Shown: positions 1-64,000 of the stretch, piece by piece | How positions within the stretch are numbered: position 1 is the stretch's first letter | How the letters are laid out: every line of letters starts with the position of its first letter | Translations under genes and position numbers: made by a program | The notes under the pieces: model-generated | Told to the model about the DNA's origin: nothing | Seen by the model: only the letters and a program-made list of their open reading frames with translations | The model's database searches: none | Assembly: GCA_905614365.1 (NCBI GenBank) | Contig: CAJQSO010000019.1 | Location: forward strand, 22,259-86,258 | DNA from: an uncultured Candidatus Thioglobus sp. | Lineage (GTDB): Bacteria; Pseudomonadota; Gammaproteobacteria; PS1; Pseudothioglobaceae | Direction: 5' to 3' | Length of the DNA stretch: 64,000 nt

Positions 1-918
1 AGCATTAACTCTTGATGCTCTTTCTAGTAGACGAGAGTGGAGATAAAATACATCACCTGGATATGCTTCACGTCCTGGTGGGCGTTTTAAAAGAAGCGAT
101 ACTTGACGATATGCCCATGCTTGTTTAGTCAAATCATCGTAAACAATTAGAGCATCTTCACCACGATCTCTGAAATATTCACCCATTGCACATCCAGCAT
201 AAGGAGCAATATATTGAAGAGCTGCAGAGTCAGAAGCTGACGCAGCAACAATAATTGTATGTTCTAACGCGCCATGCTCTTCTAGCTTACGAACAACAGT
301 AGCTATAGAAGATGCTTTTTGTCCAATAGCAACATAAATACATTTAACACCAGTACCTTTCTGATTAATAATCGCATCAATTGCAACAGCAGTTTTTCCA
401 GTTTGACGATCACCAATAATTAGCTCACGCTGACCACGTCCAATTGGAACCATAGCATCAATTGCCTTAATTCCAGTTTGAATTGGTTGGTCAACTGATT
501 GTCTTTCAATAACGCCAGGAGCAACTACTTCAATTGGGCGAGTTACAGATGTTTTTATCTCTCCCTTACCTTCTAGATCTACTCCAAGAGGATTAACAAC
601 ACGGCCAAGAAGCTCGTTACCAACTGGAACTTCCATAATTCGATTTGTACACTTAACAGTGTCGCCTTCTGAAATATGAAGATAGTCACCTAATACAACC
701 GCGCCAACAGAATCCTGCTCTAAGTTAAGTGCCAATCCAAAAGTATTTCCTGGAAATTCTAGCATCTCACCAAACTGAGCGTCTGCTAAGCCATGGATAC
801 GAACGATTCCATCACTTACACTAATTACAGTGCCTTCTGTACGTGCTTCAGCTGAAAAGTCAAAGCCCTCTATTTCTTTTTTAATTAAATCACTGATTTC
901 AGAAGCGTTTAATTGCAT
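1..918 (-). CDS. atpA: F1 ATP synthase alpha subunit (5' part; runs off window start)
   Basis: Manual translation from the ATG at 918: [44 protein letters not shown]; Walker A GDRQTGKT; follows atpH. Confidence 0.97.
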
Positions 919-939
919 AACTAACCTCTCTTTATAAAA

Positions 940-1488
940 TTAATTTACAGACAAAGAGACGCCTAGAGCATCTACTTTTGCCTTAATTGATGTATCGATT
1001 ACTTTATCACCTTCTTTAATAATGACGCCACCTTTAAGGGTCGCATCAATTTCAGTTTCAACTGATACAGTAGTTTTGTGTTTACTTGTTAAATCTTCAA
1101 CGATTGCTTTTTGCTCAGCATCACTGAGCTCATATGCACTAATAACTTTGAAGTTCTTACTCTTATTAGCATTAGAAACTTCGGAATCAAAAGCATAAGC
1201 TATACTGCTAATTGCGCTCGAACGATCATTATTCAAAATAAGATTTATAAAAGCCGACTCTTGTTTACTAAGTTCTTTTGAAGTCATCCTTAAAATTAAA
1301 GCAGAAATCAAATCAAATTTTTGATCTTTACTTTTACTTGGAGATGCAATGAAAGTCTTTGTGTTTTGATCAGCCATAATCGCTGAAGCTGTCGCTAAAA
1401 AGTCACTCCATCCTGAGACAGAATTACTTTGTTGAGCAATTTCAAAAATCGCTTGAGCGTATGGCTTTGCAATTGTTGATAATTCCAT
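940..1488 (-). CDS. atpH: ATP synthase delta subunit
   Basis: MELSTIAKPYAQAIF N-terminus, GGVIIKEGDKVID C-terminus; operon position. Confidence 0.95.
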   Translation of the reverse strand: MELSTIAKPYAQAIFEIAQQSNSVSGWSDFLATASAIMADQNTKTFIASPSKSKDQKFDLISALILRMTSKELSKQESAFINLILNNDRSSAISSIAYAFDSEVSNANKSKNFKVISAYELSDAEQKAIVEDLTSKHKTTVSVETEIDATLKGGVIIKEGDKVIDTSIKAKVDALGVSLSVN

Positions 1489-1497
1489 CGTCTTAGC

Positions 1498-1968
1498 CTA
1501 TAGTGATTGAGACAGCTTAGAAAGCATATCTTTATGTGCTTTAGAATCAACTTCTTTCTCTAAAACTGAGTTGACACCTTGCATAACCAAAGTTGAAACT
1601 TGATTTTTAAGCTCGTTACGTGCTTTCACAACTTCTTGGTCAAGTTCAGACTTAGCGTGCGCTTTAATCTTATCAGCCTCTTCAGAAGCTGTTCCTTTAG
1701 CTTTATCAATCATTACGTTAGCTTGTTTATCCGCGTTTGCAATAATTTCAGCAGCTTGGGTTTTAGTGCTCTCTATAAGATCTTCAGCATTTTTCTGAGC
1801 TAATGCATGCTCTTCTTTTCCAAGTTCTGCAGCCTTTAATCCATCTTCAATAGCTTTTTTGCGTGCTGCCATTGCCTCGACAAGTGGAGGCCAAACAAAC
1901 TTCATGCAGAACAGCACAAACATGGCAAACATAATTGTTTGCCCAATGAGCGTAAGGTTAATGTTCAT
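1498..1968 (-). CDS. atpF: ATP synthase Fo subunit b
   Basis: [29 protein letters not shown] membrane anchor plus coiled coil, 156 aa. Confidence 0.97.
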
Positions 1969-2002
1969 AGCTTAATACCCTTAATTATTAAAAGAATACA
2001 AT

Positions 2003-2239
<237 letters not shown>

Positions 2240-2272
2240 TTACTCCTACTTATAAAAACTATTTAAAAAAAA

Positions 2273-3468
<1,196 letters not shown>

Positions 3469-3588
3469 ACAAAATATTATACAATTTAATGTTTAATAGT
3501 CAAGTCTTACAAGGACAATTTATTTACTGTGAAGTAAAATAAATTTAAGTAATTTATTAAAGCTTATTTTCAAAAAAGATTCAGTTGT

Positions 3589-5250
3589 CTAAGTGCTTGA
3601 ATTTATCATCTCTTCAGCTGCTATTCGAGTTTTATCACTAACTGTAATGCCGCCTAAGATTCTTGCCACTTCATCCGTCCTTTCTTTAGGACTAAGGCTT
3701 GCAACTTGAGTGAAAGTTGAGCCATTTTTTTGCGTTTTTACAACCTTCATATGATCTTGTCCCTGCGCTGCAACCTGAGCTAGGTGCGTTACACAAATAA
3801 TTTGGTATCGATTTGATAATTTTTTTAACATCTGGCCAACAATTTCAGCAACTGATCCGCTGATACCTACGTCAACTTCATCAAATACAACTGATGGTGT
3901 GAGCTCAGTTTTGCTTGTAACAACTGAAAGTGCTAGAGAAATTCTTGATAACTCTCCACCAGAAGCTACTTTTCCGAGCGGCTTAAAATCTTGCCCAGCG
4001 TTAGTTTTTGTAAGAATGATAATTTCTTCCATACCATTAAGCCTTACAGCTCCTTCAGAAGAATTAATGCTAAAAGTGATTTCACTTCCCGGCATTCCAA
4101 GTTTTTGCATTAAGCTTGTAACCTCTTTTGAAAGAGACTTGCTCGCAATTACTCTTTCAGCACTCAATAACTTTGACTTGGCATAATATTCTTTCTCAAA
4201 TTTACTTTGCGCTAGTAATAACTGATCTATCTTATCGCTCGATGAGCCCAACATATTAAGATTTTCTTGCAAAGCTGATTGTGCCTCAAGTAGTCCTTGA
4301 ATTTGACAATTATGCTTACGACCAAGGTCATGAAGCTCATTAATTCTAGAACTAAGTAATGCTGAATTATCTTCTTGGCTGCTAATTTTACCGAGGTAAT
4401 CTGTCAAGTCATAAATTCCTTCCTGGACTTGAAGCTGGGCGCTTGCCAGTAATGAATGTATTGTGTCTAAGCGTGAATCAAGTTCTTTCGACTGATTAAC
4501 AATATTTTCACTTTCAATTAAAATATTATTAACACCTGATTCATTATCAAGAGAGTCTATTATTTTAGAAATTTTTTCAACAAGTTGGCTTGCGTTTGTA
4601 GAGACTTTATAGTCATCCTCAATATTATCAAGCTCATCCTGAGTCATTTCGGCTTGAATAAGTTCATTCAGTTGATGGGTTATTAACTCTTTTTGGGCTG
4701 CAAGGAGAGAGTTATTATTTTGTAAGTCTTCAACCTCATTCTTGACCGCTTGATAATTGTTGACAATATTATTTACTTCTTCACACTGCTTTTGAGTGCC
4801 GGCATAATCATCAAGTAGCAAGCGATGATGATTTGCTCGAAGTAACAGCTGATGCTCATTTTGGCCATGCATATCAATCAAAAAACTACCAATATCTTTT
4901 AGCGTTGATAAAGGCACATTAGAACCATTGACATATGAACGAGACTTTCCATCCGAAGCAATAACTCTTCGTAAGATGCACTCATTCTCATTTTCTAAAT
5001 CCAAGCCCTCTAAAAAAGTTTGAAGCTCAGTTCCAGAATTCAAACTAAATGTTGCAACAATTTCAGCTTTACTTGCGCCTTTCCTAACTAGTGACGAATC
5101 AGAGCGACCTCCAGAAACTAAACTTAATGCTTGAATTAAGATTGATTTACCTGCTCCTGTCTCACCAGTCACAACAGTCATGCCAGACTTAAACTCAACA
5201 CTTAGGTCTTCGACAACAACTAAATTTTTTACATGTAAGTGCTCAAGCAT
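3589..5250 (-). CDS. recN: DNA repair protein RecN
   Basis: TGETGAGKS Walker A, HGQNEHQ, ASGGELSR, FDEVDVGISG, VTHLAQVAA. Confidence 0.97.
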   Translation of the reverse strand: MLEHLHVKNLVVVEDLSVEFKSGMTVVTGETGAGKSILIQALSLVSGGRSDSSLVRKGASKAEIVATFSLNSGTELQTFLEGLDLENENECILRRVIASDGKSRSYVNGSNVPLSTLKDIGSFLIDMHGQNEHQLLLRANHHRLLLDDYAGTQKQCEEVNNIVNNYQAVKNEVEDLQNNNSLLAAQKELITHQLNELIQAEMTQDELDNIEDDYKVSTNASQLVEKISKIIDSLDNESGVNNILIESENIVNQSKELDSRLDTIHSLLASAQLQVQEGIYDLTDYLGKISSQEDNSALLSSRINELHDLGRKHNCQIQGLLEAQSALQENLNMLGSSSDKIDQLLLAQSKFEKEYYAKSKLLSAERVIASKSLSKEVTSLMQKLGMPGSEITFSINSSEGAVRLNGMEEIIILTKTNAGQDFKPLGKVASGGELSRISLALSVVTSKTELTPSVVFDEVDVGISGSVAEIVGQMLKKLSNRYQIICVTHLAQVAAQGQDHMKVVKTQKNGSTFTQVASLSPKERTDEVARILGGITVSDKTRIAAEEMINSST

Positions 5251-5262
5251 ATCTTTAATTTA

Positions 5263-6081
5263 TTAGACTTTTTGTCCCCAATGAAGCTTTGACCTGATAA
5301 TTTCAAAATAGTCATAACCTTTTGGATGAATTAGATGAACAAAATTTTCATGTTGCTTTACTCTAAGAGCTATGCCTTCTGATGCATGAACTGAGGATTG
5401 AGCATCAAAGCTAATTGTTGCTCTATCTTCACAATCTAAAAGAGTAATCATTACCTCACTTTCACCATCAAGAATGAACGGCCTATGACTCATTGTATGA
5501 GGGCTGATTGATACTAGGCAAATCGCATTTGTACTCGGATGCATAATTGGGCCTCCACTTGAAAGCGCATAAGCAGTAGAGCCAGTAGGTGTGGTAACTA
5601 TAATTCCATCTGCCCTCTGATTATTCACAAAGTCGCCATCAACATTCAGTTCAAACTCTATCATCCTTGGAGTTTCATTCCTATGAATTACTACCTCATT
5701 AAATGCCAGATGTTTTGACAATACTTTGCCTTTTTGTTCAATTTGACAGCTTAAAAGTGATCTTTTCTCTTTAATAAACTCACCATTTAGAACCGCACTA
5801 ACAACTGGCGTCATCGAGCCAACTGGAACATCAGCTAGAAAACCAAGGCGTCCTAAATTAACTCCAAGAATAGGAATATTGAAGTCTACATAAGTTCTTG
5901 CGGTATTCAATATGGTACCGTCACCACCAACAACAATAATTAGATCAGCATTTTTCTCAAAGTCTTTTTGATCCTCCAACAAAGTAACGCCAAGATCTTT
6001 AAGAAGCACTCCAAGCTCCAGGGCAGTTTTTTGACTGGTAAAATCGTTTGGTTTACAGATAACGCCAATAGAATTAAACAT
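5263..6081 (-). CDS. nadK: NAD kinase
   Basis: GGDGT, GVNLGRLGFL, NE, TPTGSTAYALSSGGP. Confidence 0.97.
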   Translation of the reverse strand: MFNSIGVICKPNDFTSQKTALELGVLLKDLGVTLLEDQKDFEKNADLIIVVGGDGTILNTARTYVDFNIPILGVNLGRLGFLADVPVGSMTPVVSAVLNGEFIKEKRSLLSCQIEQKGKVLSKHLAFNEVVIHRNETPRMIEFELNVDGDFVNNQRADGIIVTTPTGSTAYALSSGGPIMHPSTNAICLVSISPHTMSHRPFILDGESEVMITLLDCEDRATISFDAQSSVHASEGIALRVKQHENFVHLIHPKGYDYFEIIRSKLHWGQKV

Positions 6082-6085
6082 AGGC

Positions 6086-6115
6086 CTTGAAATATACTAA
6101 AAAGTAACTACATAA
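6086..6115 (+). promoter_or_regulatory. sigma32-like heat-shock promoter of grpE
   Basis: CTTGAAA (6086-6092), 15-nt spacer, CTACATAA (6108-6115), resembling the RpoH consensus CTTGAAA-N13-17-CCCCATNT. Confidence 0.55.
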
Positions 6116-6146
6116 CATGTTAAATATACATTAGTTTGGTTAAAAA

Positions 6147-6689
6147 ATGACAAAAAAGACAGAACAAAAAACTCAAGATGATACCTCTAAAGAGGTTAAA
6201 GAAGATTTAGTTGATGATAACAAAAATGAAGATTTAGCGACTCAGCTTTTAGAGGCACAGCAATCTGCAAAAGATAATTGGGATAAGCTTTTACGCTCCC
6301 AAGCCGAGATGGAAAACCTTAAAAGACGTACATCAAAAGATCTTGAAAATGCCCATAAATATGCGCTTGATGGTTTTGTTAAAGCCCTATTAGAGGTCAA
6401 CGACTCTCTATCAATGGGACTTAAGCTAGCTATGGATGAAAATGCAACTCTAGCAAATACAATTGAAGGAATTGAGCTTACAAATAAAGTTTTTATGTCA
6501 ACTCTTGAAAAATTTGGAGTTGAGGCAATAAATCCTGTTGATGAAAAATTTAACCCAGAACTTCATGAGGCAGTAACTATGGCGCCGATGCCAGACAAAA
6601 TATCAAACACTGTTTTAGAGGTTATCCAAGTTGGATTTACTTTAAATGGTCGATTAGTCCGCCCAGCACTGGTAATAGTCGTACAGTAG
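6147..6689 (+). CDS. grpE: Nucleotide exchange factor GrpE
   Basis: [35 protein letters not shown]. Confidence 0.97.
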
Positions 6690-6745
6690 ATTTACTCTTT
6701 TCAGTCACTGTCGAGTGGCCATCCTAAATGTAAACTTACTTTGAA

Positions 6746-7168
6746 TTAAAGATTTAAATAATCTTTAAATTCATCCTTAACATCACTACCAATGTCATTA
6801 GTTAGGTACTCATAAACATTGAAGATACAATCATAATAAATATCAGATAAGAATTCATCAATCTTTTCATAATCCTCATGATCATGATTAACCCACCACC
6901 TTGAATGAGGATCTTCTTCAACTTCATTCATCATTTCAGAGTCTAAAAACCTCAGATAGTGTTTTTCTACATACATAATCCTGTGAATCAACATATGTAA
7001 TGATCCTTCAAACATTCCGTCAACTCTAGTGATATTAAAGGAATCATCTGAAAATTTTGTTCTGACCTTAGTAAAGTTATAGGTTGATGATTTAGTATCA
7101 TCAATAATCGTTGTCAATTCTTTTGTAACAAATCTAATTATTGAATGTTTAACAAAGTTATTCATCAT
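6746..7168 (-). CDS. Hypothetical acidic protein with no alanine
   Basis: 140-aa ORF in AT-rich DNA; no recognisable family; zero Ala; lies in the GpC-free segment. Confidence 0.6.
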   Translation of the reverse strand: MMNNFVKHSIIRFVTKELTTIIDDTKSSTYNFTKVRTKFSDDSFNITRVDGMFEGSLHMLIHRIMYVEKHYLRFLDSEMMNEVEEDPHSRWWVNHDHEDYEKIDEFLSDIYYDCIFNVYEYLTNDIGSDVKDEFKDYLNL

Positions 7169-7247
7169 AATTTTTATTTTATTATAAATATGACTTTGTT
7201 AGATGTCTCCAACATACAAAATCAATCAGTCAAAAATACAACTGGAT

Positions 7248-7610
7248 TTAACTCTTCTTACTTTGATGAACGACTACTGGATTTGTTATATTCTTCTTTA
7301 TTAACTTATTAATAAACGTTTGTTTATCTTTAAGAAGTAGTTCAAGATACTCACCATTGTTGCAAAACACCACATTACCCTCTGTGTCTTCAATATAAAA
7401 ATAACCCCAATCAGTAATATCATCAAGACTAGTCGTTTGATCGGGTGCTAAGTGTTGAGTGTAGAAATGTTTCCACCATCTTTGGGAAATCCCTTCACTT
7501 TGTTGAAGTTGAAGCTCTAATGACTCTAAATTTTCTGCATCAAAATCATATGTAACAAAATCCACCTCTTTATGATTTTCTACATAATAAGTAACTGTAA
7601 AGTTTTTCAT
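7248..7610 (-). CDS. Hypothetical acidic protein
   Basis: ATG at 7610 (MKNFTVTYYVENH) preferred over the GTG at 7700; about 120 aa with only 2 Ala. Confidence 0.55.
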   Translation of the reverse strand: MKNFTVTYYVENHKEVDFVTYDFDAENLESLELQLQQSEGISQRWWKHFYTQHLAPDQTTSLDDITDWGYFYIEDTEGNVVFCNNGEYLELLLKDKQTFINKLIKKNITNPVVVHQSKKS

Positions 7611-7640
7611 TTGTAAAATGTTACAGGACACAAAAAATAT

Positions 7641-7703
7641 GTGGTGAAAAATCCATATACAAAATGGCTTTATTAGTGGTGAAAAAAACCTTGGTTTCAC
7701 AAC
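7641..7703. repeat. GT(G/T)GTGAAA motif, two direct copies and one inverted
   Basis: GTGGTGAAAAA at 7641-7651 and 7676-7686; inverted TTTCACAAC at 7695-7703. Confidence 0.55.
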
Positions 7704-7830
7704 ACAGTTTTAGACTGCTAGAATGTCCTATCTTAAGAGGGTTTCAATTTAGTTATTTCTGAGGTGCTTTTGTACACTGTGTGTTTATATTGAAATATAA
7801 TTAGTGATGATTTCAAATGAATAAATATAA

Positions 7831-8139
7831 ATGGCAACAAAAATAAATATTAAGCATACTCAAAGTGGAATGGTGAAGGCTGGTTTTTATGGTTATAGTT
7901 GGACATACCTCATCTTTGGTTGGTTTGTTCCCTTGTTCAGAGGTGAATTGGGAGTTGGGGCGCTTCATCTTCTTTTTACGATAGTAACTGGTGGTATTTG
8001 GCAACTTATTGTAAGTTTCCTATACAACAAACAATACATGACAAGAATGCTAACAAATGGCTGGGTTCTTGATGGGTCCGACTCAGACAAAGTTCTTGCT
8101 GGAACCGCACTAGGAATATCAACACATAATAACAACTAA
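7831..8139 (+). CDS. Small membrane protein, DUF2628/HrgC-like
   Basis: GYSWTYLIFGWFVPLFRGE...YNKQYMTRMLTNGW fits the GFSW...PLFRGD...YNK pattern. Confidence 0.65.
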   Translation: MATKINIKHTQSGMVKAGFYGYSWTYLIFGWFVPLFRGELGVGALHLLFTIVTGGIWQLIVSFLYNKQYMTRMLTNGWVLDGSDSDKVLAGTALGISTHNNN

Positions 8140-8157
8140 AAATCGTAATAGAATTAA

Positions 8158-8772
8158 GTGCATAATTTAAGAATTCCAATAGAGCCCTATAAGGGTGATT
8201 TATCAGGTGTTGCGCATTACCTCGATGAAATGAACTTTCAACTGTTAACGCAAATAGCGCCTTATAAAAACAATAATATTTGGACAGCATTATCACTTCA
8301 TGGATTTGGCTCAAATGCATCAGATATATTTAAACCAGGTTTTGTAGATACAAAGGTAGAGGTTGACACTCAATTGCAGTGGACTTCGCTATTCAACGAA
8401 CCTATTATGAAGCCAATACGTGAGATGATCTCTAAGCTACCTTGTAATTTTGAGAGAATTCGATTTACAAAATTAGTTGCAGGCAAGACTCTTAAAAAGC
8501 ATACAGACAATATAGATGATGATATTAAAAATAAAAAGATTGCTAGGCTCCATATTCCTATTAGGACCAATAATGATGTTATTTTTACTTTTTATGAAAA
8601 TGAAAATGATCCAAAAGGTAAGTTATTTAATCTAAAAACAGGGCAGTATTACTACCTTGACGTTACTAAACATCATTCCGTGAGCAATAATAGTAATATT
8701 GATAGATACCATCTAGTTATAGATTGCTTCATGAATGATGAGTTAAAAATACTATTTAAGGGTATTTTTTGA
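8158..8772 (+). CDS. Aspartyl/asparaginyl beta-hydroxylase-like 2OG-Fe(II) oxygenase
   Basis: HxD (KKHTD), RLHIPIRTN, distal His in KHHSVSN, RYHLVID. Confidence 0.75.
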   Translation: MHNLRIPIEPYKGDLSGVAHYLDEMNFQLLTQIAPYKNNNIWTALSLHGFGSNASDIFKPGFVDTKVEVDTQLQWTSLFNEPIMKPIREMISKLPCNFERIRFTKLVAGKTLKKHTDNIDDDIKNKKIARLHIPIRTNNDVIFTFYENENDPKGKLFNLKTGQYYYLDVTKHHSVSNNSNIDRYHLVIDCFMNDELKILFKGIF

Positions 8773-8948
8773 TATAAATACATTAATTTTCATCAAAATT
8801 AGCTATTTTTAGCTATTTTTTAAGTAATAACGATGTTTTTATGTATAAAAATAGTTAAATTACCATTTTTTTATCATTTTTTTAGATAATAAGTAATTTT
8901 TTTTAAATAATAAGACATATTCTTAAAAAAATCGCATATATTTGTCCC

Positions 8949-8977
8949 TTGACATGCAACATTTAATACTCTATATT
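8949..8977 (+). promoter_or_regulatory. sigma70 promoter of the tgn-like operon
   Basis: TTGACA (8949-8954), exactly 17 nt, TATATT (8972-8977). Confidence 0.75.
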
Positions 8978-9064
8978 TCTTGTTACTCAAGTCGGCAGGC
9001 AGTGAGAGAAAAAGGTGTGTGCCCTGTAAGTATATTTTACAAACATTTATTAATGGACTGACTT

Positions 9065-9904
9065 GTGGAAGACTTTGAAGTGATCAATTATTCAGATACG
9101 CCCTCTTTTTTTGATAAAGATGGTACAGCCTATAAAGCTTTCGGAGATGCTCCAGCTACATTAATTTTTATTCATGGCGTTGGAATGTGTAAAGAAATAT
9201 GGCAACCTCAAGTCGAACATTTTTCAAAAAATTATCGCGTAATAACTTATGACTTTTTAGGTCATGGACAAAGCTTACTCAAAAAGGATAAACTCACCCT
9301 AGAAGACTATATTAGCCAACTATACAATCTTGTTAATGAGATAGGGGTCTCAAAATTTTCTATAATTGGACACTCAATGGGAGCGCTTATTGCAGTTGCA
9401 TTTGCATTAAGATATCCTGAAAAAGTTGACACACTCATTCCCATAAATATTGTCTTTAAAAGAACTAAAAAAGCCCAAGATGATGTAATTATGAGGGCTA
9501 AAGATGTCTTAAAATCTCAACAAATACCTAATATTAATCAAACACTTGAGAGGTGGTTTAAAAATAAAACCAGCCCTTATGATTTACTGAAGATTAATAA
9601 TGTTCAAGGCTGGCTTAAAAATACCTCACCAAAAGCTTACTCAGAGGCTTACTATTTGTTTGCAACATCTGATCGAGTTTTTGTAAATAATCTCTCAAAC
9701 TTACAACCACCTGTTTTATACTTAACTGGGAGTGAAGACCCTAATTCTACTTCACTAATGTCTGAACAAATGGCTCAAGAAACGCCAAATGGCTCTAGCG
9801 AGTCCATAGAAGGTGAAGCACATATGATGGCATATATATCGGCAAAAAAAGTTAACCCAATAATAGAATACTTTCTTAATAACACTTACAATACTACTAC
9901 ATGA
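9065..9904 (+). CDS. tgnD: Alpha/beta hydrolase, putative MFMS hydrolase (TgnD-like)
   Basis: FIHGVGM, GHSMG nucleophile elbow, TGSEDPNST, HMM; first gene of the tgnAB/C operon. Confidence 0.75.
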   Translation: MEDFEVINYSDTPSFFDKDGTAYKAFGDAPATLIFIHGVGMCKEIWQPQVEHFSKNYRVITYDFLGHGQSLLKKDKLTLEDYISQLYNLVNEIGVSKFSIIGHSMGALIAVAFALRYPEKVDTLIPINIVFKRTKKAQDDVIMRAKDVLKSQQIPNINQTLERWFKNKTSPYDLLKINNVQGWLKNTSPKAYSEAYYLFATSDRVFVNNLSNLQPPVLYLTGSEDPNSTSLMSEQMAQETPNGSSESIEGEAHMMAYISAKKVNPIIEYFLNNTYNTTT

Positions 9905-10848
9905 AAACAGAAGAAACACGGGATCTAAGACAAGCACTTGGCTCTTTTCCAACAGGGGTAACTATAGTTACAGCTAAAGATAAAGATGGAAGCCCAATAG
10001 GATTTACTGCAAACTCTTTCACATCAGTGTCGTTAGACCCTCCATTAATATTGATATGCATTGACAAGGAATCTTTCAATATTGAATCATTTTCTAAGGA
10101 TGGGAATTTTGCAGTTAGTGTTCTCTCTGAAAGTCAGCAACATATTTCAACCACTTTTGCAAGTCCTGAAACAGATCGTTTTAAAGATATTTCTTGGGAG
10201 TCAAAAGCTACAGGAAGCCCTATCATATCTAACTCAGTCGCCTGGTTTGATTGTGATACGGATAATATTATAGAAGGTGGTGACCACCTTATTCTTATTG
10301 GAAAGGTAAGGGAGTTTGGGTATAACCCACAAACTCCATTGGTTTATTTAAGAGGAAATTATGTCAATCTTGGACTTGAACAGAAAATGCTCCTTGCAAT
10401 GGAAAATAAAAACACAAAAATACTTGTTGGAGCATTAATTGAATGGAGAAAAAAAATATTTCTCCTTACAGATCAAACAAGTGGGCTACTTTGCTTCCCT
10501 ACTGCTACAAGACTTGGTGCAAATAATGATGAAGAGAGCCTTCTCGGCAAGCTCCATAAACAAAAAATTCACATAAATGAACATTATCTATTCTCAGTTT
10601 TTGAAAATAATGATGATAGAACTAGCCTAATATATTACCGTACAAAAATTGAGGATGGCTCATCTATAACTACTGGAAAGTTTTATGAATTTGACTCGAT
10701 ACCGTTTGAACTTCTAATTGATGAGGCAAGTAGGATAATGCTTAAACGCTATATTGCTGAAAGAGATTTGAATGCTTTTGGAGTATTTGTAGGTAAGGAA
10801 AGTGAAGGTAATATCGAGGCTATAAGTAAAACTAATCAAAATATATAG
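9901..10848 (+). CDS. tgnA: Flavin reductase component of a two-component monooxygenase (TgnA-like, C-terminally extended)
   Basis: LRQALGSFPTGVTIVT, GFTANSFTSVSLDPPL, GGDHLILIG; ATGA overlap with the upstream gene. Confidence 0.8.
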   Translation: MKTEETRDLRQALGSFPTGVTIVTAKDKDGSPIGFTANSFTSVSLDPPLILICIDKESFNIESFSKDGNFAVSVLSESQQHISTTFASPETDRFKDISWESKATGSPIISNSVAWFDCDTDNIIEGGDHLILIGKVREFGYNPQTPLVYLRGNYVNLGLEQKMLLAMENKNTKILVGALIEWRKKIFLLTDQTSGLLCFPTATRLGANNDEESLLGKLHKQKIHINEHYLFSVFENNDDRTSLIYYRTKIEDGSSITTGKFYEFDSIPFELLIDEASRIMLKRYIAERDLNAFGVFVGKESEGNIEAISKTNQNI

Positions 10849-10859
10849 GAGCTGTTAAT

Positions 10860-11897
10860 ATGAATTTTTCTTTATTTGCTCAAATGGAAAGGATAGACGA
10901 AGAGCAATCACAAAAACGCTTATATGAAGAGTATGTTGAGCTATGTCAAATAGCTGACAGGTCAGGTTTTAAAACAATATGGACAGGTGAACATCACGGT
11001 ATGAACTTCACTATTGCTCCAAACCCGTTTATTAATCTAGCTGATTTAGCCAACAAAACAAAAAATGTTAGGCTTGGAACTGGGACAATTATTGCACCTT
11101 TTTGGCATCCAATCAAGCTGGCAGAAGAAGCGGCAATGACGGACATTATCTCAGGTGGTCGGCTTGAGATTGGTATAGCTAGAGGTGCCTACTCTTTTGA
11201 ATATGATCGCCTTGCAGATAGCATAGATGCATTTTCAGCTGGAAGTGCTATGAGAGAAATTGTCCCAGCAATTAAAGGCTTGTGGAAAGGTGACTTCACT
11301 GGTGAAGGTGAGCATTGGTCATTTCCAAAAACTACTAGCTCACCAAAACCTCTACAATCTCCTAACCCACCAATTTGGATTGCCGCCAGAGATCAGCATT
11401 CTCATGACTTTGCTGTACAAGAGGGTTGTAATGTTCAAGTAACTCCATTGTGGCTTGGAGATGAAGAGGTTATCTCTTTGATGGAAAAATTCAATAACTC
11501 TTGTGAAAAATATAAAGATATAAAGCGGCCAAAAATAATGGTACTACGTCACACATTTGTGGGTGAGAGCGAAGAAGAAGTTGTTCAAGGCTCTAAAGAT
11601 ATATCTAGATTTTATTGTTATTTTGGTGCGTGGTTTAAGAATGAAAGGCCTATTAAGCAAGGACTTATTGAGAAGCTTACGGATGAAGAAATGTCTAAAA
11701 TGGAAATGTACTCACCTGAAAAAATGCGTCAAAATAGTATTATAGGAACTCCTGATGAAGTTATTGAGCGTATCAAGCTTTGTGAGACTCTTGGTTTTGA
11801 TGAATATAGTTACTGGATTGATAGCAGCATGAGCTTTGAAAAGAAAAAGAGATCTTTAGAACTTTTTATTGAAAAAGTGATGCCTGCATTTACATAA
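10860..11897 (+). CDS. tgnB: Luciferase-like flavin monooxygenase, trigonelline monooxygenase oxygenase component
   Basis: WTGEHHGMNFTIAPNPF, DLANKTKNVRLGTGT, GIARGAYSFEY, YFGAWFKNER and MSFEKKK closely match Acinetobacter baylyi TgnB as I recall it. Confidence 0.85.
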   Translation: MNFSLFAQMERIDEEQSQKRLYEEYVELCQIADRSGFKTIWTGEHHGMNFTIAPNPFINLADLANKTKNVRLGTGTIIAPFWHPIKLAEEAAMTDIISGGRLEIGIARGAYSFEYDRLADSIDAFSAGSAMREIVPAIKGLWKGDFTGEGEHWSFPKTTSSPKPLQSPNPPIWIAARDQHSHDFAVQEGCNVQVTPLWLGDEEVISLMEKFNNSCEKYKDIKRPKIMVLRHTFVGESEEEVVQGSKDISRFYCYFGAWFKNERPIKQGLIEKLTDEEMSKMEMYSPEKMRQNSIIGTPDEVIERIKLCETLGFDEYSYWIDSSMSFEKKKRSLELFIEKVMPAFT

Positions 11898-11909
11898 AGA
11901 GGAAGGGAC

Positions 11910-13379
11910 ATGGAACACTTTAAACACTATATTAATGGTAAGTTTAGTTCTGGATCAGAACGCTTTGAAACTATTAATCCTGCAAATGGCATACCATGGG
12001 CAACCTTTCCATCTGCAACAGAAGATGAGTCTAATTTAGCCATAGAGTCCGCGCACAAGGCACTCCATGATAGTCCCTGGTCAAGCCTTACTCCAACCCA
12101 AAGGGGAAAATTAATTCATAGGCTAGGTGATTTAATCTCTGAGAATGCTAGAGAGTTAGGTGATCTTGAGACCAGGGACAGTGGAAAATTATCAGTTGAA
12201 ACTCGTGCTCAATCCAACTATGTTTCTGACTATTACTATTACTATGCTGGCCTAGCAGACAAAATACAAGGAGAGGTTCTTCCCATTGATAAACCTAATA
12301 TGCGTGTTTTTACAACCCGTGAACCTATTGGGGTTGTTGTTGCCATTGTTCCTTGGAATGCGCAACTTTTTCTTTCAGCAACAAAAATAGCTCCTGCTTT
12401 AGCTGCAGGAAATACACTAGTAGTCAAAGCCTCTGAACAGGCTCCCGCTGCGTTATTTAAATTTGCTGAGTTGGTTGAAAAAAGTGGTTTTCCTCCTGGA
12501 GTTATAAATATCATAACTGGCTTTGCAGAGCCATGTGGGCGAGTATTAACTACCCATCCAAAAGTTGCAAGAATTGCTTTTACTGGTGGCACTGAAGTAG
12601 CTAGACATATTGTTAGGAATAGTGCTGAAAATTTTGCTCATGTAAGTCTTGAGCTTGGTGGCAAATCACCTATGTTAATTTTTGAAGACTGCAATATTGA
12701 CGGGGCAGTAAATGCCATTATTGCAGGAAACTTTGGAGCTTCTGGGCAAAGCTGTGTTGCCGGCTCGCGTGTTTTTATTCAAAAATCAATTCACTCTCAA
12801 ATAATTGAGAAGATTAAAGAGCGTGCAAAAAATATTATAGTTGGCGATCCCTTAGATAGGGATACACAGGTTGGGCCTCTTGCAACAAAACATCAAGTTG
12901 AAAGAGCACTAAGTGTTGTTAAACAGTCTATTAAGCAAGGCGCCAAACTTATTTTTGGAGGCGACAAGCCAAGCCATAAAAAAGAAGGATGGTACTTTGA
13001 ACCTACTTTACTTGACTGCCCTAATCAGGAATTTGATTGCGTTAAAACAGAACTATTTGCACCTGTAATAAGCGTCATTGCATTTGATACTGAAGAAGAG
13101 GTTATAGAGATGGCAAATGACTCTGCTTATGGTCTTGGTGCAGGAGTTTTTACTGAAAATTTAGCAAGAGCTCATCGCGTTAGTGAAAAAATACACTCTG
13201 GGATTGTTTGGATTAATACTTATCGAGCAATTTCACCTATTGCTCCTTTTGGTGGTGTGAAACAAAGTGGAGGGAGTAGGGAGGCTGGAATAGATGCTAT
13301 TCATGAATACACTCGCACTAAAACAACATGGATTAACACGTCTTCTGAACCAATGAGTAACCCTTTTATAATGAGATAA
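11910..13379 (+). CDS. tgnC: Aldehyde dehydrogenase, putative MFMB dehydrogenase (TgnC-like)
   Basis: PWN, FTGG, LELGGKSP, GQSCVAGSR, ELFAP; C-terminal SSEPMSNPFIMR typical of this subfamily. Confidence 0.78.
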   Translation: MEHFKHYINGKFSSGSERFETINPANGIPWATFPSATEDESNLAIESAHKALHDSPWSSLTPTQRGKLIHRLGDLISENARELGDLETRDSGKLSVETRAQSNYVSDYYYYYAGLADKIQGEVLPIDKPNMRVFTTREPIGVVVAIVPWNAQLFLSATKIAPALAAGNTLVVKASEQAPAALFKFAELVEKSGFPPGVINIITGFAEPCGRVLTTHPKVARIAFTGGTEVARHIVRNSAENFAHVSLELGGKSPMLIFEDCNIDGAVNAIIAGNFGASGQSCVAGSRVFIQKSIHSQIIEKIKERAKNIIVGDPLDRDTQVGPLATKHQVERALSVVKQSIKQGAKLIFGGDKPSHKKEGWYFEPTLLDCPNQEFDCVKTELFAPVISVIAFDTEEEVIEMANDSAYGLGAGVFTENLARAHRVSEKIHSGIVWINTYRAISPIAPFGGVKQSGGSREAGIDAIHEYTRTKTTWINTSSEPMSNPFIMR

Positions 13380-13414
13380 ATAATCTTAATCTTTAAAAAT
13401 TAATGGAGTAAATA

Positions 13415-13795
13415 ATGGACAAAGAATTATTCGAATTAGGCTTATCAAAGAGAAAAGCAACCCTAGGTAGTGACTATGTAGAAAAAAACTTAGAGGCAGC
13501 AGATGATTTTAATGAAGACTTTCAAAAACAAATGACTGAGTGGTGCTGGGGCTTTGGATGGGGTGATGACACCATTAATGAAAAAACTAGGTCTATGATG
13601 AATCTAACAATGATTGCTGCCCTTGGAAAAATGGATGAATGGGAAATCCACCTTAAGGGCGCTTTAACGAATGGAGTAAGTAAGGATGAGATTAAATCAA
13701 TACTCCATGTTATTGCAATCTATTGTGGAGTTCCTCAAGGAGTTGAGTGTTTTAAAATTGCAAGAAAAGTTTTAGAGAATGCTGGTGAGATTTAA
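13415..13795 (+). CDS. Carboxymuconolactone decarboxylase (CMD/AhpD-like) family protein
   Basis: GLSKRKATLGSDYV, TEWCWGFGW, HLKGALTNG, AIYCGVP. Confidence 0.85.
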   Translation: MDKELFELGLSKRKATLGSDYVEKNLEAADDFNEDFQKQMTEWCWGFGWGDDTINEKTRSMMNLTMIAALGKMDEWEIHLKGALTNGVSKDEIKSILHVIAIYCGVPQGVECFKIARKVLENAGEI

Positions 13796-13809
13796 GTGCC
13801 AAAAAATTC

Positions 13810-14733
13810 TTAATGCGCTACTTTAGAATCATTATTTTTTGATGAAGTCATTGCAACAGAAAATGCAATTAATAAAAATCCAGTTATTGCCATGATGCCC
13901 ATAGTCTCTCCAAACAGATACCAAGCCTGAATTACTACAAGAGCAGGAACTAAATAAAAGTAACTACCAACTCTAGCTGAAGCATCCTGCTTAATCATTG
14001 TCATTAAAAGGAGCACCGCTCCAATTGAAAGCCCAAAAACCTGCCAGGCTAGGGTAATAACAAATGAACCAGTCCATTGAACCTCACCAGTCTCAAAACA
14101 AAAAGCCACAATAATACAAAACATAAATGCACCAAGATATTGAACCCAGGTTCCACTAATTAAATCCATGTCGCTGCAAAATCGCTTTTGATAAATGGCC
14201 CCTAACGAAATCCCAAAAAGTGATGCAAATACGGCCAATATTGCCCAAAAAGAGAAACCGCTAAAAAAACCATCAGTGGTTAAGTCAAACCTTTCAAATA
14301 AAACTAAATATATCCCTATGAGTCCGATAATTAAACCAATCCATTGTTTTCTAGATACCCTCTCATGAAGAATTATTCCAGCCATGAAAGCCATTCCTAA
14401 TGGCTGAAGACCAATGATCATTGAGGATAATCCGGCCGGCATTCCCCATTTGATCGCCTGAAAAACACCTCCAAGATATATCCCATGAATCAACACTCCT
14501 ACGAATATTAGATGAAAAAATGCGGATCGAGAGCTTGGCCAACTGCTTTTATTGATTCGTAATATAAAAAACAAAACTAGTAATGTAAGCGCAGTGCGAT
14601 AAGCTAATAAAGTGAATGGCTCTGCGTATGGAAGGCCGTATTTGGCGGCCAAAAAACCTGTGCTCCATATCCAAACAAAAAGCCATGGGGTAAAGCGTGC
14701 ACTTAAAGTAAGATTTTTCATAAAAAACACCAA
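13810..14733 (-). CDS. DMT/EamA family permease
   Basis: About ten TM helices; WSTGF, IIGLQP, YQKRF, FYLVP. Confidence 0.88.
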   Translation of the reverse strand: MVFFMKNLTLSARFTPWLFVWIWSTGFLAAKYGLPYAEPFTLLAYRTALTLLVLFFILRINKSSWPSSRSAFFHLIFVGVLIHGIYLGGVFQAIKWGMPAGLSSMIIGLQPLGMAFMAGIILHERVSRKQWIGLIIGLIGIYLVLFERFDLTTDGFFSGFSFWAILAVFASLFGISLGAIYQKRFCSDMDLISGTWVQYLGAFMFCIIVAFCFETGEVQWTGSFVITLAWQVFGLSIGAVLLLMTMIKQDASARVGSYFYLVPALVVIQAWYLFGETMGIMAITGFLLIAFSVAMTSSKNNDSKVAH

Positions 14734-14940
14734 ACATTCATTTACTTATTAAATCACTAATTAAAATAACTTAGATAATTAATCAAGAATCGATTTTATA
14801 CAAAATAGCTCTATGGCAATCAAGAAACGTAACTCGAGCAAAACTTTGATTAGACTATAATATATACTGTAATTCTTTCATAAACCTGTCAGATTTTGAC
14901 TATTTCTTTTGAATAAAGTTACCCAATTTTAAATAATTTT

Positions 14941-16782
14941 ATGAAGCAATTTTTTTCTATCATTCTGCTTTTGATCCTTGTCCCCCTCTCAACAAGCTGG
15001 GCTGAAACTCTTTTAGTTGATAAAGAATCTAATCTAAGTGAAAGCAATCAATCATCAATTTTATTGCAGGGTGAAAATAACCTTAGTTTTGAAAAAAGCC
15101 CAGTAAAAGTTAACGAGGCTTTTAAGTTAAGTGCTATTTCGGTTGATGAAAAGACAATTACTGTGAGATGGATTGTTAAGGATAACTATTACCTCTATAA
15201 AGATAAAATTTCTTTTTCAGTCAAAGGGGCAACAATTGAAAATGCTTTGTTTCCAAAGGCAAAGTTAAAGGTTGATGAGTTTTTTGGTGAGGTCAGTATT
15301 TACAATTCATCCATGGAGGTTGTTCTTTCACTCACTGATATTGTTAGCAACAAGGTTATATTAACAATAGAACACCAAGGCTGCTGGGAAGGTGGGGTTT
15401 GTTATCCCCCTCAGAGCGATACCATTCAAGTTGATTTTAATGGAACTCAAGCATTCTCTTCTCAAGACAATAGTCAAATAACAAAGTCAGAAAAAAGTGC
15501 CAATGAAAAGTTTCAACAAGGTGGCTTAACTTTATTGGTTGCAGCATTTTTAGCTGGTTTGGCACTTTCTTGGACACCTTGCGTATACCCAATGGTACCA
15601 ATACTCTCTGGGATTATTATTGGGCAAAAGAAAGCTCCAAGTACTCCAAGGGCAATCTTGATGTCCGTTGTATTTGTTTTTTCAATGTCTCTTGCTTATG
15701 CATTAATTGGAGCGACAGCTGGTTACTTCGGGGCTGGCATAAATATTCAGGCGATAATGCAAACTCCTTGGGTCTTGATTGTTTTCAGTTTAGTTTTTCT
15801 ATTCCTTGCATTTTCAATGTTTGGATACTATGAAATCCAACTACCCTCTAAATTACAAGTCAAAATTACAAACCTTAGTAATAGGCAAACGAGTGGTGAC
15901 TTTATTGGTGTAAGCATCATGGGCTTCCTTTCTGCTCTAATTGTTGGGCCATGTGTAACGCCCTTCCTGGCAACCGCTTTAAGCTATGTTATTGCTGGAG
16001 GAAGTGCTGCTAAGGGAGCCGCTAGTCTTTTTGCAATGGGCTTAGGAATGGGCATCCCTCTAATAATAATTTGTGGCTGGGGTGTCAATGCACTGCCAAA
16101 AGCTGGGCCATGGATGGAAAATGTCAAGAAAATTTTTGGCTTTTCAATGATTGCTGTTTCTCTCTATTTACTAGATCGAATTCTTAACCCACTTTTGTCT
16201 CTAGTTCTATGGTCCCTGCTATTCACTATAGCTCCAATTATGCTTGGTGTTTTTAACAAAATTACTAAATCTATTAGTTTCTGGGGTCTTCTATTCAAAG
16301 CAATATGTTTGATTTTTTTAGCTTATGGCGTCTTACTATGGCTAATGGTGGCGAAAGGTGGTGGCGATATTCAACAACCTCTTGACTCAATTATTTATGG
16401 GGATAGTATAGATTCATCGAATAGTGTTGATTTTCAAGTGATTAAAGATGAAGATGAATTTAATACATTATTAGATAAAACTAAAAATAATAATAATTTG
16501 CTAGTCATCAAGTTTTATGCCGAATGGTGTATTTCTTGCAACAAGCTTGAGAGAGTCGTTTTCTCAAACAGACAAGTCAATGATGCTTTGGCTGATTCTC
16601 TTAAATTTACATTAGACGTAACTGACAATAATCGCTTCAATCAGTTGATGCTTGCAAGATTCTCCCTTGTTGGGCCACCTGCCATATTATTTATTAAAAA
16701 TGGTAATGAACTTCGAGATCAAAGGATTATTGGTGAAGTTAGTGCTAAAGAGTTTGTAAACCACATAAATAATCTACAATAA
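14941..16782 (+). CDS. dsbD: Thiol:disulfide interchange protein DsbD
   Basis: Signal peptide; QGCWEGGVCYPP; membrane cysteines in TPCVYPM and GPCVTP; C-terminal thioredoxin WCISC. Confidence 0.95.
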   Translation: MKQFFSIILLLILVPLSTSWAETLLVDKESNLSESNQSSILLQGENNLSFEKSPVKVNEAFKLSAISVDEKTITVRWIVKDNYYLYKDKISFSVKGATIENALFPKAKLKVDEFFGEVSIYNSSMEVVLSLTDIVSNKVILTIEHQGCWEGGVCYPPQSDTIQVDFNGTQAFSSQDNSQITKSEKSANEKFQQGGLTLLVAAFLAGLALSWTPCVYPMVPILSGIIIGQKKAPSTPRAILMSVVFVFSMSLAYALIGATAGYFGAGINIQAIMQTPWVLIVFSLVFLFLAFSMFGYYEIQLPSKLQVKITNLSNRQTSGDFIGVSIMGFLSALIVGPCVTPFLATALSYVIAGGSAAKGAASLFAMGLGMGIPLIIICGWGVNALPKAGPWMENVKKIFGFSMIAVSLYLLDRILNPLLSLVLWSLLFTIAPIMLGVFNKITKSISFWGLLFKAICLIFLAYGVLLWLMVAKGGGDIQQPLDSIIYGDSIDSSNSVDFQVIKDEDEFNTLLDKTKNNNNLLVIKFYAEWCISCNKLERVVFSNRQVNDALADSLKFTLDVTDNNRFNQLMLARFSLVGPPAILFIKNGNELRDQRIIGEVSAKEFVNHINNLQ

Positions 16783-17010
16783 ATATTTATTAATTTCCTC
16801 TAAATGCTTCGAATTGTAGCTATATTTGGTTAAATAGGTGGTAAAATTATCTTTAGTTATTTATAGTTAAAATTTAGTCTCAAAGGCTTATTTATTATAT
16901 TTTTAAGCCAAAACATGAACTTGCAATCGTTACTTGTCTTAATGGCTGTAATAGGAATCTGTATTTAGATTCAAAAAACTAGTTGCAAAGAATAATAAAG
17001 AGGATTACAA

Positions 17011-17454
17011 ATGGATATTCGAAAAGTTAAAAAGCTAATGGAGCTTCTGGAGGAATCTGGAATGTCAGAGATTGAAATTAAAGAAGGAGAAGAGTCAGTA
17101 AAAATTTCTAGATATGGAAATTCTCCTGCACCAAGTCACTCTTTTGTTCAGCAGCAAGCGCCTGCCTCTATGCCTCCAGTGGCAGCAGTCCCAATAATTG
17201 CAGATGAACCTGCTACTACTGGCCAGTCTTTAACATCTCCTATGGTAGGAACTTACTATTCAGCTCCTTCTCCAACTGCAAAGCCTTTTGTAACAGTTGG
17301 TCAGCAGATAAAACAGGGCGATACTATTGGCATTGTTGAGGCTATGAAAATAATGAATCAAATTGAAGCTGAACAGTCAGGTACAGTCCTTCAAATTCTT
17401 GTTAAAGACGGTGAAGCAGTAGAATTTGGACAATCGCTAATCATAGTCGAATGA
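17011..17454 (+). CDS. accB: Biotin carboxyl carrier protein
   Basis: [18 protein letters not shown], biotinylation site EAMKIMN. Confidence 0.97.
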
Positions 17455-18803
17455 GTTCAATAAAAAAAGTTTTAATTGCTAACCGTGGTGAAATTGCACT
17501 TCGAATTCTTAGGGCCTGCAAAGAACTTGGAATTCAAACTGTTGCAGTATATTCAACAGCAGATAAAGACTTAAAACACGTTCGATTAGCAGATGAAGCA
17601 GTTTGTATTGGGCCACACCCATCTATAAAAAGCTACCTTAATATTCCCGCTATTATAAGTGCTGCTGAGGTAACACATTCTGATGCAATTCATCCAGGAT
17701 ATGGATTTCTTTCTGAAAATGCTGACTTTGCTGAACAGGTTGAGCAAAGTGGTTTTATCTTTATTGGTCCACACGCAGAAAATATAAGGGTTATGGGGGA
17801 TAAAGTTGCTGCCATTGAAGCAATGCAAAGCTCTGGTGTACCTTGTGTTCCAGGGTCAAATGGAGCGCTAGATGATAATGAACAAAGAAGTATCAAAATT
17901 GCGAGAGAAATTGGCTTACCAATAATTATTAAAGCCTCTGGTGGGGGAGGTGGCCGTGGAATGCGAGTTGTAGACTCTGAAGATGATTTAGCTGATTCAA
18001 TAAGACTTACTCAGTCTGAAGCGTTAAGTTTTTTTGGTAACGGTGAAGTATATATGGAAAAATTCTTAACCACTCCGCGTCATATTGAGATTCAAATTTT
18101 AGCTGATCAGCATGGAAATGCAATACATCTTGGTGAAAGAGACTGCTCAATGCAGAGGCGTCACCAGAAAGTTGTAGAGGAGGCTCCTGCGCCAGGAATC
18201 TCTCCAGAATTAAGAAATAAAATTGGTAATATTTGCGCTGAAGCGTGTAAAAAAATTAACTATCGTGGAGCTGGAACGTTTGAATTTCTTTTTGATAATG
18301 ACGAGTTTTACTTTATTGAAATGAATACTAGAGTTCAAGTGGAGCATCCAGTAACTGAAATGGTCACTGGGGTTGATATTGTCCGTGAACAAATCTTAAT
18401 TGCGGGTGGTGATAAATTATCAATAACTCAAGATCAAGTTGAAATTAAAGGTCATGCTGTTGAATGCAGGATTAATGCTGAAGACTCTGTAACATTTATG
18501 CCCTCACCTGGAAAGATTACTCAGTACCATGCTGCTGGTGGCTTAGGAGTTAGAATAGACTCTCATATTTATAATGGCTATAATGTACCGCCATACTATG
18601 ACTCTATGATTGGAAAAGTGATTACTTTTGGCGACAACCGAAATAATGCAATTGTTAAGATGCAAAATGCTCTTGATGAAATGGTTATTGATGGAATAAA
18701 AACAAATATTCCACTTCAAAGAAAAATTATGACTGATGAAGTATTTAAAAAAGGTGGTATGAATATTCACTACCTAGAAAAAATGCTTGGAGGCGAAGAA
18801 TAA
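17451..18803 (+). CDS. accC: Biotin carboxylase
   Basis: [50 protein letters not shown]. Confidence 0.98.
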
Positions 18804-19837
18804 TGAAAATTAAAGTCGGCATAATTGGTGGTTCAGGATATACCGGAATAGAACTATTGCGCATCATCCATCAACATCCTCTTGCTGAAGTTACATCAAT
18901 TACCTCCAGAGCTCTTAAAGGAAAAAAAATATCAGAAGTTTTTCCTAATATGCATGGTTTATCAGAATTAATATATTCGCTGCCAGATGATAAAGCTTTG
19001 TTTGAATGTGATATCGTTTTCTTTGCAACGCCACATGGAGTTGCAATGAATAATGCTAAATCTTTTCTTGAAAAAGGCATCAAAGTTGTTGATCTAGGTG
19101 CTGACTTCAGAATTAATGACGCAGACTTATGGTCAAATTGGTACAAAATGGAACACTCACAGTCTTCACTCCTAGAGGAGGCAGTGTATGGTCAGCCTGA
19201 AATTAGAAGGGATGCTATTAGAAATGCGCGACTAGTTGCAAATCCTGGGTGTTATCCAACAGCAGTTCTTTTAGCCTTAAAGCCTCTTGTTGAGAATGGC
19301 TTAATTGATACCTCAAGCATAATTGCAGACTGCAAATCTGGAGCCAGTGGAGCAGGAAGAATTGCAAACCAAGCAACTCTTCTTTGTGAGATAACTGAAA
19401 GCTTTAAACCCTATGCAGTAAGTGGTCACAGGCACTTTCCTGAAATAAAGCAAGAGTTAGAACTTATGGCTGGAAAGCCAGTTGGGTTAACTTTTGTCCC
19501 CCACTTGCTTCCAATGATTCGAGGTATAGAGGCTACTATTTATGTTGATCTTGTTGATCCAGCTGTTGATATTAGATCTTATTTCGAAAATGCCTACAAA
19601 AATGAAGAATTTGTTAAAATACTCCCTGAAGGTACTTATCCTGAAACGCGTTCCGTTAAATCATCAAACTATTGCCAGATTTCAATTCAGTATATTAAAC
19701 ACAGTAACAAATTGGTAATTATGTCAGTTATTGACAACTTAGTTAAGGGTGCCGCGGGCCAAGCAATCCAAAATATGAACTTAATGTTTGGACTTGAAGA
19801 GCAGGAAGGTCTTACACAGATTGGTTTACTGCCTTAA
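18803..19837 (+). CDS. argC: N-acetyl-gamma-glutamyl-phosphate reductase
   Basis: GGSGYTG, ANPGCYPT, DNLVKGAAGQA. Confidence 0.97.
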   Translation: MKIKVGIIGGSGYTGIELLRIIHQHPLAEVTSITSRALKGKKISEVFPNMHGLSELIYSLPDDKALFECDIVFFATPHGVAMNNAKSFLEKGIKVVDLGADFRINDADLWSNWYKMEHSQSSLLEEAVYGQPEIRRDAIRNARLVANPGCYPTAVLLALKPLVENGLIDTSSIIADCKSGASGAGRIANQATLLCEITESFKPYAVSGHRHFPEIKQELELMAGKPVGLTFVPHLLPMIRGIEATIYVDLVDPAVDIRSYFENAYKNEEFVKILPEGTYPETRSVKSSNYCQISIQYIKHSNKLVIMSVIDNLVKGAAGQAIQNMNLMFGLEEQEGLTQIGLLP

Positions 19838-19871
19838 AAGCAGTCTATATATAATAATTTGGAGATAACCT

Positions 19872-20225
19872 ATGGTTACCGCTGAAATTCAAGATGAAGC
19901 TGATATAGTTTTTAGCGATAGCGCTGCAAGCAGAGTTGCGCAACTCATCAAAGAAGAAAAAAACCCAGCTTTAAGACTTCGAGTCTATATTACTGGTGGT
20001 GGATGCTCAGGCTTCTCCTATGGCTTTGCTTTTGATGAAAATCTTAAAGAAGGTGATAGTGGAGTTAATAAACAGGGTGTTGAACTAGTTATCGATCCAA
20101 TGAGTTATCAGTATCTAATGGGCTCAACAGTAGACTATCTTGAGGATCTCCAAGGTGCAAGATTTATTGTAAGTAACCCTAATGCCAAAACCACTTGTGG
20201 TTGTGGATCTTCTTTTTCAATTTAA
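19872..20225 (+). CDS. erpA: Iron-sulfur cluster insertion protein ErpA
   Basis: [11 protein letters not shown] and [14 protein letters not shown]. Confidence 0.93.
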
Positions 20226-20241
20226 TAAAATTAATAATAAT

Positions 20242-21378
20242 ATGATCGAATATATACCAGGCCTAGCAGGCGTTCCAGCAACTAAATCAGCAATTTCTTC
20301 AATCGATGGTGAGAAAGGAATACTTGCCTATAGAGGCTACTCCATTCAAGATCTTGTTGAGCATTCTTCATTTGAAGAAACTGCTTTGTTGTTAATGAAT
20401 GGCGAGCTTCCTTCATCTAAAGAGCTGTCAAACTTTAAAAATATTTTACAAAAAAGAAATGAAGTAAAACGAAAAATCCGCCATTTACTTTGGTCGCTTC
20501 CACCAACTGGACACTCAATGGACGTGCTTCAAACTGCCATGGCCGCAATGGCTACTTTCTACCCGGATGCTGGCGCATCGGAACCAGATTCAGCCTATAC
20601 TCAGAATGCACTTATCAAAATAATTTCTAATATGAGTACTCTGGTAGCAATGTGGACTCGCATTAGTAGAGGATATGATCCGATTCCTCCAAGTAATAAA
20701 ATGTCTTATGCTGAAAATTTTATGTACATGTGTTTTGGAGAGGAGTCTGATCCAGAAATTATTAATCTTTTAGATGCTTCCTTAATTTTACATGCTGAAC
20801 ATACAATCAATGCTTCCACCTTTTCGACTATGGTAACGGCATCTACACTTGCTAATCCTTTTTCTTCAATCGCCTCAGGAGTTGGAACTCTTGCTGGGCC
20901 TTTGCATGGTAATGCAAATGAAAACGTACTTCTTATGCTTGATGAAATTGGTTCTGCAAAAAATGCCCGCTCATGGATTGAAAATAGACTCAAAAACAAA
21001 CAAGTTATTTGGGGCATGGGTCATCGCGAATATAAGACTAAGGATCCTAGAGCTACAATCCTTGAGAAAATGATTAAGACTTATATTAAGAAAAATGGCC
21101 TCAACTTATCTAACCGATTCGAAACAGCACTTGAAGTTGAAAGTGTCTGTAATGAATTATTATCTGAAAAAGGGGTCTACCCCAATGTTGACTTTTATTC
21201 TGGCATCCTTTACTCAGAAATATTTAACTTTACCAAAGAACACTTTACTCCTATTTTTGCCATGGCTCGTTCAGCTGGATGGGTGGCTCATTGGCATGAG
21301 CAGGTTAGTCACAATAGAATCTTTAGACCGACACAGATATATACTGGTGCTGACTTTAGGGACTATCCTTCTAATTAA
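20242..21378 (+). CDS. gltA: Citrate synthase (short, about 378 aa)
   Basis: Start at ATG 20242 ([12 protein letters not shown]); [36 protein letters not shown]. Confidence 0.88.
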
Positions 21379-21380
21379 TA

Positions 21381-22121
21381 ATGGATAAGACTACTCACTT
21401 TGGCTATAAACAGGTCGATGTTGAAAAAAAACAAGGCCTAGTTAAGGGCGTATTTGACTCAGTTGCAGGCAAATATGATCTCATGAATGATGTCATGTCA
21501 ATGGGAACTCACCGATTATGGAAAAACTATACGATTTCTAGTAGTAATGTATCAGAAGGAGACCAAGTTCTTGATATAGCCGGGGGAACAGGTGATCTAG
21601 CTATAAAATTTAGAAAAAAAGTTGGTGAATCTGGAAAGGTTATCTTATCTGATATCAATGGCTCAATGCTTAATGAGGGTAGAAAAAATCTTTTAAATCA
21701 TGGAATTATTGACGTGGACTTTGTTCAAGCAAATGCTGAATCTCTTCCATTTGAAGACAATACATTTGATTGTGTAAGTATTGCCTTTGGCTTAAGAAAT
21801 GTAACGAATAAGGATATTGCACTTCAACAAATGCATCGTGTTTTAAAAAAGGGTGGTACATTGCTAATTTTAGAGTTTTCTAAGGTTGAGAATGAGATGC
21901 TGAAAAAAATATACGACTTATACTCTTTCAACGTTATACCAAAATTTGGCGAATTCTTTGCAAGTGATGAAGATAGTTATCAGTACCTTGCAGAATCAAT
22001 TCGCAAGCACCCTGATCAAGAAACACTAAAATCTATGACGCTTGATGCTGGGTTTGGTTTTTGCGAATATCACAATCTTACTGGCGGTATAGTAGCGCTT
22101 CATAAAGCAATCAAAACTTAA
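21381..22121 (+). CDS. ubiE: Ubiquinone/menaquinone C-methyltransferase
   Basis: [31 protein letters not shown]. Confidence 0.97.
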
Positions 22122-22126
22122 TTACT

Positions 22127-22645
22127 ATGTTTCGCCTTGCAATTGAAAAAGCCCTTAACCACATGATAAATGTTAATAATATTAACATAGATCGCCTCGA
22201 CAACAGTCTAGTTAGTTTGTATGTTGATGATATAGATTTAAAACTTTTTTTTCTGTGTCTAAATTCTCGCATTTTTGTCATAGAGAATACTGAGAACAAA
22301 GATGCTAACGTTGATATTACTCTCAACAAAAATGCCTTCCTATCTTTATTTAAAGGCACCTCCTTTGAAGATTTAATTGAAAGCGAAGATATTGAAATTA
22401 ATGGAAGCATTAAAACAGCGCAGCAATTGGCTGATTTATTTGCATTATCCTCTATAGATATGGAAGAACTTATTTCTCAATATACTGGGGACGTTATTGC
22501 TCATCAGCTTGGACGAACAATAGATAGAATTAAAGATGCTTCAGCTCAGGACAAGGATTCATTTATTGAGGGTTTAAAAAATGAATTTACCACTCTTTTG
22601 ATTGCTCCTAGTCGATCTAAATTTTTTAAAAAAAGAGCGTCCTAA
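22127..22645 (+). CDS. ubiJ: Ubiquinone biosynthesis accessory factor (SCP2 domain)
   Basis: Between ubiE and ubiB; DMEELISQYTGDVIAHQ motif. Confidence 0.8.
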   Translation: MFRLAIEKALNHMINVNNINIDRLDNSLVSLYVDDIDLKLFFLCLNSRIFVIENTENKDANVDITLNKNAFLSLFKGTSFEDLIESEDIEINGSIKTAQQLADLFALSSIDMEELISQYTGDVIAHQLGRTIDRIKDASAQDKDSFIEGLKNEFTTLLIAPSRSKFFKKRAS

Positions 22646-24250
22646 ATGAAAAGTTTTTTTCGCTTCCTTGGCATATCAAGAACTCTAATAAGATACCGAC
22701 TAGATCATCTTATATTATCTACTTCGCTTCTAAAAAGCCTCAAGCCACTAATTTATTTAACGCCATGGCATTATTTTCCAAGCAAAAAACTTAGTAGGGG
22801 TGAAAGAATTCGCCTTGCGCTTGAAGAATTAGGCCCAATTTTTATAAAATTTGGTCAAACACTTTCAACTCGAAGAGACCTTCTTCCAGAGGATATAGGT
22901 AATGAGTTGGCAAAACTTCAAGATAAATGCCCTCCCTTTCCAGCTAAAGACTCTAAATCAATTATTGAAAAAGCCCTTGATGCAAGCGTCACAACTTTAT
23001 TTGCATCTTTTGATGATGAGCCCTTAGCTTCAGCATCTATTGCACAGGTTCATAGCGCGATTACTCATAATAATGAAGAAATTATTATTAAGGTTGTTCG
23101 ACCAGGAATAGAAAAACAAATTAAAAGAGATATTCGCTTACTTTATGCCTTTGCAGGCTTAGCTGAAAAACATCCTGACGGTAAAAGACTGAGGCCAAGA
23201 GAGGCAGTTGCTGAATTTGAAACTATCATTTATAACGAACTAAATATGATGGTTGAGGCAGCTAATGCATCCCTACTGAGAAAGAACTTTAGTGATTCCA
23301 ACCTTCTTTATGTCCCAAAAGTTCACTGGGATTATTGCCGTTCAAACATACTGGTAACTGAGCGCATTTATGGAACTCCAGTTACTAATATTGAGGCCTT
23401 AAAAAGTACTGATACAAACCTTCAAACTCTCGCTGAAAATGGTGTGGTGATTTTCTTCACTCAAGTGTTCGATCATAATTTTTTCCACGCTGATATGCAC
23501 CCAGGAAATATTTTTGTTGGAGAAAATGATCAATATATTGGTGTTGATTTTGGAATTATGGGTACTCTAACAGAAGCTGATCAATACTATCTTGCTCAAA
23601 ACTTTTTAGCTTTTTTCAATCAGGACTATAAAAAAGTCGCTCAAGTCCACCTTGAGTCAGGCTGGATACCAGAAGGAACTAATGTCTTAGAGTTTGAAAA
23701 TGCAATTCGAAGTGTTTGTGAGCCGATATTTCAAAAACCCTTAAGCGAAATTTCTTTTGGTCAAGTTTTATTAAGCCTATTAAAAGAGGCCAAACGTTTT
23801 GACATGGAAGTTCAGCCTCAACTTCTTCTACTTTATAAAACATTACTAAACATTGAAGGATTAGGGCGAACTCTATACCCTGAACTTGATCTATGGGCAA
23901 CGGCAAAACCTTACCTTGAGAAGCTTGCCAAAGACAAATATAGCTTTAAAAACATAACTAAAAAAATCTCTGATCAACTTCCTGAGCTTATTTTAGAATT
24001 ACCGCAAATCCCTATGTTAGTAATTAATGCTTTAAAACAAATTGAAAAAGGCTCACTTCAACAAGAAAATTCAAAAAAACAAACAGAGGCAATTCTCGCT
24101 CAACTTCGAGAAAACTCACTAAAGGAGCGTGCGACTATTATTGCAATATCACTTCTTGTACTCACAGGGTTTCTTGCAACTCAATCAATTTGGACTTATG
24201 CTGGGGTAAGTGTATTTTTCAGCCTTATCTTCTGGCTTAAATCGCGCTAA
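22646..24250 (+). CDS. ubiB: Ubiquinone biosynthesis kinase-like protein
   Basis: LGPIFIKFGQ, ASASIAQVH, FFHADMHPGN, DFGI. Confidence 0.97.
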   Translation: MKSFFRFLGISRTLIRYRLDHLILSTSLLKSLKPLIYLTPWHYFPSKKLSRGERIRLALEELGPIFIKFGQTLSTRRDLLPEDIGNELAKLQDKCPPFPAKDSKSIIEKALDASVTTLFASFDDEPLASASIAQVHSAITHNNEEIIIKVVRPGIEKQIKRDIRLLYAFAGLAEKHPDGKRLRPREAVAEFETIIYNELNMMVEAANASLLRKNFSDSNLLYVPKVHWDYCRSNILVTERIYGTPVTNIEALKSTDTNLQTLAENGVVIFFTQVFDHNFFHADMHPGNIFVGENDQYIGVDFGIMGTLTEADQYYLAQNFLAFFNQDYKKVAQVHLESGWIPEGTNVLEFENAIRSVCEPIFQKPLSEISFGQVLLSLLKEAKRFDMEVQPQLLLLYKTLLNIEGLGRTLYPELDLWATAKPYLEKLAKDKYSFKNITKKISDQLPELILELPQIPMLVINALKQIEKGSLQQENSKKQTEAILAQLRENSLKERATIIAISLLVLTGFLATQSIWTYAGVSVFFSLIFWLKSR

Positions 24251-24288
24251 AAACTTATTAAGACTTATAAATTAGCAATTATATAGAT

Positions 24289-24684
24289 TTAGTCGTCTAA
24301 TAAAAAAGTTGGCATTTTGTAGTACATATCAACTGAGCTATCTGTTCTTTTTACTTTTTCTTCAGAGTCATACTCCCAACAATTAACTGATGTAATCATT
24401 GCATTTCTAGATAAAACTAAAACTTCGCTAAATGGAGGGGTTACCTTGCCCTTTGAAACCTTAATAGACTTATCATTTTTATCATAAATAGCACATTTAA
24501 CATTTTTAGCTTCATTAGCACTAATGAGGATAGAAGTGCTATCGGTTAGTTCTTTCCTCTCAAAATAAAAATTCTCAACTTGAATTCCATTAGACTCGCC
24601 ATCAATAGTAGTCATCATATTAATCTCATCAGCAGAAATGGAGTAAGGCACTAAAAGAAGACCAATTAGGAATAGTTTTTTCAT
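24289..24684 (-). CDS. Hypothetical secreted protein
   Basis: Sec signal MKKLFLIGLLLVPYSISA; two Cys; no family recognised. Confidence 0.65.
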   Translation of the reverse strand: MKKLFLIGLLLVPYSISADEINMMTTIDGESNGIQVENFYFERKELTDSTSILISANEAKNVKCAIYDKNDKSIKVSKGKVTPPFSEVLVLSRNAMITSVNCWEYDSEEKVKRTDSSVDMYYKMPTFLLDD

Positions 24685-24751
24685 AAGTACGATAGTCTAG
24701 AAAATTTAATGTGGATTAGGGGTTCTTTAAATCAAGACTCGATTAAGCTAA

Positions 24752-25141
24752 TCAGCCATTAATATTTCCTGATATCTCTCCATTTTCCAAAATATACTCT
24801 GCCGCTCTTAAGCCATCTTCATAAAAAATAGATTTACCATTAAGAACGCCATTCTTATATTCTTGCTCAGACTCCAAGAGGCCATCTTCATTCCAGGCAG
24901 TAAGAGTACCTTCAAGTTCATTATTTTCATAAAAACCCTCTGAAGCTTTTTTTCCATTCTCATACCAATAAGTTAGAGTACCTTCAAGTTCATTATTTTC
25001 ATAAAAACCCTCTGAAGCTTTTTTTCCATTCTCATACCAATAAGTTTCTCTACCATTTTTAATGCCATCTTTATACGTTGTCTCTAGCTTCATGCCATTA
25101 TCTAAATGTTCAGTTTGTAATCCATTTGTATTTTTATTCAT
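24752..25141 (-). CDS. MORN-variant repeat protein (YwqK-like)
   Basis: Repeated WYENGKKASEGFYENNELEG and YKNGVLNG units. Confidence 0.85.
   Translation of the reverse strand: MNKNTNGLQTEHLDNGMKLETTYKDGIKNGRETYWYENGKKASEGFYENNELEGTLTYWYENGKKASEGFYENNELEGTLTAWNEDGLLESEQEYKNGVLNGKSIFYEDGLRAAEYILENGEISGNING
24903..25046. repeat. Exact 72-bp tandem duplication
   Basis: 24903-24974 is identical to 24975-25046; encodes one 24-aa MORN-type unit twice. Confidence 0.95.
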
Positions 25142-25247
25142 TGTGAGATTATATTTGATTTTGCCTCAAAGTCCAAATTTCGTTTGATGCCTGAGTGGCC
25201 CCCAATGATGACTACAGCAAAAGAAATTCGGGTAAAATGATGCTCCA

Positions 25248-25270
25248 GCCTATCTGGTCGCAAGACAGGC
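25248..25270 (+). promoter_or_regulatory. rplY (L25) leader hairpin
   Basis: GCCTATCT-GGTCGCA-AGACAGGC stem-loop; the GGTCGC motif is typical of gammaproteobacterial L25 leaders. Confidence 0.6.
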
Positions 25271-25324
25271 ATTGTTGGTTACATCACTGAACGTAGTGTT
25301 TTTTTATTTATTGGAGAACTCAAA

Positions 25325-26017
25325 ATGAGTATTATTGTAAACGCATTAGAGCGTAAAGATCAAGGGAAAGGTGCGAGCCGCCGCTTGAGAAAAGAAGAAA
25401 GAGTACCAGGAATTGTTTATGGCGGAACTAAAGCCCCACAGATGTTAACACTAAACATTCATGAAATCACTCACTTACTAGAAGATGAAAATACATTCAC
25501 TTCTTTATTAGACTTGATGGTGGACAAGTCAAAAGAATCTGTCATTCTAAAAGACATTCAGCGTCATCCTGCAAAGAATACTGTTCAACATATGGATTTT
25601 TTACGCGTAGACGCAAAACATGCTCTTATTACAATGACTCCATTACACTTTATTGGAATGGATGATAATGAGGCATTAAGACTTGGAAATATGCTGAATC
25701 AATTTGTTGTTTCAGTTGAAATTTCATGCCTACCTCAAGACCTTCCAAATGGTATTGATGTAGATGTTACCAGCCTTGAGATTGGTGATCATCTAACGCT
25801 AACTAATCTTGTCTTACCTAAAGGAGTTGTAATTACTTCACTTCAACACGAGGATGTTGAGGCGCATGATCAAACTGTATGTTCTGTCTCAGAACCTAAA
25901 GTTATTGTAGAGGAAGAGGAAGAGAGCTTGGAATCTGGTGATTCTGAAGCAGAAGGCGAAGAAGGCCAATCTGATGAAGGCTCTGAAGATTCAAAAGATG
26001 GTGACGACAAAGAATAA
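25325..26017 (+). CDS. rplY: 50S ribosomal protein bL25/Ctc (long form)
   Basis: GKGASRRLR, VPGIVYGG, DIQRHP, HMDFLRV; acidic tail. Confidence 0.96.
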   Translation: MSIIVNALERKDQGKGASRRLRKEERVPGIVYGGTKAPQMLTLNIHEITHLLEDENTFTSLLDLMVDKSKESVILKDIQRHPAKNTVQHMDFLRVDAKHALITMTPLHFIGMDDNEALRLGNMLNQFVVSVEISCLPQDLPNGIDVDVTSLEIGDHLTLTNLVLPKGVVITSLQHEDVEAHDQTVCSVSEPKVIVEEEEESLESGDSEAEGEEGQSDEGSEDSKDGDDKE

Positions 26018-26066
26018 AATGTTGCCAGCCTTATTTACTCAATAAGCACTTAAACGAAGCGTTGTA

Positions 26067-26636
26067 ATGATTAAATTAATTGTTGGACTGGGAAACCCAG
26101 GAAAAGAATATCAAGGACATCGTCACAACGCCGGCTTTTGGTTTGTTGAATCATTAGCTAGCGCGTTGGGCTCAAAATTTAATGGTCAGTCTAAGTTTCT
26201 AGGAGAAACTTCAACTATTAACCTTAGCTCTAAAAAAGTTCACCTTCTCAAGCCTCAGACATTTATGAATAATTCTGGTGGCTCTATTAAAAGCTATTCG
26301 AGTTATTACAATATTGAACCTGAAGAGATCCTAGTGATTCATGATGAGCTTGATTTACCTGTTGGCTCAGTCAAACTAAAACTAGGTGGAGGACATGGAG
26401 GGCATAACGGCCTACGTGACACGATTAAAGCACTTGATACGAATAATTTTTATCGCCTGAGAATGGGAATAGGTCATCCAGGCTCAAAAAATGATGTTGT
26501 AGATTTTGTTTTGAACGCTCCTGCTAGCTCTGAATTAAAACTAATTGAACAAGGAATGACAGAGGCATCAGGGATTATTGAAATGTTAGCTAATGGTGAT
26601 TTTGATAAGGCTATGAAGGCCCTTCATTCCCTATAA
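26067..26636 (+). CDS. pth: Peptidyl-tRNA hydrolase
   Basis: LIVGLGNPG, RHNAGF, HDELD, GGHNGL. Confidence 0.98.
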   Translation: MIKLIVGLGNPGKEYQGHRHNAGFWFVESLASALGSKFNGQSKFLGETSTINLSSKKVHLLKPQTFMNNSGGSIKSYSSYYNIEPEEILVIHDELDLPVGSVKLKLGGGHGGHNGLRDTIKALDTNNFYRLRMGIGHPGSKNDVVDFVLNAPASSELKLIEQGMTEASGIIEMLANGDFDKAMKALHSL

Positions 26637-26648
26637 TGGAGCACGAAG

Positions 26649-27740
26649 ATGGGATTTAAATGTGGTATTGTTGGGCTTCCAAATGTAGGCAAATCAACAC
26701 TTTTTAATGCGCTAACAATGGCAGGTATAGATTCAGAAAATTACCCTTTTTGTACGATTGAGCCAAACGTTGGTATTGTGCCTATTAATGATCCTCGATT
26801 ACAGGGATTAGCAAACATCGTTACTCCAGAAAAAATCCTACCGACCACGATGGAGTTTGTAGATATTGCAGGGTTGGTTGAAGGTGCTTCAAAAGGCGAA
26901 GGATTGGGAAATCAATTTCTTTCAAATATTCGTGAAACAGATGCAATCCTTCACGTTGTTCGATGCTTTGAAAATGATGACATCATTCATGTTTCAAATA
27001 AAGTTGATCCACTTGATGACATAGAGACAATTAATACTGAGCTTGCGTTAGCTGATCTTTTCAGCGCTGAAAAAGCCTACCAAAAAGCCATAAAAAACTC
27101 CAAATCAGGGCAAAAAGAAGGATTGCCTTTAAAAAATTTACTTGAGAAAATCTTACCAACCCTTGAAGAAGGTAATGCAATTAGATCCCTTGACTTTAAT
27201 GAGGAAGAGGAAAAGCTAGTTAAAGGGCTTCAATTACTTACTTCAAAGCCTGTTCTTTATGTTGCCAATGTTAGTGAGAATGGCTTTAAAAACAATCCAC
27301 ATTTATCTGCCTTAACAAACTATGCAGATAATGAAAATAGTCAAGTTGTTGCTGTATGTGCTGATATTGAGTCTGAAATCGCTGAGCTTGATGATGAAGA
27401 TAAGCAGGGGTTTTTAGATGAAATGGGGCAATCTGAATCTGGACTTGATCGCCTAATTAAAGCTGGATATAGCTTATTGGGTCTTCAAACATATTTTACT
27501 GCAGGTGTTAAAGAGGTTAGAGCTTGGACAATAAATATTGGAGATTCGGCTCCAATGGCGGCGGGTAAAATACATGGTGACTTTGAAAAAGGCTTTATAA
27601 GGGCTGAAACGATTTCTTATGATGACTTTATTGAATATAAAGGCGAAAAAGGCTCAAAAGATGCCGGCAAGTTACGCTCGGAAGGAAAGGAATATATTGT
27701 TAAAGATGGTGATGTAGTTCACTTTTTATTTAATGTATAA
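26649..27740 (+). CDS. ychF: Redox-regulated ATPase YchF
   Basis: [36 protein letters not shown]. Confidence 0.98.
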
Positions 27741-27754
27741 CTATTAATTTTCTA

Positions 27755-29281
27755 ATGAAAAATACAAAATTACTATTAATTTTAGATGGTTGGGGCTACT
27801 CAAAAAACTCTGAAAATAATGCTATAGTAATGGCTCACACTCCTAACTGGGATAATCTTATTGATGAATATCCTAATACGTTAATTGGAACATCTGGAAA
27901 AAGTGTTGGACTACCTGAGGGCCAAATGGGCAATTCAGAAGTAGGTCACTTAACAATTGGGGCAGGAAGAATTGTTGAGCAAGATTTCACCAGAATAGGT
28001 AATGACATTAAAAGTGGCGCTTTCTTCAGTAATAAAAATCTGTGCAAAACACTTGAAGCTGCTAAGGCTAATAATAAAGCAGTACATATTCTTGGACTCC
28101 TATCTGATGGAGGGGTTCACTCTCATCAAGACCATATTTTCGCTGCGCTTAAGCTAGCAAAACAAAAGGGCTGCGAGGAGGTTTATTTTCATGTCTTTAC
28201 TGATGGACGTGATACGCCACCAAACAGTGCTTTACAATTTATTGAGCTGTTGGAATTAAAAATCTCTGAACTAAAAGTAGGAAAGATTGTTTCAGTAGTA
28301 GGTAGATTTTATGCAATGGATCGAGACAATCGCTGGGAAAGAGTTTCAAAAGCCTATGAACTAATCTCTTCTGGAAAAGGTGATCGAAAAGTAGGTTCTG
28401 CGAAAGATGCAATTCAAATGGCCTATGAAGAAGGCGAAAATGATGAGTTTATTGCCCCTACAGTTATTGGTGAGCCTGTAAGAATTAATAATGGTGATGC
28501 AGTAATCTTTATGAATTATCGAGCAGACCGTGCAAGAGAAATAACACAAGCCTTAACCTCAGAAATATTTGATGGTTTTGATAGAAAAACTTACAAAAAC
28601 TGCAATTTTATTTGTCTTACAGAATACAAAAAAGACTTTAACCTTAAGTGTGCTTATCTGCCAATATCTATTGATAACACTCTTGGCTACTATATTTCAA
28701 GCCTTGGTTTTAGTCAGCTTAGAATTGCTGAAACTGAAAAATATGCGCATGTCACCTTTTTCTTTAATGGAGGCGTTGAGGCAATACTTCCTGGAGAAGA
28801 AAGAAAACTTATTCAATCTCCTGATGTAAAAACGTATGATTTAAAACCAGAAATGAGTGCGTATGAATTAACTGAAAATCTTATTTCAGCACTTCAGTCT
28901 CGAAAACATAAGCTAGTTGTCTGTAATTTTGCCAATACAGATATGGTCGGACATACTGGGAACCTTGAGGCTGCGATTAAAGCTGTTGAAGCAGTTGATA
29001 GTTGTTTAGGAAAAATTCACCAGGCATGTCTGGAGTCTGAGACTGAAATACTCATTACTGCGGACCATGGAAATGTAGAACAAATGCTAGATCCTGAAAC
29101 ACAAAAAAACCATACTGCGCATACAACAAATCCTGTTCCATTAATTTATGTTGGGAAAAGGAAAAGCTCCCTAATAGGCCCACATATTGGTACACTGGCC
29201 GACCTAGCGCCAACACTTTTGGAGCTCATGGAAATTGAACAACCAAAAGAAATGACAGGCCAAAGCCTTTTTAAAGAATAA
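27755..29281 (+). CDS. gpmI: 2,3-BPG-independent phosphoglycerate mutase
   Basis: LILDGWG, MGNSEVGH, DGRDT, AETEKYAHVTFF, ADHGN. Confidence 0.98.
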   Translation: MKNTKLLLILDGWGYSKNSENNAIVMAHTPNWDNLIDEYPNTLIGTSGKSVGLPEGQMGNSEVGHLTIGAGRIVEQDFTRIGNDIKSGAFFSNKNLCKTLEAAKANNKAVHILGLLSDGGVHSHQDHIFAALKLAKQKGCEEVYFHVFTDGRDTPPNSALQFIELLELKISELKVGKIVSVVGRFYAMDRDNRWERVSKAYELISSGKGDRKVGSAKDAIQMAYEEGENDEFIAPTVIGEPVRINNGDAVIFMNYRADRAREITQALTSEIFDGFDRKTYKNCNFICLTEYKKDFNLKCAYLPISIDNTLGYYISSLGFSQLRIAETEKYAHVTFFFNGGVEAILPGEERKLIQSPDVKTYDLKPEMSAYELTENLISALQSRKHKLVVCNFANTDMVGHTGNLEAAIKAVEAVDSCLGKIHQACLESETEILITADHGNVEQMLDPETQKNHTAHTTNPVPLIYVGKRKSSLIGPHIGTLADLAPTLLELMEIEQPKEMTGQSLFKE

Positions 29282-29293
29282 ACGGAGACTAAA

Positions 29294-29968
29294 ATGAAGC
29301 AACAAAACTTTATCGCACCCTCAATACTTGCAGCAGATTTTGCTAAACTTGGAGAAGAGGTTGATAATGTCTTAGTTGCTGGTGCTGATATTGTTCATTT
29401 TGATGTTATGGATAATCACTATGTACCAAACCTAACAATTGGGCCTTTAGTTTGTGAGGCACTTAGAAACCATGGTGTAACTGCACCGATCGATGTCCAT
29501 TTAATGGTCAAACCAGTTGACAGAATTATTCCTGACTTTGCAAAAGCGGGTGCTTCTTACATCACGTTTCATCCCGAAGCATCTGAACATATAGACCGGA
29601 CAATAGGACTTATAAAAGAAAATGGCTGCAAAGCAGGTTTAGTTTTTAACCCAGCAACCTCACTTCACTATTTAGAGCACGTCATTGATCAACTCGATAT
29701 GATACTTCTGATGTCAGTAAATCCAGGATTTGGAGGCCAGTCTTTTATAGCCTCAACTTTAGATAAATTGACAATTGTCAGAAAGTTAATTGATGAAAGA
29801 GGTCTCAGCACAAGACTTGAAGTTGATGGTGGCATTAAAGTTGACAACATTCAAGAAATTGCAGCAGCTGGTGCAGATACATTTGTCGCTGGGTCAGCAA
29901 TTTTTAATACTGAAAATTACAAATCAACGATTGACAAAATGCGCGAAGAACTTTCTTTAGTTAAATAG
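29294..29968 (+). CDS. rpe: Ribulose-phosphate 3-epimerase
   Basis: [37 protein letters not shown]. Confidence 0.98.
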
Positions 29969-30044
29969 CCATTCAGAAAAAATTTAGACAATCTCAATAG
30001 CCAGTTGTGAGAAAATATTGTCTTTGTTTTTAAACTGAGCATTT

Positions 30045-31346
30045 ATGGGAAAGTCATCCTTTTTTGGTCCTGAAACAATATCTTTGCATTCTGGTTATCA
30101 ACCAGAACCGTCTTTTGGAAGCAGAGCTGTTCCTATATACCAAACCACTTCTTATGTTTTCGATACAGTTGATGATGCTGCGGCTCTTTTCAACATTGAA
30201 GAAGGTGGTCACATATATAGCCGAATGACTAATCCAACGGTAGCGGTTCTAGAGCAGCGAATTGCTGCACTTGAAGGCGGCGTAGGTGCTATTTGTACTG
30301 CCTCAGGCATGAGTGCACTTTTTGTTACTTTTATGAGCCTTTGTTCTGCTGGAGATCACATTGTGAGCGCGTCACAAATTTATGGCTCAACAGCAACACT
30401 TCTAAAGCACACTCTTAAAAGGTTTGGTATAGAGTGCACCTTCGTTTCTATAAATGATGAAAAAGCACTAAAAGCGGCAATACAAGAAAACACTAAACTT
30501 GTATTTTGCGAATCAATAGGGAATCCTGGGCTTGAGGTTTCCGACCTTCCTAAAATTGCTAAAATTGCTCATCAAAATCACTTGCCACTTGTTATAGATG
30601 CTACTTTTGCAACGCCTGTGTTATGCAAACCTTTGGAGCACGGCGTTGATGTTGTTGTTCACTCAGTCACTAAATGGATCGGTGGTCATGGAGTTGCTGT
30701 TGGAGGTGTAATTGTCGATGGCGGATCTTTTGACTGGGGGTCTAGTAAAAAACACCCAACGCTAACAACGCCTTATGAACCATTTCATGGTATAAACTTT
30801 TGGGAAGAATTTGGTCCATCTGCCCTATCGATGAGAATTAGAGCAGAATCAATGCGTGACTTTGGTCCAGCAATGAGTCCTCATAGTGCATTTTTATTTC
30901 TTCAGGGAATAGAAACTCTCACTCTTAGAATGAACCAGCATGTCAAAAATGCGCTTAAGCTTGCTAAGTGGCTCCTAGAACAATCGGCTGTTATGTGGGT
31001 TAACCACCCAGATTTGCCCGAAAATCCAACTTACGAAATTGCTCAAAAGCTATTTCCAAATGGTGCTGGCTCTATGCTTTGCTTTGGAGTTAAAGGTGGT
31101 AGAGAAGGTGGTGCGGCATTTATCAATGCACTAAAACTATCATCGAATTTAGCAAATGTTGGTGATTCAAGAACCTTAGTTCTTCATCCAGCTAGTACGA
31201 CGCACTCGCGCCTTGATGACGAAGCAATGAAAGCAGCTGGAAGTAGCGCTGACTTGATACGCGTGTCTGTTGGAATAGAATCTGTAGCAGATATTATTAA
31301 TGACTTTAAATCTGGCCTTAAAGCAGTAGAAAAGGCAACTTCATAA
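30045..31346 (+). CDS. metY: O-acetylhomoserine aminocarboxypropyltransferase (MetY family)
   Basis: PIYQTTSY, YSRMTNPT, PLP Lys in HSVTKWIGGHG, LANVGDSRTLVLHPASTTH. Confidence 0.9.
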   Translation: MGKSSFFGPETISLHSGYQPEPSFGSRAVPIYQTTSYVFDTVDDAAALFNIEEGGHIYSRMTNPTVAVLEQRIAALEGGVGAICTASGMSALFVTFMSLCSAGDHIVSASQIYGSTATLLKHTLKRFGIECTFVSINDEKALKAAIQENTKLVFCESIGNPGLEVSDLPKIAKIAHQNHLPLVIDATFATPVLCKPLEHGVDVVVHSVTKWIGGHGVAVGGVIVDGGSFDWGSSKKHPTLTTPYEPFHGINFWEEFGPSALSMRIRAESMRDFGPAMSPHSAFLFLQGIETLTLRMNQHVKNALKLAKWLLEQSAVMWVNHPDLPENPTYEIAQKLFPNGAGSMLCFGVKGGREGGAAFINALKLSSNLANVGDSRTLVLHPASTTHSRLDDEAMKAAGSSADLIRVSVGIESVADIINDFKSGLKAVEKATS

Positions 31347-32137
31347 TGAATATCGTTATTGATGGAGATAATATCTTTGCAGCTACTGGTGGCTGTGCAT
31401 TTGACCCTAAAAAACCAACTGTAGTATTTGTTCATGGAAGTGGTCTAGACCACAGATCTTGGGCCCTTCAAGCGAGATGGTTTGCTTTTCATGGTTTTTC
31501 AGTATTCGCACCTGACCTTCCTGGTCATAGTCTTTCGGAAGGCATGCCTTTAAAAACAATTGAAGAGATGGGTAAATGGCTCGTAAAAACTCTTAAATTA
31601 GCGGGATGTGAGTCTATACATCTTGTTGGACATTCTCAAGGATTTCTTGTTGCTTTAGAGGCAGCTAGCTCTTTAGGGTCAAAACTAAAAACATTAACCG
31701 CTGTTGCAACTGCTGCATCAATACCTGTTAATGAATCTCTAGTTGAAGCGGCTAAAAAAACACCTATTGATGCAGCCGATATGTTGCTCAAATGGGGGTT
31801 TGGCTCTCAATCACAATCAGGCAGTAGTGCTGTACCAGGCATGCAGCCTATAGGGATTGGCCGACAAATAATGGTTAATAATCCTTTAGCAGAAGATCTT
31901 ATTGCTTGCACTGAATATAAAAATGGCATAAATTGTGCTAAAGAAATTAACACTCCGTCTAATGTTATTGTCGCAACAGAAGACAAAAATACACCTCTTA
32001 AGTTCGGCTTAGAATTAGCTAAGCTACTCAATGCTGAAACCACAACTATTGCTAATGCTGGCCACATGCTACCAATAGAGTCTCCAAAAGATACTCTAAA
32101 AGCCATTAAATCATTCATTTTAAAAAACTCTTCATGA
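31346..32137 (+). CDS. Alpha/beta hydrolase
   Basis: FVHGSG, DLPGH, GHSQG elbow, GHML; stop/start overlap with metY. Confidence 0.88.
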   Translation: MNIVIDGDNIFAATGGCAFDPKKPTVVFVHGSGLDHRSWALQARWFAFHGFSVFAPDLPGHSLSEGMPLKTIEEMGKWLVKTLKLAGCESIHLVGHSQGFLVALEAASSLGSKLKTLTAVATAASIPVNESLVEAAKKTPIDAADMLLKWGFGSQSQSGSSAVPGMQPIGIGRQIMVNNPLAEDLIACTEYKNGINCAKEINTPSNVIVATEDKNTPLKFGLELAKLLNAETTTIANAGHMLPIESPKDTLKAIKSFILKNSS

Positions 32138-34431
32138 TAAATCAAATTAAAAAGGTAGGCGTCATTGGCGCCGGAACAATGGGTGCTGGTATTGCTGGTC
32201 AAGTTGCAAATGCTGGGATAGAAGTCTGGCTTCTTGATCTTCCTAGTGAGGGTCAGAACGTAAATATCCTTGCGAATAAAGGACTTGAAAGACTTAAAGA
32301 TCCAGACATGCCTGGACTTATGAGTAAGGAAGCAGAAAGCCTTATAAAGATTGGAAACACACGTGATCACTTCCATGAGCTGGAGGATTGCGACTGGATT
32401 GCTGAAGCTGTTGTAGAAAGACTAGATATTAAACAAGCACTTTACAAGCGACTTAATGAAAACTGCAAAGAGTCAACAATCATTACATCTAACACCTCAA
32501 CAATTCCAATTAGCCTACTGACAGAAGGAATGCCACAAAGCTTTTGTGAGCGTTTTGCGATCACTCACTTTTTTAATCCCGTTCGCTTTATGAGACTCTT
32601 AGAGCTTGTGAGAGGAGAGCAAACCAGGAAAGATGTAATAGATACACTTGATACGTTTTGTGAAACAATGCTTGGAAAGGGAGTTGTCTCTTGCTCTGAT
32701 ACACCTGGTTTTCTTGCAAATAGAGTTGGTGTTTTTGCAATTCAGTGTGCTCTTCACAAAGCATTTAAATACAAGCTTTCACCAACAGAGGCTGATGCTT
32801 TTTTTGGAAGGCCACTTGGTCTCCCTAAAACTGGGGTCTTTGGGCTTTATGATTTAATTGGTATCGACCTTATGGCAGACGTTGCAAAAAGCCTTGAAAG
32901 CATCCTGCCAGAAAATGATCCTTTTCATGAATACTCATCGCCTATTCCCTTTGTCTCTGAAATGATTGCTAATGGCCAAACTGGAAATAAAAATGACCAG
33001 GGTTTTTATAAGCAGGTTGGTGATGATAAAAAAGTAATTGATCTTTCTAATGGAAACTATATTGACCATGAGCGCTTAAAAATGCCATTGCTTGATAAGG
33101 CAGAAAAACTCGGAGTAACTGCAATTATTAGCGATGAAAGTAGCTATGGTAACTATATTTGGGATGTGCTCTCTGAAACTCTTTGTTACGCGGCCTCTTT
33201 AGTGCCAGAAGTCACTGAAGATCTTACTCAAATTGATGATGCAATGAAGCTAGGCTATAACTGGGTCAGAGGACCATTTGAGCTAGTTGATGAAATTGGT
33301 ATAGAGTATTTTATCAATAGGCTTCAAAGCAATGGAAAAGAGGTTCCCGACTTTCTTCTAAGTAGTGCTAACAAAAAATTTTATAGTAGCTCAAATTCAA
33401 CACTCAGTGCCCTTTCTCCATCTGGAAAGCCCACCCCAATTCTAAGATCAAAAGGTGTGCTTAGATTTTCTGAGGCTAGGCAAACTTTAAAGCCGGCTAA
33501 TTCTAATGAGTCTGGTAGTTGGTATGAATATGAAGGTGCTGCAATTGTTGAGTTTCACTCAAAAGCTAATGCGCTTGATAGTAAAAGCCTAGATATGATT
33601 TCTGATGCCGTTATTGAGTCTGAAAAGAAAGGACTTCGGGGTGTAATAATTCACAATGACTTCCAGCACTTTTCTTGTGGAGTGAGTCTATGGAGCGTCA
33701 GAAACTGCTTTGAAAAAAACGACTTTGATGGTCTAGATGCATTTCTAACTTACTTTCAAAATACTATGCTGCAAATGAGAAACTCAAAACTTCCAGTTAT
33801 TGCGGCGCCTGTTGGAATGTCAATCGGTGGAGGGTTTGAAGTTGTGCTTCATGCAGATCATGTAGTTAGTCATGCAAACTCGGTTATGGGTCTTGTTGAA
33901 TCTTTTGTAGGGGTTGTGCCTGCTGGTGGAGGGTGTAAAGAGACGCTTTATCGATGGACAGAAAAACTTGAAGATTCTAAAAAAGGTGCATGGAAAGCTT
34001 TTATGAATATTGGTCTAGGTAGAAAAGCTAACTCGCCGCAAGAGGCTGATGGTCTATCAATGCGAAGGCCTGATGATGTTTTTCATATGAACCGTGATCG
34101 TATATTAAATATTGCTCTTTCATCACTTGATGACACTAAAAAAGCTGGCAAAAGAAAGCCGCTTACTCTGTCTGGGAATGAGCAATTTCAAGAGATGCTT
34201 GAGTGGCTTGAAGTAAATCATAATAAAGGGATGCTTACACCGCATGATGTGACTGTTGGAACCGAAATTGGGAGAATTATGTCTGGTGGTGAATGTTCTG
34301 CTGGAACTATCTTTACTGAACAAGAAATTCTAAATGCTGAGCGCTCCTCCTTTATAACTCTTGCTCAAACCCAAGAAACTCAAGCAAGAATAGTTTCCAT
34401 GCTAGATAATGGCATTACTCTTAGAAATTAA
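32134..34431 (+). CDS. 3-hydroxyacyl-CoA dehydrogenase / enoyl-CoA hydratase (FadN-type order)
   Basis: GAGTMGAGIA, EAVVE, SNTST, HFFNP at the N-terminus; crotonase motifs GGGFE and GLVESFVGVVPAGGG at the C-terminus. Confidence 0.9.
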   Translation: MINQIKKVGVIGAGTMGAGIAGQVANAGIEVWLLDLPSEGQNVNILANKGLERLKDPDMPGLMSKEAESLIKIGNTRDHFHELEDCDWIAEAVVERLDIKQALYKRLNENCKESTIITSNTSTIPISLLTEGMPQSFCERFAITHFFNPVRFMRLLELVRGEQTRKDVIDTLDTFCETMLGKGVVSCSDTPGFLANRVGVFAIQCALHKAFKYKLSPTEADAFFGRPLGLPKTGVFGLYDLIGIDLMADVAKSLESILPENDPFHEYSSPIPFVSEMIANGQTGNKNDQGFYKQVGDDKKVIDLSNGNYIDHERLKMPLLDKAEKLGVTAIISDESSYGNYIWDVLSETLCYAASLVPEVTEDLTQIDDAMKLGYNWVRGPFELVDEIGIEYFINRLQSNGKEVPDFLLSSANKKFYSSSNSTLSALSPSGKPTPILRSKGVLRFSEARQTLKPANSNESGSWYEYEGAAIVEFHSKANALDSKSLDMISDAVIESEKKGLRGVIIHNDFQHFSCGVSLWSVRNCFEKNDFDGLDAFLTYFQNTMLQMRNSKLPVIAAPVGMSIGGGFEVVLHADHVVSHANSVMGLVESFVGVVPAGGGCKETLYRWTEKLEDSKKGAWKAFMNIGLGRKANSPQEADGLSMRRPDDVFHMNRDRILNIALSSLDDTKKAGKRKPLTLSGNEQFQEMLEWLEVNHNKGMLTPHDVTVGTEIGRIMSGGECSAGTIFTEQEILNAERSSFITLAQTQETQARIVSMLDNGITLRN

Positions 34432-34442
34432 CAGTCGAGACT

Positions 34443-36056
34443 ATGAATAAAAATCCTGCTAATTTTGTGCCCCTAACCCCTATTTCTTTTTTACATAGAA
34501 CTGCGGACATTTATGCAGATCATCCATCCGTTGTCTATGAAGATAGGACTTATACTTGGAGTCAGTCTAGAGAGAGATGCGTTAGAATTGCCTCAAGTCT
34601 AAAAAGTTATGGCATAAAGTCAGGTGACACTGTTTCAGTACTGGCGTTTAATACTCCCGAAATGTTTGAATCACATTTTTCCATTCCAATGGCTGGTGCA
34701 ATACTAAACACCATCAATATTAGACTGGATGCCGCAACAATTGCATACATTTTTGACGATAGCAATGCAAAAATTCTTTTTGTTGATAGAGAGCTCTTTG
34801 CTGTTGCATCTGAGGCCCTTTCTATGGCTTCAGTTAGTCCAAAAATAGTAGTAATTAATGACTCTTTCGCTGAATCACAGCCAGAAATTCCCTCGGATAT
34901 AATAGATTATGAATCCCTTGTTGAGAATGGAGATCCTCAATATAACTGGCAAATGCCTAATGATGAGTGGAGTCCTCTTTCGCTTAGCTACACCTCTGGA
35001 ACAACTGGGAAGCCTAAAGGTGTCGTCTATCATCATCGTGGTTCATATTTAATGAGTATGGGTACTGTGATTGGCTGGAATCTTCCAAACCACCCTGTAT
35101 ATCTTTACTCTGTACCATTATTTCACTGCAACGGCTGGGGCCATGCCTGGACAATGGCTGCGCTCGCTGGGACAATTATTTGCCTTAGATCCTTTGCACC
35201 AGAAAGAGTATTTAGCCTGCTTGAAAAACACAAAGTAACTCATTTTGGTGGGGCCCCTATAATGCTTAATATGCTTGCTAATGCCCCTAAGGAATCGCAA
35301 AAGTCTTTCGATAGAGAAATTAAGGTAATGACTGCAGGTGCACCGCCCCCAGCAAAAGTTCTTGAAAGCATGATGAAACTAGGATTTAATGTTATGCATG
35401 TGTATGGCCTGACTGAAACGTATGGACATATCCTTCAGGCAGCGCCTCAAGCCTCTTGGCTTAATAAGAGTCCAGCTGAGCTTGCTAAGCTAAGCTCAAG
35501 GCAAGGAGTAAGATTCCCAATGACTGAGGATGTTAGCGTCATCGACCAGGATACTGGGCAGCATGTTCCGCATGACGGTGAGGCAATTGGTGAAATTGTT
35601 ATTCGCTGTAATACCTGCATGATGGGCTATTGGAACAACCCTAAGGCAACAGAGGAGGCTTTTGCAGATGGCTGGTTTCATAGTGGTGACCTAGCAGTTA
35701 TCCATAGTGATGGGTACATTCAAATTAAAGACAGATCAAAAGATATCATCATATCGGGTGGTGAGAATATTTCTTCCGTTGAGGTTGAAAATGTCCTTTA
35801 CCAACACTCTGCAGTTGGAGAAGCAGCAGTTGTAGCAATGCCAGATGAAACTTGGGGAGAGGTGCCATGTGCATTCGTAGAACTCAAGTCTGGCCAAGAG
35901 GCAACTGAAGATGAACTTATAGTTTTTTGCAAGAACAATATGGCTAGATTTAAAAGACCAAAAAAAGTTGTCTTTGGGCCGCTCCCAAAAACTGCGACTG
36001 GAAAAATTCAAAAACACGTGCTCAGAGCATCAGTTAAAAAACTGGGAGAAGAATAA
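34443..36056 (+). CDS. Acyl-CoA synthetase, MMPA-CoA ligase (DmdB)-like
   Basis: ANFVPLTPISFL, YTSGTTGKPKGVVYHHRG, FHCNGW, YGLTETYG, KTATGKIQK. Confidence 0.8.
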   Translation: MNKNPANFVPLTPISFLHRTADIYADHPSVVYEDRTYTWSQSRERCVRIASSLKSYGIKSGDTVSVLAFNTPEMFESHFSIPMAGAILNTINIRLDAATIAYIFDDSNAKILFVDRELFAVASEALSMASVSPKIVVINDSFAESQPEIPSDIIDYESLVENGDPQYNWQMPNDEWSPLSLSYTSGTTGKPKGVVYHHRGSYLMSMGTVIGWNLPNHPVYLYSVPLFHCNGWGHAWTMAALAGTIICLRSFAPERVFSLLEKHKVTHFGGAPIMLNMLANAPKESQKSFDREIKVMTAGAPPPAKVLESMMKLGFNVMHVYGLTETYGHILQAAPQASWLNKSPAELAKLSSRQGVRFPMTEDVSVIDQDTGQHVPHDGEAIGEIVIRCNTCMMGYWNNPKATEEAFADGWFHSGDLAVIHSDGYIQIKDRSKDIIISGGENISSVEVENVLYQHSAVGEAAVVAMPDETWGEVPCAFVELKSGQEATEDELIVFCKNNMARFKRPKKVVFGPLPKTATGKIQKHVLRASVKKLGEE

Positions 36057-37810
36057 TGTCAAACTATACCGCGCCTGTTGAGGATATGAGCTTTGTATTA
36101 AAGGAAGTTGTTGAGATTGAAAAACTTTGTAATGAAACTGGCCTTGACACTTCAACAGTTGACATCATTGATACAATTTTAGATGCTGCCGGCAAGCTTG
36201 CAAAAGAAGAAATAGAACCGATTAACAAAACTGGAGACTCAGAGGGTTTAAAAATTGACAGCTCTGGCAAAATTACAACTGCAAATGGTTTTAAAGAGGC
36301 CTACCATCACTTTGTGGAGGGAGGTTGGGGGTCGTTACAATTCTCGCCTAACTATGGTGGACAAGGGGTTCCCTTTGTTGTCGCTGCAAGCGTTCAAGAG
36401 ATGTGGCATTCGGCGAACATGTCATGGGGTCTGTGCCCTCTCCTTACTCAAGGTGCAGTGGAAGCAATAACTCTGAATGCAAATGAGGAACTCAAGCAGC
36501 GCTATCTTCCAAAACTTATATCTGGTGAGTGGAGTGGAACGATGAACCTTACTGAAGGTGATGCAGGGACAGATGTCGGCGCACTTAAAACGCGCGCAAC
36601 TCCAAATGGTGATCACTACTTACTCCATGGTCAAAAAATTTATATCACTTGGGGTGAGCACGACATGTCTGAGAATATCATTCATTTAGTATTAGCCCGA
36701 CTGCCAGATGCACCTGAAGGAGTTAAAGGAATTTCATTATTTTTGGTTCCTAAGATACTTGTTAATAATGATGGCTCCCTTGGAAAACCAAACGACCTAA
36801 AGGCATTATCAATCGAACATAAAATTGGAATTCATGCGTGTCCCACATGTGTCATGAGCTATGGTGACGAAGATGGGGCAATTGGCTACTTGGTTGGCGA
36901 AGAAAATAGAGGTATACAGTGCATGTTCACAATGATGAATAATGCAAGACTCACAGTTGGACTCCAGGGAGTATCAGTTTCAGAACGCGCATACCAGCAA
37001 GCTCTTAGTTTTTGCAATGATCGGGTTCAGGGCATTGCTCCAGGCTATGAAGAACCTGGTCCAATCATTAGACATCCTGATGTGCAAAGAATGTTAGCAA
37101 ATATGAAATCAATAACCGAAGCATCCAGAGCTTTAGCCTATTCTGCTTGTGCCGAAGTTGACTATTCTGGAAGCGACCTACCAAAAGAATCACTAGAAAA
37201 ACATAAAAGAAAACTTGGAATTCTAACGCCAGTTGTAAAGGGGTGGTGCACTGAAACTGCACAAGAGGTTGCCTCCGTCAGCCTTCAGTGTCATGGAGGA
37301 ATGGGCTATGTTGAAGAGACTGGAATTGCTCAGATTTTAAGGGATGCACGCATACTACCAATCTATGAAGGGACCAATGGAATTCAGGCAATGGACCTCG
37401 TTGGTAGAAAAATAATTAGTGATGGTGGGCATGGAATCACTGAGCTGATATCAGAGATGAAAGAGTGCTCTAATAGTAAATCATTGGCAGAGTTGGTTTC
37501 AAACTCACAGATAACAAGGTATGCTAAATCTCTAGATGATCTTGGAACTGCTACTTCAATAATTCTTAACAATTCTAAAGATAGCACTCACTCTGGAAAG
37601 GTAGCTTTTGATGCTTTAATGATGCTTGGAACGATTGCGGGTGCCTGGCAAATGCTTAAAAGCCTAGAAAGAGCAAAAAATGCTTCAGAACACAACTCTG
37701 TATCTTCTGAATTTTTAGAGGAAAAGACCGACACAGTTAAACATTATTTAGACTTTATCTTGCCAAGATATTTAGCTAACTTTGCGACAATATGTGCAGT
37801 CTCTGAGTAA
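36056..37810 (+). CDS. Acyl-CoA dehydrogenase, MMPA-CoA dehydrogenase (DmdC)-like
   Basis: GTMNLTE, KIYITWGEHD, MFTMMNNARL, HGGMGYVEETG, IYEGTNGIQAMDL. Confidence 0.8.
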   Translation: MSNYTAPVEDMSFVLKEVVEIEKLCNETGLDTSTVDIIDTILDAAGKLAKEEIEPINKTGDSEGLKIDSSGKITTANGFKEAYHHFVEGGWGSLQFSPNYGGQGVPFVVAASVQEMWHSANMSWGLCPLLTQGAVEAITLNANEELKQRYLPKLISGEWSGTMNLTEGDAGTDVGALKTRATPNGDHYLLHGQKIYITWGEHDMSENIIHLVLARLPDAPEGVKGISLFLVPKILVNNDGSLGKPNDLKALSIEHKIGIHACPTCVMSYGDEDGAIGYLVGEENRGIQCMFTMMNNARLTVGLQGVSVSERAYQQALSFCNDRVQGIAPGYEEPGPIIRHPDVQRMLANMKSITEASRALAYSACAEVDYSGSDLPKESLEKHKRKLGILTPVVKGWCTETAQEVASVSLQCHGGMGYVEETGIAQILRDARILPIYEGTNGIQAMDLVGRKIISDGGHGITELISEMKECSNSKSLAELVSNSQITRYAKSLDDLGTATSIILNNSKDSTHSGKVAFDALMMLGTIAGAWQMLKSLERAKNASEHNSVSSEFLEEKTDTVKHYLDFILPRYLANFATICAVSE

Positions 37811-37825
37811 TTTATTTGCTAGTTA

Positions 37826-38347
37826 TTAGCTTTTTATCCTAACCATTAGTTCGTTTTTACGAAACATTGGAAGCGCCCATGGTGAATTAAATTGAGCAAC
37901 CATAAAGCCTCCTTTTGCTTCAATCTTATTTTTTAAAAGTAGCTCAGAAAGTTTTTTTTGATAATCCATGCTGCGAGATTCAGTAGCCCAACCCCCAAAA
38001 GATAAAACCGCGACTTCACCAAGACTCTCTTTCTGAATTGAAACTTCACTTGTGTTGGCTTTAGGAAGGTCGATCATGGAGTGTTCTTTGGGCATTACAA
38101 ATGAAATGTTATAAGACTTTAGTCCCTCAGAAGGGCAGTCTGCAATGACAGGTGCGGTCATGGCAATTTTCATTTCTTTATCATTGCCACCAAAAATATA
38201 GCTTGCAATTCTTCTAAATCCAGAAGAAGTTGAGCTCTTGTAGTCAGCTTGAACTTTTGTTGTGGCGATCAACATATCACTATAGTGCCGAACTTCAAAG
38301 CCTTTATGTTTAGAAATTATTTTATAATCAAGGGTTTCAATTGCCAT
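37826..38347 (-). CDS. SOUL family heme-binding protein
   Basis: FEVRHY, GFRRIASYIFGGN, IAMTAPV, SFVMP, FNSPWALPMFRKNE. Confidence 0.9.
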   Translation of the reverse strand: MAIETLDYKIISKHKGFEVRHYSDMLIATTKVQADYKSSTSSGFRRIASYIFGGNDKEMKIAMTAPVIADCPSEGLKSYNISFVMPKEHSMIDLPKANTSEVSIQKESLGEVAVLSFGGWATESRSMDYQKKLSELLLKNKIEAKGGFMVAQFNSPWALPMFRKNELMVRIKS

Positions 38348-38361
38348 TTTTTTAGTTTGAG

Positions 38362-39246
38362 TTATTTTTTTCCAAAATAAGGAATCAGTATTGGTGTGTT
38401 GTTCTTGTATTCAAGATATCCCTTGTCATTGCCCCATTTTTTTTCAGCTTTTTCTTCTAAAAAAGGCAGGCCGCTTATTTTAGTTAAAAGAAGGTAGACA
38501 AAAACTGGTGAAACAAGAGTTAAAAATTGCCAACCAGAAAGCAACGGTAGCGACATTATCGCAATGCCAGTCCACAGAACAATCTCTCCAAAATAGTTTG
38601 GATGGCGTGATATAGACCATAAGCCAAGCGTTATAAACTTATCCTTATTTTCAAGGATCTTACTAAAACTCTTTTTTTGCTTATCTGCAACAGCCTCGAA
38701 AGTAAATCCTAAAATCCAGATGGCAAATCCTGCCATAAAGAATAAATCAAGAGTCACTTGCTGATTTAAAATAATAATAGTAACAGCATTTACTGTCGTT
38801 AAGAAAACCCACAAGGCTGAAAGAGTCCATGTCATTAAAAACTTTGGCAATGACTTCTTTATCTCTCTAAACCTTTTGTCTTCTCCACTTTTAACTATTC
38901 TTATGTAGAGAAATGTCCCAAGTCGTAACGTCCAAATTGATACAAAAATAGCCACAATAGTTGAGCGTATGGATATTTGCTGTCCTGAGCTTAGGAGCGC
39001 AAAAATTGCAGTGGCTATGACTAGAAGGGTTGCAATCATGCCTGTAAAGTCAAAATATTTTTCTGAGCTCGTAATAAGCGAAGGGATTGCAACTATCCAG
39101 TGGACAATAAAGCTAACACCAGCACATAAAAGTATAGCTGGCACTCCATAAAGAACAGCGCCCTCGACTGTTGCAGCAGTTGCAACAAAATAGGCTGTCA
39201 AAATACATGCAACAATAGCGGCTAGATCTTTAAGATTATCTTTCAT
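38362..39246 (-). CDS. DUF1295 (steroid 5-alpha-reductase-like) membrane protein
   Basis: EDKRF, EAVADKQK, GLWSISRHPNYFGE. Confidence 0.9.
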   Translation of the reverse strand: MKDNLKDLAAIVACILTAYFVATAATVEGAVLYGVPAILLCAGVSFIVHWIVAIPSLITSSEKYFDFTGMIATLLVIATAIFALLSSGQQISIRSTIVAIFVSIWTLRLGTFLYIRIVKSGEDKRFREIKKSLPKFLMTWTLSALWVFLTTVNAVTIIILNQQVTLDLFFMAGFAIWILGFTFEAVADKQKKSFSKILENKDKFITLGLWSISRHPNYFGEIVLWTGIAIMSLPLLSGWQFLTLVSPVFVYLLLTKISGLPFLEEKAEKKWGNDKGYLEYKNNTPILIPYFGKK

Positions 39247-40280
39247 TATGGCTTCTCAAAAAGGTAGTGGGAAACACCCCACTCTGATCCATGATTAAAC
39301 CCAAAAAGAACCTCACATGACATGAAAAAAATTCGCCATCTTTGAAACCAAATATTTGCTTCGTCTTTACCGTAAGTTTTTTCGAATAGTTTAAGCACTT
39401 CAGCTTTATTTTTATCCATCTTGTTAAGCCATGCGAGCGAGGTTTTTTCATAGTGTGTTCCTTCAACTCTCCAGTCTTGTTCTATCTTCATTTTGTCTGG
39501 GAAGCTCATTAAAAGACGATGTGAAGGCATTTGTCCCCCACTAAAAAACTCTCTAGCCATCCAGTCCCCCTCGTCTTCATCTTCAAACGGGTATGCAATT
39601 TTATCATGTGAGAAGATATGAACAAAAAGTTTTCCTTCTTGATTAAGCCACCCACTGACTCTCTTTAGAAGCTCGTCATAGTTGCGCATATGTTCAAACA
39701 TTTCAATAGAGACCACTCGATCAAACACCTTATCGATTGAAAAATCATTCATGTCTGCAGTTATAACTTTGATATTTTTTATTTTAAGTTTCGCACATTT
39801 TTTTTCAATGAATTGCCTCTGATCATTTGAATTACTAACAGCAGTAATTTTGCTATTAGGAAAATTTTGTGCCATATAAAAAGTCAAAGAGCCCCATCCA
39901 CAACCTAGCTCTAAAATTTGTTGCCCATCAGAAAGTGCTGCCCTTTCACTAGTTAACTTTAACATCTCAACTTCTGAGTCATCCAAAGTCGAGACTCCCT
40001 GCGGCCAGTACCCAGAACTGTATTTTAAATTCGATCCCAGTACTAATTCAAACAGCCTTGGCGGAACTTCATAGTGTTGCTCATTTGCTTTTTCAGGAAC
40101 TAACGCAACTGGACTCTTATTTAAAGAGGCAATCCATGATGAGTGTCTATTTTCCATCTCCTGCTGACCAATGCTCGTTGCCTCTAAGAGTCTTTGAGCA
40201 CATAAGCGCTTTATACCAAGCCTAATAAGTGCGTCTGGTAATAAGCCATTTTCTGCAAGTTTTATTAATAATTTAATCAT
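39246..40280 (-). CDS. SAM-dependent methyltransferase, CFA-synthase/CMAS family
   Basis: ANEQHYEVP, LKYSS, LELGCGWGSL, VSIEMFEHMRNY, QRWRIFF. Confidence 0.88.
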   Translation of the reverse strand: MIKLLIKLAENGLLPDALIRLGIKRLCAQRLLEATSIGQQEMENRHSSWIASLNKSPVALVPEKANEQHYEVPPRLFELVLGSNLKYSSGYWPQGVSTLDDSEVEMLKLTSERAALSDGQQILELGCGWGSLTFYMAQNFPNSKITAVSNSNDQRQFIEKKCAKLKIKNIKVITADMNDFSIDKVFDRVVSIEMFEHMRNYDELLKRVSGWLNQEGKLFVHIFSHDKIAYPFEDEDEGDWMAREFFSGGQMPSHRLLMSFPDKMKIEQDWRVEGTHYEKTSLAWLNKMDKNKAEVLKLFEKTYGKDEANIWFQRWRIFFMSCEVLFGFNHGSEWGVSHYLFEKP

Positions 40281-40285
40281 TTTTT

Positions 40286-41575
40286 TTAGTATGTAATTTT
40301 AGTATTTTGAGAGTCAGGTTTGGCAAATATAAACTGAAAATCACCAATTAAGTTTTCAAGAAATCCTGCTTCACAGTAGACTAGATAAAAAATCCAAATT
40401 CTTATAAAAGGATCTGAAAAACCAAGCTCTCTTACTTGTGGCAATACTTTTTCAAAATCTTTACGCCAGATCTCGAGTGTCCTTGCATAATGAAGCGTTA
40501 TGTCTTCAGAATCAACCATAATTAAGTCTGTTTTCTGTTTGATTGCTTTTTCAACTTGAGCTACTGAGATTAAGCATGAGCCAGGGAAAATATATTTTCT
40601 TATAAAGTCTACTGAATTTTTATAGGCATCAAAGTCTGGATCGTTATACGTTATTCCTTGAAGCGCCATTAGACCATTTTTCTTCAGTAATGAAGAGGCT
40701 TTTTCAAAGAAGCCAGGCACGTAGTCAGACCCAACAGCCTCAATCATTTCTATCGAAACAATCTTGTCAAAAGAGCCCTCAAGCTCTCTATAGTCTTGGT
40801 TTAATAAAGTTATCTTATTGTCTAGATTTTCTTTACTAACTAAATCAGCAACATAATTAAACTGATTATCTGAGATAGTCGTAGTTGTAACTTTACAGCC
40901 ATAATTTTTAGCCGCATGAGTTGCAAAACTCCCCCACCCTGTTCCAATTTCAAGGACATGGTCATCACTATTAAGGTTCAGTTTTCGACAGAGCCTATCC
41001 AATTTTTCTATTGAAGCATCGTGCATGCTTGACTTCTTATTTAGAAAAATACCGCTTGAGTAAGTCATGGTTGAGTCAAGCCATAGCTGGTAAAAATCAT
41101 TACTCAGATCATAGTGCGCCAAAATATTACTCTTGCTTCCTTTCAGGGTATTTTGTCTAAACTTATGGATTATTTTAGTGATTGGATTTGTTAATCTTGC
41201 AAGTCCAGACTCAAGACCTTCCATAGTTTTTTTATTTCTAATAATAAGCTGAATTAACTGGACCAAGTTATCTGCAGACCAATAACCAGCAGTGAAAGCT
41301 TCTGCCGCACCATTGGTGCCGCCACTTCCTAAAAAAACATAAAACTCTTGAGATGAAACGGTTAAAGTAGCCTTAAGTTCTGATTTGGGTATGCCAAATA
41401 CGTGAATTTCAGAGCCATCAATTATTGTCAGTTCACCTGTTTTTAAGCCTTTAAGTTTTTTAAATAAAATCTTTTTAAAGAAAGAAGTCATTCTGGTGCT
41501 TCTTTGCATTTCTTGAATATTATTTGCTAGGCCATCAACTGAAAGTCTATCTTTATTTTGAATTTCTTGGGTCAT
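40286..41575 (-). CDS. Fatty-acyl methyltransferase, cfa/UfaM-like
   Basis: Start at 41575 overlapping the DUF1365 stop (ATGA); NILAHYDLSNDFY, LEIGTGWG, SIEMIEAVG, YIFPG, YCEAGF. Confidence 0.88.
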   Translation of the reverse strand: MTQEIQNKDRLSVDGLANNIQEMQRSTRMTSFFKKILFKKLKGLKTGELTIIDGSEIHVFGIPKSELKATLTVSSQEFYVFLGSGGTNGAAEAFTAGYWSADNLVQLIQLIIRNKKTMEGLESGLARLTNPITKIIHKFRQNTLKGSKSNILAHYDLSNDFYQLWLDSTMTYSSGIFLNKKSSMHDASIEKLDRLCRKLNLNSDDHVLEIGTGWGSFATHAAKNYGCKVTTTTISDNQFNYVADLVSKENLDNKITLLNQDYRELEGSFDKIVSIEMIEAVGSDYVPGFFEKASSLLKKNGLMALQGITYNDPDFDAYKNSVDFIRKYIFPGSCLISVAQVEKAIKQKTDLIMVDSEDITLHYARTLEIWRKDFEKVLPQVRELGFSDPFIRIWIFYLVYCEAGFLENLIGDFQFIFAKPDSQNTKITY

Positions 41576-42336
41576 AGTTTGTCTGGATGAGTAAAAAATG
41601 GAGCTCTTTTTATATAGAGCATAAATGCTTGCCAATGGATTCTATATACAACCATCAGTGTGATAAATGGAAACCTAGAAATTGCCTTAATAAGACCTGC
41701 GTTTGAAAATGCACGCCTCTTTAGGCTTAGTGAAACATTAAAAACCTTTTTACCGTCTTTAAAGTTTTTCATTTGGACATTTAAAGAGTTTTCAGGATGT
41801 GAAAAAAACCACTCGTAGTCATGGTCCATTCCCCAAAAAGGGCTCACATGTAGTTGTTTTTTAGGAGATGCAGTAAGGCCTGGCTTATTATCATTTTTAG
41901 TCTGCTCTTCTATAATGTAGGCATGCCTTTCTTTCCATGGTGTGTTTGTTACTTCAGCCATTATGGCCTCAACTTTTTGGTCTAAATCATCAAAACAGTA
42001 ATAGAAACTTACTGGGTTAAAACAATGTCCAAAGTACCTCAAGTGCGTTAGTAGTCTTATAGGTCCATTAAAAACTTTACCCGTTTTTTCATGTAGCGTT
42101 TTTCGTACCGCACTATCTAAGTCCAATTCTGGGTCTCCATGGTAGTCCTTCCTCTTAAACGAAACAAGTGCAGGCTTATTAATGTTCCAAAGAAGGGATG
42201 GCTTCATCGTAGAAGCTAAAGATGAGATGTCGATATAGGCCATGAAAATTGGGTATGAGAAAAAACGCTTAAACGGTGTATGGCGCTGATGACTAATCGT
42301 CCCCCAATATAGTTGATGATTTTTAGAGAGCGTCAT
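41572..42336 (-). CDS. DUF1365 protein (UfaO-like)
   Basis: HQRHTP, FNPVSFYYC, AEVTNTPWKERHAY, HVSPF, IHWQA. Confidence 0.9.
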   Translation of the reverse strand: MTLSKNHQLYWGTISHQRHTPFKRFFSYPIFMAYIDISSLASTMKPSLLWNINKPALVSFKRKDYHGDPELDLDSAVRKTLHEKTGKVFNGPIRLLTHLRYFGHCFNPVSFYYCFDDLDQKVEAIMAEVTNTPWKERHAYIIEEQTKNDNKPGLTASPKKQLHVSPFWGMDHDYEWFFSHPENSLNVQMKNFKDGKKVFNVSLSLKRRAFSNAGLIKAISRFPFITLMVVYRIHWQAFMLYIKRAPFFTHPDKL

Positions 42337-43580
42337 AAAGCCTTATCAAAAAAACTACAAACATCAAGGGCGCTATTTACGCCATCCTCATGAAAGCCAT
42401 TTCCCCAATATGCTCCACAATAAAACGTGTTATTTACGCCACTTATTTGATTCTTTTCTTTTTGTGCTTTAACGCCCTTGACCGTGAAAAGAGGGTGATG
42501 ATAGACTAAAGTCTTAATTATTTTGCTTGTGTCAACCTCTCCATTACTATTAAGGGTTACTAAAAAATCAGTCTTAGACTCTAACGATTGCAAAATATTC
42601 ATGTTATAAGTTAGCGTAACGGGCTTGCTTTGATCGCCGCTCAAAAGATAATTCCAACTGGACCATGTTATTTTCTTTTTAGGCAAGATAGAAGAATCTG
42701 TGTGAAGTAGCGCAACATTTTTTTGATAAGGCAAAGATCCTAAAATTTTCATTTCTTCCTCGCTAGGGTCCTCTAATAATGCCAATGCTTGGTCACTGTG
42801 TGTTGCAAATATAACTTTATCAAACTGATGAGAAGCATCGTCTTTTCCATAAAAAACTTCAACGCTATCTTTACTTCTCACAACTTTTAAAACTGGGGTT
42901 GATAGTAAAATTTTATTTTTAAATCCTGCAGTTATTTTTGGTATATAGGCTTTTGAGCCGCCCTTAATTACGAACCATTGAGGACGATTAAATATTTGAA
43001 GTAGGCCATGATTTTTGAAAAATCTAATATAAAAAACTGCTGGCATTTCTGTTGTTTTTGCAGCTGCTGTAGACCATATAGCGGCACCCATTGGGATTAT
43101 ATAATTTTCAATAAAATTCTTACTAAATTTATGGGCCATCAAAAAATCATAAATTGTTGTTGACTCGCTGAGGATATTTAGCTTTGCCACTGAGATGCGA
43201 TTAAACCTTAATATGTCTTTAAGCATCAACAAAAAAGAGGGCCTAAAGATATTTAGGCGTTGCGCAAATAAGGAATTTAAAGAGCCTCCAGAATATTCAA
43301 GGTTTTTTTCTGGCGCCTTAACGCTAAAACCCATAGAGGTTTGTTGTGTATCAACTTTGAGTATTTGAAGAAGCTTTATAAAATTAGGATATGTGTTTTC
43401 GTTATAAACAATAAAGCCAGAATCAATCAGCCACTTCTTTTTATCTACCTCAATTTGATGGGTATGGGTGTGTCCACCAATGTAATCATTGGCCTCTAAG
43501 ATAGTAACATCATGTTCTTTGTGAAGAAGATATGCCGCTGTTAGGCCAGATATCCCACTTCCAATAATAGCAATTTTCAT
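42333..43580 (-). CDS. FAD-dependent oxidoreductase (UfaD-like desaturase)
   Basis: GSGISG, GGHTHT, DSGFIVYN, FFKNHGLL, WSSWNY, GAYWGNGFHEDG. Confidence 0.88.
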   Translation of the reverse strand: MKIAIIGSGISGLTAAYLLHKEHDVTILEANDYIGGHTHTHQIEVDKKKWLIDSGFIVYNENTYPNFIKLLQILKVDTQQTSMGFSVKAPEKNLEYSGGSLNSLFAQRLNIFRPSFLLMLKDILRFNRISVAKLNILSESTTIYDFLMAHKFSKNFIENYIIPMGAAIWSTAAAKTTEMPAVFYIRFFKNHGLLQIFNRPQWFVIKGGSKAYIPKITAGFKNKILLSTPVLKVVRSKDSVEVFYGKDDASHQFDKVIFATHSDQALALLEDPSEEEMKILGSLPYQKNVALLHTDSSILPKKKITWSSWNYLLSGDQSKPVTLTYNMNILQSLESKTDFLVTLNSNGEVDTSKIIKTLVYHHPLFTVKGVKAQKEKNQISGVNNTFYCGAYWGNGFHEDGVNSALDVCSFFDKAL

Positions 43581-43863
43581 ATCATTAAATCAAATATGTA
43601 TTATAGAGCCCCCCTTATTAGGCTAGATACATATCATAACCAACATTTGGTCATAAGTATTTTTAAAAGGCGTAATTATAAAGGGTGTTTTTTTGAGTTG
43701 TATGTTTTTTTAGTGAAGAGGGTTGTGGATGGCTTTATATAAAGGAATTAGGGAAAATAGGCTTTGCTTAATTCAAAAAAATATGGGATAATCGTCGCCT
43801 TTCAGCCAATATGAGCTGGAAGAAGGGCTAACTAGATGTTTATAAAGTTAGTATTTTAATGTA

Positions 43864-43940
43864 TCACACAGAGCCCCAATATTAGCCAGGGTGCCTTTTT
43901 AATAAGGTTGGTTGATAGGCAATGTGGAAGTCTTAACCCA
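43864..43940 (+). ncRNA. rpsB leader (t44 / S2 autoregulatory element)
   Basis: CACACA...GCCAGGGTGCC...GTGGAAGTCTTAACCC upstream of rpsB; upstream extended -10 TGGGATAAT followed by a GC-rich discriminator near 43784-43799. Confidence 0.7.
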
Positions 43941-43950
43941 GGAGAAAAAT

Positions 43951-44802
43951 ATGGCGAAAGCGTCAATGAAAAAAATGTTAGAGGCAGGTGTTCATTTTGG
44001 TCACAGGTCTCGTTTTTGGCATCCAAAAATGGAGCCTTTTATCTACGGAACACGAAATGGTGTTCACATAATTAACCTAGAAAAAACCCTACCACAATTC
44101 AACGATGTGCTCAACTTTGCAAGCAAAACTGCTGCTGCTGGTGGGTCAATCCTTTTTGTTGGTACGAAGAGAGCGGCAAGCAACATTATTAAAGAAGAGG
44201 CAATTCGATGTGGAATGCCTTATGTCAACCATCGCTGGCTAGGCGGCATGATGACAAATTATAAAACTATTAAAGCTTCTATTAAACGCCTTAAGGATCT
44301 TGAATTTCTTGCAGAAGAAAACTTTTCCCAATTTACAAAAAAAGAAGCACTCATTATGACTAGAGAGCAAGAAAAGCTTGAACGAAGTCTTGGTGGAATT
44401 AAAGACTTAGGAAGCATTCCTGATGTTATTTTTGTAGTTGATATTGGTCATGAAAAAAATGCAGTTCGTGAAGCTCACACTTTACAACTTCCAATTATTG
44501 GTGTTGTTGACACAAACCACAGCCCGGAAGGAATTGATTATGTTATAGCAGGAAATGATGATTCAATAAGAGCCATTGGTTATTATGCTAGAGAAATTGC
44601 TAATGCGATATTAGAGGCTAAAGCTTCAATCGTAGAAACCAAAGCTGCAGTTAAGAAATCTGCGCCTGCTGCTAAAACTGAAGCTGTTGCTGAAGATAAG
44701 AAGCCTGCTGCTAAAACTGAAGCTGTTGCTGAAGAAAAGAAGCCTGCTGCTAAGAAGCCTGCTGCAAAGAAGCCTGCTGCTAAGAAGGCAGACACTGAAT
44801 AA
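43951..44802 (+). CDS. rpsB: 30S ribosomal protein uS2 with K/A/P-rich tail
   Basis: GGAGA RBS then ATG at 43951; [32 protein letters not shown]. Confidence 0.98.
44665..44787 (+). repeat. Coding tandem repeats in the rpsB 3' end
   Basis: Two 39-bp units (44665-44703, 44704-44742; 1 mismatch) then three 15-bp CCTGCTGC(T/A)AAGAAG units. Confidence 0.92.
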
Positions 44803-44835
44803 ATAGCTATACAGAGTATATATAGGAGACAAATT

Positions 44836-45714
44836 ATGGCAATTACAGCCGCTTTAGTTAAAGAACTAAGAGAAAGAACTGGTGCAGGCATGATGGACTG
44901 CAAAAAAGCATTAGTTGAGACCAATGCAGATTTGGAGGCGGCAATTGATTTAATGCGCGCATCTGGAGCAGCAAAAGCTGCGAAAAAAGCTGGTCGCGTA
45001 GCCTCTGAAGGGCTTGTAAATGTTACTATTAGTGAAGATAAAATGCATGCTGCAATTCTTGAGGTTAATTCTGAAACAGACTTTGTAACTAAGGGTTCAG
45101 CCTTTATTGACTTTGTTGATACTTTAGGCGCTCTAGCATTAAGAAACAAACCAGAATCTATTGAAGTCTTTTCAAAGCAAAAACTAGACTCAGGTGTTAC
45201 TGTTGACCAGGCGAGAGAAGAAATAATTGCTAAAATTGGTGAAAATGTTTCAGTTAGAAGAGTTCAAATTGTCAGCACTGAAAATGGCGTTTTAGGCGCA
45301 TACAAGCATGGTGAGAGAATTGCTGTTCTTACAGTGTTATCATCAAATGATGCAGAGCTTGCAAAAGATGTTGCTATGCATATTGCAGCCTCGAAGCCAG
45401 AATGTGTAAGTGAAGACCAACTCTCAGCGGAACTTCTTGAAAGAGAAAAAGCAATTTTTATTGAGCAAGCAAAAGAAAGTGGCAAGCCTGACAATATTAT
45501 TGAAAAAATGATCGTTGGCAGAATGAAAAAATTTGTCAACGAAGTTACTCTTTATGGTCAGTCTTTTGTTAAAGATCCAGATACAACAGTTGGTGCTTTA
45601 GTGAAATCTAAAAATTCAGAGGTTGAGTCTTTTATTCGATATGAGGTTGGTGAAGGCATAGAGAAAAAAGAAGATAATTTTGTTGAAGAGGTTATGGCCC
45701 AAGCTCAGAGTTAA
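44836..45714 (+). CDS. tsf: Elongation factor Ts
   Basis: VKELRERTGAGMMDCKKAL, EVNSETDFV, YEVGEGIEK. Confidence 0.98.
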   Translation: MAITAALVKELRERTGAGMMDCKKALVETNADLEAAIDLMRASGAAKAAKKAGRVASEGLVNVTISEDKMHAAILEVNSETDFVTKGSAFIDFVDTLGALALRNKPESIEVFSKQKLDSGVTVDQAREEIIAKIGENVSVRRVQIVSTENGVLGAYKHGERIAVLTVLSSNDAELAKDVAMHIAASKPECVSEDQLSAELLEREKAIFIEQAKESGKPDNIIEKMIVGRMKKFVNEVTLYGQSFVKDPDTTVGALVKSKNSEVESFIRYEVGEGIEKKEDNFVEEVMAQAQS

Positions 45715-45728
45715 AACTAAAACTCTTC

Positions 45729-45758
45729 AAAAAAAAGGCGCCTTAGGCGCCTTTTTTT
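45729..45758. terminator. Bidirectional rho-independent terminator
   Basis: A8-GGCGCC-TTA-GGCGCC-T7 between convergent tsf and the RND/MMPL gene. Confidence 0.92.
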
Positions 45759-45778
45759 ATAATTAAAATTTACATTAC

Positions 45779-48232
45779 TTACATACTGGTCTTGTCCTTA
45801 ATAATTAACTTCATTATTGCAGGCATCAAGAAAAAGTCTGCCAACACAGCGACTAAAATTGCACTGGCTGTTAAAACACCAAAGTCAAACATATTATTCA
45901 TTTGTGAAAAGGTCAGCACAAGGAAACCAAGAGCAAGAACTATAGACGTTAATGTAATAGCTCTTCCAGTGCCAAGCAATGTAAGCCTTACGGCCTTATC
46001 AACATCATTATATTTAAGCTCGTACCTTCTAAAGTTGTGCATAAAGTGAACGGTATCGTCAACAGCAAGTCCAAGTGCTATTGCACCAATTAATAAAGTG
46101 AACATATCAAGAGGCATTTTAAAAACAACCATAATTGTTGAAAGAAAAATTATAGGCAAAATATTTGGAATCATACTAATTAGACCAATTTTTAAGTTGC
46201 CTATTAATAGCACCATAAGAATGGTGATTAATGAAAATGCAAGCACATAACTAAACGCACTACTATAAATCGCCTCTTCAAAAGTTACGGTCATCAAAGT
46301 TCCAATTCCTGTGAAAGTAACTTTAGCAAGAGAGCCAAACTTTTGGTCTAGATAGACTTGTGCACTATCGATAAAAATATTAGCCTCAAGAGAGTCAGTA
46401 AAAGGAGTTTTTAAGGTTAGTCGAGCTTTGGAGTAATTTGCATCTACAAGGCTAGAAAGATCATCATTACCACTGCTTTCAAAAAGTAAAAATTCCTGAG
46501 CAATTAAATCAGGATCGTCAGGAATAGCATAATACTCTTCACGATTTTCATTAAGCGCTCTATTTGTTTCCTTAATAACGTCAATATAACTAATAACCTT
46601 TCCAACAAACATGTTTCCTGTTGAGATGGAATTTATATTTTGGGAGACGTCATCAATTACCCTTAAAAGCTCTGGGTTATAAAGGCCGTTTGTTTCTCCA
46701 GTATCAATAATGACCTCAAGCGTTAGGGAGCCCTTAAGATTTTCATCAACCGCCTCAGTTGCAATGCGGGCAAAGTTATCTTCTGGAAGCCATTGAAGTG
46801 GAAAGTGTGAAAACCTTAGTTGTGAGGCAACTATAGCTGCGCAAATTATTAATACAGCGCTTACCGACACTATTAGTTTTGGGCGTCCAGTTGCAAAAAC
46901 ACTTATACCAATCAGAGATCTATCCATTAGGGTTTGACCTTCTTTGTCAGCATTAGTCTTAAGCGTTTTAACTCTAGTAATAGATATTAATGCCGGCAGG
47001 AAGATGAGGGTAAAAACCAAACCAATCATTACACCACTACTGGCAAAAATACCAAGGTCAGCTACCGGCGCAACTCCAGAAAAAGAGAAGGACCACAAGC
47101 CAACAGCTGTAGTAATAGAAGTCATTATAATTGCAAGTCCAGAGTGGCCCATTGCATACCTCAGAGACACTTTTTTATCGTTTGTTTTTGAAAAGTCTTT
47201 ATAGAAAACAGCCAATAAATGTATGGAAGCACTAGTCACCACTGCCAGCAAAAAGGTTGGCATAATTTGGGTAGCCATTGTAAAGGGAGCTGAAAATACT
47301 GACATTAATGAGACGGTTGTTATAAGCGTCAGAGACACGCAGGCTAATGGCAATATAACGCCTGAAATACGCCTAAATAGAGCAAACAAAACAATCATAA
47401 TAACAATCATCATTAAGCTAATAAAGATAACTGAATCGTTCATTAAGGCTTGCTTGAAAATTCCCGCAATTGCCGCTGAGCCTGACAAGTATATTTCAAA
47501 ATTATCATCATCAAAACGCTGCATGATGCTCTGTGTTTTTGAAATTATTTCGTCGTTCTCAACATCAGTTAAATAAACCCTCTGTCCGCCTAAACTATCA
47601 TCATCAAACTCTAGGCCATCATCAAACTCTAGGCCATCATCAAACTCTAGGCCATCATCAAACGCAAATTTTTCTGCCTCATTTAATATCCCATTATTGG
47701 AGTATGTTTCTGTGTCTATCGTAACAGTAGTCATAGTATAGTCCTCACTGTAAAGTGAGTTTTCATAGAGACTATTGTTGATAACTATTTCTTTTAGTTT
47801 AAGTAATTCCGCCTTAGTTTCAGGAAGGCTGTCGATTAAAGGCTCAACAATTAACTCACCCTCAATTCCATAAGTATTTCTAGCATTTATTAGGGAGTCA
47901 ACGCCCTTAATATTTGGAAGTTCGCTCTCTAGAGCAGCATGAAAACTATCAAGCTTCTTTAAGAAGCTTAAGTCAAAAATGTTTTCAGTTTTTACTGCGA
48001 TCATTAACTTTTCATCTCTACCAAACTGATCTCTAAATATGTCGTACTCAACACGCATTGGGTCTGTTTTATGTAAAAACCCTTCGGTAGTAGTGTCAAT
48101 CTTTAAGGATGGTAGTTGTGAGCCAAGAGCGGCCACAAAAAGAAAAATAACTAGTATTGTTTTCTTTGCGTTTTCAAAAAGCCAATCAGAAAATACCTCT
48201 ATTTTTGCTTCAGTTTTTGTTCGCCAATTCAT
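45779..48232 (-). CDS. MMPL/RND superfamily transporter
   Basis: Two repeats of 1 TM + large loop + 5 TM; SMIPNILP, ALGLAVDDTVHF, GRAITLTS. Confidence 0.88.
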   Translation of the reverse strand: MNWRTKTEAKIEVFSDWLFENAKKTILVIFLFVAALGSQLPSLKIDTTTEGFLHKTDPMRVEYDIFRDQFGRDEKLMIAVKTENIFDLSFLKKLDSFHAALESELPNIKGVDSLINARNTYGIEGELIVEPLIDSLPETKAELLKLKEIVINNSLYENSLYSEDYTMTTVTIDTETYSNNGILNEAEKFAFDDGLEFDDGLEFDDGLEFDDDSLGGQRVYLTDVENDEIISKTQSIMQRFDDDNFEIYLSGSAAIAGIFKQALMNDSVIFISLMMIVIMIVLFALFRRISGVILPLACVSLTLITTVSLMSVFSAPFTMATQIMPTFLLAVVTSASIHLLAVFYKDFSKTNDKKVSLRYAMGHSGLAIIMTSITTAVGLWSFSFSGVAPVADLGIFASSGVMIGLVFTLIFLPALISITRVKTLKTNADKEGQTLMDRSLIGISVFATGRPKLIVSVSAVLIICAAIVASQLRFSHFPLQWLPEDNFARIATEAVDENLKGSLTLEVIIDTGETNGLYNPELLRVIDDVSQNINSISTGNMFVGKVISYIDVIKETNRALNENREEYYAIPDDPDLIAQEFLLFESSGNDDLSSLVDANYSKARLTLKTPFTDSLEANIFIDSAQVYLDQKFGSLAKVTFTGIGTLMTVTFEEAIYSSAFSYVLAFSLITILMVLLIGNLKIGLISMIPNILPIIFLSTIMVVFKMPLDMFTLLIGAIALGLAVDDTVHFMHNFRRYELKYNDVDKAVRLTLLGTGRAITLTSIVLALGFLVLTFSQMNNMFDFGVLTASAILVAVLADFFLMPAIMKLIIKDKTSM
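47599..47663. repeat. 18-bp coding VNTR (about 3.6 copies)
   Basis: CATCATCAAACTCTAGGC three times plus a partial copy; encodes (DDGLEF)n. Confidence 0.95.
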
Positions 48233-48367
48233 TTTATTTTAAAGTTAGTTACAATATTGTATATATAGGGGCTTCATACGAAACTTAAAGCCTGCATATT
48301 ATATGTTAGACATTAAAGGGTAAAGTTGGAATTCTAAAGATAGAGACTCGAGAGTTAGAGAGCTTTT

Positions 48368-49279
48368 TTATAGCGGCTCTATGATAGCTTTTGGTTTGCT
48401 TTCTTGGTCTTGATTATTTTTCATTGCTCGCCAAGAGACATAAAGGCCACTAAGAATAATGATAATTAATCCAAGAATCGCTTGAATATTTGGCACAAAA
48501 CCAAAAATGAAATAGCTCAAAATAATAGCAACTACGATCTCAAAATAATTAAAGGGGCTTAGCTCTGAGGCGCTCGCAAATTCAAATGCTTTAATAATCA
48601 TAAAGTGGGAAGTTGCAGCAAAAAAACCCATTGCTGCCCCCATTAGAACGCCCTTTAAATCTGGAGTTGTCCAATAAGGCACAACAATTAACGACATAAT
48701 AACTATTCCAACGATTGCAGAATAAAATAAAGTCAAAACTGGTGGAGCACGAAAAGATAATTTTTTGGTTATGATAATGTAAAGGGCATAGCAAAACCCC
48801 GCAACTAGGGCAAACAATAAAGTCGGATCAAACTGCTCGCTATCTGGCTGAAGAACTACTATAACCCCTATAAATCCTATTAGAACCCCAACCCCAATAA
48901 ATATATCAAAGCGCTCTCCTAGAATAAAAGGTGAGAGAACTGCAACAATAAGAGGAGAGATAAATAAAAGCGTAAGCGCTTCAGGGATATCGTTGGTTAC
49001 AATGGCTGCAAAAAAGAATAGCGTTGCTAGCGTAAGCATCAAGCCCCGTAAAAACTGTAAGCCGGGCTTTTTAGGGATTGAAAATAACTTAACCTTTTGC
49101 CACATAATAATTGGCAACAACCAAACAGCATGGAAAAAAAACCGAGTCCATGTAACTTGTGTTACGTGATAGCCTTCTTGGCTCAAAAGCTTAGCAAAAA
49201 TATCTAAAAAAGGAACAATAGTCATCCCTAAAAGCATTAAGCCTATACCTTTAAGTATTTTTATATTCGTAATTTTCAT
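48368..49279 (-). CDS. DMT/EamA family permease
   Basis: About ten TM helices; FISPL, LGER, ASELSPFNY. Confidence 0.87.
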   Translation of the reverse strand: MKITNIKILKGIGLMLLGMTIVPFLDIFAKLLSQEGYHVTQVTWTRFFFHAVWLLPIIMWQKVKLFSIPKKPGLQFLRGLMLTLATLFFFAAIVTNDIPEALTLLFISPLIVAVLSPFILGERFDIFIGVGVLIGFIGVIVVLQPDSEQFDPTLLFALVAGFCYALYIIITKKLSFRAPPVLTLFYSAIVGIVIMSLIVVPYWTTPDLKGVLMGAAMGFFAATSHFMIIKAFEFASASELSPFNYFEIVVAIILSYFIFGFVPNIQAILGLIIIILSGLYVSWRAMKNNQDQESKPKAIIEPL

Positions 49280-49365
49280 TAACTCTAAATTATGAAAGAA
49301 TGCTGATTGTACATAACAACCCTAAGAAACTGTATGAATAAAGCTTGAGTTAAAACAACTGCGTT

Positions 49366-49450
49366 TGGTGCCGTCGGACGGAGTCGAACCGTCACAGCTT
49401 GCGCTACAGCCCCCTCAAGGCTGCGTGTCTACCAATTTCACCACGACGGC
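49366..49450 (-). tRNA. leuU: tRNA-Leu (anticodon GAG)
   Basis: GCCGTCGTGGTGAAATTGGTAGACACGCAGCC-TTGAGGG-GGCTG...GGTTCGACTCC...GACGGCACCA; long variable arm, encoded CCA, downstream of secG. Confidence 0.97.
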
Positions 49451-49455
49451 TTTAA

Positions 49456-49785
49456 TTAATTGCTGGGAATTTCGCTTGTGTCTGAATCAAGCCCGTCATC
49501 AGTCATAGTTGTCTGTGACATAATGCTTTGGTCTGTTTCTGTAGCTGACCTTTCATTTGAAGCGAAGTACGCCAGACTTATACTTGTTACAAAAAAACCA
49601 ATAGCCATGACTGCGGTTAATTTATATAAAAATGAATGCGCGCCTCGAGCTCCAAAAACTGAGCCTGCTGCTCCAGAACCAAATGCAGCGCCGGCATCTG
49701 CTCCCTTTCCATGTTGTATTAATATTAGCCCAACTAGCCCAAGAGCCAACAACACATGAATTACTAAAATTATTTGAAATGTCAT
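49456..49785 (-). CDS. secG: Preprotein translocase subunit SecG
   Basis: Start at ATG 49785 (MTFQIILV); LIQHGKGADAGAAFGSG. Confidence 0.96.
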   Translation of the reverse strand: MTFQIILVIHVLLALGLVGLILIQHGKGADAGAAFGSGAAGSVFGARGAHSFLYKLTAVMAIGFFVTSISLAYFASNERSATETDQSIMSQTTMTDDGLDSDTSEIPSN

Positions 49786-49786
49786 A

Positions 49787-50533
49787 TTAACCTGCCTTAC
49801 ATATTTGTAAAAAATCTTCTGCTTTAAGTGCAGCTCCGCCAATTAGCCCACCATCAATGTCTGGGCAAGAAATTAACTCCACAGCATTGCCTGCATTCAT
49901 ACTTCCACCGTATAGTATAGGTGTTTTTTGAGCAATATTTTCACTACTCTCGCCTAAAAGGTTTCGTATGAATAGATGAACTGCTTGCGCTTGTTCTGGT
50001 GTTGCTGTCATGCCAGTTCCTATTGCCCATACTGGCTCATAAGCAACAATAATATTATGAAAGGAATCAATACCAAGCAGCTCTATGACAGCGTTAATTT
50101 GCTCCTCAACTACTGCCTCAGTTTTTCCAGACTTCCTATGCTCCAGAGACTCTCCAACACACAAAAGAGGGGTCATTCCAGCATCTAGTGCGGCCTTCGT
50201 TTTTTTGGCAACGACTGAGCTTGTTTCGCCGTATAAGCTTCGCCTTTCCGAGTGCCCAACAATAACGTGCTTTGCACCAAAATCCTTTATCATATCGGCG
50301 CTAATTTCACCAGTAAATGCACCCGATGCGTTTATATTAATGTTCTGGGCGCCAAGTTTTAAATTACTGCCTTCGATCAAAAGCTCAACTTGTGACAAAT
50401 ATGGAAAAGGAACACAAACTAAAACCTCTGAATTAACGCCTTCCATTCCAGACAATATTCCACCAATTAGCCTCTTAACTGAGTCTTTACTGGCGTTCAT
50501 TTTCCAGTTTCCAGCAATAATCGTTTTGCGCAT
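49787..50533 (-). CDS. tpiA: Triosephosphate isomerase
   Basis: AGNWKMN, GHSERR, AYEPVWAIGTG, YGGS. Confidence 0.98.
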   Translation of the reverse strand: MRKTIIAGNWKMNASKDSVKRLIGGILSGMEGVNSEVLVCVPFPYLSQVELLIEGSNLKLGAQNININASGAFTGEISADMIKDFGAKHVIVGHSERRSLYGETSSVVAKKTKAALDAGMTPLLCVGESLEHRKSGKTEAVVEEQINAVIELLGIDSFHNIIVAYEPVWAIGTGMTATPEQAQAVHLFIRNLLGESSENIAQKTPILYGGSMNAGNAVELISCPDIDGGLIGGAALKAEDFLQICKAG

Positions 50534-50627
50534 ACTTTATTAGCCGATACAAAAAGAGGGCAATGTTACTCTAAAACACGCACAAAATCAATTGCAAAGT
50601 AGGCCTTAGCCCACTCCAGTGTAGTCT

Positions 50628-52697
50628 TTACTTAAGACTTGGCATTTCACGCATAAACATTGCTTTTTGTATTTCTTGTTCAGGCTCCTCAAAATTTTGC
50701 GCGGCAAGATGGCCTAAAAAGACTGCATCTGCTATTAAGCCCGGAGACTCAGCATCCCCTATTAACTGAATATGTTTTGTTTCTCTCTTTTCAGCGCTAT
50801 TTTCTTGCTCAATAAGCTGATCATAGAGGGTGGTATTTGGAATACGCTCTGTAACCATTACTATTGCTGCGCACTTTAAAAAGGTTATTTCTCCAGTAAA
50901 TATACATTGAAGGCTAAGATTGCTTCCTTCAGCCTTATCTATGGTCTTATTGCAAATTACTTTAACGCCACTAACAAGAAGCGCCTTCTGAATCCTTTTT
51001 TGCTCTAAGGTTGACTCTGTCCATGGAGATACAACACTGGCTGGGGTAATAAAAATTATTTCCTGATGATCAGAACTCAAATGATCCGCAATAACACCTG
51101 CTAAATATCCCTGCTCATCATCATAAACAACAATAGGCCCGCTTAGGTCTTTACTCTGTGTTATTGCCTCTTCTGGGGTTAGCACCTTTAGTGACTCCAG
51201 CCCTAGAATTGGTTTTCTTCTGCTTCTGCCAACACCATCTTTGCGCCAACTTGATCCAGTAGCTAGAAATATATTATTAATTCCAAGTTCATTTATATGC
51301 TCGAGGGTCAGTTCACTTTCTTTGTAAATTTCAATATTATTTTTTTGTTGTATCTCATAAAGCCTATTGTCAGATACTCGCTTCCAGGCAGAAAGCCCTT
51401 TAAGGCTAGATTCAAAAAGCACTCTGCCTCCTAATTTATTATCTGCCTCAGCTAAAGTGACATGATAGCCACGTCTTGCAAGCTGCATACTACACTCTAA
51501 TCCAGAAGGCCCAGATCCAATAACAAGCGCTTTTTGGTCTGTCTTTTTAGGCTTAATTGATTCTGGATCCCAGCCCCTTCTCCACTCTTCTCCCATAGTA
51601 GGGTTTTGAGTACAGCGTATTGGTACTGCGAAATTATCACTCGACACACAAATGTTACAGCCAATACATTCTTTTATTTGATCAGTATTTCCAGCTTTAA
51701 TTTTGTTAGGAAGATAAGGATCTGCAATTGAAGGCCTTGCTGCACCAATAAGATCTAAGGCTCCACGCTCAATAAGACTAACCATTAGGTCTGGGGATGT
51801 TAGTCGCCCAACACCAACTACTGGCTTTGTTGTTATACTTTTGACAAATTCAACATATGGAATTTGATAACCTTCGTTTGGCTCAAAACGAGAAGTCTGA
51901 GAGTCGTTAGCCCAATCAGAAACATTAACATCCCAAAGGTCAGGAATCTCCGCCAGCATTTCAACTACAGCTCTGCCTTCTTCAAAGAATTGCATTCCAT
52001 CTGAACCCTTAAGCTCATCAACAGCAAACCTAAAAGCTACTGCACAAGTATCTCCAACAGCGTCTTTAGTTTCTTCAAGCAGTTCACGTGTTAGGCGCAC
52101 GCGGTTTTCAATACTGCCACCATACTCATCAGTCCGGTCGTTAATTTCTGGAAGCAAAAACTCCTGAGTAAGGGTCATACCATGGCCTGCATATACATAA
52201 ATAATATCAAAGCCCGCAGCTTTTGCGTTTAATGCAGCATTTCGGTGCCACCTCCTAAACTCGGCAATATCTTTTTTATTCATGCGCCTAGTTTGTTTAG
52301 GATAAATAAGGTCTATTGATTGGCTTACAGGAGAGATAACTGGAAGTCTTGAATATAAGTTAGCAGCATGGTTTCCATTGTGGGCTAGCTCTATGGCTGC
52401 AAGAGCGCCATGCTCATGAACAGCCTCTGTCATAAGGCTTAGCGCTGGAATATCCCTTTTGTCCCAGATTCTTTGTTCAACATATGGTGCCAAATCCGAG
52501 CTAGGGTGTATTTCAGACTCCTCAGTACTGACCACTCCCCATCCACCTTTTGCCTTTAGGGCTCTCATTGCTGCGTGTGCTTGTGGTCTTTGATGACCCA
52601 TACCACAACAATGAGGAACTTGATAAAAACGATTTTTTGTAACGACAGGGCCAATTTTTACAGGCTCAAAAAGTCTACTATAAGGGTTATTTTTCAT
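50628..52697 (-). CDS. Histamine/trimethylamine dehydrogenase-family Fe-S flavoprotein
   Basis: NRFYQVPHC (FMN-linking Cys), RTDEYGGS, ARPSIADP, 4Fe-4S motif ECIGCNIC...CTQNP, GEEWRRGW, GSGPSG. Confidence 0.88.
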   Translation of the reverse strand: MKNNPYSRLFEPVKIGPVVTKNRFYQVPHCCGMGHQRPQAHAAMRALKAKGGWGVVSTEESEIHPSSDLAPYVEQRIWDKRDIPALSLMTEAVHEHGALAAIELAHNGNHAANLYSRLPVISPVSQSIDLIYPKQTRRMNKKDIAEFRRWHRNAALNAKAAGFDIIYVYAGHGMTLTQEFLLPEINDRTDEYGGSIENRVRLTRELLEETKDAVGDTCAVAFRFAVDELKGSDGMQFFEEGRAVVEMLAEIPDLWDVNVSDWANDSQTSRFEPNEGYQIPYVEFVKSITTKPVVGVGRLTSPDLMVSLIERGALDLIGAARPSIADPYLPNKIKAGNTDQIKECIGCNICVSSDNFAVPIRCTQNPTMGEEWRRGWDPESIKPKKTDQKALVIGSGPSGLECSMQLARRGYHVTLAEADNKLGGRVLFESSLKGLSAWKRVSDNRLYEIQQKNNIEIYKESELTLEHINELGINNIFLATGSSWRKDGVGRSRRKPILGLESLKVLTPEEAITQSKDLSGPIVVYDDEQGYLAGVIADHLSSDHQEIIFITPASVVSPWTESTLEQKRIQKALLVSGVKVICNKTIDKAEGSNLSLQCIFTGEITFLKCAAIVMVTERIPNTTLYDQLIEQENSAEKRETKHIQLIGDAESPGLIADAVFLGHLAAQNFEEPEQEIQKAMFMREMPSLK

Positions 52698-52888
52698 TGA
52701 TTAGTTATCCGGTTTTAACAATCGTATTTTCTATGATTAATTAACTAAATTATATAGATATGGCGCTAATAAAAAACAACAAATATGCAGGTCTAAATAT
52801 CAATCTACTCTAACAAAGGCTTTAATCATCTTTAGGCTTATTACAGGTATCATTAGTATATTGTTTTCCTATTTTAACCTTCATTCTT

Positions 52889-54202
52889 ATGTCTCAAACT
52901 TGGGTCCAGTGTCTAGAATCGCTAAAAAATACACTGCCGTTAGGTGAGTTCAGTGTATGGGTTAAGCCTTTAAAAGCAGCTGAAAGAAATGAAACTCTTT
53001 ACCTCTACGCGCCCAGTGCATCTGCACTTAAATACATAAATAATCATAAAAACCTTGAAGCGGCAATTATTCTCGCAGTCTCAGAGTTTGATCGCAAACT
53101 GAAGGTTAGGTTTGGTGTTGTTGATTCAAGTAAAAAAATTGCTGGCCAAACCAAGCATCACACAACTCCGTTATTCCCAGAATACACTTTTGATAGTCTA
53201 GTTTTAGGAAGCGCTAACCAAGTTGCTGCTCTTGCAAGCAGACAAATTGCAGAGAAGATTGGCGCCTCCCCATACAATCCTTTTATTATTTATGGTGAGT
53301 CTGGCCTTGGAAAAACTCACTTAATGCAAGCTGCAGGACACCTGGCATTAGAAAAAAATCCAAACACAAAAATAATTTACGTTCCATTAATGGATTTTGT
53401 AAGAAATATTACAACCAGCCTTAGGCACAATACAATAGAAAATGTTAAACTTTTTTACCAATCTGCTGATTTGTTATTGGTTGATGATATTCACTTAATA
53501 GCTGGTAAGGATAAATCACAAGAAGAATTTTTTCATATTTTTAATTTTTTGTTTAGTACAAAAAAACAAATCATCTTTACATGTGACCAGCCGCCTAAAA
53601 ACATTAAAGATCTCGAAAACAGACTTAAAACTCGTTTTTCACAAGGTTTAAATTTACAGCTTTCACCTCCAGAACTAGAAATGAGAGCCGCTATCTTGTT
53701 AAAGAAGTCCCAAAACCCCCAGATATCACTAAACCTTAGTGAGGATATTGCTCTTTTTATAGCAAGCCATGTTGTTTCAAATGTTCGAGACCTAGAGGGG
53801 GCACTTCTAAAGCTGAAGGCTTTTGTAGATTTTTCTCAGATAGATCATTCTTTCATAACTAAAGACGTTGTTGAGGGTGCATTGGGTGACCTAATTAAAC
53901 CAAAAAAACTTATTATTGAAGTAAATGAAGTTCAAAAGACAGTTAGTAAGTACTATGGAATAACGGTTTCTGATTTAATTTCAAATTCGCGAAAACAGCA
54001 TTTGGTCAAAGCCAGACAAATGGCAATTTACTTATGCCATGAATTAACTTCTTTGTCGCTAGCAAAAATTGGTCAAAATTTTGGAAATAGGGATCACTCA
54101 ACAGTGTTGTATTCCTGCGAAAAACTAAAAGGGCTTATGAATACAAACGAAGAGATTAAAAACGATATTGAAAACTTAACAATTAAAATTACTAACTTAT
54201 AA
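52889..54202 (+). CDS. dnaA: Chromosomal replication initiator DnaA
   Basis: YNPFIIYGESGLGKTHL, LLVDD, QEEFFH, NVRDLEG, RDHSTV. Confidence 0.98.
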   Translation: MSQTWVQCLESLKNTLPLGEFSVWVKPLKAAERNETLYLYAPSASALKYINNHKNLEAAIILAVSEFDRKLKVRFGVVDSSKKIAGQTKHHTTPLFPEYTFDSLVLGSANQVAALASRQIAEKIGASPYNPFIIYGESGLGKTHLMQAAGHLALEKNPNTKIIYVPLMDFVRNITTSLRHNTIENVKLFYQSADLLLVDDIHLIAGKDKSQEEFFHIFNFLFSTKKQIIFTCDQPPKNIKDLENRLKTRFSQGLNLQLSPPELEMRAAILLKKSQNPQISLNLSEDIALFIASHVVSNVRDLEGALLKLKAFVDFSQIDHSFITKDVVEGALGDLIKPKKLIIEVNEVQKTVSKYYGITVSDLISNSRKQHLVKARQMAIYLCHELTSLSLAKIGQNFGNRDHSTVLYSCEKLKGLMNTNEEIKNDIENLTIKITNL

Positions 54203-54408
54203 ACAAAAAATTATAAGTTGTGTTGTTGATAAGAATCAAAACATCTTATAATTAGAACAATGACTAACAATAGTGTAAAAATAAAACTGTAGATATCAAC
54301 AAGATATGCACCACTTATACTATTGATTTTATTAAGAAAAAATTAGAAATTAACAGAAAATAAGTGCACTAATAATAATAATAATTAATTTATAAAGACA
54401 GACAACCT
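54197..54408. other. Candidate oriC in the dnaA-dnaN intergenic region
   Basis: Degenerate DnaA boxes TTATAAACA (54197), TTATCAACA (minus strand, 54224-54232), ATATCAACA (54293) and ATATGCACC (54304); GTGCAC followed by CTA(ATA)4 trio-like run (54369-54383); very AT-rich. Confidence 0.6.
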
Positions 54409-55512
54409 ATGAACACAGAATTAAGCGTTGAAGAATTAATTGAACCATTACAAACTGTAATTGGAGTTGTTGAAAAGAAACAAACTCTACCAATACTCTC
54501 ACATGTGTTAATTCAGTTAAAAGATAAGACTCTAACTCTTACGACGACAGATATGGAACTAGAAATAAGCGCTTCCAGTGAAATAAAAAGTGAAACAGAA
54601 ATAACCTTTACAATCTATGCAAAAGATCTAATAGATATTGTAAGAAAACTCCCAGAAAAAACTAAGATTAAATTTAAGATTGAAGAAAATAAAGTTTATT
54701 TAAATGCAAATAAAAATACATTTGAATTAAATACATTCAATCATTTAGATTTTCCCGCGCTTCCTAAAACTCAAAACACAACTGTAATAAAAATCAAACA
54801 AGAGGCACTGAAAGAACTAATAGAAAACACAAGTTTTTCTATGGGAAATCAAGATATAAGGGCTTATTTAAATGGGTTGTTTTTTGAATTAAATAAAGAC
54901 TCTTTAACTGTTGTAGCAACTGATGGCCACAGACTCTCAATTGGTGAGGTGAAACAAGGTAATAATTTGGAAGAAAGAAAAACAGTAATTCTGCCAAGAA
55001 AAGCAGTATTAGAACTTACCAAGCTTTTGAGCAAAAGCACTCAAGATATGGCAGAAATCCATCTTTCAGATAACTACTTCTCGCTAATAGACACAAATAC
55101 TAAAATTATCAGCCGGCTAATTGATGGGAACTTTCCGAATTATAAACAAGTGATGCCGACTGACTTTAGCAACACCATTGTTATAGATCGAGCAGATTTT
55201 TTATCTAGCCTTCAACAAGCATCTATTTTTGTTGACGAGAGAACCAAGGGTGTAAAGCTCGTTTTTAGAGATGATAAGCTTAGTATTTTTTCACATTCAG
55301 AAAGGGGAAGAGCTGAAACACAAATAGAAGTAACAAAGCAAGAAAAAGAACTTGAAATCGCCTTTAATATTCACTATTTAATTTCTGTATTAGAAAAACT
55401 GACCTCTAAAGAAATCAACATGGTTATACCTGGCGGCGAAAATAAATCTTGCCTACTAAGTGCTATGGGTGATGAAAGCTATCAATATATAATCATGCCA
55501 ATGAGAATCTAG
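54409..55512 (+). CDS. dnaN: DNA polymerase III beta clamp
   Basis: KQTLPILS, VATDGHRL, LIDGNFPNY, IMPMRI. Confidence 0.98.
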   Translation: MNTELSVEELIEPLQTVIGVVEKKQTLPILSHVLIQLKDKTLTLTTTDMELEISASSEIKSETEITFTIYAKDLIDIVRKLPEKTKIKFKIEENKVYLNANKNTFELNTFNHLDFPALPKTQNTTVIKIKQEALKELIENTSFSMGNQDIRAYLNGLFFELNKDSLTVVATDGHRLSIGEVKQGNNLEERKTVILPRKAVLELTKLLSKSTQDMAEIHLSDNYFSLIDTNTKIISRLIDGNFPNYKQVMPTDFSNTIVIDRADFLSSLQQASIFVDERTKGVKLVFRDDKLSIFSHSERGRAETQIEVTKQEKELEIAFNIHYLISVLEKLTSKEINMVIPGGENKSCLLSAMGDESYQYIIMPMRI

Positions 55513-55525
55513 AACAAGTTACTAA

Positions 55526-56611
55526 ATGGCAATAATTGAGAAACTACATGTCGCAAGATTTAGAAACTTAAACAACCAGTATCTAGAACCGAACAAAAAT
55601 ATAAACCTAGTTCTAGGGTCTAATGGCCAAGGAAAAACCAACTTTATTGAGTCGCTGTATTATTTAGGACACAATCGATCATTTAAGTCAAAAAACATAA
55701 AAGACGTTATTCCTTTTGATGAAGAACTTGTACAAATAAATGCAATAATCGATGGTGAGAAAACCACTTTAAATAAATCAAGAAGTAAAAGCACTATTGT
55801 AATTGGTGATAAGAAAATTACTAGTAACAGCCTCTTAAGTCAACACCTACCAACACAAATTATTTCTCCTGATAGAGGGTTTATAGTCGGCGGAACTCCA
55901 AAACTGAAAAGATCTTATCTTGACTGGGGTGTTTTTCACAACAATAAAGAGATATTAAAAACATACAAATCATATAACAAAACCTTAAAAAATATAAATG
56001 CAATTCTAAACGGTAATAACCAAAATCAACTTGATGAATGGCTTTCAAAATTTTCCTTATTATCTGTCGAAATCTCTAATGCTAGAATAAACTATATACA
56101 AAAACTGACAAAAATGCTTGAAGAAAGCTCATTGAAAAAACTTGAAAGTTTTGTTGAATCAACTCAAAGCTTGGAATTTGTCTTACAGACAGGCTGGACA
56201 AAAGATGTTGATGGTCTTAACAATAACGAAATTAATCAGTATCTCCAAAACAACAAAAACTCTTTTATAAGAACAAAACACTTGGGATATGGCCCCCATA
56301 GGGCTTCAGTTGATTTCTTCTTAGACAAAAAAAACGAGGGATTTCTTTCAAGAGGTGAGCAAAAAAAACTATCAATTGTATTTTGGATGCTTCAAGTACT
56401 CGTTTTAGCCAAAGAAAACTCGGCCCCAGTTGTTCTAATTGATGATATTTCTTCAGAGCTTGATCAAAATAAAATTAATTCAATACTTGATTTTTTAACA
56501 AACCTGAATATTCAAATATTCATAACTGATATTGGTAATAAAGAGCTGCCTTTGGACCCCAGAAAAACAAATATTTACCGCATTGAAAAGGGTGTTATTG
56601 TCAGTGCATAA
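55526..56611 (+). CDS. recF: DNA replication/repair protein RecF
   Basis: FRNL, GSNGQGKTN, GPHR, SRGEQK, IDDISSELD. Confidence 0.95.
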   Translation: MAIIEKLHVARFRNLNNQYLEPNKNINLVLGSNGQGKTNFIESLYYLGHNRSFKSKNIKDVIPFDEELVQINAIIDGEKTTLNKSRSKSTIVIGDKKITSNSLLSQHLPTQIISPDRGFIVGGTPKLKRSYLDWGVFHNNKEILKTYKSYNKTLKNINAILNGNNQNQLDEWLSKFSLLSVEISNARINYIQKLTKMLEESSLKKLESFVESTQSLEFVLQTGWTKDVDGLNNNEINQYLQNNKNSFIRTKHLGYGPHRASVDFFLDKKNEGFLSRGEQKKLSIVFWMLQVLVLAKENSAPVVLIDDISSELDQNKINSILDFLTNLNIQIFITDIGNKELPLDPRKTNIYRIEKGVIVSA

Positions 56612-56677
56612 GTAAAAAATTTCTTATAACAGTAACATGAAAAATGTTATATGATTTATCGATAAAGTTACTACCCG

Positions 56678-56686
56678 TGGTATAAT
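56678..56686 (+). promoter_or_regulatory. Extended -10 promoter of gyrB
   Basis: TGGTATAAT ending 24 nt upstream of the gyrB ATG; palindrome TTTATCGATAAA at 56655-56666. Confidence 0.6.
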
Positions 56687-56701
56687 AAATTCATTTTTTA
56701 A

Positions 56702-59098
<2,397 letters not shown>

Positions 59099-59128
59099 TT
59101 AACAAAACTCCCCCGTGATTTAAATTCA

Positions 59129-59157
59129 AGCTGTTATGAATTTATTTATTAACAGCT
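59129..59157. other. Inverted repeat between gyrB and prk (terminator or operator)
   Basis: AGCTGTTA-N13-TAACAGCT. Confidence 0.4.
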
Positions 59158-59208
59158 CGACTAACTTTGTAAGATAATAAATATAGTTTTCTTATAATTG
59201 GTGGGGCT

Positions 59209-60069
59209 ATGTCAAAAAAACATCCTGTAATTGCCATAACTGGCTCATCTGGCGCTGGAACATCGACTGTCAAAAATGCCTTTAATCATATTTTTTCAAG
59301 AGTGGGTGCTAAGCCAGTAATTATTGAAGGAGACAGTTTTCATAAGTTTGATCGTAAGCAAATGAAGAGTGTCATGAAGGTCGAAGACAAGAAAGGAAAT
59401 AAATATTTTAGTCATTTTGGTCCAGAGGCAAACCACTTTGATTTGATTGAGAGTACATTTAGAGATTATGGTGAAAAAGGCCATTGTAATCGTCGTTTCT
59501 ATATTCATTCTGATGAAGAAGGTGCCCCCTTTGAAAAAAAAGCTGGAGAGTTTACTAATTGGGAAGATGTCGGTAGAGACAGCGACCTACTTTTTTATGA
59601 AGGCCTTCATGGCGGCGTTAAAGATGGAAATATAGATGTCGCAAAATTTGTTGATTTATTAATAGGGGTAGTTCCTGTAGTAAATTTAGAATGGATTCAA
59701 AAAATTCATAGAGATAAGGAGCAAAGAGGGTACTCGGCTGAGGCGACAGTAGATACAATTCATAGAAGAATGTGGGACTACATTACTTACCTCACACCTC
59801 AGTTTTCCAGAACACATATTAATTTCCAGCGCGTTCCCACGGTAGATACTTCAAACCCTTTTATTGCAAGAGACATACCCACTCAGGACGAAAGTTTTGT
59901 AGTTGTTAGATTCCAAGATCATAAGTACTGCGATTTTGTTTATTTACAGGATATGGTTGCAGGCTCTTTTATGTCACGGCCAAATACTTTAGTTGTTCCA
60001 GGAGGCAAAATGGGATTTGTAATGGAGCTAATATTAAGAGAACAAATCGAAAAGATGTTAAACCGTTAA
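59209..60069 (+). CDS. prkB: Phosphoribulokinase (proteobacterial CbbP/PrkB type)
   Basis: MSKKHPVIAITGSSGAGT, YEGLHG, NLEWIQKIHRD, INFQRVPTVDTSNPF, RDIPTQDES. Confidence 0.95.
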   Translation: MSKKHPVIAITGSSGAGTSTVKNAFNHIFSRVGAKPVIIEGDSFHKFDRKQMKSVMKVEDKKGNKYFSHFGPEANHFDLIESTFRDYGEKGHCNRRFYIHSDEEGAPFEKKAGEFTNWEDVGRDSDLLFYEGLHGGVKDGNIDVAKFVDLLIGVVPVVNLEWIQKIHRDKEQRGYSAEATVDTIHRRMWDYITYLTPQFSRTHINFQRVPTVDTSNPFIARDIPTQDESFVVVRFQDHKYCDFVYLQDMVAGSFMSRPNTLVVPGGKMGFVMELILREQIEKMLNR

Positions 60070-60092
60070 AACTACTCCCAACATATATAATT

Positions 60093-62552
60093 TTATCTAA
60101 CAACTACATTTATAAGCTTGTTTGGGACAACAATAACTTTAATTATTTCTTTGCCTTCTATATGCTTGCTAACGCCTTCGTCAGCCAAAGCTAATTCCTG
60201 AACTTCTCGATTGTCAGAGTTTAATGGAATCATCATTTTCGCTCTTAATTTTCCATTAACTTGGGCAATGATTTGTATAGTGTCTTGAATAAGTGCAGAT
60301 TCGTCAACAACTGGCCAATTAGTATCTACTACAGCCTTTTTCCCACCCAGTAAAAGCCAAAGGTGGTGGCATAGATGAGGAATTACTGGGCTAAGGCACT
60401 TGACCATGATTTCAATCGACTCTTTCCTAACAGCGATGCCTTTTTCAGACATGTCTGTAAATTTAGACAAAGTATTGTTAAGCTCCATCATAGTCGCTAT
60501 AGCAGTATTGAATGAATGTCTTCTGCCTAAATCATCACCAACTTTTTTGAGCGCTAAATGAGTTTTTTTCCTAACTTCTGTTTGCTCATCAGTTAGGTCT
60601 TCAAGATTAGACTTAGCGGTTTTATTGCCTTTATTGGAAGCTATAAACCCAGTAACAAGACGATAAAATTTGTTTACAAACCTATAAGCACCCTCAATCC
60701 CGGTGTCCGACCACTCAAGATCTTGAGTTGGGGGAGCTGCAAATAGTATAAAAAGCCTTGCTGTATCAGCACCATACTTAGCAATCATTTCTTGGGGGTC
60801 AACTGTATTCCCTTTTGATTTGCTCATTTTAGCGCCATCTTTCAAAACCATCCCTTGTGTAAGAAGGTTTGTAAAAGGCTCATTCGCTTCAATTACCCCC
60901 TCGTCACGTAATAGTTTTGTGAAAAAACGCGAGTATAAAAGGTGTAAGATCGCATGCTCAATTCCACCTATATATTGATCTACAGGAAGCCAATAGTTGG
61001 CCCGCTCATCTAAAATAGCATTACTTTGATCAACACATGTGTACCTTGCAAAGTACCAAGAAGACTCAAAAAAAGTATCAAAAGTATCTGTTTCTCTATT
61101 GGCCTTTGCTCCACACTTAGGACACAATACACTATAAAAATCAGGCATCTTTTTTAATGGAGAGCCAACGCCATCAAGTTCAACATTTTCAGGAAGTCTC
61201 ACAGGAAGGTTTTCGAGGCTTTCAGCAACATCCCCACAAGAAGGACAGTTAATTATTGGTATTGGGCAGCCCCAGTAGCGCTGTCTTGAAACGCCCCAAT
61301 CTCTAAGACGATAATTAGTCTTTAGTTCTCCCATTTTTAAGGTTGAAAGCTTCTCACTAATTGCAGTAAACGCCTGGTCAAAGTCTAAACCGTTGAACTC
61401 GCCAGAGTTTATTAGGACTCCTTTTTCAGCGTAAGCTGTTTCACTCGTATCTACATTGCCATTCTGGTCAGAAATTACATTAACGATGGATATACTATAT
61501 TTTTTTGCAAACTCATAGTCCCTTTGGTCATGAGCTGGAACGCTCATTACTGCTCCTGTTCCATAACCCATAAGAACAAAATTTGCTATCCAAATTGGAG
61601 TAGATTCACCTGTGATTGGGTGAACACAAGTCAGTCCAGAGTCAACGCCTTTTTTCTCCATTGTTTCAATGGCTGCTTCAGCTGTTTCCATTTTTTTACA
61701 CTCTTCAAGAAACATCTGAATCTCACTACTACCTTTTCCAGCCTTAATAGCAAGAGGGTGTTCTGCAGCAATTGCAAGGTAAGTAACGCCTAATAAAGTA
61801 TCAGGTCTTGTGGTATAAACAGTTAGTGCTTCAGAATCAGTAAGCTTAAATTTAATATCAAGTCCAACAGATTTACCAATCCAGTTCGTTTGCATCATTT
61901 TTACAGCATCTGGCCAGCCGTCGAGTTTTTGAATGTCCGCAAGAAGCTCTTCTGCATAATCAGTTATTTTCATATACCACTGAGAAATCTCTTTCTTTTC
62001 AACGGGCGCGCCAGATCGCCAACCACAACCATCAATTACTTGCTCATTGGCTAAAACTGTTTGGTCTACAGGATCCCAGTTTACGACTGCTTTTTTCTTA
62101 TATACAAGGCCTTTTTCAAACAATCTCACAAAAAACCATTGTTCCCAGCGGTAGTACTCTGGATGACAAGTTGCTAACTCCCTTGACCAGTCATAACCAA
62201 ACCCAAGCTCTATAAGCTGTTCTTTCATGTGCTTAATGTTTTCATAAGTCCACCCTGCAGGAGGAACCTGGTTTTTTATAGCAGCATTTTCAGCAGGCAG
62301 TCCAAATGCGTCCCAGCCAATAGGCTGCATAACATTCTTTCCTAGCATTTTTTGGTATCTTGAAATTACATCACCAATACTATAGTTTCTAACATGACCC
62401 ATATGCAGTCTTCCAGAAGGATAAGGCAGCATTGAGAGGCAGAAGTACTTTTCTTTACTTGTATCCTCAACCACAACAAATGAATTATTAGTATCCCAAT
62501 ACTGTTGCGCTTCTCTTTCAATTACAGTTGCGTTATATTCGTTTTGCATCAT
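60093..62552 (-). CDS. leuS: Leucyl-tRNA synthetase
   Basis: [34 protein letters not shown]. Confidence 0.99.
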
Positions 62553-62567
62553 TAATTTTATAAGTTT

Positions 62568-63506
62568 TTAATTTAAAGTAAGAGAGCCAACTAAAGACTG
62601 GACATCTTTTAAGTTGTGCTCTAATAGATATTTACTAATCCCTTCATTTATTTCTTGGCAAACAAGGGGGTCATAAAACAGCGCAGTTCCAATACCAACT
62701 GTGTCTGCTCCAGCAATAATGAACTCAATCGCGTCCTTAGCCGACACAATTCCGCCCTGACCAATTATAGGAATATTATATTTTTTACTGACCTGGTAAA
62801 CCTGATGAACCTTTAAAAGCGCAATCGGTTTTATCGCAGGGCCAGAGAGCCCGCCCTGATTATTTCCTATTACTGGTTTTTGCTTTTCAATATCAATTGC
62901 CATGCCCATGACTGTGTTTATAACCGCGAGACCGTCACTTCCAGCCTCAATACACCTCTTTGCATTAGATGCAATGTCTGTTTGATTTGGCGATAGTTTT
63001 GTAATAATTGGTTTAGACGTGTTTTTTCTACAAATCTCGACAACTCTAAAAGACATCTCTGGATCATTTCCAAAAGCAACACCACCCTCTTTTACATTTG
63101 GACATGAGATGTTTATTTCAATAGCATCAATATCAGAATCATCAAAATGCTTTGCAATCTCACCGAATTCCTCAACAGTTGAGCCAGAAATATTAATAAT
63201 GAACCTAGTTTCCGTTTTATCTAGCTCTGGCATGATATCATTTATGACTGCATTAGTGCCTGGGTTTTGAAGGCCAATAGCATTGAGCATTCCGTTAGGA
63301 GTCTCAGCAATTCTATGAAGCCTATTTCCAAGGCGTGGCTCTAGAGTAGTTCCTTTTAAGCAAACCGCACCAACATCAGAATTAGAGAAGCCTTTGATTC
63401 GAGTGTACTCTTCACCAAACCCAACACACCCTGAAAGCAAAATGATTGGTGAGTTTAATGACATCCCACAAAAGCTTGTTTTAAGATTATTTTGCATTGT
63501 CGCCAT
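62568..63506 (-). CDS. pyrD: Dihydroorotate dehydrogenase, family 1 (cytosolic, 1B-like) catalytic subunit
   Basis: MLNAIGLQNPG, catalytic Cys in EINISCPNV, KLSPN, INT, GGLSGPAIKP. Confidence 0.93.
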   Translation of the reverse strand: MATMQNNLKTSFCGMSLNSPIILLSGCVGFGEEYTRIKGFSNSDVGAVCLKGTTLEPRLGNRLHRIAETPNGMLNAIGLQNPGTNAVINDIMPELDKTETRFIINISGSTVEEFGEIAKHFDDSDIDAIEINISCPNVKEGGVAFGNDPEMSFRVVEICRKNTSKPIITKLSPNQTDIASNAKRCIEAGSDGLAVINTVMGMAIDIEKQKPVIGNNQGGLSGPAIKPIALLKVHQVYQVSKKYNIPIIGQGGIVSAKDAIEFIIAGADTVGIGTALFYDPLVCQEINEGISKYLLEHNLKDVQSLVGSLTLN

Positions 63507-63556
63507 TATACTTTTATGGCGACTTAGGGGTTGATAACTTCGTCTAAAATGTCGCT

Positions 63557-64000
63557 ATGAATGGAGTTTTTATAACAGGCAGCAATACAGAGGTTGGAAA
63601 AACTACTGTAGCTATTGAAATTATTAAGCATCTTGGTAAGACAAGACAAATCAAGGTTCGAAAACCTGTTGAGACAAACTGTGATCTCGTAGATGGAAAC
63701 TATATCCCAAAAGACGCTATTGTGCTAAATAATGCATGCAATTCAAACGAGCCTTTAAATATAGTGTGCCCTAATTGTTTTGCTCTTGAGGCTAGCCCTG
63801 AAGAGGCTAGTGCAAAAATTGGAAAGACTCTTAGTTTAGAGGACTTAGTGAAAGCCTGTAATAACCAAGTGGGAGACAGTTTTGTTTTGGTAGAGGGGGC
63901 AGGTGGTATCTATTCTCCAATTGCAGATAGGTCGCTTAATTCTGATCTTGCTGTTTGTCTTGAGCTTCCAGTTATCATTGTTGTTCGAGACGAGTTAGGG
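63557..64000 (+). CDS. bioD: Dethiobiotin synthase (5' part; runs off window end)
   Basis: Manual translation: MNGVFITGSNTEVGKT...KPVET...VEGAGG. Confidence 0.92.
   Translation, partial: MNGVFITGSNTEVGKTTVAIEIIKHLGKTRQIKVRKPVETNCDLVDGNYIPKDAIVLNNACNSNEPLNIVCPNCFALEASPEEASAKIGKTLSLEDLVKACNNQVGDSFVLVEGAGGIYSPIADRSLNSDLAVCLELPVIIVVRDELG

Follow-up and report, generated by a model that had tools for sequence, protein, structure and literature searches.

Why does a chromosomal segment of 642 bp lack the dinucleotide 5'-GC-3' (GpC) altogether, and why does the protein encoded within it lack alanine? The question arises downstream of grpE in an uncultured Candidatus Thioglobus sp.; the window, that is, the whole stretch of DNA analysed, comprises 64,000 nucleotides. 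An initial annotation, made from the sequence alone, took the segment for foreign DNA of a mobile lineage that had purged GpC at the expense of alanine. We hold with moderate confidence that the segment is an islet from a GpC-purging pipolin lineage, with restriction-type cleavage at GC-core sites as the likeliest agent of the purge.

A GpC gap downstream of grpE

By position listing, GpC is absent from the window across 6719..7361. The nearest occurrences lie at 6661, 6666, and 6718 on the left and at 7362, 7447, 7514, 7537, and 7667 on the right, so the annotated pattern of none from 6720 to 7361 and four more up to 7660 is exact. CpG is present at the four positions originally reported (7018, 7109, 7271, and 7317) as well as at 7434 and 7442, and the GpC described in the neighbouring grpE occurs there in ordinary amount. 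The features of the locus are as follows.

6147..6689, + strand: grpE, host flank at the left edge of the islet, with ordinary GpC (14 Ala codons, 2 NGC codons, and 8 G/C junctions).
6702..7808, no strand: variable islet of about 1.1 kb downstream of grpE, delimited by the alignment break against genome G029 and by synteny in genomes G018 and G020.
6719..7361, no strand: GpC-null stretch of 642-643 bp, spanning ORF140, two flanking spacers, and the final 38 codons of ORF2.
6746..7168, - strand: ORF140, 140 aa, with 0 Ala and 0 GpC, a homolog of the gene overlapping the piPolB 3' end in the G029 pipolin.
7169..7247, no strand: intergenic spacer of 79 bp without GpC, from the position listing.
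7248..7610, - strand: ORF2, a 120-aa orphan (start MKNFTV) with 2 Ala and 4 GpC, part of the same islet as ORF140.
7701..7714, + strand: direct repeat of 14 nt, right copy, matching 13/14 positions of 6606-6619 within the grpE 3' end.

The segment has a G+C content of 27%, and its base composition predicts 11.2 GpC in 642 bp, in agreement with the rough initial estimate of ten; the expectation rises to about 15 once the genome-wide GpC observed/expected ratio (o/e) of 1.38 is applied. Under a mononucleotide shuffle, the probability of finding none is 5 × 10−6. The gap of 644 bp is the largest of 51,406 GpC gaps in the 1.135-Mb genome (G000), and the genome-wide gap ranking contains no further GpC-null segment, the runner-up measuring 329 bp. 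Among 642-bp windows of the genome, o/e is 0-0.08 here versus a minimum of 0.47 elsewhere, a floor that also holds for 607 sampled windows with G+C below 30%. AT-richness alone is therefore insufficient, as the annotation had argued. Host genomes are not GpC-depleted (o/e 1.33-1.38).

The islet is variable among close relatives. Window positions 5000-6701 and 7809-8937 align to the close congener G029 (L194) at 93-95% identity, and the intervening stretch is unaligned, with 358 bp of other sequence in its place in that genome. The islet occurs in G000, G018, and G020, the block 6724-7659 being syntenic and 92-96% identical in the latter two. Two copies of the 14-nt direct repeat flank it (6606-6619 and 7701-7714); short repeats in two copies frequently arise by chance, and this pair may be att-like or else fortuitous.

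The contents of the two reading frames, no alanine in the first and two in the second, are as originally described. ORF140 is the one ORF of 100 aa or longer without alanine in a set of 1,051 crude gene calls, in which alanine averages 7.0%. Given its own amino acid sequence and host codon usage, 4.5 GpC would still be expected (P(0) = 0.006), so the absence of GpC exceeds the effect of missing alanine. Every full-length homolog, at 46-97% identity, likewise has 0 Ala, which answers, for this ORF, the check that the annotation had proposed. Against the G018 and G020 copies, dN/dS is 0.10-0.11. In ORF2, 4 GpC are present versus 7.0 expected (P = 0.09), a depletion that is not significant by itself; they lie in the contexts TGCA, AGCT, AGCA, and TGCA, and their gain is lineage-specific. 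ORF2 is thus weakly depleted and now regaining GpC, and the proposed extension of the depleted segment to 7660 holds for its ORF140 part and only weakly for its ORF2 part.

ORF140 is acidic and mostly helical (AF2 model, pLDDT 82). Foldseek against the PDB, an ESM Atlas shape search, and a VIA wide search returned no informative structural match, the best PDB hit having Z 6.4, which is the noise level for helical proteins. Pfam gave no match for ORF140 or ORF2, and PHROGs yielded weak matches alone across the two (E = 0.035 and 0.08), with a single one for ORF140 (E = 0.08). An HMM search recovered 137 remote relatives of ORF140, some fused to LRR or DUF4116 repeats, with ordinary alanine content.

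The parent pipolin and the order of GpC loss

Pipolins are small integrative or episomal elements with a primer-independent family-B DNA polymerase (piPolB). In the congener G029 (Ca. Pseudothioglobus), a homolog of ORF140, 75% identical in amino acids, overlaps the stop of a 933-aa PolB gene in a 9.85-kb pipolin inserted at glmS (L008:7233-17083). This element contains 3 GpC versus about 240 expected, and its proteins contain 3 Ala among 2,951 residues; the spacers inside it are also GpC-free. The edges of the GpC-poor region are sharp, falling at the glmS 3' end and directly after a serine recombinase, and the island carries a tyrosine recombinase together with a large serine recombinase.

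The G029 polymerase (L008:11711-14512) gave no Pfam, PHROG, or PDB sequence match of its own, and its family was therefore assigned via homologs, which carry PF03175. Judged by its sequence, it is of the piPolB type: it shares 30% identity with the PolB of the E. coli pipolin, contains KH-X8-RTRG, and has the exonuclease/polymerase motifs of PolB. Its invariant columns are K613, H614, W622, R623, T624, R625, and G626, with RTRG replacing KTRG, together with D48/E50, N506-S507-x-Y509-G510, and T571-T572-D573-G574; the extended KH-X8-(K/R)TRG motif of piPolB has been defined previously (PMC5695915). Related elements L096 and L101 are likewise located at glmS, and L124 is a circular contig of 8,303 bp. 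A predicted strand-displacing PolB and a minimal HUH Rep are encoded by the elements.

ORF140 itself is confined to the G029 pipolin, pipolins of the L096 type, and chromosomal islets. A profile search of 43 genomes of the genus detected piPolB in G029 alone (1/43), and hence none in G000. Since the search found piPolB in the genus only in G029, the piece in the window is a fragment or cargo and no pipolin: what remains here is a small islet of the chromosome, relic or cargo, that is under purifying selection and is not an active element. Of the undescribed system initially suspected in the window, the foreign, GpC-purged origin survives and the notion of a system active here does not. ORF140 was also considered as the cause of the purge and rejected, because it is missing from the GpC-free elements L094, L101, and L105 and its remote relatives have ordinary alanine.

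Among related marine pipolins, many are GpC-free or partly depleted, with all stages represented; pipolins overall mostly have normal GpC, as does the AT-rich sister element L104 (36% G+C). Neither outcome named in the annotation as refuting it is borne out, since the segment lies well beyond the range of composition-matched windows and GpC-null segments are found elsewhere. The most extreme case, L148, has 0 GpC in 9,576 bp at 40% G+C versus 382 expected, with CpG normal at 361. Its GpC-free module is joined to a GpC-normal polB, so GpC in the attached part can be tolerated, if perhaps only temporarily, a point that counts against the cleavage reading. The location of an ORF140 homolog within the GpC-poor G029 pipolin, the alanine-free homologs, and the depletion of related marine pipolins support the original view that the DNA is foreign and stems from a mobile lineage in which GpC was purged at alanine's expense. 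A scan of viral contigs gave just two distant PolB loci, and thus no sign of these elements among catalogued viruses.

The stages of depletion reveal an order. Normal polB genes contain 36-58 Ala codons, 22-64 NGC codons, and 21-64 G/C junctions, and the depleted genes form the series 30/3/8, 27/0/2, 10/0/0, 8/0/0, and 1/0/0 for the same three classes. Synonymous GpC is lost before alanine codons. The last alanine remaining in the polymerase, A651, is nearly invariant. Conserved alanine columns are replaced by Ser (89), Cys (25), Gly (23), and Val (2), with Thr at 0, and the rise of GT/AC is no greater than that of other compensating dinucleotides. Within the GpC-free clade, dS exceeds 1 and dN/dS is 0.06-0.15, so the proteins have been maintained by purifying selection.

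Three further candidates were rejected. Codon-level avoidance of alanine or tRNA-Ala fails because NGC codons and G/C junctions are also at zero and spacers are GpC-free. A sequencing or base-modification artefact in which C is read as T fails because alanine gives way to Ser, Cys, or Gly codons, not Val, and because many independent assemblies concur. A module of a Rep-like HUH gene and small ORFs does not correlate with depletion, since pipolins with normal GpC often carry the Rep-like gene, and its own GpC is normal there.

Residual contexts and the agent of the purge

The GpC that persists is strongly structured by context. Around the alanine codons left in partly purged genes, the context is RGCR/YGCY in 80/82 cases, RGCY in 0/82 (controls 26%), and YGCR in 2/82 (controls 20%), counts that are not independent events because the sequences within a clade are related. 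Similarly, 77 of the 81 residual GpC in the circular 8,303-bp episome are in asymmetric contexts. RGCY is missing in nearly all depleted lineages. The classes kept vary by lineage, the RGCY/YGCR/asymmetric counts being, for example, 1/20/6, 0/14/17, and 15/1/19; locus L136 retains mainly YGCR, and clade I has lost YGCR too. Such lineage-specific retention is as expected from several enzymes with different specificity. Furthermore, other 4-bp palindromes are avoided in particular lineages, namely GTAC (0 versus 14.3 and 1 versus 9.1 expected) and, in one lineage, ACGT (1 versus 12.4). Taken together, the losses of symmetric RGCY and YGCR and the avoidance of palindromes suggest that double-stranded DNA is recognised with two-fold symmetry, as by restriction-type nucleases with GC cores.

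Among the agents named in the initial annotation, GC-core restriction consequently fits best, because the symmetric contexts are the earliest to disappear and further palindromes are likewise avoided. The methylation of GpC followed by 5mC deamination (M.CviPI-like) fits poorly: alanine is not converted to Val/Thr, PF00145 has no match in G000 and G029 (both incomplete), and host o/e remains at 1.33-1.38. The comparisons show the mobile origin, the order of loss, the hierarchy of contexts, and the purifying selection on the proteins; from them we infer both that the agent is a nuclease and what kind of nuclease it is.

The proposed mechanism begins in the parent elements, where the purge would reflect a long-lasting dinucleotide-level constraint on DNA. 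Synonymous GpC, in NGC codons and at G/C junctions, would be removed completely first; alanine codons would follow, replaced singly and mostly by Ser, Cys, or Gly, until functionally indispensable alanines alone persisted. ORF140, the core gene of the islet, would derive from such a purged lineage, its null state having been inherited and not made at this locus. The agent would be restriction-type cutting of the unprotected double-stranded element at GC-core sites, with RGCY-like and TGCA/YGCR-like candidate specificities, and the fully purged clade would have faced an enzyme or enzyme set equivalent to a two-base GC cutter like CviJI*, whose spared class is YGCR. We know of no bacterial enzyme that cuts all NGCN contexts; total purge in clade I, AGCA/TGCT included, would therefore need an enzyme not yet known, or several acting jointly.

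The search of host genomes for C5 and N4/N6 methyltransferase families turned up neither a GC-core nuclease nor a cognate methyltransferase. PF00145 and PF01555 had no match in G000, G029, G018, or G007, with G000 and G029 being 70-75% complete. A C5 methyltransferase occurs in 8/43 genomes of the genus, two of these enzymes resembling HhaI/HaeIII; the one in G020 is irrelevant as a cognate enzyme, as it is paired with a Sau3AI-like nuclease (GATC). A scan of ORFs of the G029 island and L148 found no methyltransferase family, and one L148 protein has a weak match to a type I specificity domain. No deaminase gene and no toxin gene or family was seen in the elements.

Two other explanations deserve consideration, although both appear improbable. 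The first is a GpC-preferring cytosine deaminase, deployed as host defence or as a competitor's toxin, that would act on single-stranded intermediates of strand-displacement or rolling-circle replication, with GpC lost through C-to-U change or the DNA destroyed after uracil excision. Single-stranded stages are plausible given the strand-displacing PolB and minimal HUH Rep of these elements, the early loss of synonymous sites is also what mutation pressure predicts, and the effect is limited to the element, sparing the host. However, the replacement of alanine by Ser, Cys, and Gly, with 2 Val and no Thr, and the unexceptional level of GT/AC are not what such deamination would leave, and no deaminase gene accompanies the elements. 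Above all, the survival of RGCR/YGCY while RGCY and YGCR vanish follows from two-fold symmetry in double-stranded DNA and from no single-strand context rule.

The second, which we rate equally unlikely, is avoidance of marking: a GC-specific modifier, either a CmoX-like carboxymethyltransferase or an M.CviPI-like methylase, would tag every GpC of resident DNA, and tagged elements would be silenced, or would fall to modification-dependent (type IV) nucleases once in a new host, whereas elements lacking GpC would escape the tag. Global GC-specific cytosine modification is known in a marine cyanophage (PMC12783734), and such enzymes read double-stranded DNA, which is compatible with symmetric context effects. 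Yet no such enzyme turned up in G000, G029, or the surroundings of the elements, and the model leaves the accompanying avoidance of GTAC or ACGT unexplained and requires two successive agents.

A self-inflicted bias, in which the element's own piPolB miscopies GpC and the replicated DNA drifts to a GpC-free equilibrium, is very unlikely. It would agree with the sharp element boundaries of the depletion and with the translesion, primer-independent nature of piPolB (PMC5695915), but L148 combines a perfectly GpC-free 9.6-kb module with a GpC-normal polB, retained context classes differ between lineages, and the alanine replacements look selected. In addition, the sisters of depleted clades are normal, and a polB tree built by a quick method (FastTree) from compositionally skewed proteins calls for at least four independent changes of state.

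Even less probable is selection at the RNA level, by which transcripts would evade a GC-cutting endoribonuclease, much as mRNAs lacking ACA escape MazF, or those lacking GCU escape MqsR. The elements are compact and therefore nearly entirely transcribed, and the self-complementarity of GC would protect both strands; nevertheless, the spacers are GpC-free too, the loss of RGCY/YGCR with RGCR/YGCY kept is a feature of duplex symmetry, and the elements show no toxin gene. Finally, chance or plain AT-richness combined with a low-alanine orphan protein, conceivable for a short segment of 27% G+C since scanning many windows meets rare gaps, is already refuted and of negligible probability, given the shuffle probability, the outlying position among composition-matched windows, and the conservation of the trait in homologs and, over several kb, in many independent assemblies, including 9.6 kb at 40% G+C.

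Significance and comparison with known systems

If restriction-type cleavage at GC cores is the agent, marine bacteria or phages must possess a strong, widespread activity directed at such cores, and the graded contexts (RGCY, then YGCR, then asymmetric sites) provide a concrete specificity to seek. Mobile DNA is known to avoid words of 4-6 bp; here avoidance extends to a dinucleotide and is complete, with 0 GpC in 9.6 kb at 40% G+C. With 3 alanines in 2,951 residues of apparently functional proteins under purifying selection, the G029 pipolin suggests that 19 amino acids can suffice for natural proteins, a large replicative polymerase among them, and the replacement rules are legible: Ala gives way to Ser, then Cys, then Gly. 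GpC-null segments also offer a simple sequence marker for pipolin relics or cargo in MAGs, the islet in the window being one such relic.

A broader picture is tentative and, in our view, somewhat doubtful: aquatic microbes and phages may commonly use a nuclease that reads little beyond GC, a bacterial-world counterpart of CviJI*, to which small elements would respond by deleting GC and rebuilding their proteomes, including a 930-residue polymerase, nearly without alanine, and phages by masking GC chemically. If such a nuclease were phage-borne and shredded host DNA, GpC-free pipolins could be the sole resident DNA to survive infection and still replicate.

The parent elements resemble described pipolins (PMC5695915, PMC11551731) in the predicted piPolB motif KH-X8-(K/R)TRG, tyrosine/serine recombinases, small HUH Rep, integrated and circular forms, and modular build, whereas in the window there is no polymerase and only one of the accessory genes that such an element carries. 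A term search of one of these papers (PMC11551731) for dinucleotide, alanine, and GC content gave nothing relevant, nor did a search of the literature for proteins or elements without alanine; literature searches also returned no report of a dinucleotide purged to zero with near-loss of an amino acid.

The closest general parallel is the avoidance of palindromic restriction sites in phages and plasmids. Both involve short words that are rare in mobile DNA and not in the host, with symmetric sites hit hardest and lineage-specific sets, here GTAC or ACGT; GpC is under-represented relative to composition and host, and two-fold symmetric sites are lost preferentially. The difference is that the avoided word here shrinks to a dinucleotide, which is eliminated throughout stretches of up to 10 kb, and that whole proteomes nearly lose one amino acid. 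Toxin-resistant transcripts (ACA-less mRNAs with MazF; GCU with MqsR) also share a short word missing from genes needed intact during nuclease activity, but there the target is RNA and a single strand, while spacers and duplex-symmetric contexts here point to DNA.

R.CviJI of chlorella virus IL-3A provides a natural precedent for the cutter, as it cleaves RGCY and relaxes to the two-base sequence GC (PMC3681635), and RGCY is the class lost here in nearly all depleted lineages; its source, however, is a eukaryotic algal virus, and clade I has lost YGCR as well. On the countermeasure side, the Synechococcus phage S-B43 modifies cytosine at every GC motif by CmoX carboxymethylation, a change that the authors of that work take to be a means of evading restriction (PMC12783734). 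Both cases concern a marine mobile genome with a countermeasure aimed at exactly GC, but the phage masks GC chemically, whereas the elements described here delete it from their sequence and carry no modification genes. Considered together, the two suggest that, among sequence words in the ocean, GC is a major battleground.

GpC depletion downstream of grpE

The initial annotation described a stretch neighbouring grpE and devoid of the dinucleotide GpC (5'-GC-3'), and recounting bore this out: no GpC occurs between positions 6718 and 7362, four follow (7362, 7447, 7514 and 7537), the next lies at 7667, and CpG is present at all four positions listed for it (7018, 7109, 7271 and 7317). Genome-wide (G000, 50 contigs, 1.135 Mb in total) there are 51,406 such gaps; this one, at 644 bp, exceeds all others, the runner-up measuring 329 bp. 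The annotation's rough estimate was about ten expected GpC; base composition gives 11.2 in 642 bp, and the genome-wide over-representation of GpC (observed/expected, o/e, 1.38) makes about 15 typical. A 642-bp sliding window returns an o/e of 0-0.08 within the segment and of at least 0.47 elsewhere, including the 607 sampled windows with G+C under 30%; mononucleotide shuffling puts P(0) for the GpC-null segment at 5e-6. The features of the region are as follows:

6606-6619 and 7701-7714: 14-nt direct repeat (13/14 match) flanking the islet, first copy inside the grpE 3' end
6702-7808: islet, an extra 1.1 kb 3' of grpE relative to the related genome G029
6746-7168, minus strand: ORF140, 140 aa, alanine-free
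7248-7610, minus strand: ORF2, 120 aa, two alanines, four GpC
7831-8139: small membrane protein
8158-8772: Asp/Asn beta-hydroxylase-like protein (PF05118)

The depletion is firm for ORF140 and weaker for ORF2. From the ORF140 protein and the codon usage of the host, 4.5 GpC would still be expected (P(0) = 0.006), and of 1,051 crude gene calls in G000 no other with 100 aa or more lacks alanine; ORF2 has its four GpC against 7.0 expected (P = 0.09). Four genomes have three GpC of ORF2 in common; further ones were gained separately in individual lineages, some of them in the palindromic contexts AGCT and TGCA, from which active elements keep clear. Such a picture would be expected if the constraint relaxed after capture.

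ORF140 had no match in Pfam and only a weak one in PHROGs, and its predicted fold, helical with a hairpin (pLDDT 82), yielded no informative structural match. Of 61 related genomes, 6 contain homologs, as do many metagenome contigs; every full-length one, down to 46% identity, is entirely without alanine, and GpC-null DNA surrounds them in G020 (677 bp), G018 (676 and 550 bp) and G022 (863 bp). With a dN/dS of about 0.1 in the chromosome, ORF140 is under purifying selection, so the host retains it for some use. Remote relatives have normal alanine content; in the larger proteins P0238, P0240, P0253 and P0259 the ORF140 domain is fused to arrays of LRR or DUF4116 repeats, and it seems to represent a domain family not yet characterised.

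The islet flanks are 93-95% identical to G029, which has 358 bp of other sequence at this site. G018 and G020 share the block at 92-96% identity and carry an additional gene, for a 141-aa secreted protein, between grpE and ORF140 (L011:11093-11518 and L009:13470-13895, respectively); the G018 copy is free of GpC and alanine, and the G020 copy has one of each. The window genome lacks this gene, and G061 has it (L110:~1030-1450) together with ORF2 but without ORF140, so the site seems to be a small variable slot gathering GpC-free cassettes. No polymerase, recombinase or tRNA was found at the window islet, and the direct repeat could be the scar of an attachment site or a chance match. No dnaK-sized ORF was called directly after grpE in the window.

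Kinship with GpC-purged pipolins

In G029, the ORF140 homolog lies inside a 9,849-bp block (L008:7234-17082) that holds 3 GpC against 240 expected and 81 CpG. Its edges are very sharp: one falls in the final codons of glmS, the other just past a large serine recombinase gene. Besides small ORFs, its gene content comprises a minimal HUH Rep (PF23343), a NERD/zinc-ribbon protein, a 933-aa polymerase whose stop is overlapped by the ORF140 homolog, a tyrosine recombinase and the serine recombinase; only three alanines occur among the 2,951 residues of the 12 ORFs. Searched directly, the polymerase matched nothing in Pfam or PDB. PF03175 is found in its homologs, among them Rhodobacteraceae proteins with a DNA polymerase annotation, the G029 enzyme shares 30% identity with the E. 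coli pipolin enzyme, and the alignment retains exonuclease and polymerase motifs and KH-X8-(K/R)TRG, a motif specific to piPolB, the primer-independent family-B polymerase of pipolins (PMC5695915). Judged by these sequence hallmarks, the parent elements of the ORF140 stretch are pipolins, and its GpC-null trait is inherited rather than local. The core of the initial interpretation, a foreign mobile lineage that purged GpC at the cost of alanine, is thereby supported, and we consider it highly probable that GpC-purged pipolins left this segment behind as a relic or as cargo.

The host genus is Ca. Pseudothioglobus/Thioglobus. The most purged pipolins (clade I) include the G029 element, relatives located at glmS on contigs from Saanich Inlet (L096-L098) and L094, which adjoins a gamma-glutamyltransferase gene in an alphaproteobacterium of the Emcibacteraceae. 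The lineage is thus not confined to one bacterial class. Pipolins sit in the glmS 3' end beside a large serine recombinase at L008:5409-7256, L096:1761-3608 and the left flanks of L101/L102, and the glmS site of the window genome is empty (C7:37814-37927).

GpC is at ordinary levels (o/e 0.9-1.3) in most pipolins (80 genome loci). L104, the closest AT-rich sister with 36% G+C, is likewise normal, which rules out AT-richness as the cause. Further GpC-null segments exist, in G029, L148, L021 and other congeners. The most extreme, the marine metagenome stretch L148:1-9576 (9,576 bp, 40% G+C), has no GpC against 382 expected, a normal CpG count (361) and not one alanine in 3,036 encoded residues; a serine recombinase and a Schlafen/AlbA_2 protein are among its products. 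This cargo/recombinase module directly abuts a GpC-normal polB, a mosaic indicating that the trait travels with exchangeable modules. L124, an 8,430-bp contig with a 127-bp terminal overlap, is a complete circular 8,303-bp pipolin episome encoding piPolB, HUH Rep and two tyrosine recombinases, with 81 GpC against 217 expected. No genes specific to purged elements were identified.

An AT-rich pipolin with a partly purged polB ends a 282-kb contig of a high-G+C alphaproteobacterium (Paracoccaceae MAG, 54% G+C flanks), where a 1,856-bp GpC-null stretch covers small ORFs (L021:669-2525). Elsewhere, a Rep and small-ORF module almost without alanine (L076:13000-14750, GpC o/e about 0.6) lies beside a GpC-normal polB of 51% G+C; it may have been purged formerly and now be regaining GpC.

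Order and context of GpC loss

When the GpC of polB genes were tallied by codon position, a graded series emerged in which synonymous sites are lost before alanine codons.

GpC in polB genes by codon position (alanine codons; NGC codons; G/C junctions between codons)
Normal polB genes: 36-58; 22-64; 21-64
L021: 30; 3; 8
L105: 27; 0; 2
L101: 10; 0; 0
L103: 8; 0; 0
L095: 2; 0; 1
G029, L094, L096: 1; 0; 0

Third- and first-position composition predicts roughly 20-40 junction GpC per polB, and in G029 NGT has fully replaced NGC (55 versus 0). Since NGC codons and junctions are lost too, the constraint is on the dinucleotide, and selection against alanine or its tRNA is ruled out. The sole alanine left in clade I polB is the nearly invariant A651. 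With dS >1 and dN/dS of 0.06-0.15 in clade I, GpC-creating mutations must have been removed continuously, and the enzymes are thus functional.

Among residual alanine codons of partly purged genes, 80/82 lie in AGCA/TGCT and other asymmetric (RGCR/YGCY) contexts, with RGCY at 0/82 and YGCR at 2/82 (controls, 26% and 20%), although such counts overstate independent events because sequences within a clade are related; independence amounts to at least three clades, plus at least four changes of state on trees built by quick methods from proteins of skewed composition. Read on the coding strand, A+GCA and T+GCT occur, and A+GCT and T+GCA never do. L153 and L158, a third independent lineage, repeat the pattern, and 77 of the 81 residual GpC of L124 likewise lie in asymmetric RGCR/YGCY contexts. 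Loss of RGCY and YGCR with RGCR/YGCY spared points to two-fold symmetric recognition of duplex DNA, not to any single-strand rule.

Partly purged metagenomic polB genes differ in their RGCY/YGCR/asymmetric counts: L131 (0/14/17) lacks RGCY only, L149 (15/1/19) lacks YGCR, and L136 (1/20/6) keeps mainly YGCR, as if hosts impose different GC-core specificities; these differences fit several agents of different specificity. Other 4-bp palindromes are avoided by lineage in the purged pipolins, namely GTAC (observed versus expected, 0 versus 14.3 in L105 and 1 versus 9.1 in L101) and ACGT (1 versus 12.4 in the G029 island, L008, and 1 versus 6.6 in L096). At the sequence level, the symmetry signature and the lineage-specific palindrome avoidance are hallmarks of restriction avoidance.

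Candidate agents and known systems

Restriction-type nucleases would select against GC-core sites in duplex DNA, and we give this an even or marginally better chance of having produced the purge. Avoidance of a GC-specific modification is a rival. No C5 or N4/N6 methyltransferase was found in G000, G029, G018 or G007 (G000 and G029 being 70-75% complete). C5 methyltransferases occur in 8 of 43 genus genomes; one is paired with a Sau3AI-like nuclease in a GATC-type restriction-modification system (L099, G020:C1:842123-846358), and two resemble M.HhaI/M.HaeIII. Neither this search nor the comparison of element genes identified the agent.

A GpC-preferring deaminase has also to be weighed. GC-to-GT/AC transitions would turn alanine into valine or threonine; where outgroups have alanine, the residues in the purged clade are Ser (89), Cys (25) or Gly (23), with Val only twice and Thr never. 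Selection at the RNA level is a further rival, to be set beside the duplex symmetry of the lost sites. A polymerase-made bias fits poorly with L148, where the GpC-free module neighbours a GpC-normal polB.

Two published precedents can be named: CviJI/CviJI*, a natural enzyme, cuts RGCY and relaxes to GC (PMC3681635), and in a marine cyanophage the cytosine of every GC motif is modified, interpreted by its authors as a way to evade restriction (PMC12783734). Our literature search found no paper describing GpC-free, alanine-free DNA. The purge would represent a new, extreme variant of restriction-site avoidance, of which the window holds only a fossil.
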